A stretch of 56,260 nucleotides of DNA, taken from IMG/VR virus record IMGVR_UViG_3300009124_000014, positions 1 to 56,260 of that record; one strand, given 5' to 3'. The notes under the pieces are model-generated. The model saw only the letters and a program-made list of their open reading frames with translations. It ran no database searches and was not told where the DNA came from. The DNA is from a virus. Lineage: Duplodnaviria; Caudoviricetes. Each line of letters starts with the position of its first letter. Position 1 is the first letter of the stretch. Positions 1 through 56,260 of this stretch are shown piece by piece. A program made the translations under genes and the position numbers.

Positions 1-1021
1 AATAAGGGGTAACGATTTCAACGCACGTATGACGATTGATTCGTCTGGCAATGTCGGTATCGGTACAACGACACCTATCAGCCCACTACATATCAATGGT
101 GCAGGCAATCTCCTTTCGTTACAAAGCACGGGGACAAGTGATCGCTCCACAATCAAGTTTCTAACGAATGGTTCTGATTGGGAGATCGGTGCGAGAGGGT
201 CAGCCGCTACTCCCAGTAACACACTCTACATTTACGACAACGACTCGTCTGCGTATCGCATGGTGATAGATACCTCTGGCAACGTCGGTATCGGTACAAC
301 GTCACCTGCCCACCCTCTGCATGTAACTGGTTCGGATAACCGACCAATTCGTGCTGAATCATCGGTGTCTGGTTCATATATTGACATTCAAGACTCAGCG
401 ACCACAGGCGAAGGTTATGTGGCTATCGGTGCTGTTGGCGACGAGGCACGAATCATTGCTGGTGGCACTACCAGAATGACGATTGACTCGTCTGGCCGTG
501 TCGGTATCAATGGCAACCCGTCAATACAGCCCGGAAGCGAATACATGCTGTTTGTCGAAGTCGGATCGGGCGGCGGCATAAACATCGATTTCCCAACAAC
601 CGCAACAACATCAGGTCTTATCAAGGGCTATTCCGATGTTGGCGGGACAGACACACTCCAGTTCGTCGTCCGTACCGACGGTGATTTTGAGTCACGCACC
701 AACTCATACGGTGCCACATCCGATGCGACGATCAAACAAGACATCGTTGATGCGTCCTCACAATGGGATGACATCAAATCAGTTCAACTCAGGAAGTATC
801 GCCTCATTGATGATGTTGCGGCAAATGGTGATGCTGCTCTTGTCCAGTTGGGTGTAGTTGCCCAAGAATTAGAAGCGGCTGGATTGGGAGGTTTGGTTGT
901 TGACGCTGACCCAGATAACGATAAGCCTTACAAGTCGGTCAAGTATTCCGTTCTGTTGCTGAAGGCACTCGGTGCTTTACAAGAAGCGATGGCCCGTATT
1001 GAAGCGTTGGAGGCTAACTAA
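1..1021 (+). CDS. Tail fibre protein with C-terminal intramolecular chaperone (peptidase S74-like); 5'-truncated by the window
   Basis: Frame is open from position 2. Repeated DSSGNVGIGTTSP motifs, SDATIKQDI chaperone cleavage motif, LGVVAQE, and coiled-coil end ARIEALEAN. Confidence 0.85.
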   Translation, partial: IRGNDFNARMTIDSSGNVGIGTTTPISPLHINGAGNLLSLQSTGTSDRSTIKFLTNGSDWEIGARGSAATPSNTLYIYDNDSSAYRMVIDTSGNVGIGTTSPAHPLHVTGSDNRPIRAESSVSGSYIDIQDSATTGEGYVAIGAVGDEARIIAGGTTRMTIDSSGRVGINGNPSIQPGSEYMLFVEVGSGGGINIDFPTTATTSGLIKGYSDVGGTDTLQFVVRTDGDFESRTNSYGATSDATIKQDIVDASSQWDDIKSVQLRKYRLIDDVAANGDAALVQLGVVAQELEAAGLGGLVVDADPDNDKPYKSVKYSVLLLKALGALQEAMARIEALEAN

Positions 1022-2427
1022 TGCCTATTAACTTCCCTAATAGCCCCTCCCAAGGTCAAGTGCATAGTCAGGGCAAGAAGCGTTGGCGTTGGTCTGGTGA
1101 CTACTGGAAGAAGGTGGAGGCCGATGTCCCCTCTGCCTTACCTTCTCTTACCGTTGACGGGGACCTCACTGTTCATGGTACGACCACGACTCTATCCGCA
1201 GAGCAGTTGCGTATCGAAGACAACATCATCACTCTCAATGATGGTCAGACGGGGACCCCCACTCTCCATGCAGGTGTCGAAGTAGAGCGTGGTGATGCCG
1301 ACAACTCCGCTATTCGCTGGAACGAGACCGATGATCGCTGGGAATACTCAGCCGATAGCACGACGTACTATCCCATTTCATACCAGCCATCTGGCTCTAT
1401 CAGCCTATATGGCGGGGCAGCGGCCCCCACTGGCTGGCTCCTGTGTGACGGAGCAGCAGTAAGCCGTACCACATACTCAGAACTCTTTGCAGTGGTTGGA
1501 ACCACGTACGGTTCCGGTGACGGCAGTACGACCTTCAACGTCCCCAACCTCAAAGGAAAGGTCCCCGTAGGGCTAGACACAGGGGACACAGACTTTGCCA
1601 CACTCGCACAGACCGGTGGTACTAAGACGCATACTTTGACCGAGTCAGAGATTCCCAGCCATAACCACAACGCTGCTACGAACGCTCAAAGCACTTCTAA
1701 CTCAGGTAACTCCACCAACACCTATACGGGTGCTGGTCTCAACACGACTAACAACGCAGCCAAGAACAACACCGGTAACCAGAGTGCTAACCACACGCAC
1801 ACGTTCAACACGAGCGCCCACAACATCGACTATAACCATAGTCACAACACTGGTAACCCCAGTAACAACCACTACCACGGCGTGAACACCAACAACGCTA
1901 ACCACGCTCACAACTTCAACACCAACTCAAGGAACCTTGACTGGAACCACTCTCATTCACACTCACATGGAACCGGCGACGGCAACAAGAGTTTCCTTAC
2001 TCGTGAGAACATTTACACTAATGAAGCCAACGCTTTTAGGGTAGACGGCATCGGTAACCACAACACTCAGTTGACGTTTATTGGTAACACCGCTAATAAC
2101 GCAGCAGGCACAAACCTGAACTGGAACCACGACCACAACGGCGCTGTTGACGCCGCCAACGCTGGTCACGCCCACAACACAGGCAACGTCAGTGCTTGGC
2201 ATACTCACGGTACGAACGCTGCTAACCTCAATAACAACCACTCGCATAGCGGTACCACAGCCAACAACAGCGCTAACCACACGCATGATCTGACTCACAA
2301 GCACAACATGGCCCACACGCACAGTATCGGACACACCCATACGGTATCCTTGGGTAACACCGGTTCAGGCGGGGCGCACACTATTGTGCAGCCGTACATC
2401 GTTCTCAACTACATCATCAAGGCGTGA
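1021..2427 (+). CDS. Tail fibre with tail-collar domain and His-x-His rich needle
   Basis: Collar motif PTGWLLCDGAAVSRTTYSELFAVVGTTYGSGDGSTTFNVPNL, many HxH motifs, C-terminal QPYIVLNYIIKA. TAATG coupling to the upstream gene. Confidence 0.85.
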   Translation: MPINFPNSPSQGQVHSQGKKRWRWSGDYWKKVEADVPSALPSLTVDGDLTVHGTTTTLSAEQLRIEDNIITLNDGQTGTPTLHAGVEVERGDADNSAIRWNETDDRWEYSADSTTYYPISYQPSGSISLYGGAAAPTGWLLCDGAAVSRTTYSELFAVVGTTYGSGDGSTTFNVPNLKGKVPVGLDTGDTDFATLAQTGGTKTHTLTESEIPSHNHNAATNAQSTSNSGNSTNTYTGAGLNTTNNAAKNNTGNQSANHTHTFNTSAHNIDYNHSHNTGNPSNNHYHGVNTNNANHAHNFNTNSRNLDWNHSHSHSHGTGDGNKSFLTRENIYTNEANAFRVDGIGNHNTQLTFIGNTANNAAGTNLNWNHDHNGAVDAANAGHAHNTGNVSAWHTHGTNAANLNNNHSHSGTTANNSANHTHDLTHKHNMAHTHSIGHTHTVSLGNTGSGGAHTIVQPYIVLNYIIKA

Positions 2428-2429
2428 TT

Positions 2430-2765
2430 ATGGCATTTGCAGATATCAAACCATATGTAGATACTAAAACGATCTCATTAGATTTGGAGGTCGTGGCTGG
2501 TACTAGCGAGGAACGCTCCCACCTACCTGCATGGACCGTTGAAGAAAAGGTTGAGTTTGTAAGGGGATTCCGTAATGATTGGCTGAAGCGCTCTGATTGG
2601 ACAGTCGGGAACGACAGCCCTCTCTCTGATGAGCAGAAGACTGCATGGACGACGTACCGTCAGGAACTGCGTGACATGATGAACGTGGCTAACATTGACG
2701 ATGTTGTTATCCCCACGCCCCCCGATGTGTACGTAATTCAGCCGCTGTACATGGAGCCTGAATAA
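2430..2765 (+). CDS. Tail fibre assembly chaperone
   Basis: RNDWLKRSDWT...AWTTYRQELRDM motif typical of fibre assembly chaperones; lies directly after a fibre gene. Confidence 0.8.
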   Translation: MAFADIKPYVDTKTISLDLEVVAGTSEERSHLPAWTVEEKVEFVRGFRNDWLKRSDWTVGNDSPLSDEQKTAWTTYRQELRDMMNVANIDDVVIPTPPDVYVIQPLYMEPE

Positions 2766-4639
2766 TGCCTATCGACTTCCCCGACGCCCCCTCTAACGGT
2801 GATACACATACCGTAGGAGATAAGACATGGACATGGGACGGTACTGTCTGGAATGTTGTTACCAACAGTGGTTCTGACCATGGCAACCTTGGTGGGTTGG
2901 GGGACGACGACCACACCCAGTACCTACTAGCAGACGGCACCCGTACTGCTACAGAGTTGACTGTTAGCGGAGACTTGACAGTTGATACCAGCACGTTGCA
3001 TGTTGATGCCACGAATGATCGTGTCGGTATCGGTACAACGTCACCTAACTCCGCACTTCATATCGACAGCGGGTCTACCACAAACCCTACTCATTTATTT
3101 ACTCAGGGTTATGTCGCAGATGCCGCAACGGATACACGCACTGGAACAGTGCGTAACGCTTTTGACTCCAACACTGACTATGGAACGTATTGGACATCGT
3201 TTCGTGGAGCGAACGGTGGCTCGTACAAGTCTTTGTTTGGCGTGCGGACTGGTGGTGCTGACAATGATGTTCTGACCGTTGATTCGTCTGGCAATGTCGG
3301 TATTGGTACAACCAGCCCCGCATATCCCCTAGTGGTTGACGGTGCTATCCAAGCAGAACGCTACAGGGGCGAAAATGCTCTTGTATTGAACAATTATACG
3401 ACAGCAAACCCGTCATCGAATGTGTATCTGTATTCTCCTCCGGGCGACCGTGATGCTTGGATTTACCTTGATTCAGCGGCCACTACAAGCAACTGGGGTA
3501 TATATCATCGCCAGATCGACTCAGCCGTCGGAGATGTTCCAGCGAATTCTGTCGCTTTTGTCGGGGGTGGATCAAGTTCAGCGCAGGCTTATATAGGTCT
3601 CGGTTCTGGCGACATTTGGGCTAGAGGTGATATAACAAGCGGTGGCCCAGATGGTGGTATGGTCATGCGTTCATGGACTGGTAGTTCAAGTTTTGGCATG
3701 ATTGGTACTGCAAACATGACTGGCTCTGAGTACGCTCTGCTGACTGATGGTACTAACACGTATTTATCTGGCGGTACGGGAGGTTCGGTTTGGATTCGTG
3801 GTGGAAACAACGATCAAACGCCCCAACTAGTTATTAGCAATGATGAAGTTCAGTTAATACATGATGTGTCTGGCGGTTTAGGTGCAAACTTATGGATTCG
3901 TAATGGTGTAACAGCGGTAAACACTAGTTCCGCTGTGACCTTTGAGTGCGATGCCAGTACTGACACTGCTGGACCGAACGGTCGTATAGAGACTCGTTTG
4001 GTTAGTACTGCGACGGGTAGCAGTATCATGTTGTTTGACATCTGGAACGGTAGCAGTTTTGTAGAAACGATAAAGATATCTGAGGCTTACGGTTCGGGAG
4101 CGTCAGGTGTTTCGTTTGCTAATGCCGCTGTCGCCATAGACAGGGGATGGGGAAACTACCCAAGCATTACGGTGTTTAACAACCCCGCTACAACGGAGTT
4201 CCGTATCCACGGAGCGAATACTTACTATGGCTCATACCCCGGAACATCAGGCTCTGACTTTTCAGTCAACCTGAGAATTGACGGAGGAACATACTACTCC
4301 TCGGATAGCCGCCACAAGACAAACATTGTAGACAATCCCTACGGCTTAACTGCTATAAATCAGTTACAACCACGGAAGTTTGATCGTGTTAACTCTGATG
4401 GTGATATTGAAGATCACGCTACAGATATTTTAGGTTTTATTGCCCAAGAAGTAATGGAAGTGATACCTGAGGCAGTTACTTATTATGCCGATGAAGACAC
4501 CCCAAATGAAAATGGGTGGTGTCGTTCTTACTCTCTTAGCGAATCGTACATTGTTTCAACCCTTGTCAATGCTGCAAAAGAATTATCTGCCAAGAACGAC
4601 TTGCTTGAAGCACGCATCGCTGCATTGGAGGCTAACTGA
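2765..4639 (+). CDS. Tail fibre protein with C-terminal S74-like chaperone
   Basis: VGIGTTSP repeats, SSDSRHKTNI cleavage motif, LGFIAQEV, ends ARIAALEAN. Confidence 0.85.
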   Translation: MPIDFPDAPSNGDTHTVGDKTWTWDGTVWNVVTNSGSDHGNLGGLGDDDHTQYLLADGTRTATELTVSGDLTVDTSTLHVDATNDRVGIGTTSPNSALHIDSGSTTNPTHLFTQGYVADAATDTRTGTVRNAFDSNTDYGTYWTSFRGANGGSYKSLFGVRTGGADNDVLTVDSSGNVGIGTTSPAYPLVVDGAIQAERYRGENALVLNNYTTANPSSNVYLYSPPGDRDAWIYLDSAATTSNWGIYHRQIDSAVGDVPANSVAFVGGGSSSAQAYIGLGSGDIWARGDITSGGPDGGMVMRSWTGSSSFGMIGTANMTGSEYALLTDGTNTYLSGGTGGSVWIRGGNNDQTPQLVISNDEVQLIHDVSGGLGANLWIRNGVTAVNTSSAVTFECDASTDTAGPNGRIETRLVSTATGSSIMLFDIWNGSSFVETIKISEAYGSGASGVSFANAAVAIDRGWGNYPSITVFNNPATTEFRIHGANTYYGSYPGTSGSDFSVNLRIDGGTYYSSDSRHKTNIVDNPYGLTAINQLQPRKFDRVNSDGDIEDHATDILGFIAQEVMEVIPEAVTYYADEDTPNENGWCRSYSLSESYIVSTLVNAAKELSAKNDLLEARIAALEAN

Positions 4640-4680
4640 CCGCTATTGAAGCAGAGTCCGCCCCCTAACCCTTATCCACC

Positions 4681-4689
4681 TGCTACACT
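4681..4689 (+). promoter_or_regulatory. Putative extended -10 promoter element (TGCTACACT)
   Basis: TGn-TANNNT in an intergenic gap, upstream of the AAGGAG RBS of the 4720 gene. Confidence 0.4.
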
Positions 4690-4719
4690 CTCTACTAGCC
4701 CTGACAAAGGAGAACCAAT

Positions 4720-4974
4720 ATGGCTACGAAGAAGACCACCAAGATTGCAGAAGTTCTCATCGAGGACGAGGTTGAGGAAGTTGTGGAGGCCCCCGCCCCC
4801 GCTCCAGAGCCAACTATCGTCGCCCCCACCACAAAGAACGCCAAGATTAAGGGCACGTGGACAATGTTCTACGGCACTGGCCGCTGGGATTTTGTCGACG
4901 GACATCGTTATGACCTTCCTTTGGACCTCTATGAGTACCTTAGGAAGGCCGGTAATATTTACGACACGCTCTGA
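4720..4974 (+). CDS. Small virion-associated hypothetical protein
   Basis: AAGGAG RBS, typical codon usage, position at the head of the neck gene block. Confidence 0.7.
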   Translation: MATKKTTKIAEVLIEDEVEEVVEAPAPAPEPTIVAPTTKNAKIKGTWTMFYGTGRWDFVDGHRYDLPLDLYEYLRKAGNIYDTL

Positions 4975-4986
4975 TAGGAGGGCCGG

Positions 4987-7056
4987 ATGGCCTTTATCAT
5001 CCCCAACGCTCTCAAAACAGCGGTAGGTGAGAAGTACGAGAACCTTGACCAGTCGGAACCGGACTCTCTAGACTTTGAGATTCTGGGTAACGCTGGTCGT
5101 TCTGGCGTGTTCTCGGGATGTGAGGTAACTCCTTTAAGCACCCCCGGTCTCGCAGTTCAGATCTCTGCCGGTGTCATCGTCCTTGACGGTAAGCCCTACT
5201 CGTTGAATGCGGCGACATCATTCTCGCTGCCTACTGCCCCCTCCGATAACCGGTTTGACCTCATTGTTGCTCGCGTGTCAGGGGGTATTGCATCTTTCGT
5301 TGCTGTACAGGGCAACGATGAGACTGCTAACCCGTATTTCCCCGACTCTTCTAATGTCCTTACTACGACGTTCGATGGCAGCATCAACATTGATTTCTCT
5401 ACGGATGTAGTTCTTGCGGCTGTCTACCGTCAGGGTTCGTCTGCTATCACCGAGTCACGTATTACAGACCGACGTGTTTTCCAGACCTCTGCGATTATCG
5501 ACCGTGGTAGCACCGCCCCTGCTAGTGGTTACGGTGATACCGGTAGCATCTACTACAAAGACAATGTTGCTGAGGGCACGACCGCTTCTGGTGTCTACGT
5601 CAAGAATAGCCTCGGTTCATGGATCGAGTTGGGACAAAATACTGGCCCCCAAGTCCCTGTTGGAACAGTAATTGCTTGGCTGGGTAAAGGGTCCGTCCCC
5701 GATGGTTTCTTGGAAGCCAACGGTCAGACCGTATCAAGGTCGACTTACGACGAGTTGTTCAGTGTATTTGGGACTGATTACGGCGCAGGCGACGGCAGTA
5801 GTACCTTCGGTCTCCCCAACCTCAATAGTAAGCACCTGAAAGGTACTACGACCGCTAACAGCGCTGGTGCCAACACCGGTAATGACAGCGTTACGCTCAC
5901 CAACACGCAGTTGCCTGCCCACACGCACTCGCTCGCTGGGCACACTCACGCTGTTTCTCACAGTCACACTATGGCGCATAACCACAGTGTGAACGTCGTG
6001 TCCGGTGGTGGGCACGCTCACAATGTGAGTGTTAACGGCACGACTACAACGCATAACGGCCACAGTCATGGGGACGGCAACTATGCAGGTAATACCAGTA
6101 ACCACTCAGGCCACAACCACGGTGTTAGCGGTGACTCAGGTGGGGCAGGAAGTCACAACCACGTCAATCTCGGGTATTGGAACGCCCTATTCAATAACTC
6201 TGCGTACGAAATAATTCGCCATACCTCCCTAGTTAGTCAGGATGCTGGTTACTACGTCATTCCTTACTACAACAGTTCAAGTAACGTCCCATTAGGCATG
6301 GTGGTTACCGCTAATGGCTTTGGACTGACCAATCCGGGCAACCATACTCATTCTGATGGTGGTTATGACGCTGATACCGGCGGTAGTCACTCGCATTCGT
6401 TCAATGTCGATGGCAACTCCGGTTCCGCTGGTAACCATAGTCACACTGTGGCGTCTAATGGCACCGCTGCTAACGCTGGTAGCCATAACCACAACGCCTC
6501 TGCCGGTACCAGCAGCGCTGCTAATACGGGTAACACTAATCCGACAACGAGCGCTTCTAACGCAAACAGCGGTAATACCGGTACAGGCTCTGCGTTTAGC
6601 ATTGTGCCGAATTCCACCTATGTTCGCTGGTTGATCCGTGCTACGGGAACCATCAATGCCACAGCCTCCGATGGTTCGGACCTTCTCTCAGAAGCGCGAG
6701 AAGAAGTCGTTACTATCGAACTCGCTGGCTCTGGGGCGCTTCCCGCTAGCCAGACTGGTGCGGCATACTATCGAGTACCTTGGGCTGCTACGCTGACTGC
6801 TGTCAAGGCAAACCGTAATGGTACCAATACCAACGGCGCTGTTACAGTAGACGTTAACGAGAACGGCACCAGTGTTCTAAGCACTGAGATCACTATCGAC
6901 CAGAACGAGTCTTCCTCGCTGACTGCCGCAACGCCAGCAGTTATTAGCGACAGTGCTATTGCTAACGATGCTCTACTGACATTCGATATCGATTCGGCCA
7001 ACACATCTGACGAAGGACCTTTGACAGTCACCCTGTACTTCATTAGGGAGGACTGA
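4987..7056 (+). CDS. Fibre/minor virion protein with internal tail-collar domain and HxH needle
   Basis: GGAGG RBS; collar motif VPDGFLEANGQTVSRSTYDELFSVFGTDYGAGDGSSTFGLPNL; HxH repeats; C-terminal beta-rich domain. Confidence 0.8.
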   Translation: MAFIIPNALKTAVGEKYENLDQSEPDSLDFEILGNAGRSGVFSGCEVTPLSTPGLAVQISAGVIVLDGKPYSLNAATSFSLPTAPSDNRFDLIVARVSGGIASFVAVQGNDETANPYFPDSSNVLTTTFDGSINIDFSTDVVLAAVYRQGSSAITESRITDRRVFQTSAIIDRGSTAPASGYGDTGSIYYKDNVAEGTTASGVYVKNSLGSWIELGQNTGPQVPVGTVIAWLGKGSVPDGFLEANGQTVSRSTYDELFSVFGTDYGAGDGSSTFGLPNLNSKHLKGTTTANSAGANTGNDSVTLTNTQLPAHTHSLAGHTHAVSHSHTMAHNHSVNVVSGGGHAHNVSVNGTTTTHNGHSHGDGNYAGNTSNHSGHNHGVSGDSGGAGSHNHVNLGYWNALFNNSAYEIIRHTSLVSQDAGYYVIPYYNSSSNVPLGMVVTANGFGLTNPGNHTHSDGGYDADTGGSHSHSFNVDGNSGSAGNHSHTVASNGTAANAGSHNHNASAGTSSAANTGNTNPTTSASNANSGNTGTGSAFSIVPNSTYVRWLIRATGTINATASDGSDLLSEAREEVVTIELAGSGALPASQTGAAYYRVPWAATLTAVKANRNGTNTNGAVTVDVNENGTSVLSTEITIDQNESSSLTAATPAVISDSAIANDALLTFDIDSANTSDEGPLTVTLYFIRED

Positions 7057-7856
7057 TGGCTACTAAGGCGGAAATTGTAAATATTGCACGTAATTACTTG
7101 CGTGACTTCAAGCGCCCCTTTCAGCAGTCGTTTAATGTCCTTGGAAAGTCTTACGATCTAGGCAAACCTAATGTCGAGTCGACTTCTCTATGGGTTGCGT
7201 ATGTTCCGGCAGGTGGTTCGTCTGCTTCCGTACTGACACCCGATCAGTACGAACTAGACGCCAGAAACGGATTAGTTCGTTTGACCCCTACCCTGTCTAC
7301 GACGGACACAATGATGGTTGAGGGTTACTTTTACGAGTGGCTGCTGCCCGAAGATCTCGACTTCTATGCTGATATGGCTATCAACCTCAACACGCATAAC
7401 CTCAAGGTTCCGTTGTCAAACATGGCCCCCGCAGTTGCTGACGTTGTAGGTATTCACACATTGGTCCAGTCTCTGTGGGGACTTCTGTCAGAGTACAGTC
7501 GTGACATCGATGTAATTACCTCAGAGTCAGTACACATTATGGCTTCTCAGCGTTATCGCATGGTGTCGAGCCTGCTTGATTATTGGTCTGAGGAATACCG
7601 TAAGCGTGCTAACGCTCTCAATATCGGTTTGGAGCGCTTGGAAGTCGTTAACCTACGGCGTGTCAGTAAAACGACTAACCGACTCGTCCCTCTGTACAAG
7701 GCCCGCGAAGTCGGAGACTATGGTCCTATTGAACGTATCTGGCCAGAGATTGACGACGGGATCATTGATATCGAGGAAGAGGCGGATGATTTGCGTCAAG
7801 AAATCTACCTCGACGGCGAACCTCCTCCCGGTTTCCTTAGCACGGGGTACTACTGA
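7056..7856 (+). CDS. Putative head-tail connector/neck protein
   Basis: Position before head-closure, terminator and sheath genes; TGATG coupling. Function inferred from synteny. Confidence 0.55.
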   Translation: MATKAEIVNIARNYLRDFKRPFQQSFNVLGKSYDLGKPNVESTSLWVAYVPAGGSSASVLTPDQYELDARNGLVRLTPTLSTTDTMMVEGYFYEWLLPEDLDFYADMAINLNTHNLKVPLSNMAPAVADVVGIHTLVQSLWGLLSEYSRDIDVITSESVHIMASQRYRMVSSLLDYWSEEYRKRANALNIGLERLEVVNLRRVSKTTNRLVPLYKAREVGDYGPIERIWPEIDDGIIDIEEEADDLRQEIYLDGEPPPGFLSTGYY

Positions 7857-8395
7857 TGGACCCCCGACGTGAACTCAGTCTGATTAACAAGACTGTCCGT
7901 CGGCGCAACAGGGAGGCAGGAGAATCCATTCTCTGGTATCAGTTCAGCCCATTACAAGGCGGTCTAAGCCAGTACGACGATGTCTACGATGAAGGCGTAC
8001 CCGGTTCCGGTGGTCGTCAGTATCTGCGCCCCATCGTTCTTCCAACTATTTACTTGGAAGAGATGGAGGATGAGTACCGCGCCATTGATGAAGGTCGTCA
8101 ACCTGTACAGACACTGAAAGCCACCATTTTGTACAAGGATGTAGAGGCCGCTGGCATGTTAAATGCTAGAGAATACAATTCGCACCTCAACGACGTGTTT
8201 AACTACGACAACCGCTACTACAAAGTACGTGAGTACAGCGTTAGGGGTCGTCTAGGTCGAGACAACCCTGCGGGCGACGTGATCCTTTCAGTTGAGGGCT
8301 ACGAGGTGTTCTTGGACCAAGAGTTCCTGTTTGATCCCGGTCCTCAAAATCCCCGCCTATACGACCTTCCTTGGCCTACATCGTTCCCCAGTTAG
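7856..8395 (+). CDS. Putative head closure/neck protein
   Basis: Beta-rich DVFNYDNRYYKVREY segment typical of head-closure proteins; synteny. Confidence 0.55.
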   Translation: MDPRRELSLINKTVRRRNREAGESILWYQFSPLQGGLSQYDDVYDEGVPGSGGRQYLRPIVLPTIYLEEMEDEYRAIDEGRQPVQTLKATILYKDVEAAGMLNAREYNSHLNDVFNYDNRYYKVREYSVRGRLGRDNPAGDVILSVEGYEVFLDQEFLFDPGPQNPRLYDLPWPTSFPS

Positions 8396-8469
8396 GTGTA
8401 CTATGTAGGTATCGGCAGAGTGCTCTGTCGTGTTAATCGCCTTACAACGCACAGAACTGGGAGGTAGCC

Positions 8470-8868
8470 ATGGCGGCTTCCAAAATTAACTCTTCCCTTA
8501 GTTCTGTACCTACGTTGCTAAGCGGAGAACTAGGCATTCTCCCCAGCATTGATGACTTTGTTTCTAACTTTGTGGGAGAAGTTGACTCCGTTTTGGAGAC
8601 CTTTGAGGAACTCGCTGAAGAGGACTTCCGAGATGCGATGGTGTCAGATCCGGCTTGGCGTCAAGTGGCAGATTACGCTGACGTTACCGTTGAGAAGGGT
8701 GTAATCATCTACAGTCACACCGGTGACGATGACGTGGATGCGTATGCCTTTGGTCTGGAGTTCGGAGTGCGCCCCAACCCAGTAATGCGTAAAACAGTTA
8801 AGCGTCAGGAAGAGCAACTGTCTCCTCAGTTGAGCGAGTTGTTGAGTGGGGCGGTGCCTAGTGCCTAA
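8470..8868 (+). CDS. Putative neck/tail completion protein
   Basis: GGGAGG RBS; LEFG...PNPVMR motif resembling HK97 gp10-like proteins; synteny. Confidence 0.5.
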   Translation: MAASKINSSLSSVPTLLSGELGILPSIDDFVSNFVGEVDSVLETFEELAEEDFRDAMVSDPAWRQVADYADVTVEKGVIIYSHTGDDDVDAYAFGLEFGVRPNPVMRKTVKRQEEQLSPQLSELLSGAVPSA

Positions 8869-9571
8869 TCCCGGCTTTACCCTTGCAGAAGACGCTGCGT
8901 TGAAGAATCGTTTGTCGTTTCTCTCTGTCGCTGATGACCGGTCTGCTGACCGCCCCGTACAGGTATTCTTCCGTTTCCCAGATGGAGAAACAGAGAAGAA
9001 GTACCCGTTTATCACTATCGATTTGCTCGACATCAACCACGCACGCAGTCGTCAAGAGTCAGAAGTTACGTACTATTACAGTAACGATGCTCAGGTAGTC
9101 CAGAACGTAAGCAACACACAGATCGACATGGACTACTTTCCTTCTGAATATAGTTCTACTGAACTCGATGGGATTGTAGGAGGCGAAGGTTACGTTTCTA
9201 CAGATCAATATGTTCCTGTGGACCTCGTTTATCAGGTAACCACGCACTGTCGTAGCCAGAGACACGACCGTAAACTGACGGCAGACATGCTGCGCTACGT
9301 TTTCCCATTTCGACGGGGTTTTATTGAAATCCCCGAAGACGGCACAATTAGGCGCTGCGATGTATTAGACTGGAGACCGGCGGATATCCTTGATCAGGAA
9401 ACTGGTTACAAGAAAAGGATTTTCCGTAAGGTTTTCACAGTACAGGTCAATGCCGAGATTCCTCAAAAGGATTTGACGAATGTCGGTGTTGTTGAGACAG
9501 TAAACGGGACACTCACAGACAATTATTCGGAATCTAACGTCCTATCAACCTCATTCTCGGAGGAATTCTAA
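8861..9571 (+). CDS. Putative tail terminator/completion protein
   Basis: YPFITIDLLDI and PVDLVYQVTT motifs; immediately upstream of the sheath gene; GTG start at 8861. Confidence 0.65.
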   Translation: MPNPGFTLAEDAALKNRLSFLSVADDRSADRPVQVFFRFPDGETEKKYPFITIDLLDINHARSRQESEVTYYYSNDAQVVQNVSNTQIDMDYFPSEYSSTELDGIVGGEGYVSTDQYVPVDLVYQVTTHCRSQRHDRKLTADMLRYVFPFRRGFIEIPEDGTIRRCDVLDWRPADILDQETGYKKRIFRKVFTVQVNAEIPQKDLTNVGVVETVNGTLTDNYSESNVLSTSFSEEF

Positions 9572-11089
9572 ATGCCCGCATATACAACTCCCGGCGTCTA
9601 CGTTAGCGAGAGCGCCCTTTCTAGCCTGACTCCTACCTTGACCGGGATCACCGCAGCGGTGTTCTTCGGTGAGGCAGAGCGCGGCCCCACCACCGCTACC
9701 TTGGTTCAGGACTGGACGACCTACAAGCGCGTCTACGGCGAACTCAAGAACGCCTACGATCTCGGTTACGCCGTGTACCATTATTTTGCAAACGGTGGAC
9801 GTGCGTGCTACGTCGTCCGTGTCGCCGCTTCCGACGCTAATACCGCTGTAAAGGAAGACTTCCCATACGAGCCGAACGGTGACGGTAACGCTTCCCCGCT
9901 GTTCGACGTAGAAGCCATCAGTGATGGGTCATGGGGTAACGATGTAACCGTGCAAGTTGCTGGTGGTCTGACCGCTACAAGCAACGATGCTCACGGTACT
10001 TTCACCATCATCGTCAAGTTGAACGGTACGGAAGTTGAACGCTGGCCGGAGGTTACGCTGGACACTGACGGTAACCGCTACGTTCAGACGGTTGTCAACA
10101 CTTATAGCAACTACATCAAGTTGACGAACGTGTCAGAAGTTGCTCCCGATGTCTCCCTTGTTTGGGACGAGACCGCTTATTCACTGAGTCTTGGCAGTGA
10201 CGGAACTGTGGCAGATAGCGACTACATGTCGTCTCTCACATCGATTGACGGCATCAACGGTAATTTGATCTTGAACGCCGTCGGTAAGACTTCAGGAACT
10301 ATTGTTACCGCTACGGTCAACAAGGCTGCTGATCGCGGTGACTCGTTCGTGGTTATCGATCCTGAAAAGACTGATGACAATTTGACCGCTACGCAGACCA
10401 CGGCTGCTACGTTCGCCGGACAGTCGAATGGTGGGTATGCTGCACATTACGCACCGGCTTTGAAGATGGTAGATCCGGGCAAGACTGGTCCGGGTGCTAT
10501 CCGTGATACTTATCCGGGAGGTGCTGTTGCCGGTCTTATTATCCGCACCGAGGTACAGCGTTCGGTCGCCAAGGCCCCCGCTGGTGTCGCCGCTGATATT
10601 CGGGGCGCTCTGGGTACCGTTTACCCGTTGTCGAATGACGATATCGGAACGCTGTACGACGGTAGCCCGTACGTCAACTCCTTCAAGGCCATTCCCGGCG
10701 CTGGGGTTGCGGTATACGGCGCTCGCACGTTGGCAAAGACCACCGCAGACAAGTTCATTCCAGTACGTCGTACGCTGAACTACCTGAAGTCCTCGTTGAA
10801 GGATCTCACGCAGTTTGCTGTGTTTGAACCGAACGACGAGAACTTGTGGTCCCGCATCAATGTGGTTACAGCAAGTTTCTTGGCTAACTTCTACCGTGAA
10901 GGCGGTCTGAAGGGTGAGAACTCCTCACAGGCTTTCTACGTCGTGTGCGATTCGACTAACAACACGGAAACCAGCATTGACCAAGGGATCGTCAACGTCG
11001 AGGTCGGGGTCGCTTTGCAGTACCCCGCCGAGTTCATCGTTATCAACCTCAGCCAGTGGACTGGCGGCAGCAACGCCGCTGAGTCCTGA
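9572..11089 (+). CDS. Contractile tail sheath protein
   Basis: N-terminal YTTPGVYVSE, GEAERGP, YFANGG, VAKAPAG, YGART, FAVFEPND, PAEFIVI. Confidence 0.95.
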   Translation: MPAYTTPGVYVSESALSSLTPTLTGITAAVFFGEAERGPTTATLVQDWTTYKRVYGELKNAYDLGYAVYHYFANGGRACYVVRVAASDANTAVKEDFPYEPNGDGNASPLFDVEAISDGSWGNDVTVQVAGGLTATSNDAHGTFTIIVKLNGTEVERWPEVTLDTDGNRYVQTVVNTYSNYIKLTNVSEVAPDVSLVWDETAYSLSLGSDGTVADSDYMSSLTSIDGINGNLILNAVGKTSGTIVTATVNKAADRGDSFVVIDPEKTDDNLTATQTTAATFAGQSNGGYAAHYAPALKMVDPGKTGPGAIRDTYPGGAVAGLIIRTEVQRSVAKAPAGVAADIRGALGTVYPLSNDDIGTLYDGSPYVNSFKAIPGAGVAVYGARTLAKTTADKFIPVRRTLNYLKSSLKDLTQFAVFEPNDENLWSRINVVTASFLANFYREGGLKGENSSQAFYVVCDSTNNTETSIDQGIVNVEVGVALQYPAEFIVINLSQWTGGSNAAES

Positions 11090-11107
11090 ACTTAAGGAGT
11101 AATCTCT

Positions 11108-11734
11108 ATGGCACGAGCAGCCCAAACCGACCCGATCAGGAACTTTAAGTTTCAGGTCCAGATCATCCCAACCGGGACCAAATTGAACACCGATCTTGGT
11201 GGCAAGTTGTCCACTCTCGGTTTCTCCGTTGTTTCAGGACTTACAGTCCAGAACGAGATGATTGCATACCGCGAAGGCGGGATGAACACCCATCCGCATA
11301 AGATGGTTGGTCAGAGCGACTTTGGTCCCGTTACCTTCACTAAGGGGGTGTACGGTCATCAGGACGGCCTCTACAAGTGGCAGCAGTTCATGCACTCTTG
11401 GGGACAAGGCGCTCTCGGGTATGGTTCAACGGAGGACGACAATGATTACCGTTGTGACATCGTCGTCAAGATCAAGGACCACCCAGTGTCCAGCGGTCGT
11501 TACGACCAGCCCGGTAAGCCAGACAACTCGTTCACGACCCCCGCTGGTAAGATCAAGATGGCCTACAAGTTGTACAACTGCTGGCCTGCCTCGTACTCGC
11601 TGGGTGACTTGAATGCTGGTGACTCATCGATTATGATTCAGCAAATGGTCGTTAACCACGAAGGCTTCCAGATCGTTTGGTCTGATAGCGCTGGCGGCGA
11701 GGTGTCTGCTGGTCTGATCGACTCTCTTACCTGA
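11108..11734 (+). CDS. Tail tube protein (T4 gp19-like)
   Basis: DPIRNFKFQV, YREGG, VTFTKG, YNCWP...GDLNAG motifs; follows the sheath gene. Confidence 0.92.
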   Translation: MARAAQTDPIRNFKFQVQIIPTGTKLNTDLGGKLSTLGFSVVSGLTVQNEMIAYREGGMNTHPHKMVGQSDFGPVTFTKGVYGHQDGLYKWQQFMHSWGQGALGYGSTEDDNDYRCDIVVKIKDHPVSSGRYDQPGKPDNSFTTPAGKIKMAYKLYNCWPASYSLGDLNAGDSSIMIQQMVVNHEGFQIVWSDSAGGEVSAGLIDSLT

Positions 11735-11762
11735 TTTTTACTCTACAACTTAGGAGCACAAT

Positions 11763-12563
11763 ATGATGACTAGTGATGATGCAGATGCAATTAATGCCGC
11801 CTCTGCCGAACCTGTACCTGAAGTAGGTAGCGCCCCCGAATCTATCGTTCACCTCATTCGCGGTATACGAGAAGATGCGGAAACAGGTGGCGTATGGCAC
11901 GATGTTGCGGAAGTCAGGGAACTTACCGGTGAAGATGAGGAGTACCTCGCTTCCATCGAGAACAAGAAGGGCCTTACGTACTCTGAGTACATGAGCGCCC
12001 TCCTTGCTCGTGCTACCGTCCGTATCGGTGGATTGGCCGTCAATAACGATCCTAGGATCGTCGACAAACTCATTCTCGGTGACAGGGATTTGTTGTATTT
12101 GAACATTGTTAGGGCTACTTACGGACAGACCCGTACTATTCGTATGCGCTGCAAAGAGTGCAACGAGTCCAACGATGTAGAGATTGATCTCGACGAAGAC
12201 TTCCCGTTGTTGGAGCACGACTTCGACCCCAAGCACGGTATCGATGTAGAGACATCTAAGGGTGTAGTCAATCTTCGCCTTCCTAACGGTGAAGATACTG
12301 TCACTGTCCAGAAGAGCACCAAGAACGATGCTGAATTGAACACCGCAATGATTGCGCGTTGCGCATCATGGCCGAACGGTCAGGGTCCCGAAGACAGGGA
12401 GGCATGGGCACGTAAGTTGAACATTGCCGACCGGCGTGCTCTGGTCACGTCCCTCCTGTCTGCTCAGGTGGGACCTCAGATCGGGGAGGTGAAAACTCAG
12501 TGTGCAGTCTGCGACGAAGATATGTCAATTATGCTCGACTGGGTCTCACTTTTATTCGGTTGA
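11763..12563 (+). CDS. Tail assembly chaperone / baseplate hub assembly protein (T4 gp26-like)
   Basis: VRELTGEDEE, GDRDLL, CKEC and CAVC motifs; lies between tube and tape measure genes. Confidence 0.75.
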   Translation: MMTSDDADAINAASAEPVPEVGSAPESIVHLIRGIREDAETGGVWHDVAEVRELTGEDEEYLASIENKKGLTYSEYMSALLARATVRIGGLAVNNDPRIVDKLILGDRDLLYLNIVRATYGQTRTIRMRCKECNESNDVEIDLDEDFPLLEHDFDPKHGIDVETSKGVVNLRLPNGEDTVTVQKSTKNDAELNTAMIARCASWPNGQGPEDREAWARKLNIADRRALVTSLLSAQVGPQIGEVKTQCAVCDEDMSIMLDWVSLLFG

Positions 12564-12696
12564 TCTGACTATACTGTATTGGGAGTACGAAGCCATCGCC
12601 ACCGTATACAAAGGGTTCTCCTTATCTGATATGCGTTCAATGTCAGTTCGCCAACGGGACTTCTGGTACCGTATGGCACACTGGCGTAATAAATAG
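12550..12696 (+). CDS. Tail chaperone extension (gpGT/gp51-like) without a convincing start, probably reached by frameshift
   Basis: +1 frame relative to 11763 encodes LYWEYEAIATVYKGFSLSDMRSMSVRQRDFW and fills the gap before the tape measure gene. Confidence 0.65.
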   Translation, partial: FYSVDLTILYWEYEAIATVYKGFSLSDMRSMSVRQRDFWYRMAHWRNK

Positions 12697-12707
12697 CGGA
12701 GGCTTCT

Positions 12708-15596
12708 ATGGCTGATACACCCAAGGGTCCCCCCGCAAATGACGGGGGTGAAGAACCGGTTACCGGTAGACACGGTAACCGTATGGCTGATGTCAAAGCC
12801 TCCTTGCGCGTCGACACAGAGCAACTCAACAAACTCAAGCAAAGTCTAGACGACATTAGGAAGGCCGCTAAAGGTCTTCGTGATGAAATGGCTGGCCTCG
12901 CTGACGAGGCTGCTCGTGCCGCTGAAGCCACTGGTAACATCTCAGGAGGCGGCACTACTGGGTCAAAGCAGTTTAAAAACACTGCTCAATATCAGAACAG
13001 TAGTCAACAGTCGACTCGGGTGGGTGCGTCTAACTACCGTGATCCCTACTACGCCGGTATCAAACAGCAACAGAAGCGTATGGCTGGTGGGGGCGCTGGC
13101 GGTGGCGGAATTGGTCTAGGCTCGTTTAGGGCCGGTATGGCTGGTGAAGGCGGTGGAGCCGCCGGTATGGGGATGGGTGTAGCAGCCGCTTCAGCCGCAA
13201 TTACTCAGGCTATTAAGCCCCTTGTCCAAGCAATGGACAACCGTATTCAGACTCAGATGCAGAGGGCCACGTCTGTTGACCGCATGAACGTCCTCATGCA
13301 GCAGATGTACGGAATGAACCAATTAGAGGTGATGCAGGACGTTAGGGGTCCTTTGCGTAACTACCGATTAGGTCAAACAGGCATTACTGACATGCTTGCT
13401 TTCCAGACTCAGACCGGCTTTCAAGCGACTGAGCAATTAGCGCAATCGATTGAGGGCATCAGAACTTCGACTGGTTTCTCTAAGACTACTGCTGACATTC
13501 TCGCTGAGCAGAGGCAGATGCTCTCTCCAGAGGTCGCTACGCGCATGTTCTATATGGGTGGTGCGTCCCCGTACAAACTAGGTGGCGGTATGAAAGACCC
13601 GCTACAAGTTCGTCAAGAAATCATTCAAAACATGGGTCTAACGAATGAGCAGACTCTGCAAGGTGCTCTTGCCCCCGGTTCGGTTACTCGCGCCCGATTG
13701 GCTGACCTTGGCTTGGGCGAGGACATGCAGACCGAGATCCTTCAGTACGCCCAACAGAATGTTGAGTTCCAGAAACAGGGTGGTGAAGGATTCTACGATC
13801 CCGGTCGTAAAGCGGACCGCGAGCGTATGGGTATTGAGGAAAACTACGCCACACAGCAAGAGGAGACAGCCAGAACGCAAGCCGCTCGTGACGAGCAGTT
13901 TATGACACGTCAATTAGATAACTTTGCTCAGTTTGAAAAGAACCAGCAGACCATGATCGAACTGCTGGGACGAGTAGAGGATCATTTGAGCGGGATTGTC
14001 GGTGCTCGTACAAGCACTTTGCCGTTCGCTAAGTCAGCGGGTGCCTTTGGTGGCATGGTAAGTACTTTGGGTATCGCTGCAATGGCTGCTAACCCTGCAC
14101 TAGGCGGTGCGCTTTTTGCTGGTGGTCAACTACTCAACATGGCGGGCGACGGCTCTGGTACGGAAGCAGACTCTGGAGGGTCTGGCGCAGCAGTACCACC
14201 TTCTGATGCAGCCCACAAAGGTGGTGCGACTAATCCTAATATGTCTGCCGACGAGCAGATTAAAGTTCCTTTCGGTTACGGTAGCCAGAAGGTTTCCCTA
14301 AAGGAATTGCAGAACAAGACGACGTTTAACCAGATGCACCCGTCGTTCAGGCAGCGCTTGCTGAATATGATGCGAGCCAACCCTAATGTCGGTATCGGTG
14401 GAGGTATGCGTGACCCCAAGGCTCAGGAACAGATGTTCCGTGAGCGTTACGTAGAGACTGACGAAGACACTGGACTTAAATGGAACGGTAAGTTCTGGAA
14501 GCGTGTCCGTGGTGCCCCGGCTGCGCCCCCCGGACGCTCGATGCACGAGATTGGCCTAGCAGCAGACCTTGTTGGTGATCTGGATTGGGTGGTCGCTAAC
14601 GCCGGTAAGTTCGGTTTGAAGCACTTTAACGACGTTAACGGTGAGCCATGGCACGTCCAGCCAGCAGAACTACCAAACTCACGTTTCAAATATGAGCAAG
14701 CAGGTGCACCTTGGGGTACTTCTGGTACATACAATGTTGAAGAAGCAGCGCTTTCTCAGGCGCGTGACCCGTCAAGTGATGGCCGTGCAGGTTCAGGTAT
14801 GGCGATGCCGTTTAGCGAACACGGCGGTGGTTCCCTCTCTACGGCTATGTCGGATCAGGCTTCTCTCCAAGAGATTCTAGATGAGCACTTGTCAGGCAAC
14901 TCTTCCGCTATGGGTGGAGGAAGTGGTTCAAGCGAAAGCAGTAGTAGTTACTCCGCTCCTCGCACCCCTATTCCTATTCCTCGTGGAACTCAGCAACTTA
15001 CTGGTGAACAGGTAGCACAAGCAGCCCACAACGCCGGTTTTACGGGTGACGATCTAGTATCTGTGGTTGCCATCGCTAAGCGAGAGAGTAGTTGGCAATC
15101 AACTGCCTATAACGGCAATAGGAAGACAGGCGATAAGTCGTTCGGTCTGATGCAGATCAACATGATTGATTCGCTTGGCCCCTATCGACGACAATTGTTT
15201 GGCATCTCCGCTAATGAAGATCTGTTCGATCCTCAAACAAACATGCATGCTGCTAAGAAGTTGTACGACTTCCGTGGCGGAAGTCTGTACGACTGGGGTG
15301 CTTACAAGGGTGAATCAAACACGTACAACACTAATATGAGCGAAGCGGCGCAGGTCGTTAAGGACGCTGGTTTGTACAGTAGCGGTGACCCTATGCCGAT
15401 GGAACGGTCTTCGTCGATGGCTCCGTCAAAGGGCGGATCATCCACAGTCAACTACACGGGCGGCGCAAACATTACAGTCGCCCCCACTATCAACTTTAAT
15501 GGCCAGCCACAGACTCCCGACTTGCAAAATATTGCACAGACAGTGACAGATATGATTAAGGATGAGATGGCTATGGCTGGATTGAGGAGCGCCTGA
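12708..15596 (+). CDS. Tape measure protein with M15-type peptidase and lytic transglycosylase domains
   Basis: Helical Ala/Gln/Gly-rich N-half; RSMHEIGLAADL...EPWHVQ (M15/VanY-like); AKRESSW...SFGLMQIN (SLT-like). Confidence 0.88.
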   Translation: MADTPKGPPANDGGEEPVTGRHGNRMADVKASLRVDTEQLNKLKQSLDDIRKAAKGLRDEMAGLADEAARAAEATGNISGGGTTGSKQFKNTAQYQNSSQQSTRVGASNYRDPYYAGIKQQQKRMAGGGAGGGGIGLGSFRAGMAGEGGGAAGMGMGVAAASAAITQAIKPLVQAMDNRIQTQMQRATSVDRMNVLMQQMYGMNQLEVMQDVRGPLRNYRLGQTGITDMLAFQTQTGFQATEQLAQSIEGIRTSTGFSKTTADILAEQRQMLSPEVATRMFYMGGASPYKLGGGMKDPLQVRQEIIQNMGLTNEQTLQGALAPGSVTRARLADLGLGEDMQTEILQYAQQNVEFQKQGGEGFYDPGRKADRERMGIEENYATQQEETARTQAARDEQFMTRQLDNFAQFEKNQQTMIELLGRVEDHLSGIVGARTSTLPFAKSAGAFGGMVSTLGIAAMAANPALGGALFAGGQLLNMAGDGSGTEADSGGSGAAVPPSDAAHKGGATNPNMSADEQIKVPFGYGSQKVSLKELQNKTTFNQMHPSFRQRLLNMMRANPNVGIGGGMRDPKAQEQMFRERYVETDEDTGLKWNGKFWKRVRGAPAAPPGRSMHEIGLAADLVGDLDWVVANAGKFGLKHFNDVNGEPWHVQPAELPNSRFKYEQAGAPWGTSGTYNVEEAALSQARDPSSDGRAGSGMAMPFSEHGGGSLSTAMSDQASLQEILDEHLSGNSSAMGGGSGSSESSSSYSAPRTPIPIPRGTQQLTGEQVAQAAHNAGFTGDDLVSVVAIAKRESSWQSTAYNGNRKTGDKSFGLMQINMIDSLGPYRRQLFGISANEDLFDPQTNMHAAKKLYDFRGGSLYDWGAYKGESNTYNTNMSEAAQVVKDAGLYSSGDPMPMERSSSMAPSKGGSSTVNYTGGANITVAPTINFNGQPQTPDLQNIAQTVTDMIKDEMAMAGLRSA

Positions 15597-17398
15597 TGGG
15601 TTACAGAAACGACCAATACTTCAATCTCCGTCAAGCGGGAGAAGCAGTCGGACTCAGCCCGAACGATCCCCGTAGTGGCGCAGAGATCGGCGCTCTCAAT
15701 AAGGACTTTGTGTACCCCGACAGGTCTGTCCGTGTTAATTCTGTTCTCGATGCTGGCAACTTCACAGTAGAGCCTAAATTACAACGAGGGTATATACGCT
15801 CCATCGCAGACAGTTTAGGTGGGGTTAAATTAACCAGATCCAAGTGTCAATTCCAATTTAATCCCAGAGTGCTAAACACTAGCGTCAACCAAAATACTAA
15901 GATTCTTGACTTCCTTCATCAAGACGCTTCTCAGTATGCGCAGCCAATTCCCGGCAACGTGTCCTTTAGTTTTGGGTTGTTCTTTGACCGTTCTTACGAA
16001 TTGAACAAGGGAGGCTCTGAGACCGCAACGGGGTACGACGTATCTTCGGATAACCCTTGGGAGAAGTACGGCCCCGAGACGATTGGGGTTCTTCACGACA
16101 TTTCCGCCCTCTACTCAGTAATCGGTCAAGGCATAGGTAGCCAGCAAAAGCAGTACATCCAGAGCGTCTTGGAAAGCCAGATCAAAGGTGAGATTAACGC
16201 TCAGAATACTAACGCTACGATTACCACTGATGCCGACGGTAATGTTGTCGACGATGGTGGCGGTGTTAGTGACGCTGCAAGTACGCAGGCCAACTACACT
16301 ACGGCAGCAGACGATTTCATCAATAACTTAGGAAATACGGGTAACGTAGCATTCTTACTTCCCCTACCTGTTCGCGTAGTGTTCTCTGCGTTGTACATCG
16401 TAGAAGGTCTTGTCCAGAACGCCTCCGTAAAGTTCACAAAGTTCAACCACGCAATGGTCCCTATGCAGGCGTCGGTAGAGTTAGTAATGGAGGCCAAGTA
16501 TGTTGGCTTTGCTAAGAAGAATACGTTCTTTACTGAGGTACTGGCTAAGAGAGAAGAGGTAGCCCTACAAGAGGCGCAGAAGATACAACAAGATAGAGAG
16601 CAGGCTCAATACTTTGCTGATAAGTTTTCGGCGGATCTCAACAAGGCTAAATTTAAGGTTGAAGTCGATTACACTACTGATTCCGACTCTTTCAACAGCA
16701 AGACGGTAGAGGACATGGTTACCCATGTCGCTAGTGGTACTCATAAATCAACTTCAATTAAAACAAGAATGAGCGTTGAATTCCCGTCCGAAGGTGGATC
16801 TAAGCAGGTACGTAACCTATATGCTGAAGGTAAGACTGTAGAAGTCCAAACAAATGCCGAGGTAGAACTGTGGCGTTATACCGATGTTTTTAAGGATGAA
16901 AACGCGGCTTTGTTCAACGATTCCTCAGATGAAGGCCAGACAGCGCTGTACGAGGCACTAGAGGAATGGGCCAACTACCAAGATTCTAGAGGGGAAAAGG
17001 ATAGGACCTCTTTACCTACTCTATATAGTGGAACTGCTCCCTTCAGGAATGTAATGAAGATCAGGCGTCACTGGATTACTCCCACCATGAACACCGACAG
17101 GGGCAAGCCCACTGCGGTAACTGAAGACGAATATAAAGACTTGTGCAATGGTATTCGCACTGGAGCGGCTGCGGGATCAGATGACAGGTCTATTGACTCG
17201 TCCCGTGAGGCGGCGGACCCGGACAACTTCTACTACCTGCTACGTTATTACGTGAAAGTGAGTGCTACTGTAGATGGCGCTACTGTCACTGGTGAAGGTA
17301 GTCAGTTATACGTGCGCGATGTTAAAGGAGCGAACTTTTCGACGGAAAGAACTATTGATATGGATTGGCCAACTTACAATGAGGAAGAGGAGGCTTAG
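15596..17398 (+). CDS. Baseplate/tail tube initiator-like protein
   Basis: FQFNP, FGLFFDRSYE, PVRVVF, FTKFNHAMVPMQASV motifs; follows the tape measure gene. Confidence 0.6.
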   Translation: MGYRNDQYFNLRQAGEAVGLSPNDPRSGAEIGALNKDFVYPDRSVRVNSVLDAGNFTVEPKLQRGYIRSIADSLGGVKLTRSKCQFQFNPRVLNTSVNQNTKILDFLHQDASQYAQPIPGNVSFSFGLFFDRSYELNKGGSETATGYDVSSDNPWEKYGPETIGVLHDISALYSVIGQGIGSQQKQYIQSVLESQIKGEINAQNTNATITTDADGNVVDDGGGVSDAASTQANYTTAADDFINNLGNTGNVAFLLPLPVRVVFSALYIVEGLVQNASVKFTKFNHAMVPMQASVELVMEAKYVGFAKKNTFFTEVLAKREEVALQEAQKIQQDREQAQYFADKFSADLNKAKFKVEVDYTTDSDSFNSKTVEDMVTHVASGTHKSTSIKTRMSVEFPSEGGSKQVRNLYAEGKTVEVQTNAEVELWRYTDVFKDENAALFNDSSDEGQTALYEALEEWANYQDSRGEKDRTSLPTLYSGTAPFRNVMKIRRHWITPTMNTDRGKPTAVTEDEYKDLCNGIRTGAAAGSDDRSIDSSREAADPDNFYYLLRYYVKVSATVDGATVTGEGSQLYVRDVKGANFSTERTIDMDWPTYNEEEEA

Positions 17399-17400
17399 TT

Positions 17401-17643
17401 ATGGCTCTTTACGACGCTGCTTCACGTTATAAGTTAACGACCACTGGTAAGGAGGCTAAGCGAGGTGAGCGCATTACTGGTAAGTACACCTTGTACACCG
17501 TCAGGTCGGGTGACACTCTGGAGAACATAGCCATGCGTAGGTTGGGTTCTCCAACTCGCTACTGGGAAATTGCTGACATGAACCCCCAGTTCAAATTCCC
17601 CACAGACATTGACGTAGGGGATGTAATCAGGATTCCGTTGTGA
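17401..17643 (+). CDS. LysM-domain baseplate protein (tail X/gp53-like)
   Basis: YTVRSGDTLENIA...YWEIADMNP...GDVIRIP. Confidence 0.9.
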   Translation: MALYDAASRYKLTTTGKEAKRGERITGKYTLYTVRSGDTLENIAMRRLGSPTRYWEIADMNPQFKFPTDIDVGDVIRIPL

Positions 17644-18794
17644 TTACCAAGAAGCCGTACGGGGTTTCTCCCACAGTAGATGTACTGCTGGGTAACATGT
17701 CGTTCAACATGAACTCCCTCAATAGCATTGAGATTTTGTTAGAGGAGAGCAAGCACGACACGCTCGTCATGGACGTTACGGGTATTCCAACTCGTGCCAT
17801 CACGGAGTACTACGACAGCCCCATCCGTGTAGAGGTATCTCTTGGGGCGTATTTTAAGCACACGTTCCTTGGTTATATCGCTGACGTGCGCCCCTCACAC
17901 TGGTCAGGTGCTGGACTGGTCGATGAGTCACCGTTTCAGAAGGCAAAGATCGTATGCATGGGGGCATCGTATGAGATGCGTGGTAGCCGCAGTGCTCAGT
18001 GGTCTGGCTACTCGATGTCCGATGTTGCTGCTGAGTTAGCGTACAGGTACTCGTTCAGTCTCGATGTCCCCTCCCGTATGCCGGTACACACTCGTCTAGT
18101 GCAGACTAATGAGTCAGACTGGCAGTTCCTGACTAGGTACGCAAACTTACTGGGGTACCACGTCAACGTCCACGGCACTCACATGCACGTTTACGACCCT
18201 GATGATGCTTGGTCGCGTTTGACCTCCTTTCACAAACTTACAACAATGGGTAAGGCTGGAGGTATGGCTAAGGATTTCCCCGGCCAAATACTCCGTTTCG
18301 ACGGCTCCTTCTCTAGCCGTAACCCAGACGGCTTCTATTCAGATACCGTTGTCTCTGTGCTACAGGACGATGGGGCTGTGTTTGACGTTAGTTCGACAGA
18401 TGCTGGTATTGACGGCACCAATGGCGCTCGCTTTCCGAACCGCCGCAGTGATTACGCCGATACATTCGACGAGGCTGTTCTACGTGTTAAGGCGAATAGT
18501 AAGCAGGTGTACGATTACACCGCAAAGATTCTGGCTCTTGGGGTCGCCGGATGTGTTCCGGGTGGTATTGTTGAAGTCGACAACTATGGAGGCGACTTTG
18601 ACGGTGTGTGGTACGTACGCAGCGTAAAGCACGTTATCCACAGTGATGGATTTACCTCAGAACTATCTGTGGGACAGAACTCGTACAACGCTTTGCGTAA
18701 GGAGAATAAAGACGTGTTTCAAACGCCCCCTAAAGGCGTCTACGTCGATGGTAAGTGGAAGACATCGGAGAAGACGGTAAATGCATACTCCTGA
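17640..18794 (+). CDS. Baseplate hub protein (gp27/gpD-like)
   Basis: QTNESDWQFLTRYA and GVWYVRSVKHVI motifs; lies between LysM and spike genes. Confidence 0.85.
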   Translation: MITKKPYGVSPTVDVLLGNMSFNMNSLNSIEILLEESKHDTLVMDVTGIPTRAITEYYDSPIRVEVSLGAYFKHTFLGYIADVRPSHWSGAGLVDESPFQKAKIVCMGASYEMRGSRSAQWSGYSMSDVAAELAYRYSFSLDVPSRMPVHTRLVQTNESDWQFLTRYANLLGYHVNVHGTHMHVYDPDDAWSRLTSFHKLTTMGKAGGMAKDFPGQILRFDGSFSSRNPDGFYSDTVVSVLQDDGAVFDVSSTDAGIDGTNGARFPNRRSDYADTFDEAVLRVKANSKQVYDYTAKILALGVAGCVPGGIVEVDNYGGDFDGVWYVRSVKHVIHSDGFTSELSVGQNSYNALRKENKDVFQTPPKGVYVDGKWKTSEKTVNAYS

Positions 18795-21348
18795 TTTTGA
18801 GGTACACAGAGCGGTAGTTCATTCATCCAACACGGTGACTGGTGAGGCACTGGTTCGTATACCGGCGCTCTTGGGAGCGAGCCAAGTAGTAAGCGTCCCC
18901 CGTACAGGCCTGACGCAGGTCAGTGGGTTTTGGAACGTCCCCCAAGAAGGTGCTTCTACCTTCGTGGCGGTGTCAGATGATCGCACTCAGTTCTTCTGGT
19001 TGACCGCCGTAACGACTCCGTCAGGAGGAGACGACCGTGACGTAGTCGACTCCTTGCAGTTCAATGTTGGTGCCAACATTACAGTTGAGTCAGAGGGTCT
19101 TCTGGCGTGGAACGAGGACTGGGGAACGGTCGACATCGGGTTGCACGGTTCTAACGCCGTACTTCACGTCGGTCAACAGGTTTACTATTACGCTAAGAAC
19201 CAGACGGGGTCACAGATCGACAAGGGAACAGTTGTTCGCTTTGATGGTGCTCTAGGTGCCTCGGGCCACCTCAAGATGGCCCCCTTCCTTGCTGATGGCA
19301 CGTACCCATCTGAATACGTTATGGGTGTCACTGCACACGACATTCCAGCCGGTGACGATGGTTACGTTGTCCACTTTGGTGCCGTACGCGGCATTGACAC
19401 TGCTACTCCCGGCTGGTCTGCTGGTGACGTGGTGTACGCCTCGCCAACTGTTACTGGCGGTCTGACCAGCACTACGCCAGTGGCCCCCAACAACATCATT
19501 CTTGTAGCCGCAGTAGTCAACTCCCATCAGAATAACGGTGAGTTGTTCGTACGCCCCACACTGGCAGCAAACATCCTTAACGACGAAGGCATCGTTTACA
19601 CCAACCTCGCTGATAACGACTTGCTGAGGTACAACTCAACTACTGGAGCATTTGAGAACTTTGATGCGTCCCCGACTATCACCCTTGCAGGAGATGCCAC
19701 AGGAAGCGTGACGCTCACAAACTTGGGTAACGGGACGCTGACTATGGCAGTGGTTAACGACAGTCACACCCACGATGGGCGCTACTACACGGAAACAGAA
19801 TCCGATTCTAGATTCGTTAACGTAGACGGGGATACCATGACCGGTGCTCTAACCGCAACATCTTTTTCAGGTAGCGGAGCATCACTCACTTCGCTCAATG
19901 CCTCGAACATTTCATCGGGAACATTCCCTGATCGTTTTGATTCTGGCACCCGTTACAACATCGGTTATATCGACGGTGTAGGAGTCAGCAGTTACGACAA
20001 ACTTCGTGTGTGGAACAGCAGTTCTTACACGATTGGCATGGTGTCAGGAATCACCTACGGGCACCTCGGTGATTATGCGATGACGTTCCGCATGAACAGC
20101 GACAACGACCGTGGGTTCTGGTGGGGCGACACATCACACACGGCGGCTACTGGCGCGATGTCACTCACGACGAACGGGCGACTCACGGTGGCTACGTCAT
20201 TGAGCGTTGGGCAAGGCGAAAGCATCACATCGCCATCGACAACTACGTTGTATGTCAATGGCGGTTTGCTCGCTACTGGCAACGTGGAGGCACAAGGCAA
20301 TCTCGTCGTCACTCGCCCCGATGCACTCATGCTCGCTGGCGCATCAGACAACAACCACAAAATATATTCAGTGAACGCCGCCGACACAGGACTGCCGTGG
20401 TCTGACGGACCAGTTCTCGTCGGTCACAGCGGTTGGGGAATGTACTGCGAGCAAGAGAACGTCTGGCGAATGGGTCTGCGAGGCTCCAACTCAAATTCGA
20501 ACACCCGCTATGGCTGGTACAACTGCAACCTTCTAGTAGGGAGCGCCCCAGACGATGCCAAGAACACTCATACATTCCGTGTTCAAGGCAACATGTACAT
20601 CACTAGTGGTATTCATCAGGACGACAATGGAACTATTAACTATTTCGATGCTGAGTCAAAGTTTAGGTACGAGAGCACTTCTAATGACTGGTCAGCCCAA
20701 CCGGTGCAGTTGATGTCACAGTATGACATCGGATTAGCCGTCCGTTCGTACAATTCCGATGCCAGCACCATGATGATGCGTCCAGCCAGTGGTCTCGTTT
20801 ACTTCCAGAACCACAATGACAGTGCTGGCGTGACTTTGGTTGCCGCTGGGTATAGCCCGTCCTCAATGCAGTATAAGCAGGATATTGAGACTTGGGATAC
20901 ACCTAAGTCTGTCGGCGCTGCTGTCGGACCGGACGAGGTTGTAGACGCCACAAGTATGCTTAAGTCCCTTCGTCCCGTGACGTACCGAATGGATAGGATG
21001 CATTACTTGTCGGTCTCCCCCCAATCAGAGCGTAGAAGAGAAGCCCTGAAGAGGCTCAACGTCTACCGTCGTAGCAAGGGCATGAAGAACTTTACGTCGG
21101 AAGAACTTGTTCACCAGTGTGGGCGTGACTGCGACGGCTCTTCAGAGGAACCCTGTCTTTTTTATCGTAACTGGGATCGTAAGAACTTAGGCTTTGTCGC
21201 TGAAGAGGCGGGTGCTGTATCCGCTCACCTAACCAAAGAGGGTAAGGATGGGGATAACACTCTTATCGACTTCACGGCTGTGTCTGCTACCTTGGTTAAA
21301 GCCTTCCAAGAGTTGGAGACTCGTCTCGCTGCTCTTGAGGGTAGTTGA
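18781..21348 (+). CDS. Central spike-like protein: gp5-type OB-fold N-terminus fused to a fibre with S74-like chaperone
   Basis: HRAVV...VRIPAL...VPQEGASTFVAV N-terminus; HTHDGRYYTETE fibre motif; SSMQYKQDI, LRPVTY, LGFVAEE, RLAALEG. Confidence 0.75.
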   Translation: MHTPDFEVHRAVVHSSNTVTGEALVRIPALLGASQVVSVPRTGLTQVSGFWNVPQEGASTFVAVSDDRTQFFWLTAVTTPSGGDDRDVVDSLQFNVGANITVESEGLLAWNEDWGTVDIGLHGSNAVLHVGQQVYYYAKNQTGSQIDKGTVVRFDGALGASGHLKMAPFLADGTYPSEYVMGVTAHDIPAGDDGYVVHFGAVRGIDTATPGWSAGDVVYASPTVTGGLTSTTPVAPNNIILVAAVVNSHQNNGELFVRPTLAANILNDEGIVYTNLADNDLLRYNSTTGAFENFDASPTITLAGDATGSVTLTNLGNGTLTMAVVNDSHTHDGRYYTETESDSRFVNVDGDTMTGALTATSFSGSGASLTSLNASNISSGTFPDRFDSGTRYNIGYIDGVGVSSYDKLRVWNSSSYTIGMVSGITYGHLGDYAMTFRMNSDNDRGFWWGDTSHTAATGAMSLTTNGRLTVATSLSVGQGESITSPSTTTLYVNGGLLATGNVEAQGNLVVTRPDALMLAGASDNNHKIYSVNAADTGLPWSDGPVLVGHSGWGMYCEQENVWRMGLRGSNSNSNTRYGWYNCNLLVGSAPDDAKNTHTFRVQGNMYITSGIHQDDNGTINYFDAESKFRYESTSNDWSAQPVQLMSQYDIGLAVRSYNSDASTMMMRPASGLVYFQNHNDSAGVTLVAAGYSPSSMQYKQDIETWDTPKSVGAAVGPDEVVDATSMLKSLRPVTYRMDRMHYLSVSPQSERRREALKRLNVYRRSKGMKNFTSEELVHQCGRDCDGSSEEPCLFYRNWDRKNLGFVAEEAGAVSAHLTKEGKDGDNTLIDFTAVSATLVKAFQELETRLAALEGS

Positions 21349-21374
21349 CACACCGCCCCCACAACAGATAAGGT
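21345..21374 (+). promoter_or_regulatory. Sigma70/HrdB-type promoter, probably leaderless
   Basis: TTGACA-N18-TAAGGT with ATG 7 nt downstream of the -10 element. Confidence 0.6.
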
Positions 21375-21381
21375 ACACAAC

Positions 21382-21525
21382 ATGAACATTTCACCAGAAG
21401 AAGTCATCCAAGAGTTCCAGCGGCAGTTCCCCAAGGAGTTCACGATCTGCGTACAGGCGATTCAGATCACCAAGTTGCAGGAACAGGCACAGGAACAGGA
21501 GAAGACCGTTGCCGGAGAAGACTGA
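21382..21525 (+). CDS. Small hypothetical protein (47 aa), not in the ORF track
   Basis: MNISPEEVIQEFQRQFPKEFTICVQAIQITKLQEQAQEQEKTVAGED; fills the gap after the promoter. Confidence 0.7.
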   Translation: MNISPEEVIQEFQRQFPKEFTICVQAIQITKLQEQAQEQEKTVAGED

Positions 21526-22243
21526 AGCACGATGGCCCCTCGGTAAGGGGGCCGGTATCTGCATCCACGAAAACGTCCTTCCCTCAAAGTTATGCAAGAG
21601 CATCATCAAGTTCTTTGAGGAGCGACCCCACTTCCAGCACCCCGGAAAGACTTTTGGCGGAGTTACTCCTGAGATTAAACTGTCTACAGACTCTCACATC
21701 ATGTCAGGTAATCCGTACGCTGAGACCGACGAAGAGCGGGAGTTTCTCGGCAAGGCTGACCATGCCATCTACGAGTTGTATCGTGTAGTTCTCGCTGAGT
21801 ACATCTCTCAGTACTTGTCGCTGACACGTGAATGGGTTCACAGAGAGGACACCGGTTACCAGTACCAGAGGTATACCAAGAAAGAGGGCTTCTACAAGCC
21901 CCACATTGACGGTGCTCCTTACGCTGGTCCGGGCGGTGCCGAAAGGGTACTCGCTTCTGTTATGTACCTAAATACTGTGAAGAAAGGTGGCGGAACTCAC
22001 TTTGACTACTTTGACTTTACCTGCGATGCGGTAGAGGGACGTATCGTCACGTTTCCCGCTACGTTTCTTCACCTGCACGGTGGGTTGGTCCCCAAGTCGA
22101 GCGATAAGTGTATTATCAGTACTTTTGTAAAAGCGCCTCCTCCCGCCGCCGCACCCGAGTCCCCCGACATAACACCTACTTCAGAGGTAGTGCCTATAAA
22201 GGCGGAGTTGCCGGATATTGATTTGTCGGAGTTTGACATCTAA
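21509..22243 (+). CDS. 2OG-Fe(II) oxygenase (prolyl 4-hydroxylase-like)
   Basis: YKPHID, VMYLN...GGGTHF, FPATFLHLHGG and DKCIIST motifs. Confidence 0.9.
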   Translation: MPEKTEARWPLGKGAGICIHENVLPSKLCKSIIKFFEERPHFQHPGKTFGGVTPEIKLSTDSHIMSGNPYAETDEEREFLGKADHAIYELYRVVLAEYISQYLSLTREWVHREDTGYQYQRYTKKEGFYKPHIDGAPYAGPGGAERVLASVMYLNTVKKGGGTHFDYFDFTCDAVEGRIVTFPATFLHLHGGLVPKSSDKCIISTFVKAPPPAAAPESPDITPTSEVVPIKAELPDIDLSEFDI

Positions 22244-22263
22244 ATGTAATATTGTGGTATACT
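22233..22263 (+). promoter_or_regulatory. Putative promoter (extended -10 TGGTATACT with TTGACA upstream)
   Basis: TTGACA at 22233 with a long 19 nt spacer, TG-n-TATACT, then GAGGAGGAGG RBS. Confidence 0.55.
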
Positions 22264-22290
22264 GGTACCTACCTGAGGAGGAGGTATCAC

Positions 22291-22878
22291 ATGCTACGAA
22301 TGCTTTACCTTGCTGTAAGCGCGTTAGTACTTACCCTGTACAGCGCTTTGAGTCCCAACGACTCGTACGGAGTCGCTGAGATAGTTCCTGTGACTAGCAC
22401 TACTGCTGTACCGGTTACATACCCTATCAATCCTTTGATGATCGAGGACTTGTTGGCGGATGCGCACCACACGGAATCGTCTATTCCGGTGCTAGCACCC
22501 ACCCCCAAGAGTGTTACGAGAATCGTACCGAGTACCACCACCACCACCACTCTTCCAGACGGTAAGTGTAGTGAATGGTATCCACAGGCTCTGGAGGCAG
22601 GCTGGGAGGTAGATCAACTGACTAAAGTTGGTCGCATTGCTTGGGCTGAGAGTAGGTGCCAACATGACATCGCTAACAAGACCTACTCGTACGGATTGAT
22701 GCAGGTTGAGTGGTCAGCGCACAAAGGTTGGCTGGAGTCAGAATTCGGCATAACTGACAGAGAAGCGCTGTACGACCCTGTGGTAAACTTAGAGGTATCT
22801 AAGTGGTTGTTTGATTACGCCGAGGAGCACTATGGTTGCGGTTGGCAACCTTGGTACATGAGCGGTGACTGGTGTTAA
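22291..22878 (+). CDS. Secreted/membrane-anchored lytic transglycosylase (SLT-like)
   Basis: Hydrophobic N-terminus, Thr run, IAWAESRC with catalytic Glu, SYGLMQV, LYDPVVNL, GWQPW. Confidence 0.85.
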   Translation: MLRMLYLAVSALVLTLYSALSPNDSYGVAEIVPVTSTTAVPVTYPINPLMIEDLLADAHHTESSIPVLAPTPKSVTRIVPSTTTTTTLPDGKCSEWYPQALEAGWEVDQLTKVGRIAWAESRCQHDIANKTYSYGLMQVEWSAHKGWLESEFGITDREALYDPVVNLEVSKWLFDYAEEHYGCGWQPWYMSGDWC

Positions 22879-22946
22879 TCGTCGGCTGCATCATTCTGAT
22901 GATTATTTGCGTGGACGTAATCCTGAGGTTTTTGGATGAACTGTAG
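22872..22946 (+). CDS. Putative 24-aa hydrophobic micropeptide
   Basis: GTG start overlapping the upstream stop; MLIVGCIILMIICVDVILRFLDEL; stop abuts the next ATG. Confidence 0.45.
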   Translation: MLIVGCIILMIICVDVILRFLDEL

Positions 22947-24251
22947 ATGCGCAAAGTTTCTTTTTTACCCTTACTTCTGTGGGTCTTTTCGCTGTTCTAC
23001 GCCCCCTCTGTATCGGCAGGCTCTTATTCAGTACTAAGCGAGAGCGACTGGTTTTTCACAGTAGAGGAAGACCAGACTCTCGTCATCATCTACGGCAACA
23101 GCAACCGAGAGTGTAACGAGCCGGGGGCTGACCCTTATCTGTGGCTGTACACGGCAGATGGATCACTAGTAGCCCAAGACGACGACGGTAACCACGGCGC
23201 TGGTCAATGTGTTTCCTCAAAGATATATACGACGCTTAGTGCTGGAGATTACAGATTACGCGCAGGTTATTACTTCCAACAGCGGGGTATCGGCTACGAG
23301 GGTGGTGTGTATGAGTTACTATTTGACTTAGACCTGACCGGCACTACCACCACAACGACATGGGTACCAACTACAACTTCCACCACGACAACCACCACCT
23401 CGTCAACGACAACCTCGTCAACGACAACCACTACGTCGACGACGACCACGGTGCCTCCCACTACGTCGACATCGTCAACGACGACGACAGTGCCTCCTAC
23501 GACGACTACCGTAGCGCCGACGCCTACTACCTCAAGCACAAGTACAACGTCGACCTCGCTTCCCCCTACAACGACCAGTTCCACCACGACCAGTACCACC
23601 ACGACCACTACCGTCGCACCAACGACAACAGTGCCCCCGACGACCTCTTCGACAACTTCTACGACGAGTTCAACAAGCACTACAACCACGACAACGACGA
23701 CGACCGCACCGCCACCGCCATCGACTACGTCAACAACCACGACTACGACAGTCCCCCCGACAACTACATCGACAACTTCTACGACGACTTCTACTTCAAC
23801 AACTTCCACGACGGTGCCTGTGACGAGCACCTCGTCAACAAGCACCACAACTACGACTGAAGTCCCCGTAACGACGACAACTCAGCCCCCCAGGACACCT
23901 GAGTCGGCTATAATTGCTCGCATAACCGATATCGAACTTGCTGAGTCAGTGGAAAGTATCATCACTGGTGAAGTAACCGTCGAAGTACTTGACGAACTGG
24001 TCAATAACGAGAACTTCGACAACCTTGACGAGGAGACTCTAGAGGCTGTCAGCGAAGCCCTATCCGAGGCCCCTACCGAGATAAAAGAAGAGTTTGAATC
24101 TGAAGTGAACATATATAACGGGTCTTTTGACACTTATGTTCCAGTAGGTAGCCGCATCAGCGTCGAAGATCGACGTGTCGTTGTCGCGGTTACAGCCACG
24201 GTCTCAGCAGCAGCAGCCGCCCCCGCAGGAGGTGGCAGAAGGAGACGTTGA
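22947..24251 (+). CDS. Secreted surface protein with PPC-like domain, long Thr/Ser/Pro linker and C-terminal anchor
   Basis: Signal peptide; DPYLWLY...VAQDDDGN...LSAGDYRL; Thr-rich tract; C-terminal hydrophobic stretch followed by RRRR. Confidence 0.8.
   Translation: MRKVSFLPLLLWVFSLFYAPSVSAGSYSVLSESDWFFTVEEDQTLVIIYGNSNRECNEPGADPYLWLYTADGSLVAQDDDGNHGAGQCVSSKIYTTLSAGDYRLRAGYYFQQRGIGYEGGVYELLFDLDLTGTTTTTTWVPTTTSTTTTTTSSTTTSSTTTTTSTTTTVPPTTSTSSTTTTVPPTTTTVAPTPTTSSTSTTSTSLPPTTTSSTTTSTTTTTTVAPTTTVPPTTSSTTSTTSSTSTTTTTTTTTAPPPPSTTSTTTTTTVPPTTTSTTSTTTSTSTTSTTVPVTSTSSTSTTTTTEVPVTTTTQPPRTPESAIIARITDIELAESVESIITGEVTVEVLDELVNNENFDNLDEETLEAVSEALSEAPTEIKEEFESEVNIYNGSFDTYVPVGSRISVEDRRVVVAVTATVSAAAAAPAGGGRRRR
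23337..23885 (+). repeat. Low-complexity ACN (Thr) codon tract
   Basis: Imperfect TTTVPPTTS-type repeats across about 550 nt. Confidence 0.9.
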
Positions 24252-24430
24252 TGCTGAAACGACTGTTCAAGGAGGGGTACGCCCTCGTATGGACACTATC
24301 AGGTACGGCTTTAGTGCTAATCACGCTCTCAGGTGAGGTTCTGCGTTACGCACTATGGATCAGCGGAGCGTCAATCGCAGCCCACCTTGTAGGTTTCCTG
24401 TTCTTTGGAGGCGAAGATGACGAGTCTTAG
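24251..24430 (+). CDS. Small two-TM membrane protein
   Basis: Two hydrophobic segments; TGATG coupling to the upstream gene. Confidence 0.7.
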   Translation: MLKRLFKEGYALVWTLSGTALVLITLSGEVLRYALWISGASIAAHLVGFLFFGGEDDES

Positions 24431-24665
24431 TATGGTTAGAGACGTTTTGGTTCGCATGTTTGCGACCTTTACAGCGTCTGCTCTAAGCATCATTTCTGGG
24501 GCTGCGATTGTAGGTGACATCCCCATGCACAAGGCAGCGTTCCTCGCAGGGTTTGTGGCCGTGGCTCAGGTTGCTGAGAAACTGGCCCGTGCCAGTATGG
24601 ATGGAGAACTCACCAAGGAAGAGATCGACGAAGCGTTTCTAGGTGCCAGAATCAAGTCTGAGTAA
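24417..24665 (+). CDS. Holin-like membrane protein
   Basis: GGAGG RBS; RMFATF plus hydrophobic helices; DGELTKEEIDEAF tail; adjacent to holin and endolysin. Confidence 0.6.
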   Translation: MTSLSMVRDVLVRMFATFTASALSIISGAAIVGDIPMHKAAFLAGFVAVAQVAEKLARASMDGELTKEEIDEAFLGARIKSE

Positions 24666-24728
24666 ACCCACACACCTGTAGTAGTATGTGGTAGTGTTTG
24701 TATGTCCGATATACCACTGGAGGTATCC

Positions 24729-24959
24729 ATGTTTGAACCAAAGTTTCTTAAGGACGTTGCTGAGCGTGCAGTGGCTACGTTTGCACAGACTCTCGTCGCT
24801 CTTGTCGGTACTGACGCCGTCGACATTCTGTCGGTGGGCCTCGGGGACTCCCTGAAGGCTGCTGCCGTGGCCGCTGGCCTGTCTGTAGTCAAGTCTGTAG
24901 CCGCCGCCCGTGGCCCTATTGGGGACTCGTCAGCCAGCGCTGTAAATCTTGGGAAGTGA
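24729..24959 (+). CDS. Holin (r1t family-like)
   Basis: FLKDVAERAVATFAQTLVA motif; directly upstream of the endolysin. Confidence 0.85.
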   Translation: MFEPKFLKDVAERAVATFAQTLVALVGTDAVDILSVGLGDSLKAAAVAAGLSVVKSVAAARGPIGDSSASAVNLGK

Positions 24960-24964
24960 TCTAG

Positions 24965-25918
24965 ATGGCTAAGAGGCCCTACACCGGGTATGACGATACC
25001 GCTACAGGTAAGCGTCCCGGCTTTGAAACGCTTATCGACCTTTTGGAGGCTCATTTTGGCCTCTGGAATAACGGTACGTACGGCGTTCGTAAAAAGCGCG
25101 GGAAGTCATCCCTGTCCGTTCATGCGACGGGGCGGGCTGGGGATCTCAGTTGGCGTGGTGCCCCGTATCGCGGAACTGGTAACTATGACGACGCCTGCAA
25201 GATGATGGACTGGCTCACGGAACACGCAGATGCTCTAGAGATCGAAGCCATATTCGACTACTACCCACAGCCGTACGGACGTGGGTACAAGTGTGACCGT
25301 GACGCTTGGAATGTTTATGACAAGCGTGCGTTTTCTGGTGCCCCCGGTGGGGACTGGGTACACGTCGAGGTGTCTAATAAGTACGCCGATGATCCTCAGT
25401 ACTACATCGATTACTTTACAAAGCACCTAGGTGAAGCCGATGTTAAGCCATCCCCTCCCAAGAAGACTACGAAGAAACCAGCCGGAAAAGATCCTTGGCT
25501 TCAGGTCGGGTCTAAGGGAGAGCAAGTCAAAGTCGTTCAAAAGGTGGTTAACGCTACCGTCGACGGTAATTTCGGTCCCCAGACCGAGGACGCAGTTAAG
25601 CGCTGGCAAGCAGAGCGCGACTTACACGTAGACGGTATCGTCGGACCCGCTACATGGGCGATCATTGAAGAGGTCGCTAACGGCACAGATTCCGACGACA
25701 AACCAGAGCCAGAGCCGACAGGGAATGAGTATCCGGGCACCCCTATCCAGCGTGGTAGCCGTGGTGACGACGTTAAGAAGGTTCAGACAAAGGTCGGTGC
25801 TAAAGCCGATGGATGGTTCGGTCCTGCCACTGAGCGTCGTGTAAAGAACTGGCAGAAGGCAAACGGTGAGCACGTCGACGGGATTGTCGGTCCCAAGACG
25901 TGGGCCGCGATGTTCTGA
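24965..25918 (+). CDS. Endolysin: M15-like Zn peptidase plus two peptidoglycan-binding domains
   Basis: SVHATGRAGDL...WVHVE; two DG.FGP.TE..VK.WQ...VDGIVGP.TW repeats. Confidence 0.9.
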   Translation: MAKRPYTGYDDTATGKRPGFETLIDLLEAHFGLWNNGTYGVRKKRGKSSLSVHATGRAGDLSWRGAPYRGTGNYDDACKMMDWLTEHADALEIEAIFDYYPQPYGRGYKCDRDAWNVYDKRAFSGAPGGDWVHVEVSNKYADDPQYYIDYFTKHLGEADVKPSPPKKTTKKPAGKDPWLQVGSKGEQVKVVQKVVNATVDGNFGPQTEDAVKRWQAERDLHVDGIVGPATWAIIEEVANGTDSDDKPEPEPTGNEYPGTPIQRGSRGDDVKKVQTKVGAKADGWFGPATERRVKNWQKANGEHVDGIVGPKTWAAMF

Positions 25919-25926
25919 GGTGATTA

Positions 25927-26313
25927 GTGAGGTCTTTCTCCATTCCGTTTCGGTTCACAGGTGGTAAGGTCGCTTTTACTACCGATCCCACTACTGAGAT
26001 TGAGCAAAAGATCGTCGACTGCCTAGTTACTTCTCCTATGGAGCGCATTGGGGTCACAGACTACGGTGCGAACTTGTATAATCTAGTTTTTGAGAACATT
26101 GATGACCTCGTAGAGGGTGACCTCCGCTTAGACATTGTGTCTGAGATCGAGAGCAGGGTTTCCGGCGTGACGGTTGTTGGTGTGGAATTCAAGGAGCACG
26201 AGTGGTACGACAGTACGGTAGTGTGTCGAATTTCCTATTCGATGCCGCTCAGCCCCCCGAGGGTCGTAGAAGTAAACTTGTCTGCATTACTAACTGAGGA
26301 GACTCCACTCTAA
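25927..26313 (+). CDS. Baseplate wedge protein (gp25-like)
   Basis: SIPFRF...LVTSPMERIGVTDYGANLYNLVFE. Confidence 0.88.
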   Translation: MRSFSIPFRFTGGKVAFTTDPTTEIEQKIVDCLVTSPMERIGVTDYGANLYNLVFENIDDLVEGDLRLDIVSEIESRVSGVTVVGVEFKEHEWYDSTVVCRISYSMPLSPPRVVEVNLSALLTEETPL

Positions 26314-27836
26314 TGGCTTTTGATTACACCAGCAGAGACTTTAATACGGTCAAAGCCGACCTTCTCGCCCGCGCAGAGCGTGTGGTACCAGACTGGACCA
26401 GTCGTGACCAGTCAGACTTTGGTATGGTTATGGTTGATTTGTGGGCCTATGGGATGGATGTTTTGCACTATTACATCGATCGCGCTGCCGGTGAAACCTT
26501 TCTACCCACTGCCACACAGCGCGAATCGGTGCTGGCGTTGGCTAATCTATTTGATTACACGCCCCGCAGCAGGACTAGCGCTCAATCTGTTCTGACACTG
26601 TCTAACTCAGGTGGAGAAGAGGTTGTTATCCCTCGTTACACGAAGTTTGTTGCTAGGTACGATGGTAAAACCTACAACGCATACAGTAGTGGTATTAGCA
26701 CAATTCCGGCTAACTCCACGGGCATCGTACCGGTTTACGAAGGTACGATTGTTAATGACCCATCCGAGGTGCTCACGATATCTTCTACAGGCGAAGTATC
26801 TCAGCGTTACACTTTGTCTAATCGTGGCGTAGTAGCGTCTTCCGTCGTAGTTAGGGTGTTGGAGGACGGCGTCAATCCTGTTTTGTACCGTAGAGTCAAC
26901 AGAATCTCTACAGCCGCAGCCGGTGATCGTGCTTACGTGATTCGCCTTAACGCAGATAACAGTACAGAAATTGTGTTCGGCAACTCTGTCGCAGGGTTCT
27001 CCCCTCCAGCAGGTTCAAGAATTGAAGTTATCTACGCTACTTCTAGCGGTGCAGGCGGTAACATACCTGCCAACTCGATTGCATCGTTCTATAGTGTTAC
27101 TCCCGATTACATCACAATTCAGTCAAGTACTGCGTTTTCAGGGGGCGTTAGCGAAGAGAGTATTGACACCTTAAAAACCACCGTTCCATCTGTTATCGCT
27201 TCTCAGAACAGAGCAGTAACAGCAACTGATTACAAGAACCTAGCCTTGCAGGTAGAGGGTATTTCTAAAGCCGCCGTCGCCTACACCCCCAACCCAGCCG
27301 GGGGTTCCAGCGCAGGTAACGCTAGCGTGACTATCTACGCCCAACCAGACCGGACGGACGATTACCTCACCGCCAACACGGCTGAGGATCAACTGAGTGC
27401 TGGACCTCCTGTTATTTGGGGACAAACCCTTACGACGGATCAGAGGCAGGCAGTTGTCGACTTTATTTCCCCCAAGACGATGCTGGGTGTCGAGGTAGTT
27501 TGTGCAGAGGAGATTGTGTGGACTGCGATAGATATCGATATCACTATCACGGTTAATCCTAGGGCCGTTGCTGCTTGGGTAAAGCAGTCAGTAGAAGATG
27601 CTTTAGACGCTATCTTTACTTTCAACTCAGTATCGTTTAACCAGACCCTTTCCTCATCCCAGATTTATAGGACGGTTATGGGTATCGATGGGATCGACTA
27701 CGCTGTTCTGAGTGTGTTTGACGAGACTAATGACAGTTCACAAACAGTGGAGGATACGATTACAGTAGGCCAGTACGTACTGCCTAAGAAAGGCACTATT
27801 ACAGTGACTGTTCTTGGCGGCATCACAAGCGTGTAA
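26313..27836 (+). CDS. Baseplate wedge protein (gpJ/gp6-like)
   Basis: DYTSRDF, WTSRDQSDFG, ETFLPTATQRESV, RAVTATDY motifs. Confidence 0.92.
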   Translation: MAFDYTSRDFNTVKADLLARAERVVPDWTSRDQSDFGMVMVDLWAYGMDVLHYYIDRAAGETFLPTATQRESVLALANLFDYTPRSRTSAQSVLTLSNSGGEEVVIPRYTKFVARYDGKTYNAYSSGISTIPANSTGIVPVYEGTIVNDPSEVLTISSTGEVSQRYTLSNRGVVASSVVVRVLEDGVNPVLYRRVNRISTAAAGDRAYVIRLNADNSTEIVFGNSVAGFSPPAGSRIEVIYATSSGAGGNIPANSIASFYSVTPDYITIQSSTAFSGGVSEESIDTLKTTVPSVIASQNRAVTATDYKNLALQVEGISKAAVAYTPNPAGGSSAGNASVTIYAQPDRTDDYLTANTAEDQLSAGPPVIWGQTLTTDQRQAVVDFISPKTMLGVEVVCAEEIVWTAIDIDITITVNPRAVAAWVKQSVEDALDAIFTFNSVSFNQTLSSSQIYRTVMGIDGIDYAVLSVFDETNDSSQTVEDTITVGQYVLPKKGTITVTVLGGITSV

Positions 27837-27839
27837 ACC

Positions 27840-29792
27840 ATGGCTAGAGTATCGTTTAGCCTACGCCGAGACGTAGCAGACCAAGGTTCGTACGTAAGGT
27901 ACGACGACGCTGAATTCGGTCTACGAACAGACGCCGATGGCATTCTTCGTGCAGACGGTTACCAACTACCTCCCGGCGAATTCCCTGACAACTTCTTTCA
28001 GGCAGTTCCCGTAGGTTACGGCGCTGTCCAGATTGACTGGGGTATTACTTACTCTGAGATATCGGGATCGACGGCTGTCACTGAGATTGTCTTGATGTAC
28101 TCAGACGTAGGTGAGCCGCAGACGGTGTCATCTGGCTCAGAGATTCTGCGAACGAGTACCGATTTCGAGTACTTCCACGAGTACAACCACCTGTCTAAAG
28201 ACCGCCCACCGGTACCCGGTAACTGGGCTTACTATTCTTTGTTTGCCCACTACTCATCGACCGCAGGGGACGACTACTACGAAAGGCTGGCTTCCTTAAG
28301 TGTTCTCGTTCCCAAAGACCACGGGTCAACACTGTTTTTGTACAGCAGAATCCCTGCTTACTACCGTGATCTAGATGAAGCGCAGGCCACATACCTGAAC
28401 CCAGAATCTCAGGCCGCTCTGCGTGACTATGGGACCATTCCAATGAATGGACGTATTGGTCCCCTGTTTAGATTCCTGTCAGTAGCAGGTTATGACATGG
28501 ACAAGGTGCGCACGTTGATCGACTACTTAATGGTCAGTCGTGATCCCGCATTGGCAGAGACTGAGACACTCGATGCCATCGCTGAGCAGGTAGGTGTACC
28601 TTTGCGCACGTCTGATCTGGGAGCATCGCGTCTGCGCTCCCTACTTGATGAGATCGGGGTTCTAAGGCGCACTAAAGGTACTTTGGATTCTTTGGTCACC
28701 ACTGGGAGGGCTATCTCTGGCTCTGATGTTGAGTTTGATGAGGACAACTTGTCTCTTAAATTCTACTCGCAGCGCGTCAACTACATCACTGATCCCCTCG
28801 ACTTAACTGGTGGGTTCGACCATCGACCGGCACATGAGGTAGAAGATTACGCAATACGAACATCTAACTTGCAGGGGTCTTATGACCCCTCTACCTACGT
28901 TGGAGGGGCCTCCGCTACTTACCCTACACCGACTACATCGGACTCTTACCTAACAGGTATGTATTGGACGGCATCCGCTTCTGCGGGTAGTTTTAATGGA
29001 TTCCCAGTAGCGGTAGGGGACCTTATCGTTGCTTACGGTGCCCCCTCAGGAACTGCTATGGATGCAGATGAGGTGGAGTTTGGTGTAAATCCTGTAGACG
29101 TGACCGCTACTACCTATGATTCTTACACGCCGTACACCATGGCTAATACGGCAGATCCTAATTTTACTCAAGGCACGCTTGCTGACGGCGTGAACAGGCT
29201 ACTGGTTCATATGACCGACCCCATTCCAGTAAAACTAGGAGACAACGTGGGTATATCTGTTCACGACACTATCGGAACGTCCGCTGCGGTGTGGGCGCGG
29301 TTAGTAGATGTTGACGGTAATGTTGTAGGCTGGTCTAGTGTCCAGACACGCGCAGACAACTTTCCTGCGTACCAAGTGCCTGCTATCGACAACGTGGTAG
29401 CGGATGACTGGACCATCGTCTTCGTAGAGTTGCTGGTAGATATCTCGTCGACCGCACAGTACCGCATGCGTAACGTCCTCGCAGAGCGCAACTTTATCGG
29501 TAAGTACTTTGACGGGAACACGTCTATTGGTGGCTGGTTGATCGATGATCTCAGCAGCATCTCTGATTACCGGTGGTCGGCAGAGGGCGAGAACAACGGC
29601 AACGCCTACCAGAGTATCTCTATCTATACGGAGCAGTTCCGTAGGACTCGTGGGATTCTGAAGGAACTTTTCTTCTCATTTCTGCCGATTGCTGAAGATT
29701 ACCGCTATCGTGACGGCACAGGTGAACCAAACGTCACCGCGTACGATGCGATTCCGGGTCAGTCCGCAATCGATGCGTACTTGACACCCTGA
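27840..29792 (+). CDS. Baseplate wedge/tail protein (gpI/gp7-like)
   Basis: LYSRIPAYYRDLD, GPLFRFL, LRRTKGT motifs; follows the gpJ-like gene. Confidence 0.75.
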   Translation: MARVSFSLRRDVADQGSYVRYDDAEFGLRTDADGILRADGYQLPPGEFPDNFFQAVPVGYGAVQIDWGITYSEISGSTAVTEIVLMYSDVGEPQTVSSGSEILRTSTDFEYFHEYNHLSKDRPPVPGNWAYYSLFAHYSSTAGDDYYERLASLSVLVPKDHGSTLFLYSRIPAYYRDLDEAQATYLNPESQAALRDYGTIPMNGRIGPLFRFLSVAGYDMDKVRTLIDYLMVSRDPALAETETLDAIAEQVGVPLRTSDLGASRLRSLLDEIGVLRRTKGTLDSLVTTGRAISGSDVEFDEDNLSLKFYSQRVNYITDPLDLTGGFDHRPAHEVEDYAIRTSNLQGSYDPSTYVGGASATYPTPTTSDSYLTGMYWTASASAGSFNGFPVAVGDLIVAYGAPSGTAMDADEVEFGVNPVDVTATTYDSYTPYTMANTADPNFTQGTLADGVNRLLVHMTDPIPVKLGDNVGISVHDTIGTSAAVWARLVDVDGNVVGWSSVQTRADNFPAYQVPAIDNVVADDWTIVFVELLVDISSTAQYRMRNVLAERNFIGKYFDGNTSIGGWLIDDLSSISDYRWSAEGENNGNAYQSISIYTEQFRRTRGILKELFFSFLPIAEDYRYRDGTGEPNVTAYDAIPGQSAIDAYLTP

Positions 29793-29820
29793 GTGGTAGC
29801 CGCTAGGATCGGCTACCGCT
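29781..29820 (+). promoter_or_regulatory. Promoter TTGACA-N17-TAGGAT with an 11-bp inverted repeat flanking the -10 element
   Basis: TTGACA at 29781-29786, TAGGAT at 29804-29809; arms AGTGGTAGCCG (29792-29802) and CGGCTACCGCT (29810-29820). Confidence 0.75.
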
Positions 29821-29840
29821 GACCTAGTAGGAGGACCACA

Positions 29841-30683
29841 ATGGCAACACACGCAGTAATCGGTACGGGCACTGCCCCCAGTAAGGTAATTATGGATGGC
29901 TTGGCAGAGGCTGTCGAGGACGGCGACACCTTGTCGCTGGTATGGACTGGTGCCCCAGAAGAAGGCTCCGCTATCGAGTCTGTCTACGCTTTCGTAAAGG
30001 ACAGCGAGACTCCCACGACTGTGTATCACGAGGATGGGCAGAACATCCCGCAGGCTTTGCGCTCGTGGGACAACGTGAGTGTGGTGAAGACCCGCCAGCC
30101 TTTTGCGTCTGCGCTTGACAGTGTCTCTGACGATGGAGTGGTCTTGTTCTTGTGGAACGATGACAAGCCCGACGAGATTCATGGTGTGTTTGACCACTCT
30201 GAGTCGTACAACGTCATGGAGTTGAGTAATGGTCTGTGCCCTATTATTCCGGGCGACGACACAGCACCCCCTGCATCGCCCCCCACTCCTGAGCCTGAAC
30301 CACGCAAGTCAAAGGCTCCCAAACTGCTGAGCATCGATGAGTTGCAAGTTATGACCGCAGTCGCAGTCAAGCAATACGGGCAGGATATGGGTTGTGAGTC
30401 CAAGACAAAGTCAGGCATCATCGAAGAGATTGCCGCACGTTTGGAGACAGAGGTCCCCAGCCCCCCGGAGTCGGTAACAGAGGAACCAGCACCCGTCGTA
30501 AAGGTCGATAACGTATCATTCCCGACCACCAAGCCGGAGAGCACAGCGTCTGATTGGGATGAGGAACTCATCGATTTGACCAAGGATTTCTTGAACCAGA
30601 GACAGACTGGGTTTGAGGCCGACATGGCACACCTTGCCCTTGGTCAGGCACGGCTGTGGATGCTTAAGGCGCTGAATCGTTAA
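29841..30683 (+). CDS. Multidomain hypothetical protein (Rossmann/SLOG-like, HeH-like, Tad1/Acb2-like hairpin)
   Basis: AGGAGG RBS; ORF is solid. Domain calls are motif-level impressions only. Confidence 0.6.
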   Translation: MATHAVIGTGTAPSKVIMDGLAEAVEDGDTLSLVWTGAPEEGSAIESVYAFVKDSETPTTVYHEDGQNIPQALRSWDNVSVVKTRQPFASALDSVSDDGVVLFLWNDDKPDEIHGVFDHSESYNVMELSNGLCPIIPGDDTAPPASPPTPEPEPRKSKAPKLLSIDELQVMTAVAVKQYGQDMGCESKTKSGIIEEIAARLETEVPSPPESVTEEPAPVVKVDNVSFPTTKPESTASDWDEELIDLTKDFLNQRQTGFEADMAHLALGQARLWMLKALNR

Positions 30684-30700
30684 TAATCCTTACCTCTACG

Positions 30701-30728
30701 TTGCCTCAGGTGAACGTGGTGGTATAGT
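30701..30728 (+). promoter_or_regulatory. Promoter TTGCCT-N16-TATAGT with extended -10 TG
   Basis: Intergenic; TGGTATAGT extended -10 element. Confidence 0.6.
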
Positions 30729-30830
30729 ACCAACGTACAGTGTTGCTACTTTTAGTAGAAGTCCTCCTCAGACGGCTGTACGTGGTAGCGAGTGGCCCCC
30801 CACCTCCAGTAAGGTGTGGGGGCCGCTTGC
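30729..30830 (+). ncRNA. Putative structured small RNA or leader RNA
   Basis: ACCAACGTACAG pairs with CTGTACGTGGT; internal CTACT/AGTAG hairpin; unpaired GTCCTCCTC; then a long GC-rich hairpin at 30788-30830. Confidence 0.5.
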
Positions 30831-30846
30831 GTAATAGGGAGGTTGT

Positions 30847-31569
30847 ATGCCAGTATTTGGTGCTGATCCAGAAGCAGAAGACAGAGGATGGGAAGACGTG
30901 AGGACATCACAGGGAGTATTCGTCAGTAGGCCGGTACGGGAGTTGACCAACTATTTTGCATACCACCGCAACACTCGTATGAGTCAGCGGTGCAACGAAG
31001 AGGACAAGTCACGGTTGAACATCTTCTTCTCACGTAAACTGAAGCAGGGGTTTGACAGTGCCTCGATCAAGGAGATCATCGACAGGTTCTACCAGTCACC
31101 AGCGGGTCAGCATGAGTTTGCATCCGCACTCTTCTGCAAAGATGATGTGCAGAAGGAATTGATGGAAGATATCGACATCACCAACAACGACCCTGTTTTA
31201 CAGTGGTTGTTGGATGGGATGCCGAACAGTGGTCCTTTCACTGATCCACGTGAGGTACGCAAAGCCATCATGCAGGAGTGTGTTGAGTCGTTGCTCCGCT
31301 ACCCAGAAGTAGTCGCTGACATTATTCGCATCGACGATCCCGAGCCTCATCTCTCACACCGTTTGGCCAGTTTAGAGAGTCTGATTCTCTGGAACCTCAC
31401 AGATGATTCCGGGAATGCTGGACAATGGCAGGATGTTCTGTGTATCATCACTCTTCCTAAGGAACTGGCTTCACGAGGACGTTCACCGAAGAGCGTACGG
31501 CTTAAGCATGGTTCCGTAAAAGATGCAGTGATGAGGATTCCCATGAGGAGAAGCAAGGAGAGCAGTTGA
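30847..31569 (+). CDS. Hypothetical protein, possible replication initiator/loader partner
   Basis: GGGAGG RBS; first gene of the DnaC-DnaB-primase block. Function from synteny only. Confidence 0.5.
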   Translation: MPVFGADPEAEDRGWEDVRTSQGVFVSRPVRELTNYFAYHRNTRMSQRCNEEDKSRLNIFFSRKLKQGFDSASIKEIIDRFYQSPAGQHEFASALFCKDDVQKELMEDIDITNNDPVLQWLLDGMPNSGPFTDPREVRKAIMQECVESLLRYPEVVADIIRIDDPEPHLSHRLASLESLILWNLTDDSGNAGQWQDVLCIITLPKELASRGRSPKSVRLKHGSVKDAVMRIPMRRSKESS

Positions 31570-32135
31570 ACTTTAGTACACCAACCGAGTGGAAGAGCGA
31601 GAACTGGTGGAGAAACCGCCCAGTAGATGAGCGGCTGTTCCATCTGCACATACCTAAGCGAATTCGTGAGAACATGGAGGACTGGGAGAGTGTGGCCTTA
31701 AAGGGCGACGGCAACCTGTTCATACAGGGCGCATCAGGGTCAGGCAAGTCACTCATCGCCGCCAAGACGCTTACGTCCATCATACAGAAGCACAAAGTCT
31801 CAGGACGTTGGGTCGAGGCTGACGACTACATCGAGATGATCAAGGACTCGTTCGACAACGAGGGTGTTTTGCCTGAGATGTACTCTAGCCCCCATGTCGT
31901 GAAGTACGTCAAAGGAGTGTTTGATGTCGTTGTCATCGACGGTCTTGGAGAAGAGCGTCTGACGGAGTTCGCTAGTCACGAGTTGGGGAGCCTTATCCGT
32001 AAGCGGTTCGACAAGCAGAAGGCGACGATTATCACGTCACGACTTTCGTTACAGGACATCAAGCACCGCTATGGACCTAGGTTGGCTAATCCGCTCGCAG
32101 ACTTTGAGTTTGAGGTTCTCCGTGGAAAACGGTGA
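31566..32135 (+). CDS. DnaC/IstB-like AAA+ helicase loader
   Basis: Walker A GASGSGKS, Walker B VVVIDGLGEE, TIITSRL, RYGPRL. Confidence 0.85.
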   Translation: MNFSTPTEWKSENWWRNRPVDERLFHLHIPKRIRENMEDWESVALKGDGNLFIQGASGSGKSLIAAKTLTSIIQKHKVSGRWVEADDYIEMIKDSFDNEGVLPEMYSSPHVVKYVKGVFDVVVIDGLGEERLTEFASHELGSLIRKRFDKQKATIITSRLSLQDIKHRYGPRLANPLADFEFEVLRGKR

Positions 32136-32586
32136 CATCGCCCCTACCGTGCATAAGCATATTGCTTGTTGGTTTGAAGACTTGTTGATGACACGGCAGG
32201 AAGACCAGCCGCAGAGGCGCAACCTGTTCCTTCGGCGTATCAACAGTAGAGAGATGACGTACGAAGAGGTCATCAAGAACGAGGTGCGGAAGTGGAAGGT
32301 AAACGAGATGCCTCTCAAGTCCGTGCACCATATGGTCAACCAGTTAGAACTCGGCGTGGAGGTGTACACCTACTTGGACGAGGACCTTGTTGAGCAGGTG
32401 GAGCATTGGCTCGCTAGAAAAGGTATCAGCGTGAGCGTGTATCACTACCCTGACTTTGATACTCTGCGTGACGACTTTAAGTACAACAGGGACGTGCACA
32501 CGCTGTTTACTCCGTACGAGGACGACGCGGCGTGGTTAGGGTTTAGGGCGACAGTAGTGCGCTCAGACGGGACATTTGGAATCTAA
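32122..32586 (+). CDS. Hypothetical protein, possible degenerate HAD-like fold
   Basis: GTG start after GAGG; coupled to neighbours; fold guess is weak. Confidence 0.55.
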   Translation: MENGDIAPTVHKHIACWFEDLLMTRQEDQPQRRNLFLRRINSREMTYEEVIKNEVRKWKVNEMPLKSVHHMVNQLELGVEVYTYLDEDLVEQVEHWLARKGISVSVYHYPDFDTLRDDFKYNRDVHTLFTPYEDDAAWLGFRATVVRSDGTFGI

Positions 32587-33836
32587 TGGCATCAATCGAA
32601 CACTTAGTAATCAGCAAGATCATCGAGGACCAGTCACTCACAGAGGCGAGCAAATCAGGCATCAAGCCTGTCTACTTCGCTGGTGAGTGGGAGTCAATCT
32701 ACCAGTGGGTTCTGGAGTACAACAGTAATCACGGCGCTGTCCCGACAGAGCGTGCGTTCCACACGGCGTATGGCGATGTGGAGATTGTCGACACCGCTAC
32801 GGAGTCGTTTAGTGGTCTTTTTGAAGAACTACTGAACGCATACCGCTCTCGTACTGTCATTGAGGCCGTTAGCGCTGCTATGGGTCCCCTTGACAAGAAC
32901 GATGTGAGCAACGCTATGTCGATCCTGTCCTCAGGGTTGCAGGCCGCTAGCACGGAAACTGCCCGACTGCGTGACTTCAATATCGTTGAGGGTTGGGAAG
33001 AGCAGTTGCAGATGTATCGAGAGATGAAGGATAACCCCAATGCTTTACGTGGCATCCCGACCGGGTTCACCGGGCTTGACCGGGTGACCTACGGATTGCG
33101 CCCCCAGCAGTTCATTGTCATGGTAGGAGAGCCTAAGCGTGGTAAATCACTCTTTGAACTGATCATGGCTAATGCCTGTCACCGTCATGGCTTGGTTCCG
33201 CTGTTCATCTCGTTTGAGATGTCTGTGGCTGAACAGCGTTCTAGGTTCTACTCTCTGATTGCAAAGATTCCCTACGAACGCATCCTCAGCGGGCAGATGT
33301 CCGAAGCAGAGTTCATGCGATTAGAGAAGTCGATGCGGATGATGAAGAACATGCAACCTTTTATGATGTCAGAAGACTCCAGCAGTCTCACCACCATCAG
33401 TGCTATCGCTGGCAAGATTCAGGAGTACCAGCCTGATGCTGTGTTCATCGACGGTATGTACCTCATGGACGACGAGAACGGAGAACCAAAAGGTACACCG
33501 CAGGCTCTGACTAACATCACTCGTGGAGTCAAGCGTCTCGCTCAGCGGTTTGACATCCCCATCGTCGGCACATCTCAGGTGTTGTCGTGGAAGTTGAACA
33601 ACAAGCGCACAAGAGCCATCACTGCTGACTCCATCGGCTACACGTCGTCTTTTGTGCAGGACGCTGACTTGGTTCTTGGTGTAGAACGCAATCCTGACCT
33701 TGACGATCAGGCCATCATTCGTGTGGTAGAGGCTCGTACGGCACCCCACGCAGAGGTCCACGTTAAGTGGGACTGGCAGACAATGGAGTTTGAAGAGGTA
33801 TCGGAGGTTGATGAAGTTGACCCATCATTCGACTGA
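32586..33836 (+). CDS. dnaB: DnaB-like replicative helicase
   Basis: GIPTGFTGLD, GEPKRGKS, FISFEMS, VFIDGMYLM, QDADLVL. Confidence 0.93.
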   Translation: MASIEHLVISKIIEDQSLTEASKSGIKPVYFAGEWESIYQWVLEYNSNHGAVPTERAFHTAYGDVEIVDTATESFSGLFEELLNAYRSRTVIEAVSAAMGPLDKNDVSNAMSILSSGLQAASTETARLRDFNIVEGWEEQLQMYREMKDNPNALRGIPTGFTGLDRVTYGLRPQQFIVMVGEPKRGKSLFELIMANACHRHGLVPLFISFEMSVAEQRSRFYSLIAKIPYERILSGQMSEAEFMRLEKSMRMMKNMQPFMMSEDSSSLTTISAIAGKIQEYQPDAVFIDGMYLMDDENGEPKGTPQALTNITRGVKRLAQRFDIPIVGTSQVLSWKLNNKRTRAITADSIGYTSSFVQDADLVLGVERNPDLDDQAIIRVVEARTAPHAEVHVKWDWQTMEFEEVSEVDEVDPSFD

Positions 33837-33837
33837 C

Positions 33838-34101
33838 ATGGACATAGTGGAGCGCTTGGAGTACGCATCGATGAGCACTCCAGAGATTTCCCTATTAAGA
33901 GAAGCCGCCCAGCATATTCGTAAGTTACGTGAAGAACTGGCAGAGGCTCAAGACGAGAGCATCGTCATCCACGACAAGGATGGCAACGAGTTGTGCGTTA
34001 TCGAAGGTCCAGCAGCGGAGCATCTGAAGAAGCACGCTATCTCTGACTACGTAACTAACGCCCTCCGTCACATACTGGAAGAGTATGGACAGGAGCACTG
34101 A
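33838..34101 (+). CDS. Hypothetical protein
   Basis: MDIVERL...EAAQHIRKLR small-phage-protein motif; fills the gap between helicase and primase. Confidence 0.65.
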   Translation: MDIVERLEYASMSTPEISLLREAAQHIRKLREELAEAQDESIVIHDKDGNELCVIEGPAAEHLKKHAISDYVTNALRHILEEYGQEH

Positions 34102-34990
34102 TCTTGTAGAGGTCCTCACCGAACTAGGTGTTGACGTACGTAAGATACAGAGCGATGAGATCAACGCTCGTTGCCCTGTTCATCACCTAACCAAGGGCCG
34201 TGACAGCACTCGTTACTCTTGGTATCTCAATGTCGACACCGGTCTTTGGTACTGCTTCTCTTGCGGTGCTAGAGGTAACTTATCGCATCTGATAAGCCAA
34301 CTTACTGACGACCCTTCCGCTCTTTGGGGCATCCAAACTCATCTCATTGAGTCTGGTCTCAAGCGCCTAACTACAGTTGAGGAAGACGTTTCAGAGGCTT
34401 ACACGCCTTTAGACTGGAATCGGTACACGTCTTTTGAACTTTACCCAGCAAGACTGTGTGAAATACGTCACATTGATATCGACGTAGCGCATCGTTACGG
34501 CATTAGGTGGGATAAGGATACTAAGTCCACAGTTATCCCTATCGTGTCCCCCATAGGCCAGTTGTGGGGGTGGCAACTAAAGAAAGAAGGGTGGGTACGT
34601 AACTACCCAGAGGGTGTGCATAAGGGAGACACCTTGTTCGGTATCGAGCGTGCTCACGGCGACACTGGCCTGTTGTTGGAGTCTCCCTTAGACGTAGTGC
34701 GCTTCCACTCAGTGTACGGTGGTTCTGAGGTTTCGGCAGTAGCGTCGTTTGGTGCCAACGTGTCCTCCAACCAAATATCACTTCTATGTGATAGATTTGA
34801 TTCACTGGTCATTGCTCTGGACAACGATAAGGCGGGCAAGATGGAGACAACGAGAGTAGCCAAGAGCCTCCCCTCCCTCCGTCACGGTGTTCGCTACTGG
34901 AAGTACTTAGACGATGTGAAGGACCTTGGCGACATGTCCGATGTACAGATCATCAAGGGCATTCTCAATACGTCGGTGATCCATGTTTAA
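34085..34990 (+). CDS. DNA primase (CHC2 zinc finger plus TOPRIM)
   Basis: CPVH...WYCFSCGARGN, LLESPLDV, ALDNDKAG, KDLGDM. Confidence 0.92.
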   Translation: MDRSTDLVEVLTELGVDVRKIQSDEINARCPVHHLTKGRDSTRYSWYLNVDTGLWYCFSCGARGNLSHLISQLTDDPSALWGIQTHLIESGLKRLTTVEEDVSEAYTPLDWNRYTSFELYPARLCEIRHIDIDVAHRYGIRWDKDTKSTVIPIVSPIGQLWGWQLKKEGWVRNYPEGVHKGDTLFGIERAHGDTGLLLESPLDVVRFHSVYGGSEVSAVASFGANVSSNQISLLCDRFDSLVIALDNDKAGKMETTRVAKSLPSLRHGVRYWKYLDDVKDLGDMSDVQIIKGILNTSVIHV

Positions 34991-36518
34991 GGGTCAACTA
35001 TGGCCATATCAGCAAGAGGCTGTAGACCGCATGGTCGACCGAGGGCAGATGCTGCTAGGCATGGTCATGGGCGCGGGGAAGACGCCCACGACTCTAGGGG
35101 CAGTAGAAGAGTTACATGCAGAGGGAGAGATCGACCGGTGTCTGGTTATCGTCCCCGCTTCTCTGAAATACCAATGGGCTAGAGAGATCGCTAAGTTTAC
35201 TGACGCCAAGTCGACGGTTATCGACGGTCCAAAGAACAAGCGGCAAATGCAGTGGAGAATGTCAATCAATAGTAGGTATGTCATTGTCAATGCTGAGACC
35301 CTTGCTAACGACCTCAAGGATTTGGGGATCATTCAAGCGATCGTTGTAGACGAGAGTACGATGATCAAGAACCGTTCTGCAAAGCGTTCTAAGTTGGTTA
35401 AACGTATAGGTAAAACCGTCCCCTACCGATTTGCGCTCACTGGACAGCCCATCGAGAATCGCCCCGAAGAACTGTTTAGTATTATGGAGTTCGTAGACAA
35501 GCAAGTTCTAGGCGACTTCCAGTTGTTTGACCGCACCTTCATTGTAAGGGATAACTGGGGCAGACCTCTGCGTTACCGAAATCTGGACAAGATGCACAAG
35601 TCGATGCAGGAGTGCATGATTCGTAAAACTCGTGACGACATCAAGGATCAATTACCGGATATCATTCACCAAGTCATACCTGTGCCATTTGACGTAGGTG
35701 GAGCAAAGGTATACCGAAGCATCTCCAACGATCTACTCAGAAAGATCAGCGAGACAACACAAGGTAACAGTGGTTTCAACTTGTGGGCGCATTACAACGG
35801 TGGAGATGGTAGTGAGGCGCAGGGCCAGATCATGGCTCGTTTAACGGTGCTTAGAATGCTGTGCGACAACCCTGAACTGGTGCGCAAGTCGGCAGACAAT
35901 TACAGCAACGCTGATGTCGCTACTGGTAGCCAGTACGCCTCCGAGATCATGGCCATGGGGTGGATGGAGTCTGCTAACAAGTCCCCCAAGTTAGAAGCAT
36001 GCTTGGAGTACATAGAAGACGTTCTATCTCAGGACGAGAACAACAAGGTCGTTTTATTTTCTTTCTTCAAGGACAACCTGCGCATGATCCAGCAGGCCAC
36101 TAGCCACCTAGCGGATAGCGTGCTGTTCATGGGTGGCATGGACGCAGCGGCACGAGACGCCAGCAAGCAGAGGTTTGCCGAGGACCCTAAGTGCCGTCTA
36201 TTTCTGTCGTCCGATGCAGGAGGCTACGGGGTTGACCTTCCCATGGCTAACTATTTGATCTCGTACGACTTGCCATGGAGTAGTGGCAAGTTGGAACAGA
36301 GAGAGGCTCGTATCATTAGGTTGTCGTCGGAGTTTCCTCACGTTACAATCGCCACCTTCGTTATGCAGGGCAGTATCGAAGAGCGTCAGTACGAGATGCT
36401 TCAGATGAAGCGCTCAGTCAATGAGGCGTTCATTGATGGCAAGCACCATGACAACGATGGAGGAATGACACTGACGCTTGACACGCTCAGTGGGTTTCTG
36501 CGAGAATCAAGCGTATGA
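34983..36518 (+). CDS. SNF2-family helicase
   Basis: MGAGKT, VPASLKYQW, VVDES, LTGQPIEN, GGYGVDL, QREARIIR. Confidence 0.92.
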   Translation: MFKGQLWPYQQEAVDRMVDRGQMLLGMVMGAGKTPTTLGAVEELHAEGEIDRCLVIVPASLKYQWAREIAKFTDAKSTVIDGPKNKRQMQWRMSINSRYVIVNAETLANDLKDLGIIQAIVVDESTMIKNRSAKRSKLVKRIGKTVPYRFALTGQPIENRPEELFSIMEFVDKQVLGDFQLFDRTFIVRDNWGRPLRYRNLDKMHKSMQECMIRKTRDDIKDQLPDIIHQVIPVPFDVGGAKVYRSISNDLLRKISETTQGNSGFNLWAHYNGGDGSEAQGQIMARLTVLRMLCDNPELVRKSADNYSNADVATGSQYASEIMAMGWMESANKSPKLEACLEYIEDVLSQDENNKVVLFSFFKDNLRMIQQATSHLADSVLFMGGMDAAARDASKQRFAEDPKCRLFLSSDAGGYGVDLPMANYLISYDLPWSSGKLEQREARIIRLSSEFPHVTIATFVMQGSIEERQYEMLQMKRSVNEAFIDGKHHDNDGGMTLTLDTLSGFLRESSV

Positions 36519-36529
36519 CAGGAGGACAC

Positions 36530-36949
36530 ATGGACGAGATCGAACGCATGGCAGAAGAGTACGTGCGGCACAACGAGCATTCTCAGGCTTTGCAGAAGAT
36601 GCTTGACGAACTGAAGAAGCACCTGACCGAGTACATCGAGAGCAGTGGTGAGACCGACGAGCGGGGCAACCAGTATCTGCCCGCAGGTAGGTTCATGCTA
36701 CGCCGTCAGCGTCGTGAGAGCCGCCCTTCCTTGAATAAGGACCGTGCAGAGCAGTGGGCTAAGGAACAGGGGATCTGGGACAAAGTCTCACGTACTGTGG
36801 AGGTCCTTGACGAAGATGCTTTGGTGGGCTATATTTTTGAGAACCGTGACACAGATGGTCTGGAAGAAGAGTTTCAGAACCTTCACGATCCCCCCAAGAT
36901 CACGTTTGCGTTTATGAAGCCAGTAGAGGAGGAACAGTATGACTACTGA
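36530..36949 (+). CDS. Hypothetical protein (Gam-like/DNA-associated, weak)
   Basis: AGGAGG RBS; N-terminal coiled coil; VEVLDEDAL motif. Confidence 0.55.
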   Translation: MDEIERMAEEYVRHNEHSQALQKMLDELKKHLTEYIESSGETDERGNQYLPAGRFMLRRQRRESRPSLNKDRAEQWAKEQGIWDKVSRTVEVLDEDALVGYIFENRDTDGLEEEFQNLHDPPKITFAFMKPVEEEQYDY

Positions 36950-37088
36950 GTACGACATCTTGAGCGTCACTCGTGTCGGCATGTTCCGCTGGGAGGCAAT
37001 GGTACGCACTAGTTATATCGTTATGTATTTTTACGGGTACAGCAAAGGCGCTGTAAAGCGCAAAGTTGCTCGGTATTTGGGCAAGTAG
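36939..37088 (+). CDS. Small hypothetical protein (49 aa), not in the ORF track
   Basis: GAGGAGG RBS then ATG; MTTEYDILSVTRVGMFRWEAMVR...; fills the gap. Confidence 0.55.
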   Translation: MTTEYDILSVTRVGMFRWEAMVRTSYIVMYFYGYSKGAVKRKVARYLGK

Positions 37089-37110
37089 TACTCGTTTAGG
37101 AGCGTAATTA

Positions 37111-37557
37111 ATGCCTAGAGACCCTTTAGACCTCTTTAATTCTCTAAAAGAAGAGGATACTGATACGGATTATCCGGGTAAGACTGCGCCCAAGAACCGG
37201 GATTCTTCACCAATCACGCACGAGTGGTTGACAGGGATTCCGTACCAAGAGTATATTGTCAAGGGAGTTACCCGTAAGTTCTACACCATCGGGTCACTCG
37301 CCAAGGCTATAGGTCGCGCTCCTGTGACCATTAGGGAATGGGAGCGTAAAGGCTGGTTACCTCCAGCCGCATTCCGCACTCCAACGCCTAAAGGGGAGCA
37401 AGTCCCCGGTAAGCAGGCCAAGGGTCGGAGACTTTATTCAGAGGCACAGGTTGTGTTTCTCGTAGAGTCAATGGTAGGTTTCAGTATTGATGATCCTCAC
37501 AACTCTGATTGGGAGGGCTTCAAGGCTGAGATAGCCAACAATTATCCACGCAACTGA
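37111..37557 (+). CDS. MerR-like HTH DNA-binding protein
   Basis: FYTIGSLAKAIGRAPVTIREWERKGWLP...GRRLYS. Confidence 0.85.
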   Translation: MPRDPLDLFNSLKEEDTDTDYPGKTAPKNRDSSPITHEWLTGIPYQEYIVKGVTRKFYTIGSLAKAIGRAPVTIREWERKGWLPPAAFRTPTPKGEQVPGKQAKGRRLYSEAQVVFLVESMVGFSIDDPHNSDWEGFKAEIANNYPRN

Positions 37558-37592
37558 CAAACTCAGAGACAACGACAAGAAAAGAGACAAAC

Positions 37593-38267
37593 ATGGGAAT
37601 CTTCGACGAAGACACCAATGATTCGACCGTAGCGGTCGAAGACAGCGACAGCGACATCGACCGTGGAAAGGCACGACGTGTGATCCGTCGTGGCTGGGGC
37701 AATGTCGACAGCACCAAGCAGGCTGACAGCCCGTACGCACAGCGCTTGAAGATCGAGGACAAGCCGGTAGTGGTCAAGTTCCTTGAAGACGAGCCGTACA
37801 CCTCCTTCCGCATGCACTGGGTGGAGCGTCAGGGTCAGAAGTCCTTCACCTGCATCAGCGACATGCACCCTCAGGGTTGCCCTCTGTGTGACGCAGGACA
37901 CCGCCCCTCCGCTCGCTTTGCCTTCAATGTGGCTCTTATGAGCGAGGACGGAGAGACAGTTATCCGTTCCTACGAAGTCGGTCCCCGTGTGATCGATTCT
38001 TTGAAGAACTTCCATCAGGACCCACGTCAGGGTCCACTCCCCAAGCACTACTGGGCGATCAGCCGCAGTGGCAAGGGTCCCACGTCACAGACCAATCACC
38101 AGATGATTCGTGACCGTGATCTGGAGGAGGAGTGGAACATCGAACCGCTCACTGAGGAGCGCATTGAGTCGCTGAAGTCGGAGTCTTACGACGACAGCAT
38201 CGTCCCCATTCCGAACCGCAAGACTCTCGTCACCATTGCGGCAGAGGACATGGATTACGACGACTGA
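37593..38267 (+). CDS. Single-stranded DNA-binding protein (gp32-like)
   Basis: VKFLED, HWV...FTC...CPLC zinc motif, acidic C-terminus; upstream of the polymerase. Confidence 0.78.
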   Translation: MGIFDEDTNDSTVAVEDSDSDIDRGKARRVIRRGWGNVDSTKQADSPYAQRLKIEDKPVVVKFLEDEPYTSFRMHWVERQGQKSFTCISDMHPQGCPLCDAGHRPSARFAFNVALMSEDGETVIRSYEVGPRVIDSLKNFHQDPRQGPLPKHYWAISRSGKGPTSQTNHQMIRDRDLEEEWNIEPLTEERIESLKSESYDDSIVPIPNRKTLVTIAAEDMDYDD

Positions 38268-38268
38268 C

Positions 38269-40365
38269 GTGAACCTCAACAGTGCAGGCGACCAGCGGGG
38301 GCCGAGTGCCCCCGCTGTGTTGTCTATATCGGAGTTATCGACCATTGTCGATATCGTCAAGGAGGAGGGAGCCTTCTCGTTTGACGTAGAAACACGTGGC
38401 AACATTGAGCGTCATGCTGATGTGATGGACCTCGTAGAGCAAGAGTGGATCGCTAAAGAGGCCACCTTGAAGGCCACTCACCCATCAGTGCGTGAGCGCT
38501 CACGTCAGGCCATCGAAGACAAGTGGCGTGGAAACGTAGCCATTGACACCTTGCGTAACGAGGTCTTTTGGATAGGTATCGCCACTCGTAACCACTCTTG
38601 GGCTATCCCTATGGGTCACCCCAACGGTGAAATACTCGTACCGGAAGACAGGGGCGATGGCAGTACCATCCCCCCTGAAGGCTACAGGGCTGTACTTGCT
38701 TCTGGTAAGGAGTCGATGGCTCGTGCAAAGTACTTCATTCCTGCTACGTTCACAGATCCCCCGGAGCAGTTAACACAAGAGCAGGTCTTTACTGCTTTAG
38801 AACCGCTGTTCATGGATGAGGGGATCGTTAAGGTCAATCAGAACATCAAGTTCGATGTGAAGTCAGTGGCTAAGTACTACGGTGGCGAACTACCTAAAGG
38901 TAGGTATATCGACACCATGATCCTCATGCATATCGTGGACGAGAACCTGCCATCGTACAGTCTGAAGAACATCATTGATCGTGTGTACGGCTTTGATCCC
39001 TATCACAGGGACGGCAAGATCGGTAAAACCATCACGACAGAGCCTTTCAGCAAGGCGTGCCGCTACGTTCACTATGACGCCCGTTGGGCTTGGATGCTTT
39101 ACCGGCGTTTGTATAAGTCGATCATGTCGGTGCCGTCTCTGTCTAAGGCTCTTTACCTTGACTTAGATGTCCTTAGTGTCCTTGCACAGATGGAGATGAA
39201 CGGTATCGCCGTCAACCAGCGTGCTATGAAGAATCTCCGCAAGGAACTCGACCTCGACCTCAACACGAAGTTATTGGACATCTCCCAGTACGCCCCCGTC
39301 GGTTTCAATCCTGACAGTAACGCTCACAAGGCCAAGTTCTTGTTCGGTAAGAAGCGTGAGGGCGGTCTTGGTCTGAAGCCGAAAAAGGTGACAGCCAAAG
39401 GTAATCCAAGTGTAGATGACGACTCTTTGAAGTCATTGCAGGGCAAGCACCCCGTCATTGACATGCTGATGGAGTACGCCGAGTTGAAGAAGATGAAGTC
39501 GACGTATGTTGATGGGCTGATCCCACTGCTTCACAGTGGTCGCCTCCATCCCCAGTTCCACTTGCATAGGACTGCTACAGGACGCCTATCCGCTAGTGAC
39601 CCCAATCTTCAGAACATTCCTAGAGACGGTAGGGTTCGTGGATTGTTTGTGGCAGAGCCGGGGAACAGTCTTGTAGTGGCTGACTACTCTCAGATCGAGA
39701 TGCGCATCATGGCTATGTACTCGCAGGACCCTGAGTTGATGAACATCTTTGAGAACAACATCGACGTACACGCCGGTACTGCTAGCGTCATCTTAGGGAA
39801 GCCCCCCGAAGAAGTGACAGGGGAAGAGAGGACGATCTATGGAAAAGTTCCGAACTTCCTCATGGGCTACGGCGGCGGTCCTAAGCGTCTTGTCGATGCT
39901 ACTGGTGGTCAGTTATCTCTTGATGAGGCTCGTGTTGTCGTAGATAACTACAACGCAGGGTACAAAGGTTTGACCTCGTGGAAGGCCAATGTCCTAATGA
40001 AGGCCCGTAAGCAAGGGTACGTTGAGACTATGTACGGTCGTAGACGGAGAGTTCCGGGCCTCTCATCAGATGATTTTGCAGAGAAGTCGAGGTCGGAACG
40101 TCAGGCTATTAACGCTATAGTTCAGGGGACTGCTTCTGAGATATGTAAGGATGCGATGCTCACAGTTAGTTCGGCGTTGCCTTACCCTAAATGCAGGATG
40201 CTGGTGCAGGTGCATGACGAGTTAGTCGTCTCAGTACCCACTGATGAGGTAGTTGAGTGGGCGTCAACCATCGAGAGAGCCATGGGAAATGGTAAGGTGA
40301 TTATGGGAGTTAGTTTGGAAGTCGAAGCACACTTTGCTCAGTCTTGGGCGGAGGCGAAGGGATGA
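38269..40365 (+). CDS. polA: DNA polymerase, family A, with 3'-5' exonuclease domain
   Basis: FDVET, NIKFD, TATGRLSASDPNLQNIP, ADYSQIEMR, KVPNFLMGYG, VQGTA, QVHDEL. Confidence 0.95.
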   Translation: MNLNSAGDQRGPSAPAVLSISELSTIVDIVKEEGAFSFDVETRGNIERHADVMDLVEQEWIAKEATLKATHPSVRERSRQAIEDKWRGNVAIDTLRNEVFWIGIATRNHSWAIPMGHPNGEILVPEDRGDGSTIPPEGYRAVLASGKESMARAKYFIPATFTDPPEQLTQEQVFTALEPLFMDEGIVKVNQNIKFDVKSVAKYYGGELPKGRYIDTMILMHIVDENLPSYSLKNIIDRVYGFDPYHRDGKIGKTITTEPFSKACRYVHYDARWAWMLYRRLYKSIMSVPSLSKALYLDLDVLSVLAQMEMNGIAVNQRAMKNLRKELDLDLNTKLLDISQYAPVGFNPDSNAHKAKFLFGKKREGGLGLKPKKVTAKGNPSVDDDSLKSLQGKHPVIDMLMEYAELKKMKSTYVDGLIPLLHSGRLHPQFHLHRTATGRLSASDPNLQNIPRDGRVRGLFVAEPGNSLVVADYSQIEMRIMAMYSQDPELMNIFENNIDVHAGTASVILGKPPEEVTGEERTIYGKVPNFLMGYGGGPKRLVDATGGQLSLDEARVVVDNYNAGYKGLTSWKANVLMKARKQGYVETMYGRRRRVPGLSSDDFAEKSRSERQAINAIVQGTASEICKDAMLTVSSALPYPKCRMLVQVHDELVVSVPTDEVVEWASTIERAMGNGKVIMGVSLEVEAHFAQSWAEAKG

Positions 40366-40829
40366 TTATGCACGATGAAGAAGCCCGCAGGCTGAGCCAG
40401 CGTAACTTTTACTTGCGACTATCACCCTTCGGCGGGCACGACATCGCTAATGACGAGGCTGGGTTTATGACTCCAGCCGATGACATCATGGAAGCGGAGA
40501 TGCGTGATGTGCTGGCTCTGTGGCTGTCTTTGCAACAAGGCAAAGCAGGAGAAATTATCGCTAACTGTGCGTGGTGGATGAACCAGTACATGGACCCGGA
40601 CAGGAAGTTTGACGCTAATACAGGCGTTGAGCATTTAGATAAGTTGACTTCCTACGGTGTCGCACTTATTGGGTTGCTGATGGATGCTGGTGTCATAGAG
40701 TTGGTTGACAAGCCAGATATTCCAGACATCATGCTTTCTTCAGCCACAGACTTCGACTTTACTCAGTTAGACTTTTTGAATAAGTTAGAAGAAATCTGGA
40801 ACTCGGAGGAGGACAGTGATGACAAATAA
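40362..40829 (+). CDS. Hypothetical protein
   Basis: ATGA overlap with polA; typical codon usage. Confidence 0.7.
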   Translation: MIMHDEEARRLSQRNFYLRLSPFGGHDIANDEAGFMTPADDIMEAEMRDVLALWLSLQQGKAGEIIANCAWWMNQYMDPDRKFDANTGVEHLDKLTSYGVALIGLLMDAGVIELVDKPDIPDIMLSSATDFDFTQLDFLNKLEEIWNSEEDSDDK

Positions 40830-41271
40830 CGCCTCGTGGTGGGCTAACAAGTTAGGGCAGACACAACCTGCACGGCACGGTATTACAGTCGCCCCAGCAC
40901 AGCCTCAGCCGGTTCAGCAACCACAACAGGTACAGCCTGTACAACAGCAACCGCAAGCACCTGCACCACAGCCGACTATGGAGGGCGTGCCTCTGAACCA
41001 AGGAGAACGCCAGCAGGTTCTGGACCCTAATCGTGCCGCTAACGCTGAGATCAGTATGAGTGAGGCTATGCGGTTGTGGCGTGGTGGTGAGGCTCACCGT
41101 ACTGAAGGTAATATGGCATGCCCTGCCTGCGGTAGCGCTACCGGCTATACTGCGTACTCCGGTATGGGAGCAGGTGCCGCCCGTGTCAACGGGCAGACTC
41201 CTCGCCCCCACTGCTTTGAGTGTGGGTACAACGGAGCCTACTCACAAGGGCTGGAGTCCAGTTGGGCTTAG
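40819..41271 (+). CDS. Hypothetical protein with Gln/Pro linker and zinc ribbon
   Basis: GGAGGAGG RBS; CPACGS...CFECGY. Confidence 0.75.
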   Translation: MTNNASWWANKLGQTQPARHGITVAPAQPQPVQQPQQVQPVQQQPQAPAPQPTMEGVPLNQGERQQVLDPNRAANAEISMSEAMRLWRGGEAHRTEGNMACPACGSATGYTAYSGMGAGAARVNGQTPRPHCFECGYNGAYSQGLESSWA

Positions 41272-41298
41272 ATCGAACATAACAACTAAGGGGAATAA

Positions 41299-42318
41299 GT
41301 GGAGCACAAAAGCATCGAAGAACTAGCAGCAGAAATCCAGAAGAAGTATGGGGAACACGTACTGGTAAAGGGTAGTGATGCACGTCAGGAGACGGTACAT
41401 ACCCCCACAGGTATCCTCGCTTACGATCTCGCTCTGGGTGGCGGTTGGGCCGCTAACCAGTGGAATGAGATCATTGGAGAAGAGTCGTCGGGTAAGACGG
41501 CCATTGCGTATAAGACCATTGCTACCAATCAGGCTCGTGATCCAGAGTGGAAGGCTCTGTGGATTGCAGCCGAAGAGTACGTACCTGAGTACGCCGCATC
41601 CTTTGGCGTGGACTTAGACCGGCTTTGGGTCGTAGAGAGCAACGAGATGGAATCTACTCTTGAGTTCATCCTCACCGCTGTCGAGAACCGTGCTGTCGAC
41701 TGCGTCATCATTGACTCGATTCCTGCACTCGTACCTGATCGTGAGGTCGAGAAGAACATGGACGAGGCAACGGTCGGCGTAGGGGCTTTGTTGCTGGGTA
41801 AGTTCTTCCGCAAGTGCGCAAAGGCACAGCGCCGCCATGAGGGTGAGCGTGACGTAACGCTGATTGCCATCAACCAGTGGCGTGACAAGATCGGAGTCAT
41901 GTACGGTGACCCTCGTACGACGCCCGGAGGTAAGGCTAAGAACTACTTCTACTTCACTCGGGTCGAAGTGCGCCGTGACGAATGGCTCAGCGAAGGGTCC
42001 AAGTTGGACAGTCGTGTTGGCCAGTCGATCAAGATGCGTGTCATCAAGAACAAGACCTACCGCCCTCAGCAGATTGCTGTAACTGACTTCTACTTTGCAG
42101 ACACGGTTGGGTTCCGTATGGGGGACTTTGACGTGGTTAAAGACATCGTAAACGTCGCCCTCGCTCTGGAGTTGTTTGAAGGACGCTACAAGTTTGAGGG
42201 CGAGAGGATTGCCAGCAAGAAGGATGAACTGTACGATATGGTTCGTCAGGACTTAGGCTTGCAGGAACGTATCCGTCAGGCCGCAGTGAAAGCAGTATTT
42301 GGAGCAGAAGATGAGTGA
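41299..42318 (+). CDS. recA: RecA/UvsX-like recombinase
   Basis: DLALGGG, GEESSGKT, IIDSIPAL, INQWRDKIGVMYGDPRTTPGGKA. Confidence 0.95.
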   Translation: MEHKSIEELAAEIQKKYGEHVLVKGSDARQETVHTPTGILAYDLALGGGWAANQWNEIIGEESSGKTAIAYKTIATNQARDPEWKALWIAAEEYVPEYAASFGVDLDRLWVVESNEMESTLEFILTAVENRAVDCVIIDSIPALVPDREVEKNMDEATVGVGALLLGKFFRKCAKAQRRHEGERDVTLIAINQWRDKIGVMYGDPRTTPGGKAKNYFYFTRVEVRRDEWLSEGSKLDSRVGQSIKMRVIKNKTYRPQQIAVTDFYFADTVGFRMGDFDVVKDIVNVALALELFEGRYKFEGERIASKKDELYDMVRQDLGLQERIRQAAVKAVFGAEDE

Positions 42319-42610
42319 CACATATACACGTAACAGGGACTGGGCTGACAGTGAGCACAACCCATTCAGGGATATGAAGGGAGCCATGTCGGACCGCTCA
42401 GGTGTACGGCCTGCCCCTGTTCAGGGTCGTCTGTTCGATCCCGACAAATACACCGACACCCCTTCCTCGCAGAAGACTCTGGAGCAGGTCAAAGAGATCA
42501 AGGCCGAGGTAGCAGAGATCAAGAAGATGTTTGAGGAGTTTCGTGAGATTCTCGACACGCAGGCTGAGGCGATCCGTGAGATAACCGAGATACTCATCGA
42601 CAATGAGTGA
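42311..42610 (+). CDS. Hypothetical coiled-coil protein
   Basis: Coupled ORF; heptad-like C-terminus. Confidence 0.65.
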   Translation: MSDTYTRNRDWADSEHNPFRDMKGAMSDRSGVRPAPVQGRLFDPDKYTDTPSSQKTLEQVKEIKAEVAEIKKMFEEFREILDTQAEAIREITEILIDNE

Positions 42611-42929
42611 CTCTGGTAAAAAGTCCAAACAGCAAGAAGAGCGCACGGCTAAGTCCTACAAGGGTAGCCGTAACGCCATGTCAGGTGCAGGCTGGGTTAG
42701 GAAGGCCGATGTTCGCACCGAGGACTTTATGATCGAGAATAAGTTGAAGATGGACCCTAAGGCTAAGTCGTACAGCCTGAAGGCCGTCGACCTACGTGAC
42801 CTAGTAAAGAGGGCACGGTTAGAGGGGCGAATCCCTCTCATGCAGATTGACTTGGCAGGCCATAGGTATGTAGTGTTGGCCGAGGACGACTTTTTGGAGA
42901 TGATTGGTGAGGACGATAATCAGGACTAG
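42603..42929 (+). CDS. PD-(D/E)xK nuclease, putative Holliday junction resolvase
   Basis: QEERTAK...SGAGW..KADV...IENK pattern. Confidence 0.78.
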   Translation: MSDSGKKSKQQEERTAKSYKGSRNAMSGAGWVRKADVRTEDFMIENKLKMDPKAKSYSLKAVDLRDLVKRARLEGRIPLMQIDLAGHRYVVLAEDDFLEMIGEDDNQD

Positions 42930-43299
42930 CAACACGTTGGGCGACATGACTGAGCGCTCATACCAGATCAATAGATACCTACACCACGCTGGTGAGTACG
43001 GGTGTACATGGCAGGACATCGCTGACCGTATGGGTACCCACCACGGTACGGCCTCCGGGGCGCTATCAGTCATGCACAAAAACAAGGAGATCGCTCGCCT
43101 CAAGGATAAGCGTAACGGTTCCTCTATCTACGTTCTTCCTCAGTACGTCAAGGGGCGTGCAACCTCATCGTACCGCTCCAGTGCTGCTAAACGTGCTCTG
43201 CTTGAGTTGGTAGATCAGATAGAAGCCGACCTTGACAGGGGCGACTACGATGCCGCATACCGACACCTACAGGAAACGAGAGACAAGTTCAATGACTGA
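42907..43299 (+). CDS. Winged-helix DNA-binding protein (start 42907 or 42946)
   Basis: GCTWQDIADRMGTHHGTASGALSVMHK HTH-like segment. Confidence 0.7.
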   Translation: MRTIIRTSNTLGDMTERSYQINRYLHHAGEYGCTWQDIADRMGTHHGTASGALSVMHKNKEIARLKDKRNGSSIYVLPQYVKGRATSSYRSSAAKRALLELVDQIEADLDRGDYDAAYRHLQETRDKFND

Positions 43300-44176
43300 C
43301 CAACCGTGGTACATGAAGAACTATCAGGAGCAGTTTAGTGCTCGTAGCACTATGCGTGTTCTTCCCAAGATCGAGACTGCTCTTGCTCTAGAACAGGCAG
43401 AGCGCAACTCGCACCGTGACACCGATCATTTCCACTCCAGTGAGATGGCGAAGGAGAACTGGTGCCCCCTATCTTCTTGGTACAAGATCACAGGAGAGGA
43501 AGAGAGTGATCCTCAGTCGTTCAGCCTTTCTCGCATGAACATCTTTGCTGAAGGTCACAACATCCACGATAAGTGGCAGAGGTGGATGTGGCGTGCCGGT
43601 GGCCTGTGGGGCAACTGGTTGTGCCAGACCTGTGAGTACAAGTGGGAAGACCGTTCTCCCAGCATGTGCCCCCTCTGTTCTTCAGATGACGTTGGTTACA
43701 GGGAGGTACCTCTCAGCAGTGACCGTTATCAGATTGTCGGCCACGCAGACGGAGTGTGGGAAGACGACAAGGGTAAGGCTGTCATCGAGATCAAGTCAGT
43801 TGGACTAGGTACTATTCGCTGGGACGCCCCTAAGTTGTACGAAGGGTACGACAAAGGTGACCTCTCTTTAGATGACCTTTGGAAGAAGATTAAACGCCCT
43901 CTGAAGGCACACATTCGTCAGGTCAACCTGTACATGATGTGCCTCGGGATCGAGGATGCTGTTGTAATTTACGAGTGGAAGCCCTCGCAGGACGTGAAGG
44001 AGTTCCATCTGAAGTACGACGAAGCGCTCATTTCAGACATCTTGGTCGGCATCGACGACGTTCTCGACTGCATGAAGGCAGGCGTAAAACCAAACCGGCC
44101 TGTGACGGCGACACACAAAAGTTGCAGTATGTGTAAGTTCTGTAACTACAAGAGCAGATGTTGGAGTAGCAAATGA
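43292..44176 (+). CDS. Cas4/AddB-like PD-(D/E)xK exonuclease
   Basis: N-terminal Cys (WCP), GHNIH, GHADG, IEIKS, QVNLY, C-terminal CKFCNYKSRC; inserted CQTC/CPLC ribbon. Confidence 0.88.
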   Translation: MTDQPWYMKNYQEQFSARSTMRVLPKIETALALEQAERNSHRDTDHFHSSEMAKENWCPLSSWYKITGEEESDPQSFSLSRMNIFAEGHNIHDKWQRWMWRAGGLWGNWLCQTCEYKWEDRSPSMCPLCSSDDVGYREVPLSSDRYQIVGHADGVWEDDKGKAVIEIKSVGLGTIRWDAPKLYEGYDKGDLSLDDLWKKIKRPLKAHIRQVNLYMMCLGIEDAVVIYEWKPSQDVKEFHLKYDEALISDILVGIDDVLDCMKAGVKPNRPVTATHKSCSMCKFCNYKSRCWSSK

Positions 44177-44406
44177 TGACGTATCACGTTGATTACGATG
44201 AATGGGTAAAGTACGGACAGCAGAGGGGTTGGATTGGCCCCCTCGTCTGCTCTACCCACGACGGTATCCCCATGTCAGAAGAGGAAGAAGAAGAGTGGGA
44301 AGAGGGTAACGACCCCTGTCAGTGGATCTTCCGTCGCTACGACAATGATTCTCATAAGTTCTCCGTAGAGAACAACCACGCACCTAGCCGCTGGAGGAAC
44401 CTGTGA
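44173..44406 (+). CDS. Hypothetical protein
   Basis: Coupled ORF; GWIGPLVCSTHDGIP...DPC motif. Confidence 0.7.
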   Translation: MMTYHVDYDEWVKYGQQRGWIGPLVCSTHDGIPMSEEEEEEWEEGNDPCQWIFRRYDNDSHKFSVENNHAPSRWRNL

Positions 44407-44630
44407 TTTCTAACGATACTCGATCACGGCGCTACCGCAAGGCTATGGCTCTTAAAGAGCAGTTAGGATTCACCACTGAAGAGCGTCACGAACTTGCGCT
44501 GATGCTCCCTCGTGTCGACAAGGACGATGGAGGATCGTGGAAGGAATTAGACGAAAACCAACTTCACGACCTCATTACCATGATGGAGGGGTACATATGG
44601 ATAACGTACATGATGATGCAAAGGACGTAG
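44403..44630 (+). CDS. Hypothetical protein
   Basis: GTGA overlap; GGAGG RBS. Confidence 0.65.
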   Translation: MISNDTRSRRYRKAMALKEQLGFTTEERHELALMLPRVDKDDGGSWKELDENQLHDLITMMEGYIWITYMMMQRT

Positions 44631-44788
44631 TCTGCGAGGGGTCAGGTACCCCCGGCTTCGTCAATCTCTCGATAGGAGAGAACGGTAAATCATTCAGGTA
44701 CTACAGGTGTGGTACCTGCGGGGCGTTCCTCCCTTACACCCCGTTGAAAGCCCACCTACCAATTAACCGCATCCATGGCAATCGGTAG
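44597..44788 (+). CDS. Small zinc-ribbon protein
   Basis: GGAGGGG RBS; CEGSG...CGTCG...H. Confidence 0.55.
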   Translation: MDNVHDDAKDVVCEGSGTPGFVNLSIGENGKSFRYYRCGTCGAFLPYTPLKAHLPINRIHGNR

Positions 44789-44996
44789 CGCCCCCGAGAT
44801 CGGTAAGGAGTTCCTTACAGGGGGCAAAGTTCACTACCCATGGATTATCGACGGGGTGCAACACCAGTTGATGCTTGGAGATAGTAAGGTGGTGTACGTC
44901 AAAGGGCGACCCGACAACATCTACCCTGCTGGAGATGAGTGGGAGTATTCGGAAGGTGGCTCATGGGAACCAGCGTATGGAGACGTAGATGGGTAA
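44775..44996 (+). CDS. Hypothetical protein
   Basis: Fills the gap with short overlaps on both sides. Confidence 0.55.
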   Translation: MAIGSAPEIGKEFLTGGKVHYPWIIDGVQHQLMLGDSKVVYVKGRPDNIYPAGDEWEYSEGGSWEPAYGDVDG

Positions 44997-45357
44997 CAGG
45001 AACAAGGCTAAGGGGACATCGTTTGAGACGCTTATCGTCAGGTATCTACGATCTCGCAGTTTTAAGAAGGCTTTTCGGCCTAGTTTGTCTGGTAAGTATG
45101 ACAGCGGTGACATCAACGGTATTGCTAGCCCTCGCCGTCAAGCAATCATCCAGTGCAAGAATCAGAAGAAGTTCAACCTCTCAGGATGGCTCAATGATGC
45201 TGTATCGCAGGCACAGCAGGAGGAAGTCGGGGGGAACGCTCTACCAATCTTGGTAGTCAAACGACCCGGAGTTGGAGAGAAGTCCGTGGGAGAGACGTAC
45301 GCAGTAATGCGTCTAGAGGACGTTTCTAACCTCCTCAAAGAGGCTGGTTACAACTAG
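44989..45357 (+). CDS. Holliday junction resolvase (Hjc-like PD-(D/E)xK)
   Basis: NKAKGTSFE, DSGDI, IIQCKNQK, LVVKRPG. Confidence 0.85.
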   Translation: MGNRNKAKGTSFETLIVRYLRSRSFKKAFRPSLSGKYDSGDINGIASPRRQAIIQCKNQKKFNLSGWLNDAVSQAQQEEVGGNALPILVVKRPGVGEKSVGETYAVMRLEDVSNLLKEAGYN

Positions 45358-45399
45358 TATAGTGTTGTCAGCACAACTGTCTAACACAAGGAGTCCATC

Positions 45400-45678
45400 A
45401 TGGCAGATAATGACGATGTTATCAAGGTGTCCGGGTCCAGTAACCCATCGTCCGTAGGGTCTATTCTAGCGAGAGCAATTGTTGCTGGAGAGTCCCCAAA
45501 GATGCGTGCTATTGGTGCATCTGCGGTCAATCAAGCCTCCAAGGCGTGCGCTATCGCCCGTGGTTTTGTAGCCCCCCGAGGCATCGACCTCGCCTTTGTC
45601 ATCGGTTTTGACGACATTCAGGGTGATACAGGTGACACAATCTCTAGCGTGACGTGGAAACCCATCGCCCGTAAGTGA
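45400..45678 (+). CDS. spoVS: SpoVS family protein
   Basis: IKVSGSSNPSSV...AIGASAVNQASKACAIARGFVAPRGIDL closely matches the SpoVS signature; AAGGAG RBS. Confidence 0.92.
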   Translation: MADNDDVIKVSGSSNPSSVGSILARAIVAGESPKMRAIGASAVNQASKACAIARGFVAPRGIDLAFVIGFDDIQGDTGDTISSVTWKPIARK

Positions 45679-45696
45679 TTGTGATACCATACTGGC

Positions 45697-45837
45697 ATGC
45701 ACAAAGAGCATGAACCAGACCTTCTCCAAGACCTTGAAGATGATGATCTAGACGACAAAATACCTGCACGATACAGGGATTTATTGGAGTCTGATTCGTT
45801 TGAGAAGTTTAGGAAATCCTCAGATTGGTGGGACTGA
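45697..45837 (+). CDS. Small acidic protein (46 aa), probably leaderless, not in the ORF track
   Basis: TGATACCAT extended -10 six nt upstream of ATG; MHKEHEPDLLQDLEDDDLDD... Confidence 0.55.
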   Translation: MHKEHEPDLLQDLEDDDLDDKIPARYRDLLESDSFEKFRKSSDWWD

Positions 45838-45995
45838 TGCTAGTAGATCGCCCCAAACCTCCTATGAAAGCCGAGCAAGACAAGAAGAAGGCTGAGATGT
45901 CACGTACTGACACCCGGCCTATTTCTACTGTCGGTGGTCAAGGCGGATCTTTGATGGCGTTTACTTCTGGTGCCCAAGTTATGAGCGGGCGATGA
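45837..45995 (+). CDS. Small hypothetical protein (52 aa), not in the ORF track
   Basis: TGATG coupling upstream and ATGA coupling downstream; MLVDRPKPPMKAEQDKKK... Confidence 0.6.
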   Translation: MLVDRPKPPMKAEQDKKKAEMSRTDTRPISTVGGQGGSLMAFTSGAQVMSGR

Positions 45996-46483
45996 ACAGT
46001 TACACGTTCAGCAACTGGGCAGGCGGGTACGACCCTGCCGGAGGTGAATCTCAGCCAGTATTGGGTCCCTCTCCCATGTTTAGGGACGCTAAGGATCGTC
46101 GTTTGGCGGCTTTTGGGGCGACTCCAGACACGCAGCACCCAGACGGTTATCTGGGCACCATGTCCAGCAACCGCCGTCAAGATAAGTTGCTCAATTCCGT
46201 CAAGCGTCAGAACCATCGTTCATACAGCCGAGGCGTACATAAGGGTGAGCGCATCAACCCCGGTGACTATTTGTGGCCTGAGGAGTTCAACTTGACGACC
46301 GGCTTGGAATTACAGGCAAAGGGTGAGAAGTTTGCTCCTCCCGGTGCAGAACCGATTAGACTAACTAATGATGGCAAGGCAGGTCCTCGTGGTATTCCTC
46401 GCGGCATCGAGCGGACCCAACAAGAACAGATCGACATGCAGAGGCGTTCAATGCTGAAACGTCTCACACCTAGTTGGAGGTAA
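45992..46483 (+). CDS. Hypothetical protein
   Basis: Coupled ORF; PDGYLGT and RGVHKGERI segments. Confidence 0.75.
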   Translation: MNSYTFSNWAGGYDPAGGESQPVLGPSPMFRDAKDRRLAAFGATPDTQHPDGYLGTMSSNRRQDKLLNSVKRQNHRSYSRGVHKGERINPGDYLWPEEFNLTTGLELQAKGEKFAPPGAEPIRLTNDGKAGPRGIPRGIERTQQEQIDMQRRSMLKRLTPSWR

Positions 46484-46488
46484 TAGGT

Positions 46489-46899
46489 ATGCCACATTCA
46501 CCAGATCATATGAACCAAGGTGCCGGTGAGGCACGTGATTCTAACGTCCAGAATGTGATGAATACGTACGGCGTTGAGGAGCACAACGTCGATACGTTTG
46601 GAGTTGGGCACTTGGCCCGACGTGGAAAATCCGTATTGAATCCTGCTAACATCACAAAGAACGCAGTAAGGGTGGCGCGTACCGAAGGAGACACCGCTTA
46701 CGGCGAGGATGGTGGCTCATACCACCTACAAGAGGGGACTTTAACCGGCCCCGGTGCTGACCCATCTGCGTTTGTCGGTAAATTGGTGAATTTCACAGGT
46801 CGTACTGATGAGGCTACTAACTTTGGTGGTAAATCACGACGTACAGTAACCGGCTGGAACATGTCTGGCCCCCTCATGGAGCAGGAGGATAAGAAATGA
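46489..46899 (+). CDS. Hypothetical protein
   Basis: GGAGG RBS; Gly-rich. Confidence 0.7.
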   Translation: MPHSPDHMNQGAGEARDSNVQNVMNTYGVEEHNVDTFGVGHLARRGKSVLNPANITKNAVRVARTEGDTAYGEDGGSYHLQEGTLTGPGADPSAFVGKLVNFTGRTDEATNFGGKSRRTVTGWNMSGPLMEQEDKK

Positions 46900-47189
46900 G
46901 CGACGACGCAAACCCAGAGGGCATCGACCGTGCCCCTATTAACAATTTTCTACGTAGGCACAAGGGTTACGGGATGGAGCAGTCGAAAGCATCTTTCCCG
47001 TTGCCGTCTATCCACGCTAAAAAGGGTGGCAACTTTGTAAAGCCGTCTGACGACCCCAACGTGACTCAGACTGGTGCTATTTACGATGCCGAGAAGGAGC
47101 CGGGTGGCTTCAAGCATGAGAAGACCGGGTTCACTCGCGGTAAGCAGCACGGCGTGTATGACTGGGCCAAGGAGCCGAAAGAGAAGTAA
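46896..47189 (+). CDS. Hypothetical protein
   Basis: AGGAGG RBS; ATGA overlap; Lys/Gly/Pro-rich. Confidence 0.7.
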   Translation: MSDDANPEGIDRAPINNFLRRHKGYGMEQSKASFPLPSIHAKKGGNFVKPSDDPNVTQTGAIYDAEKEPGGFKHEKTGFTRGKQHGVYDWAKEPKEK

Positions 47190-47192
47190 AGC

Positions 47193-47492
47193 ATGGCTAA
47201 GCCGTGGCAATCCCGTAGTGAGTACCTTGTAGACCTTGCTCTCGAAAGCGCCCTCGCTGCCTCACCCGAGGAACTGCGGGAGATGCGCCCCGTTGCTGCG
47301 CCTCAAAACCCGTTCCCAGAGCGTCGAGGTTACGCCAAAGGCGAATGGAACATCATGGAAGTGATGAACATCGACCGTTACAACCCGACGTACAGGTCGT
47401 GGATGAGCGGCATGCCGGTTATGCCTAGTGTAATGTCTGATCAGGCATGGTCAGGAAGCGCTAGAAACGCTATGAGCGAAGGGATGTGGTGA
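47193..47492 (+). CDS. Hypothetical protein
   Basis: Tightly packed ORF. Confidence 0.7.
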   Translation: MAKPWQSRSEYLVDLALESALAASPEELREMRPVAAPQNPFPERRGYAKGEWNIMEVMNIDRYNPTYRSWMSGMPVMPSVMSDQAWSGSARNAMSEGMW

Positions 47493-47493
47493 T

Positions 47494-47730
47494 ATGCGGC
47501 AGCCATATGACGCAACCCAGATTAGCGACCGTGAAGTTGCTCGTACCCTTGCCTCCGAATCGTACGGTGCCCCCTACGGTATCGGTACCGAGGCACGTGG
47601 GGCTATGAGACTTCGCGGCGGGTCAGCCGCCTCTTACTTGCACTTAGCAAACATTAGCGAGCCTCAACAGTTGCCGTTCTACCTGTCTAATCGCCAGTTT
47701 CAAAAGTGGGCAGGAGGTGGATTCCAGTGA
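47494..47730 (+). CDS. Hypothetical protein
   Basis: Tightly packed ORF. Confidence 0.65.
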   Translation: MRQPYDATQISDREVARTLASESYGAPYGIGTEARGAMRLRGGSAASYLHLANISEPQQLPFYLSNRQFQKWAGGGFQ

Positions 47731-48035
47731 ATGAACAAGGACCTTACGTGTCATCCCTGTCTACTGACGACGTAGACGCAGAAAGAAAATGGGCACTGGG
47801 ATCAAAACTGGGTATGGAAGATCCTAACCGTGCCTTTGAACGGCAGGAGTTAGGTGGCATCGTAGGAAACCGTGGACGAGCGATGCGCTCCGCACAGAGT
47901 TACGCTCAGGGCTACCGCATGGATGACGTTGCTTCTAACACGGTCAATAGCCGTGCAAGTGGTCGTAGCCGCTTTGCCAACATGACTATCAGCGAACCCG
48001 CTCAGGTTCTCGACGTAACTAAGCCGATGGGATAA
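47727..48035 (+). CDS. Hypothetical protein
   Basis: AGGAGG RBS; GTGA overlap. Confidence 0.65.
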   Translation: MNEQGPYVSSLSTDDVDAERKWALGSKLGMEDPNRAFERQELGGIVGNRGRAMRSAQSYAQGYRMDDVASNTVNSRASGRSRFANMTISEPAQVLDVTKPMG

Positions 48036-48038
48036 CGT

Positions 48039-49160
48039 ATGGCGTACGGAACAGGGTATGATCCCAACTCACCTGTAGCCCCCAGAGGAGCGACTGCTTT
48101 CGGCGTAAAGCCTATGACCGAAAGCCCAATCAATGCAGCCCGTGCGTGGGCACGAGCCGGTGAGGTTGGTAGTTACGATAATGCTAAGAGAGCATCTGCC
48201 ACGTCAGTCGACCCCACCCAATCGAGGTCGCTAGGCGGCGCTAACGCCGCTATGGGGAGCATTAGAGGCACTCGTGCAACTGCTCGTCCTAGCATTACAA
48301 CGCTCGGTTCGGTTGGTGCGGCCCCCGAAGAAGCAGACGTTAGAGGAGACGCAGGTCCTTCTCGTCTAACTTCAGGTGTTGCCCCTAACTTCTACGCACC
48401 TAGGCCATACTACGACCAGACGTATGGTACGACTGGTACGGTAGCGTCTAACCTCATCAAACTACTTAATTTCGGTGGCAGGGAGAAGGAGGCACCTAAA
48501 GATGATCCAAAAGGCCCTCCTGAATTGGGTCCCGGCCCTGATCGCCCCAAGATAGGGACCGGTGGTGGACCTTCTCCTGTCCCGTACCGTGGCGGATCTC
48601 CCGACATTTACAATCCTCCTGTAGATGGGGAAATTGTTGACGAGATCGGTACTACCTACCCTGCTCTAGGTCAAGAAATCATTGACGTTGAGTCGTGGGA
48701 AACTGCTGGTGAACTTGGCCGTGCTCGCACTCCCGGTATGGATCGTCGTGCACAACGTGCCATCGGTACAGGAAATAAGGCACTGGGCGCAGGCGATCCC
48801 GATGCTGGCCCTAACCCAAGTCTTGGTCCTCCTGAGGGGTTCGCAATGGGCCCTACCCCAGCAGATCCGTTTGGTCGCTCACAAGGAACTCGTGTACCGA
48901 GTCGTTTCGGTGGACGTGGCTCGTACGGGTTCCGTCCCATGGGAGAGGTTAACTCCGCTCAGAACGCCCCAGAACAGGCAGATGTAGAAGCAGCAGCAGA
49001 TGCGTACGAGTTTGGAAACGCATACTTTGGAGAGAGTAACAATCCAGTAGGCAGAAAAGGCTCTAACCGTAGAAGCGCTATGGGAGAGTTCAACGCCAGA
49101 ATGACAGAAGACCAAGGCCAAATCCCCGGTATGGACTGGGGAGACATTGATAGGATGTGA
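48039..49160 (+). CDS. Gly/Pro/Ala/Arg-rich, probably disordered protein
   Basis: 373-aa ORF with very few hydrophobic runs. Confidence 0.75.
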   Translation: MAYGTGYDPNSPVAPRGATAFGVKPMTESPINAARAWARAGEVGSYDNAKRASATSVDPTQSRSLGGANAAMGSIRGTRATARPSITTLGSVGAAPEEADVRGDAGPSRLTSGVAPNFYAPRPYYDQTYGTTGTVASNLIKLLNFGGREKEAPKDDPKGPPELGPGPDRPKIGTGGGPSPVPYRGGSPDIYNPPVDGEIVDEIGTTYPALGQEIIDVESWETAGELGRARTPGMDRRAQRAIGTGNKALGAGDPDAGPNPSLGPPEGFAMGPTPADPFGRSQGTRVPSRFGGRGSYGFRPMGEVNSAQNAPEQADVEAAADAYEFGNAYFGESNNPVGRKGSNRRSAMGEFNARMTEDQGQIPGMDWGDIDRM

Positions 49161-49163
49161 CCC

Positions 49164-49391
49164 ATGGCAGTAAACGAAACCCGAAACATGAACGCCGATC
49201 TACGTGAAGGCATCACCGATGGCATGGTCAAGAAGGTCAGCCCTGATCGTGGTGGATTCCCGAACGACGATATGGACGCCGGTGCTGTACGTAGCACCGT
49301 CAGTGCAGCGTTGTATGACACTGTAAGCGGCCCTAACCCCGCTCAGAACTACCACGCTGCCCGCTTGACACAGCCACCAGTTCGATACTAA
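49164..49391 (+). CDS. Hypothetical protein
   Basis: Tightly packed ORF with typical codon usage. Confidence 0.7.
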   Translation: MAVNETRNMNADLREGITDGMVKKVSPDRGGFPNDDMDAGAVRSTVSAALYDTVSGPNPAQNYHAARLTQPPVRY

Positions 49392-49413
49392 ACTAACTCG
49401 CTAAAGCGAGTTA
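49365..49413 (+). promoter_or_regulatory. Promoter TTGACA-N18-TAAACT with perfect 9-bp inverted repeat over the start site
   Basis: TAACTCGCT-AA-AGCGAGTTA at 49394-49413, followed by AGGAG RBS. Confidence 0.7.
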
Positions 49414-49427
49414 CCTAGGAGCACCAA

Positions 49428-49907
49428 ATGGCACGTTTGCTTATCTGTAATACCTGTAAGACGGTCGACACTCTGCCCGACTATGCGTCAGAGAACGATC
49501 CCGAGGCGAAGTACGACTACCACCTTCAGGATGCCTGCGATCTTCATGTACGCAAGCACGGTGGTCCCATCGACCGTCACAAAGCCAACCTGTTCAGCAT
49601 CGCTGACGATGAACTGGCTTTGATCGACTCTTCACGCCTTGAACAGGCTGTCCACGACAATCGTCTTGAATCTTTCCTGAAAGAGGAAAGAGAGAACTAC
49701 AAGAACGACGCTCTGAAATGCTACGAACTGCATAATCGCCCCACGTACGGTATTGGTTATGGTTCTGGTTGCGCTGATTACAAAGCAGAGCACCGTGCTA
49801 TTGGTCGCACTACCGGCATTCCTAAAGAGCAGTGGAACTTCATCTGCGACTTCTGCCCGTACAACTCGTACGTGGAGCATGCGGCACGTAAGAAAGCCGG
49901 TCTCTAA
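49428..49907 (+). CDS. Cys/His-rich hypothetical protein (metal-binding)
   Basis: CNTC, HVRKH, CYELH, GCADY, CDFC. Confidence 0.75.
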   Translation: MARLLICNTCKTVDTLPDYASENDPEAKYDYHLQDACDLHVRKHGGPIDRHKANLFSIADDELALIDSSRLEQAVHDNRLESFLKEERENYKNDALKCYELHNRPTYGIGYGSGCADYKAEHRAIGRTTGIPKEQWNFICDFCPYNSYVEHAARKKAGL

Positions 49908-49909
49908 CC

Positions 49910-50107
49910 GTGCGTGAGGGCACGCAGAAGATACTGAACTTTGCCCTCCTAGTTGGATGCGCTTACGAGATCGTCGCTTTACTGTGGCGAAAGGTCCCCA
50001 CCATTACTCGCATGCTACGCCTACTAGGCAGTATGCGGTTCGGTAAAGCACTTGTGTGGATGTGGTGCGGCTACATATCTTGGCACTTCTTGGAGCCTAT
50101 GGAATGA
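49910..50107 (+). CDS. Small membrane protein
   Basis: Two hydrophobic segments; ATGA overlap with the next gene. Confidence 0.65.
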   Translation: MREGTQKILNFALLVGCAYEIVALLWRKVPTITRMLRLLGSMRFGKALVWMWCGYISWHFLEPME

Positions 50108-50580
50108 TCGTATTCAACTTCAACGTACTGGCTCAACCCGCTCAAGAGTTCGGGTCTAGAGTACCTGACCGAGATGGCGTTCTTCTTTGGCGATCTTTGC
50201 ATGAGTCTCAGGTGGGTAGATTGGCTGTGGTGGTGGATGACGCCCCCTCCAATGAGATGCTTGAGCACTGGTTGAAACTGAATCAAATCAAAGCGGTGAT
50301 GTACGAGATCATTGGAACAACGGAACCTAAGGTAAAAGCCGAAATCGTGGCAAGAATCATGGCAGCCTCTGGTTCGCGTGGAATGTACCTCGACACCGAC
50401 CCTGCAACCGTCTCTAACACCATGAAAGAGGGTCTACCATCGATATTGGTGTGCCAGCCATTTGTCATCCGGCAAGAGTGGTCATCCCCTAAACAGATGC
50501 GCTCATGGGATACTCTAGTTACCGAAGTAGAGCAACAGGCTCTTGCTAGATCCGAGAAGAACTGGGGTGAGTTCGATTGA
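50104..50580 (+). CDS. HAD-like protein with degenerate motif I
   Basis: IVFNFNVL in place of DxD; LEHWL; YLDTDP...EGLPSILV C-terminal pattern. Confidence 0.55.
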   Translation: MIVFNFNVLAQPAQEFGSRVPDRDGVLLWRSLHESQVGRLAVVVDDAPSNEMLEHWLKLNQIKAVMYEIIGTTEPKVKAEIVARIMAASGSRGMYLDTDPATVSNTMKEGLPSILVCQPFVIRQEWSSPKQMRSWDTLVTEVEQQALARSEKNWGEFD

Positions 50581-52010
50581 GAGTAGTTCTGTCTGGTGGC
50601 GAGAAAGGCACGTACAGGAACATTCTAACCTCCCATAACGTGTCCAGTATCGCTCTAAACTTTACGCAGTACAGCGTTCCGAAGACGAAGAGCGTTGATC
50701 TACGGGAACTTCTAGGCGGTGCTGCTGTGTTCGTGTACACCTCTGACGGTGACGAGAATGTGGCCGAGTTTGACGAGTTCATCCGAGAGCACGCCGACGA
50801 AATCGAAGTAGTCATAGGTCGGGCGGACTACAACGGAGACTGGCTTGGTGAAAAGTATGTACCGCTGTGGAACGACGATAAAGACTTAGAAAGGCTTGCA
50901 CATCTTTGCCAAAAGTACGGCAGAGTCGCTGTAAGCGACAGAGCAATAAATAGCAAAACTATCTCCCGTATTAGGCAGTTACAGCAGCGATGGGGAGCCA
51001 AGTTGTATGGGCTTACCAGCAAGATTGATACCATCGAAACTTTGGATTGGGACACGGTCATCGTTTCGTCTTGGACGAGCGTTGTTAGGTACGGTGAAAC
51101 ACAGGTTTGGGATGGCCACGGACTGCGCCGTTATCCCGCTCAAAAGAAAGAATCTTCCCGTAAAAAGCACCGATCAGACATTCTAAGACTGGGCGTCGAC
51201 TTTGAGGCGATCATGGAAGATGACGTTTCAGAAGTTGCCAAACTCGCTGTAAAGTCATGGATGTCGTGGGAGGAGGCGACCTTCGGAATGGGGGCCTATC
51301 ACCCCTCTGGGGACGATGACGAGACCGAGTTCGACACCCCCGAAACAGGGCAGATAGTAACTACACCCCCCCTAAACGTAAGTAGCCCAAATCCGGTTTC
51401 AACCCCCCCTGCTATTGCTCACGAGGGGGTGCAGGGTAGGCACGAAAGTGAGCGCGAGTTACTACCGGGTTTAGGGGTCGAAATCGTCCGATCCAGCCCG
51501 GTGGTGAACACCATAGATGGTGATGAAGTCGTTGAGAATCAAGACTTAGCAGTGCATACAGTGGTTCACAAGGACTCAGGGATACGTAACTGCGATAGTT
51601 GCTATCTGGCCTCCCGCTGCCCTGCGTTCAAGGAACATGTAGAATGTGCCTACAAGATCCCCGTAGAGATCAAGACCAAAGATCAGTTGCAAGCGGTTCT
51701 AACAGCCATGTTGGAGATGCAAACTAGCCGAGTTCTGTTCGCCCGCTTTGCAGAGGAACTGGAGGGTCAGGGCATGGACCCTAACCTTTCTAACGAGATG
51801 GATCGCCTCTTCAAACTGATGAAAGAGTTCAAAGAAATATCAGACACCAGAGACCTTGTTCGCATCGAAATGGAGGCACGGGGATCATCTGGTGTGCTGT
51901 CACGGATCTTCGGTGAAAAGGCCGCTAACAAGGCTAACGAGTTGTCAGCGCCTATTAGCCAAGAACAAGTGGATGACATCATCCTCAATGCAGACATCAT
52001 TGACGATTAG
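50577..52010 (+). CDS. TGT/DpdA-like barrel (degenerate) fused to a Cys-cluster and helical domain
   Basis: YVPLWN, KYGRVAV, KLYGL, DTVIVSSWTSVVRYG; CDSC...C...C cluster. Confidence 0.55.
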   Translation: MRVVLSGGEKGTYRNILTSHNVSSIALNFTQYSVPKTKSVDLRELLGGAAVFVYTSDGDENVAEFDEFIREHADEIEVVIGRADYNGDWLGEKYVPLWNDDKDLERLAHLCQKYGRVAVSDRAINSKTISRIRQLQQRWGAKLYGLTSKIDTIETLDWDTVIVSSWTSVVRYGETQVWDGHGLRRYPAQKKESSRKKHRSDILRLGVDFEAIMEDDVSEVAKLAVKSWMSWEEATFGMGAYHPSGDDDETEFDTPETGQIVTTPPLNVSSPNPVSTPPAIAHEGVQGRHESERELLPGLGVEIVRSSPVVNTIDGDEVVENQDLAVHTVVHKDSGIRNCDSCYLASRCPAFKEHVECAYKIPVEIKTKDQLQAVLTAMLEMQTSRVLFARFAEELEGQGMDPNLSNEMDRLFKLMKEFKEISDTRDLVRIEMEARGSSGVLSRIFGEKAANKANELSAPISQEQVDDIILNADIIDD

Positions 52011-52022
52011 GATTACAAACCT

Positions 52023-52319
52023 ATGAGCGACATTAGAGCAGAAGTATTACAGGAAGCAGAGAGCCTCATCAATGGCGACCGTAACAACGAATACGGCGAC
52101 CCTAATGATGACTTCAACAAGACGGCCAAGATGTGGGACATCTACCTCAAATCTGTCTACGAGAGCCGCAGTTACCTTCTCCCCCACGATGTGGCTGTAC
52201 TCATGTCGATGCTGAAGTTGAGCCGTATTGCATGGTCCCCTGAGCGGCGTGACAACTGGGTCGACCTTGCAGGTTACGCCGCTTGCGGTTGGGACTGTGT
52301 GGAGAACAGTTTCAAATAA
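52023..52319 (+). CDS. DUF6378-like protein (all-helical, nucleotide-metabolism associated)
   Basis: EAESLINGDRNNEYGDP...HDVAVLM..LKLSR...DNWVDLAGYAA. Confidence 0.8.
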   Translation: MSDIRAEVLQEAESLINGDRNNEYGDPNDDFNKTAKMWDIYLKSVYESRSYLLPHDVAVLMSMLKLSRIAWSPERRDNWVDLAGYAACGWDCVENSFK

Positions 52320-52690
52320 TGCGTCACTGGTCCGATGACTCTCTGTGCCGTGGTCTGCACCAAGAGATGTTCTACCCACCTCTACTCAAAGAGGATCGGA
52401 CAGCACCAGAGTCCCATTACTACGCTTTGGGCAAGTTTGTGTGCGAGAACTGCCCCGTAGTAGAGCAGTGCCGTGAGGCTGGTCAAGATGAGGAGTACGG
52501 TCTATGGGGAGGTCAGTCGCCCAAAGATCGTCGTCTAAACCGTGTCGAGTTCAACAAGACTTACATGCCCTTACAGCACGTTGCAGACATGCCTTTAGAT
52601 GACAAGCAGCCACTCGACGCTGCTGCCGTACGGGAAAGTATTCGACCCATGTTGAAGCGGCGAAAGAGAAAGAGTAGAATATCTACATGA
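52319..52690 (+). CDS. whiB: WhiB family Fe-S transcription regulator
   Basis: C...CENC.....C plus GLWGG; basic C-terminus. Confidence 0.9.
   Translation: MRHWSDDSLCRGLHQEMFYPPLLKEDRTAPESHYYALGKFVCENCPVVEQCREAGQDEEYGLWGGQSPKDRRLNRVEFNKTYMPLQHVADMPLDDKQPLDAAAVRESIRPMLKRRKRKSRIST
52652..52680 (+). promoter_or_regulatory. Promoter TTGAAG-N17-TAGAAT, leaderless for the second whiB
   Basis: -10 element ends 6 nt before ATG 52687. Confidence 0.55.
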
Positions 52691-52935
52691 GTAGCGACTT
52701 ACCTGTAGAGATGACGTTACCCACACTCGCAGACCCCAGCGCCCCCACCACGTGGAGAGAGCACGCCGCCTGCCAGAAAGAGGGAAACTTCATCTTCTTT
52801 ACGTCTTCGGAAAGAGATCACGCCATAACCATTTGCCAGTCGTGCAGTGTGAAAGAGGATTGCCTCAACTTTGCCATCAGTAACAAGATGAAAGATGGTG
52901 TTTGGGGCGGTCAATACTTTGGCAGAAAGAAATGA
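52687..52935 (+). CDS. whiB: WhiB family Fe-S transcription regulator (short)
   Basis: WREHAAC...CQSC.....C plus GVWGG. Confidence 0.9.
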   Translation: MSSDLPVEMTLPTLADPSAPTTWREHAACQKEGNFIFFTSSERDHAITICQSCSVKEDCLNFAISNKMKDGVWGGQYFGRKK

Positions 52936-54005
52936 AGATCGGCATTGCGAGTGCCGACAACCTACGAGCCGACCGATCCGCTGACGGGAAAGAGAAATGG
53001 GGCGGTGCTGGATGGGCACGCATAGGTCAGTATGTCCCTCACCTCAGGGCGGCAGGCCACGAGGTAGTAGTCGGCATCATGTGGGAGAAAGATGACTCGA
53101 TTGCCATCGAAGATTCTGAGGGAAACTACGTCCACCCTGATCTGCTCATCATGCAGCGGATCATGCATGAAGGTGTCCCCAAGACGATTGCAAAGGCTCG
53201 CAAACAGGGTCAGATAATCGTACAAGAGATCGACGATTGGTACTGGGGCCTCGACACGAGAAACGAGGCGTGGAAGGCAACCCACCCAAAGTTCAACGAC
53301 AAAGAGAACACTGCGTTCTATGCGAGAAATGTAAAGGCATCAGACCACGTCTGGTGCAGTACCCCGTGGATCGCTGAGAAGGTGAAAGAAAGGTTTGGAG
53401 TGCCCACAGTGCTTCTGCCTAACCACATCGACGTGGGTAGGTTCACCCCTGTTGCGCAGTCGGCTGGTGTCCCGACCTTCGGATGGACTGGGTCGACTGC
53501 TCACCGCTCTGGGGACTTAGAGCAGTTGAAGGGCATTTACGGTCGTTTCATCCGCTCAGGCCAGATCAAGATGCACCATTCTGGTGCTCGCCCAGATGCT
53601 CCGCCGTTCCATGAGATGGTCGGCTTGGCGGAAGAAGATGTGACCAGAACAGATGGTGTCAACGTCGAGTTCTACCCCTCTTTGATGTGCTTTGACGTTG
53701 GTCTGGTGCCGTTACGTGACATCCCCTTCAACCACGCTAAATCAGAGATCAAAGGTCTGGAGTACTCGGCAGCGGGAATCCCGTTCATTGCTTCGGACCT
53801 TCCTAGTTACCGCTCGTTACACGATGATTGGGATGGTTTGTTCCCGTTAGCAAAGCGCCCCAAAGACTGGATCAAGGCAACTACTTCGCTGCTCGACCTT
53901 GGCCGTCGGGTGGAAATGCAGGAAGCACTGCTGGAACGTGTGCAGACCAGAGACATCTCGATTGGTGCTAAGGCAATGTTAGATGTAATCGGAGGCTTGC
54001 AATGA
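52932..54005 (+). CDS. Glycosyltransferase (GT-B fold, GT4-like)
   Basis: EIDD, GWTGS, FDVGLVPL...FNHAKSEIKGLEYSAAGIPFIASD. Confidence 0.9.
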   Translation: MKIGIASADNLRADRSADGKEKWGGAGWARIGQYVPHLRAAGHEVVVGIMWEKDDSIAIEDSEGNYVHPDLLIMQRIMHEGVPKTIAKARKQGQIIVQEIDDWYWGLDTRNEAWKATHPKFNDKENTAFYARNVKASDHVWCSTPWIAEKVKERFGVPTVLLPNHIDVGRFTPVAQSAGVPTFGWTGSTAHRSGDLEQLKGIYGRFIRSGQIKMHHSGARPDAPPFHEMVGLAEEDVTRTDGVNVEFYPSLMCFDVGLVPLRDIPFNHAKSEIKGLEYSAAGIPFIASDLPSYRSLHDDWDGLFPLAKRPKDWIKATTSLLDLGRRVEMQEALLERVQTRDISIGAKAMLDVIGGLQ

Positions 54006-54736
54006 AGGTACTTCTGGTAGGTGACACGCACGGTGACTCTAAGTTTGTGTCGAGCGTGAACAGGCTCGCAAAGACGCAGAACGCTCAGTGTGTGATCCAG
54101 TTGGGCGACTTCGGCTATGACTTCAATCCCAACGCCTTAGCCTCGATTAGAGCATGGTTAGACGTGGACGAGAAACGCCGCTGGATGTGGATCGATGGGA
54201 ACCACGATCAGCACGACTACATCCGCTCAGAGATATGTAAGGGCAAGCACCCTAAGAAGCCGGTCAAGCATTTCCATGACCGCATGTTCTATTGCCCTCG
54301 TGGAAGCACCCTCAGGATCGGCAAGAGCAAGGTGCTGTTCCTCGGCGGTGCCGTGAGCGTTGACAAGTCTCGACGACAGCAGGGGATCAACTGGTGGCCT
54401 CAGGAGTCGGTCTCCACTGCCGATGTGCACCGTGCCATCGAGCAGGGTCAGGGTGCGAACGTGCTCATCTCACACGATGCGCCCCCCTCAGGAGCGGTTA
54501 GAGGATGGCTTAGAGAGTGCGGCTACAAGTTAGATAAGGCTTCACAGCACAACAGACAGGCCGTCGAGGCCGTCATGCTGGAGACTGGAGTGACTCAGGT
54601 GTACCACGGCCACTACCACCACCGTTACACCACTGAGCACAAGGACGTACTCATCGAGGGACTTGGGGCGAACTACGCACGAGGAGAGAGCGTCAAGGCG
54701 ACGCTCGATCTCAACGTGTTGGTGCGTGACTTCTAG
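54002..54736 (+). CDS. Calcineurin-like metallophosphoesterase
   Basis: GDTHG, GDFG, GNHD, SHD, HGHYH. Confidence 0.92.
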   Translation: MKVLLVGDTHGDSKFVSSVNRLAKTQNAQCVIQLGDFGYDFNPNALASIRAWLDVDEKRRWMWIDGNHDQHDYIRSEICKGKHPKKPVKHFHDRMFYCPRGSTLRIGKSKVLFLGGAVSVDKSRRQQGINWWPQESVSTADVHRAIEQGQGANVLISHDAPPSGAVRGWLRECGYKLDKASQHNRQAVEAVMLETGVTQVYHGHYHHRYTTEHKDVLIEGLGANYARGESVKATLDLNVLVRDF

Positions 54737-55179
54737 ACCGGCCAGATGTACGGCAGGTCACTGGGGATGCTGGGCCACAGCGGCTGGTAGTGCTCAGGCA
54801 GTTTGCGGATGAGATTGGACTTGTGAGAGTCGGCAATGTCATCGAGGTACGTAGGCAGGGTGTCAGCGTCGCCCCACATTGTGAACAGGTCATGCACTCC
54901 TCGGAAGCGCTCCAGCAGGCTGTCGTTGTAACCTCGACGACGCCACTCCATACAGCACAGCATGCCGTAGCGTGCAAGGGCGGCGATGTGGCCTTCCCAC
55001 ATCTTGGTGGCAGGGTGGTTGACCCATCCCTTGTGGTCCTTGGGTGCACCGTCGTTGTCGACCCCACGTAGGCAGTTCAGTATCTGCCACGCTTCGACAC
55101 GTTGCTTGCCAAGGCGCTGGTAGTCGAGCGCCTCAAAGCCCTTGGTCAGGTTGCGTCCTTCTGGAACGAATGTCTGCAT
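54733..55179 (-). CDS. Pyrimidine-dimer DNA glycosylase/endonuclease V-like protein (MSMEG_6728-type)
   Basis: MQTFVP...LDYQRLGKQRVEAWQIL...GWVNHPATKMW...SHKSNLIRK...YIWP; GAGGAGG RBS. Confidence 0.88.
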   Translation of the reverse strand: MQTFVPEGRNLTKGFEALDYQRLGKQRVEAWQILNCLRGVDNDGAPKDHKGWVNHPATKMWEGHIAALARYGMLCCMEWRRRGYNDSLLERFRGVHDLFTMWGDADTLPTYLDDIADSHKSNLIRKLPEHYQPLWPSIPSDLPYIWPV

Positions 55180-55205
55180 GTTGTCCTCCTCGTGGTGCAG
55201 TATGG

Positions 55206-55337
55206 CTACTGCTTCTCTTTCATCAATCTACCGCCGCCAGTGTGCTTACTGCACGTAGGTGGGTACGTAGGTTTGACGTTGACCGTGATCTTGTTGCCGC
55301 AGGCAGGGCACTCATATGTCTTACTGTTCTTAGCCAT
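55206..55337 (-). CDS. Small zinc-finger protein (43 aa), not in the ORF track
   Basis: GGAGG RBS; MAKNSKTYECPACGNKITVNVKPTYPPTCSKH... Confidence 0.7.
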   Translation of the reverse strand: MAKNSKTYECPACGNKITVNVKPTYPPTCSKHTGGGRLMKEKQ

Positions 55338-55432
55338 GGTTAGACCTCCAGCGGTCACGGTAGCACACTCTCATCTCCACCTGATGTAGGCGATTACGGC
55401 AACTCCCATCACTGCCGTGAGTAGGTGGCATG

Positions 55433-55642
55433 TCATGGGCGATTCTTCTTGTAGTAGTCGGGGTCATTGAGCCAGCCCTCGATCTTTGGTTTGGTTTCGT
55501 GCAACTGCTCGTGCAAAAAGCGACGTGTGCGTGGAGCGTTCTTCCATACGTAGTAGAACGATCCAAGAATGAATGCCGCAATCAAGAAGATGATGAAGTC
55601 GAGCATTGCCGTGCTGTGGCGTAGTCCTTCGTAAGCAAGCAT
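55433..55642 (-). CDS. Small single-TM protein (start may be 55606)
   Basis: FIIFLIAAFILGSFYYVW hydrophobic helix. Confidence 0.6.
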   Translation of the reverse strand: MLAYEGLRHSTAMLDFIIFLIAAFILGSFYYVWKNAPRTRRFLHEQLHETKPKIEGWLNDPDYYKKNRP

Positions 55643-55643
55643 G

Positions 55644-55838
55644 TCATACCTCGCAGTACATTGCGATGTAGTTGCCGACGGTCAGGCGCTCTTCGTGGCA
55701 CTGCCACAAGACCCTCTGAGCCTCTCTAAAGGACCACGCACGGTAGATGCCAGTGTGATCGGTTACTTTGAACTTCGTGTTGCTCTTACTCTCGTCCCTT
55801 GTCAGGTACGGCATGCGCTTCTTCTTGTCAGTGGTCAT
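55644..55838 (-). CDS. Hypothetical protein
   Basis: GAGG RBS; packed among minus-strand genes. Confidence 0.55.
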   Translation of the reverse strand: MTTDKKKRMPYLTRDESKSNTKFKVTDHTGIYRAWSFREAQRVLWQCHEERLTVGNYIAMYCEV

Positions 55839-56007
55839 TGTTCCTCATTTCCATCAGGTACTCGTAATCTGCTTCATAGGTGTAGTCGCACTCATCATTG
55901 GTGCAGTGTCCCTCATACTTGTCTCCTTCAAGTCCACCGTCGCACTGGGGGCAACGTGGGACCTCCTCATCGGGATTGGTTGTCTTCCAGTTGTCGTAGG
56001 CGCTCAC
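55828..56007 (-). CDS. Small acidic zinc-ribbon protein (59 aa), not in the ORF track
   Basis: GTGA overlap; SAYDNWKTTNPDEEVPRCPQC...CTNDEC. Confidence 0.65.
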   Translation of the reverse strand: MSAYDNWKTTNPDEEVPRCPQCDGGLEGDKYEGHCTNDECDYTYEADYEYLMEMRNNDH

Positions 56008-56186
56008 TCCAAGCCCTCCACGGTCAATCGCTCCATCACCTCGATGTGCGCTTCTTCTTTGGTCTTCTTTCCCATGAAGATCGAGAAGGCGTGTGCCGCC
56101 ATCAGTTCATCGTAGCGAGTTACAGGGTGCATCTCGGCGTACCTGCGCTCGCCCTCTTTGACTGCTTCCCATTGTGGTGTTGCCAT
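56004..56186 (-). CDS. Hypothetical protein
   Basis: GAGGAGGAGG RBS before MATPQWEAVKEG. Confidence 0.7.
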   Translation of the reverse strand: MATPQWEAVKEGERRYAEMHPVTRYDELMAAHAFSIFMGKKTKEEAHIEVMERLTVEGLE

Positions 56187-56260
56187 GTCAGTTGTCCTCC
56201 TCCTCAAACATGATGACGTTGCGGTCAGTGGCATGAATCTCGCACACCGGCGAGATTTCG

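What the first reader, a model, noticed from the sequence alone, without database searches (positions are those of the whole stretch)
30701..30846. Promoter-driven structured RNA exposing an anti-Shine-Dalgarno sequence
Seen: directly after an extended -10 promoter, ACCAACGTACAG can pair with CTGTACGTGGT, enclosing a CTACT/AGTAG hairpin and unpaired AAGTCCTCCTC. A second stem of about 18 bp follows (30788-30830), then the GGGAGG RBS of the replication operon. GTCCTCCTC is the exact complement of GAGGAGGAC, the RBS of minus-strand genes starting at 55179 and 56186, and partly matches the RBS at 29841, 36530 and 30847. No start codon follows the motif on the minus strand. Inference: a phage sRNA or riboregulator that silences strong-SD mRNAs while leaderless genes escape, or a cis switch on replication genes. 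An origin-associated structure is an alternative.
Basis: partly seen in the sequence, partly recalled or inferred. Interest (0 to 1): 0.7.

Follow-up and report, generated by a model that had tools for sequence, protein, structure and literature searches.

The report
Promoter and structured leader of replication genes
This is a promoter followed by a folded, untranslated leader at the front of a phage's DNA-replication genes, shared with related uncultured phages, and it looks like an ordinary cis-acting control region rather than a free small RNA that silences other genes.

Summary
The described sequence features are all present at 30701-30846 and fold far better than shuffles (z -4.1). The window is an uncultured phage record. 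The region is the 163-nt spacer in front of the replication module (unknown 240-aa gene, helicase loader, DnaB, primase, SNF2 helicase, PolA).

Ten distinct relatives' sequences carry a homologous spacer with the same order of parts: sigma-70-type promoter with extended -10, small hairpin starting at the predicted 5' end, pyrimidine-rich tract, 17-22 bp GC hairpin without U tract, SD, start codon. Twelve other relatives have no spacer at all, so the module is optional.

The long hairpin shows compensatory changes and is always more stable on the + strand, so it acts as RNA.

For that transcript the CCUCCU tract is predicted to pair with the gene's own SD (P about 0.85).

Nothing supports a discrete trans-acting RNA. 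There is no terminator. The CCUCC core is not conserved. The proposed target RBSs do not co-vary in 0 of 2 relatives.

Verdict: a new, unnamed example of a known kind, a structured cis-acting mRNA leader. No RNA data exist.

The parts
30701..30706 (+). -35-like hexamer of the promoter
   Evidence: Relatives carry a -35 (the full consensus hexamer in 6 of 10 sequences) at the same place relative to the leader.
30720..30728 (+). TG-extended -10 element
   Evidence: A TGn motif before the -10 is seen in 9 of 11 relatives' sequences printed.
30735..30737 (+). predicted transcription start (inferred, not mapped)
   Evidence: Taken as 7-9 nt after the -10. In 8 of 11 relatives a hairpin starts at +1 or +2 of the start predicted the same way.
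30729..30740 (+).
30746..30758 (+). small 5-bp hairpin
30761..30770 (+). pyrimidine-rich tract (anti-SD-like); the homologous tract is conserved in relatives
   Evidence: It pairs with the SD at P 0.85-0.92 for a start at 30735-37.
30776..30786 (+).
30788..30830 (+). long GC-rich hairpin: 18 bp, one bulge, no U tract after it
   Evidence: Covariation (4 of 13 pairs compensatory). The + strand is more stable than its reverse complement (-36.0 against -30.1).
30837..30842 (+). Shine-Dalgarno sequence of the first replication-module gene
30847..31569 (+). 240-aa gene of unknown function, first gene of the replication module
   Evidence: No Pfam or PHROG family. No fold match. Followed by a DnaC-like loader, DnaB, primase, SNF2 helicase and PolA.

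Best explanation
The spacer 30684-30846 is a host-type (sigma-70 class, extended -10) promoter plus the structured 5' untranslated leader of the phage's replication-gene operon. It works in cis, as RNA.

Shown here:
- The promoter, a 5'-proximal hairpin, a pyrimidine tract and a long GC hairpin abutting the SD are conserved in that order in relatives.
- The long hairpin is maintained by compensatory changes and by G-U pairs that exist only on the + strand.
- No terminator separates the leader from the gene.

Inferred:
- Transcription starts near 30735.
- The stable hairpins protect the mRNA against 5'-end-dependent and 3' exonucleolytic decay. The long hairpin may also be a double-strand-specific processing site that uncouples the operon from read-through RNA.
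- In this phage the pyrimidine tract folds back on the SD of the first gene and damps its translation. The long hairpin serves as the clamp that brings the two together.
- In read-through transcripts from the upstream genes, the full first stem forms instead and the tract is not on the SD.
For: Context: the spacer lies between a 280-aa ORF and the replication module.

Conservation: 10 distinct relatives' sequences (L002, L009, L005, L008, L020, L023, L011, L015, L016, L168) have promoter, small hairpin, pyrimidine tract, long hairpin, SD and ATG in the same order.

Promoter: -35 and -10 elements are conserved while the spacer letters differ.

Small hairpin: it starts at +1 or +2 of the predicted start in 8 of 11 relatives. 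L168 carries a two-sided change at the loop-closing pair.

Long hairpin:
- 89.7% of cells are paired, and 4 of 13 pairs have two-sided changes.
- The covariation score is 0.295 against 0.208 in shuffles (0 of 500 reach it) and 0.06-0.14 when slid.
- The + strand is more stable than the reverse complement in 12 of 12 sequences.
- There are 3 or fewer U in the next 12 nt in 11 of 12.

Cis pairing in the window: P(tract paired with SD) is 0.83-0.92 for a start at 30735 or 30737, 0.26 for 30733, and 0.0 in read-through RNA.

General knowledge: 5' stem-loops and 5' UTRs as mRNA stabilisers (PMC7509114, passages seen).
Against: - No RNA data exist: the run search listed only DNA metagenomes. The start site, the stability effect and any processing are therefore unproven.
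- Tract-SD pairing is not a family feature. It is strong only in the window and L011, partial in L015/16 and L168, and absent in L002/9, L005/8 and L020/23.
- Matched tract/SD pairs are no better than mismatched ones (1835 of 5040 permutations are as good).
- Flank-flank pairing is not above shuffles in 5 of 5 usable cases.
- Predicted SD occlusion (0.84) lies within the range of 28 SD-bearing control genes (median 0.66; 18% are at least as paired).
- The window's 5' region differs from its relatives and has no clearly 5'-terminal hairpin of its own.
- Twelve relatives lack the spacer altogether, so whatever it does is dispensable.
- The conservation of the pyrimidine tract itself remains unexplained.
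Confidence: 0.72

Rival explanations
1. First reader's model. The leader is released as a small RNA: 5' structure, exposed CCUCCU seed, 3' hairpin. It pairs in trans with strong SD sequences of phage or host mRNAs and silences them.
For: - Hairpin, single-stranded pyrimidine seed, hairpin is a typical sRNA layout.
- The 9-mer at 30761-69 is the exact complement of two minus-strand RBSs.
- The tract is open in the read-through fold (P paired about 0.05).
- A pyrimidine tract is kept in all leader-bearing relatives.
Against: - No U tract follows the hairpin, and the SD starts 7 nt after it.
- With the predicted start, the tract sits on its own SD.
- The CCUCC core is lost in L005/8/20/23 and, in the tract, in L002/9.
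- Homologues of the gene at 54733-55179 in two relatives have RBSs that share only the generic SD core, or a 5-nt run, with their own leader tract (0 of 2 co-vary).
- CCTCCT occurs 20 times on the + strand, so complementarity to an SD is cheap.
Confidence: 0.06
2. The long hairpin is intergenic punctuation for the upstream transcript. It would be a 3'-end barrier, a weak terminator or an RNase III-type site, and the promoter merely overlaps it. The pyrimidine tract would have no role of its own.
For: - Very stable hairpins with GNRA or UUCG tetraloops occur in several relatives.
- The helix length of 17-22 bp is in the range of double-strand-specific cleavage sites.
- All genes on both sides are on the same strand.
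- This reading is compatible with, and partly contained in, the best explanation.
Against: - The promoter lies upstream of the hairpin in every relative, so promoter transcripts carry it too.
- No U tract follows in 11 of 12, whereas the phage has a hairpin with a U-rich tail elsewhere (38293-38317).
- It does not explain why the tract and the small hairpin are conserved.
Confidence: 0.15
3. The leader is a processive antitermination signal. It would be either boxA/nut-like (a hairpin plus a pyrimidine-rich box bound by NusB-NusE) or put-like (two hairpins acting on RNA polymerase), and would carry polymerase through terminators inside the replication operon.
For: - It is promoter-proximal, with a hairpin next to a conserved single-stranded pyrimidine box.
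- The tract of the L005 group matches 8 of 11 positions of the gamma-proteobacterial boxA consensus GYTCTTTAANA (consensus from PMC5725501, passage; match counted by eye on the sequences).
- A terminator-like hairpin lies inside the operon at 38293-38317.
Against: - The window's tract matches the consensus poorly.
- In the ungapped alignment the G at boxA position 2 is a U in all relatives. G2, C5 and U6 are the positions reported as critical (PMC3177189, passage).
- The hairpin loops are not conserved, unlike a protein-binding boxB.
- The element occurs once per genome.
- The host and its own boxA are unknown.
Confidence: 0.06
4. A DNA-level element: a replication origin or a protein-binding palindrome next to the initiator and loader genes.
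For: Its position directly upstream of the replication genes, and its inverted repeats.
Against: - No iterons: only 2-copy short families.
- GC is 0.48-0.57, with no AT-rich stretch.
- The hairpin is more stable on the + strand in 12 of 12 because of G-U pairs, which a duplex-DNA site would not need.
- It is absent from 12 relatives that keep the same replication genes.
Confidence: 0.02

Closest known systems
ompA-type 5' UTR mRNA stabiliser (5'-terminal stem-loop, single-stranded linker, second stem-loop next to the RBS). The layout is recalled; the general role of 5' stem-loops and 5' UTRs comes from PMC7509114 passages.
   Same: The order of parts is the same: hairpin at or near the 5' end, single-stranded linker, second hairpin a few nt before the SD. 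It acts in cis on its own mRNA.
   Different: - There is no sequence relation.
- The linker is pyrimidine-rich rather than AU-rich.
- The second hairpin is much longer and more GC-rich.
- Any stabilising effect is untested here.
Cis anti-SD masking of an RBS in mRNA leaders (as in RNA thermometers, riboswitch expression platforms and RNase III-activated leaders; recalled).
   Same: A CCUCCU tract upstream can pair with the gene's own GGGAGG (P 0.85-0.92). A stable hairpin between them brings the two together.
   Different: - No ligand- or temperature-sensing fold is recognisable.
- The pairing is not conserved across relatives.
- Opening costs only 1.6-3.0 kcal/mol.
Lambda-type early leader (promoter, nut site, large RNase III hairpin, SD of the first gene) and rrn boxB-boxA leaders. 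The layout is recalled; the boxA consensus and critical positions come from PMC5725501 and PMC3177189.
   Same: It is a promoter-proximal hairpin followed by a pyrimidine-rich box, a long hairpin and then the SD.
   Different: - The boxA consensus is not met in the window.
- The loops are not conserved.
- No N-like protein is identified.
- There is one copy per genome.
Trans-acting sRNAs with C/U-rich seeds that target SD regions (recalled).
   Same: A pyrimidine seed flanked by hairpins.
   Different: There is no own terminator, it is contiguous with a coding gene, and there is no target covariation.

Membership tests
Trans-acting base-pairing sRNA | Own promoter | tested here: met
   The promoter is conserved in 10 relatives' sequences. 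Promoter likeness alone is at chance level.
Trans-acting base-pairing sRNA | Defined 3' end (terminator or processing) that gives a discrete short transcript | tested here: not met
   By sequence only. No U tract follows the hairpin in 11 of 12 sequences, and the SD and ATG follow within 17 nt. Processing could not be tested because no RNA runs were found.
Trans-acting base-pairing sRNA | Conserved, accessible seed whose targets co-vary with it | tested here: not met
   The tract stays pyrimidine-rich but the CCUCC core is not kept. With the predicted start it is paired at P 0.85-0.92. Target RBSs follow the tract in 0 of 2 relatives.
Structured 5' UTR / mRNA stabiliser leader | Lies between a promoter and the SD of a same-strand gene, with no terminator between | tested here: met
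Structured 5' UTR / mRNA stabiliser leader | Stem-loop within a few nt of the 5' end | tested here: inconclusive
   Predicted in 8 of 11 relatives. In the window only a 6-bp closing stem begins at the predicted start. No start site has been mapped.
Structured 5' UTR / mRNA stabiliser leader | Prolongs mRNA half-life | not testable with these tools
   Needs decay measurements.
Cis anti-SD translational mask | Upstream tract complementary to the gene's own SD and paired with it in the predicted ensemble | tested here: met
   Window: 6 bp, P 0.83-0.92 for a start at 30735-37.
Cis anti-SD translational mask | Pairing conserved or co-varying in relatives | tested here: not met
   1835 of 5040 permutations are as good. 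Pairing is strong in 2 of the 12 sequences listed (the window among them), partial in 3 (L015, L016, L168), and absent from the rest.
boxA/nut-type antitermination site | Match to the boxA consensus, including the critical G2, C5 and U6 | tested here: not met
   The window tract was compared by eye with GYTCTTTAANA and the critical positions. G2 is absent. The L005 group matches 8 of 11 positions.
boxA/nut-type antitermination site | Binding of NusB-NusE and read-through of terminators | not testable with these tools
   The host is unknown and no assay is available.
Intrinsic terminator | GC-rich hairpin followed by a U tract | tested here: not met
   The hairpin is present, but there are only 2 U in the next 12 nt. 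The terminator scan did not list it.
Rfam families | Covariance-model match | tested here: not met
   There were 0 matches at gathering score in the window. Only chance-level rows (E 4-10) appeared in the region. There was one sub-threshold row in 9 relatives.
Replication origin | Iterons and an AT-rich unwinding stretch | tested here: not met

The most novel reading that the evidence does not exclude
The leader has two uses. Cleavage or pausing at the long hairpin would release an RNA of about 95 nt: 5' structure, exposed CCUCC-type tract, very stable 3' hairpin. Its hairpin-plus-pyrimidine-tail layout would imitate the 3' end of 16S rRNA and would compete for SD sequences, or for factors that bind that tail, during infection. 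Which fold forms, tract on its own SD or tract exposed, would depend on whether the RNA starts at the promoter or reads through from the upstream genes.
Probability: 0.07. Interest if true: 0.7.

Novelty: new member of a known kind. Interest (0 to 1): 0.3.

Why it matters
It marks the start of the replication transcription unit in a lineage of uncultured estuarine phages with no cultured relative. It also defines a small, conserved leader RNA that is absent from Rfam.

If the 5'-end-dependent refolding is real, it would be a simple way for a phage to translate the same genes differently from early and read-through transcripts. As it stands, this is a normal kind of regulatory region. The idea of a global anti-SD silencer is not supported.

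Tried and rejected
- Similarity to known phages: blastn of the region and tblastn of the 240-aa protein against 50,697 phage records found no match. The best PolA hits are only 31-35% identical.
- Rfam: nothing in gathering or E-value mode.
- RNA evidence: no RNA holder is listed among the sequencing runs. Laying four DNA runs gave no variants in the region.
Only 4 rows had both the promoter and the downstream motif, and all 4 sit in front of the same gene; the rest look like chance.
- MAFFT plus RNAalifold on whole leaders: the hairpins were misaligned and the result was useless. I used a covariance model of the long hairpin alone instead. L168 fell below the cut-off and was left out of the count. 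The minus-strand matches were excluded by lowering the E-value limit.
- First SD-accessibility measure (fixed -14..-5 window): too crude. It was replaced by a located SD hexamer.
- Flank-pairing shuffles: the automatic boundaries failed for L011 and L168 and missed the tract in the window. The other 5 cases showed no excess.
- The 240-aa protein: the AlphaFold model has pLDDT 78. The Foldseek PDB search gave no hit with E <= 0.001, and the Atlas gave no usable hit.
- A small ORF in the leader (30740-30901): rejected, because it has no SD, is not at the 5' end and is not conserved.
- put-like antitermination: considered from recall only and not tested.

Full report
**What is there**

The window is a 56,260-base virus record, estimated 60% complete, with about 52% GC. 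Nearly all long ORFs are on the + strand.

The finding lies in the 163-nt spacer 30684-30846. Upstream is a 280-aa ORF (29841-30683, no family). Downstream is a 240-aa ORF (30847-31569, no Pfam or PHROG family). After that come a DnaC-like loader, DnaB, primase, an SNF2 helicase and PolA. The spacer is therefore the front of the replication module.

- a -35-like hexamer at 30701-06 and a TG-extended -10 at 30720-28;
- arms 30729-40 and 30776-86 that pair;
- an inner 5-bp hairpin at 30746-58;
- the pyrimidine tract at 30761-70;
- an 18-bp hairpin at 30788-30830;
- GGGAGG at 30837-42.

The RNA fold of 30729-30860 is -58.7 kcal/mol, with z = -4.11 and 0 of 200 shuffles as good. The 9-mer at 30761-69 has two other + strand copies, at 55183 and 56194. 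Those are the complements of the RBSs of two minus-strand genes.

Two cautions apply. Promoter-like sites are no more frequent here than in shuffles (13 against 13.9). CCTCCT occurs 20 times on the + strand.

**Relatives**

No isolated phage is close.

Searches with the 240-aa protein found uncultured relatives in viral and metagenome contigs and in one MAG. They give 25 distinct upstream regions.

Ten of these carry a spacer of 108-150 nt with the same order of parts as the window: L002, L009, L005, L008, L020, L023, L011, L015, L016 and L168. The parts, in order, are:
- a sigma-70-type promoter, with the full -35 consensus in six sequences and TGn before the -10 in 9 of 11 printed;
- a 6-7 bp hairpin that starts at +1 or +2 of a start placed 7 nt after the -10, in 8 of 11;
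- a tract that begins GUC, runs through five or six C/U and ends CA;
- a long GC hairpin;
- the SD, then the ATG.

L006 has a different long leader that also encloses such a tract. L038 is ambiguous.

Twelve relatives have 12 nt or fewer between the two genes, and L017 has 37 nt.

On a tree of the 240-aa protein, leader-bearing and leaderless phages interleave. For example, L007 is sister to the L005 group, and L003/L012/L027 are sister to L015/16. The module is therefore optional.

The tract with its hairpin occurs once per genome. Exact or 1-mismatch copies occur only at the leader, and 2-mismatch counts equal the reversed-pattern control.

**RNA or DNA, and real structure or not**

A covariance model of the long hairpin aligned 10 sequences (9 distinct). 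L168 fell below the cut-off. The counts are:
- 89.7% of cells paired;
- 4 of 13 pairs with two-sided changes;
- covariation score 0.295, against 0.208 +/- 0.027 in shuffles (0 of 500 reach it) and 0.06-0.14 when slid.

That alignment is fitted to the model, which favours the structure.

Independently of the model, the hairpin domain is more stable on the + strand than on its reverse complement in 12 of 12 sequences, by 3.7 to 19.6 kcal/mol, because of G-U pairs. This points to + sense RNA.

The 12 nt after the hairpin hold 3 or fewer U in 11 of 12 sequences. The phage does have a hairpin with a U-rich tail elsewhere, at 38293-38317. So the long hairpin is not a classical terminator, and the leader runs into the gene.

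There is no Rfam match. There are no iterons and no AT-rich stretch.

**The anti-SD question**

The predicted fold depends on where the RNA begins.

| RNA start | P(tract 30763-68 paired with SD 30837-42) | Other features |
|---|---|---|
| 30735 or 30737 | 0.83-0.92 per nt | Forcing the SD open costs 1.6-3.0 kcal/mol |
| 30733 | about 0.26 | First stem re-forms |
| 30600 (read-through) | 0.0 | Full first stem forms; tract open (P paired about 0.05) |

In the promoter transcript the tract acts as a cis mask.

This is not a family rule:
- Tract-SD pairing is strong only in the window and L011. It is partial in L015/16 and L168, and absent in L002/9, L005/8 and L020/23.
- Matched tract/SD pairs are no better than mismatched ones (1835 of 5040 permutations are as good).
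- Flank-pairing shuffles show no excess in 5 of 5 usable cases.
- The window's SD occlusion (0.84) is within the range of 28 SD-bearing control genes.

For the trans model I looked at homologues of the minus-strand gene 54733-55179, which were found in 2 of 5 relative records searched. Their RBSs share only the generic SD core, or a 5-nt run, with their own leader's tract. The 9-nt match in the window therefore does not co-vary.

**Other readings**

The tract of the L005 group resembles the gamma-proteobacterial boxA consensus GYTCTTTAANA at 8 of 11 positions (PMC5725501, passage). However, the G at position 2 is absent in the ungapped alignment, and the window matches poorly. G2, C5 and U6 are the positions reported as critical (PMC3177189, passage). 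The hairpin loops are not conserved.

The host is unknown. The only hint is a RecA homologue (66% identical) and a homologue of the 240-aa gene on two contigs of a MAG labelled Lysinibacter.

**Conclusion**

The best-supported reading is a promoter plus a structured, cis-acting 5' leader of the replication operon.

Conservation, strand asymmetry and the absence of a terminator are shown. The start site, a stabilising or processing role for the hairpins (general background: PMC7509114, passages), and translational damping by the tract in this phage are inferred.

What selects for the pyrimidine tract across the family is not explained. The element is a new, unnamed example of a known kind of region.

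Supplementary files of the papers were not consulted; the boxA tables in them could refine the comparison.

Noticed in passing
window 49365-49427: A second sigma-70-like promoter (full -35 consensus, 18-nt spacer) is followed at once by an 8-bp hairpin and an SD in front of the gene at 49428. A promoter followed by a 5' hairpin may be a recurring layout in this phage.
   Followed up: no
window 38268-38385: A 10-bp GC hairpin with a U-rich tail (38293-38317) lies after the stop at 38267, followed by a second small hairpin and a strong SD. The true PolA start is probably downstream of the TTG at 38236 listed by the ORF finder.
   Followed up: partly
window 54733-56234, minus strand: A cluster of small minus-strand genes sits at the right end of an otherwise + strand genome. 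Two of them share the same RBS and the following 3 nt. Homologues of the 148-aa gene exist in 2 of 5 relative records searched.
   Followed up: partly
window 41299-42318; L173, L174: The phage RecA is 66% identical to a gene on a contig of a MAG labelled Lysinibacter. Another contig of that MAG carries a homologue of the 240-aa gene with no leader. This is either a weak hint of a Microbacteriaceae host or a co-binned phage.
   Followed up: partly
L003, L007, L010, L012-L014, L018, L027, L029, L171, L172, L174: In these relatives the upstream gene and the 240-aa gene abut or overlap (12 nt or fewer). The whole promoter-leader module is therefore present or absent between close relatives.
   Followed up: yes
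L006 1400-1503: A differently built leader. A long closing helix starts near the predicted 5' end and encloses inner hairpins and a similar pyrimidine tract that pairs with an upstream purine run rather than with the SD.
   Followed up: no
window 30711-30720 and 30777-30786: A 10-nt direct repeat (9 of 10 identical) flanks the promoter and leader. Either copy can pair with 30729-37, which gives alternative folds in read-through RNA.
   Followed up: no
window 30847-31569: The first gene of the replication module is all-helical (model pLDDT 78). It has no Pfam, PHROG, PDB-fold or Atlas relative, and is found only in this uncultured phage group.
   Followed up: partly
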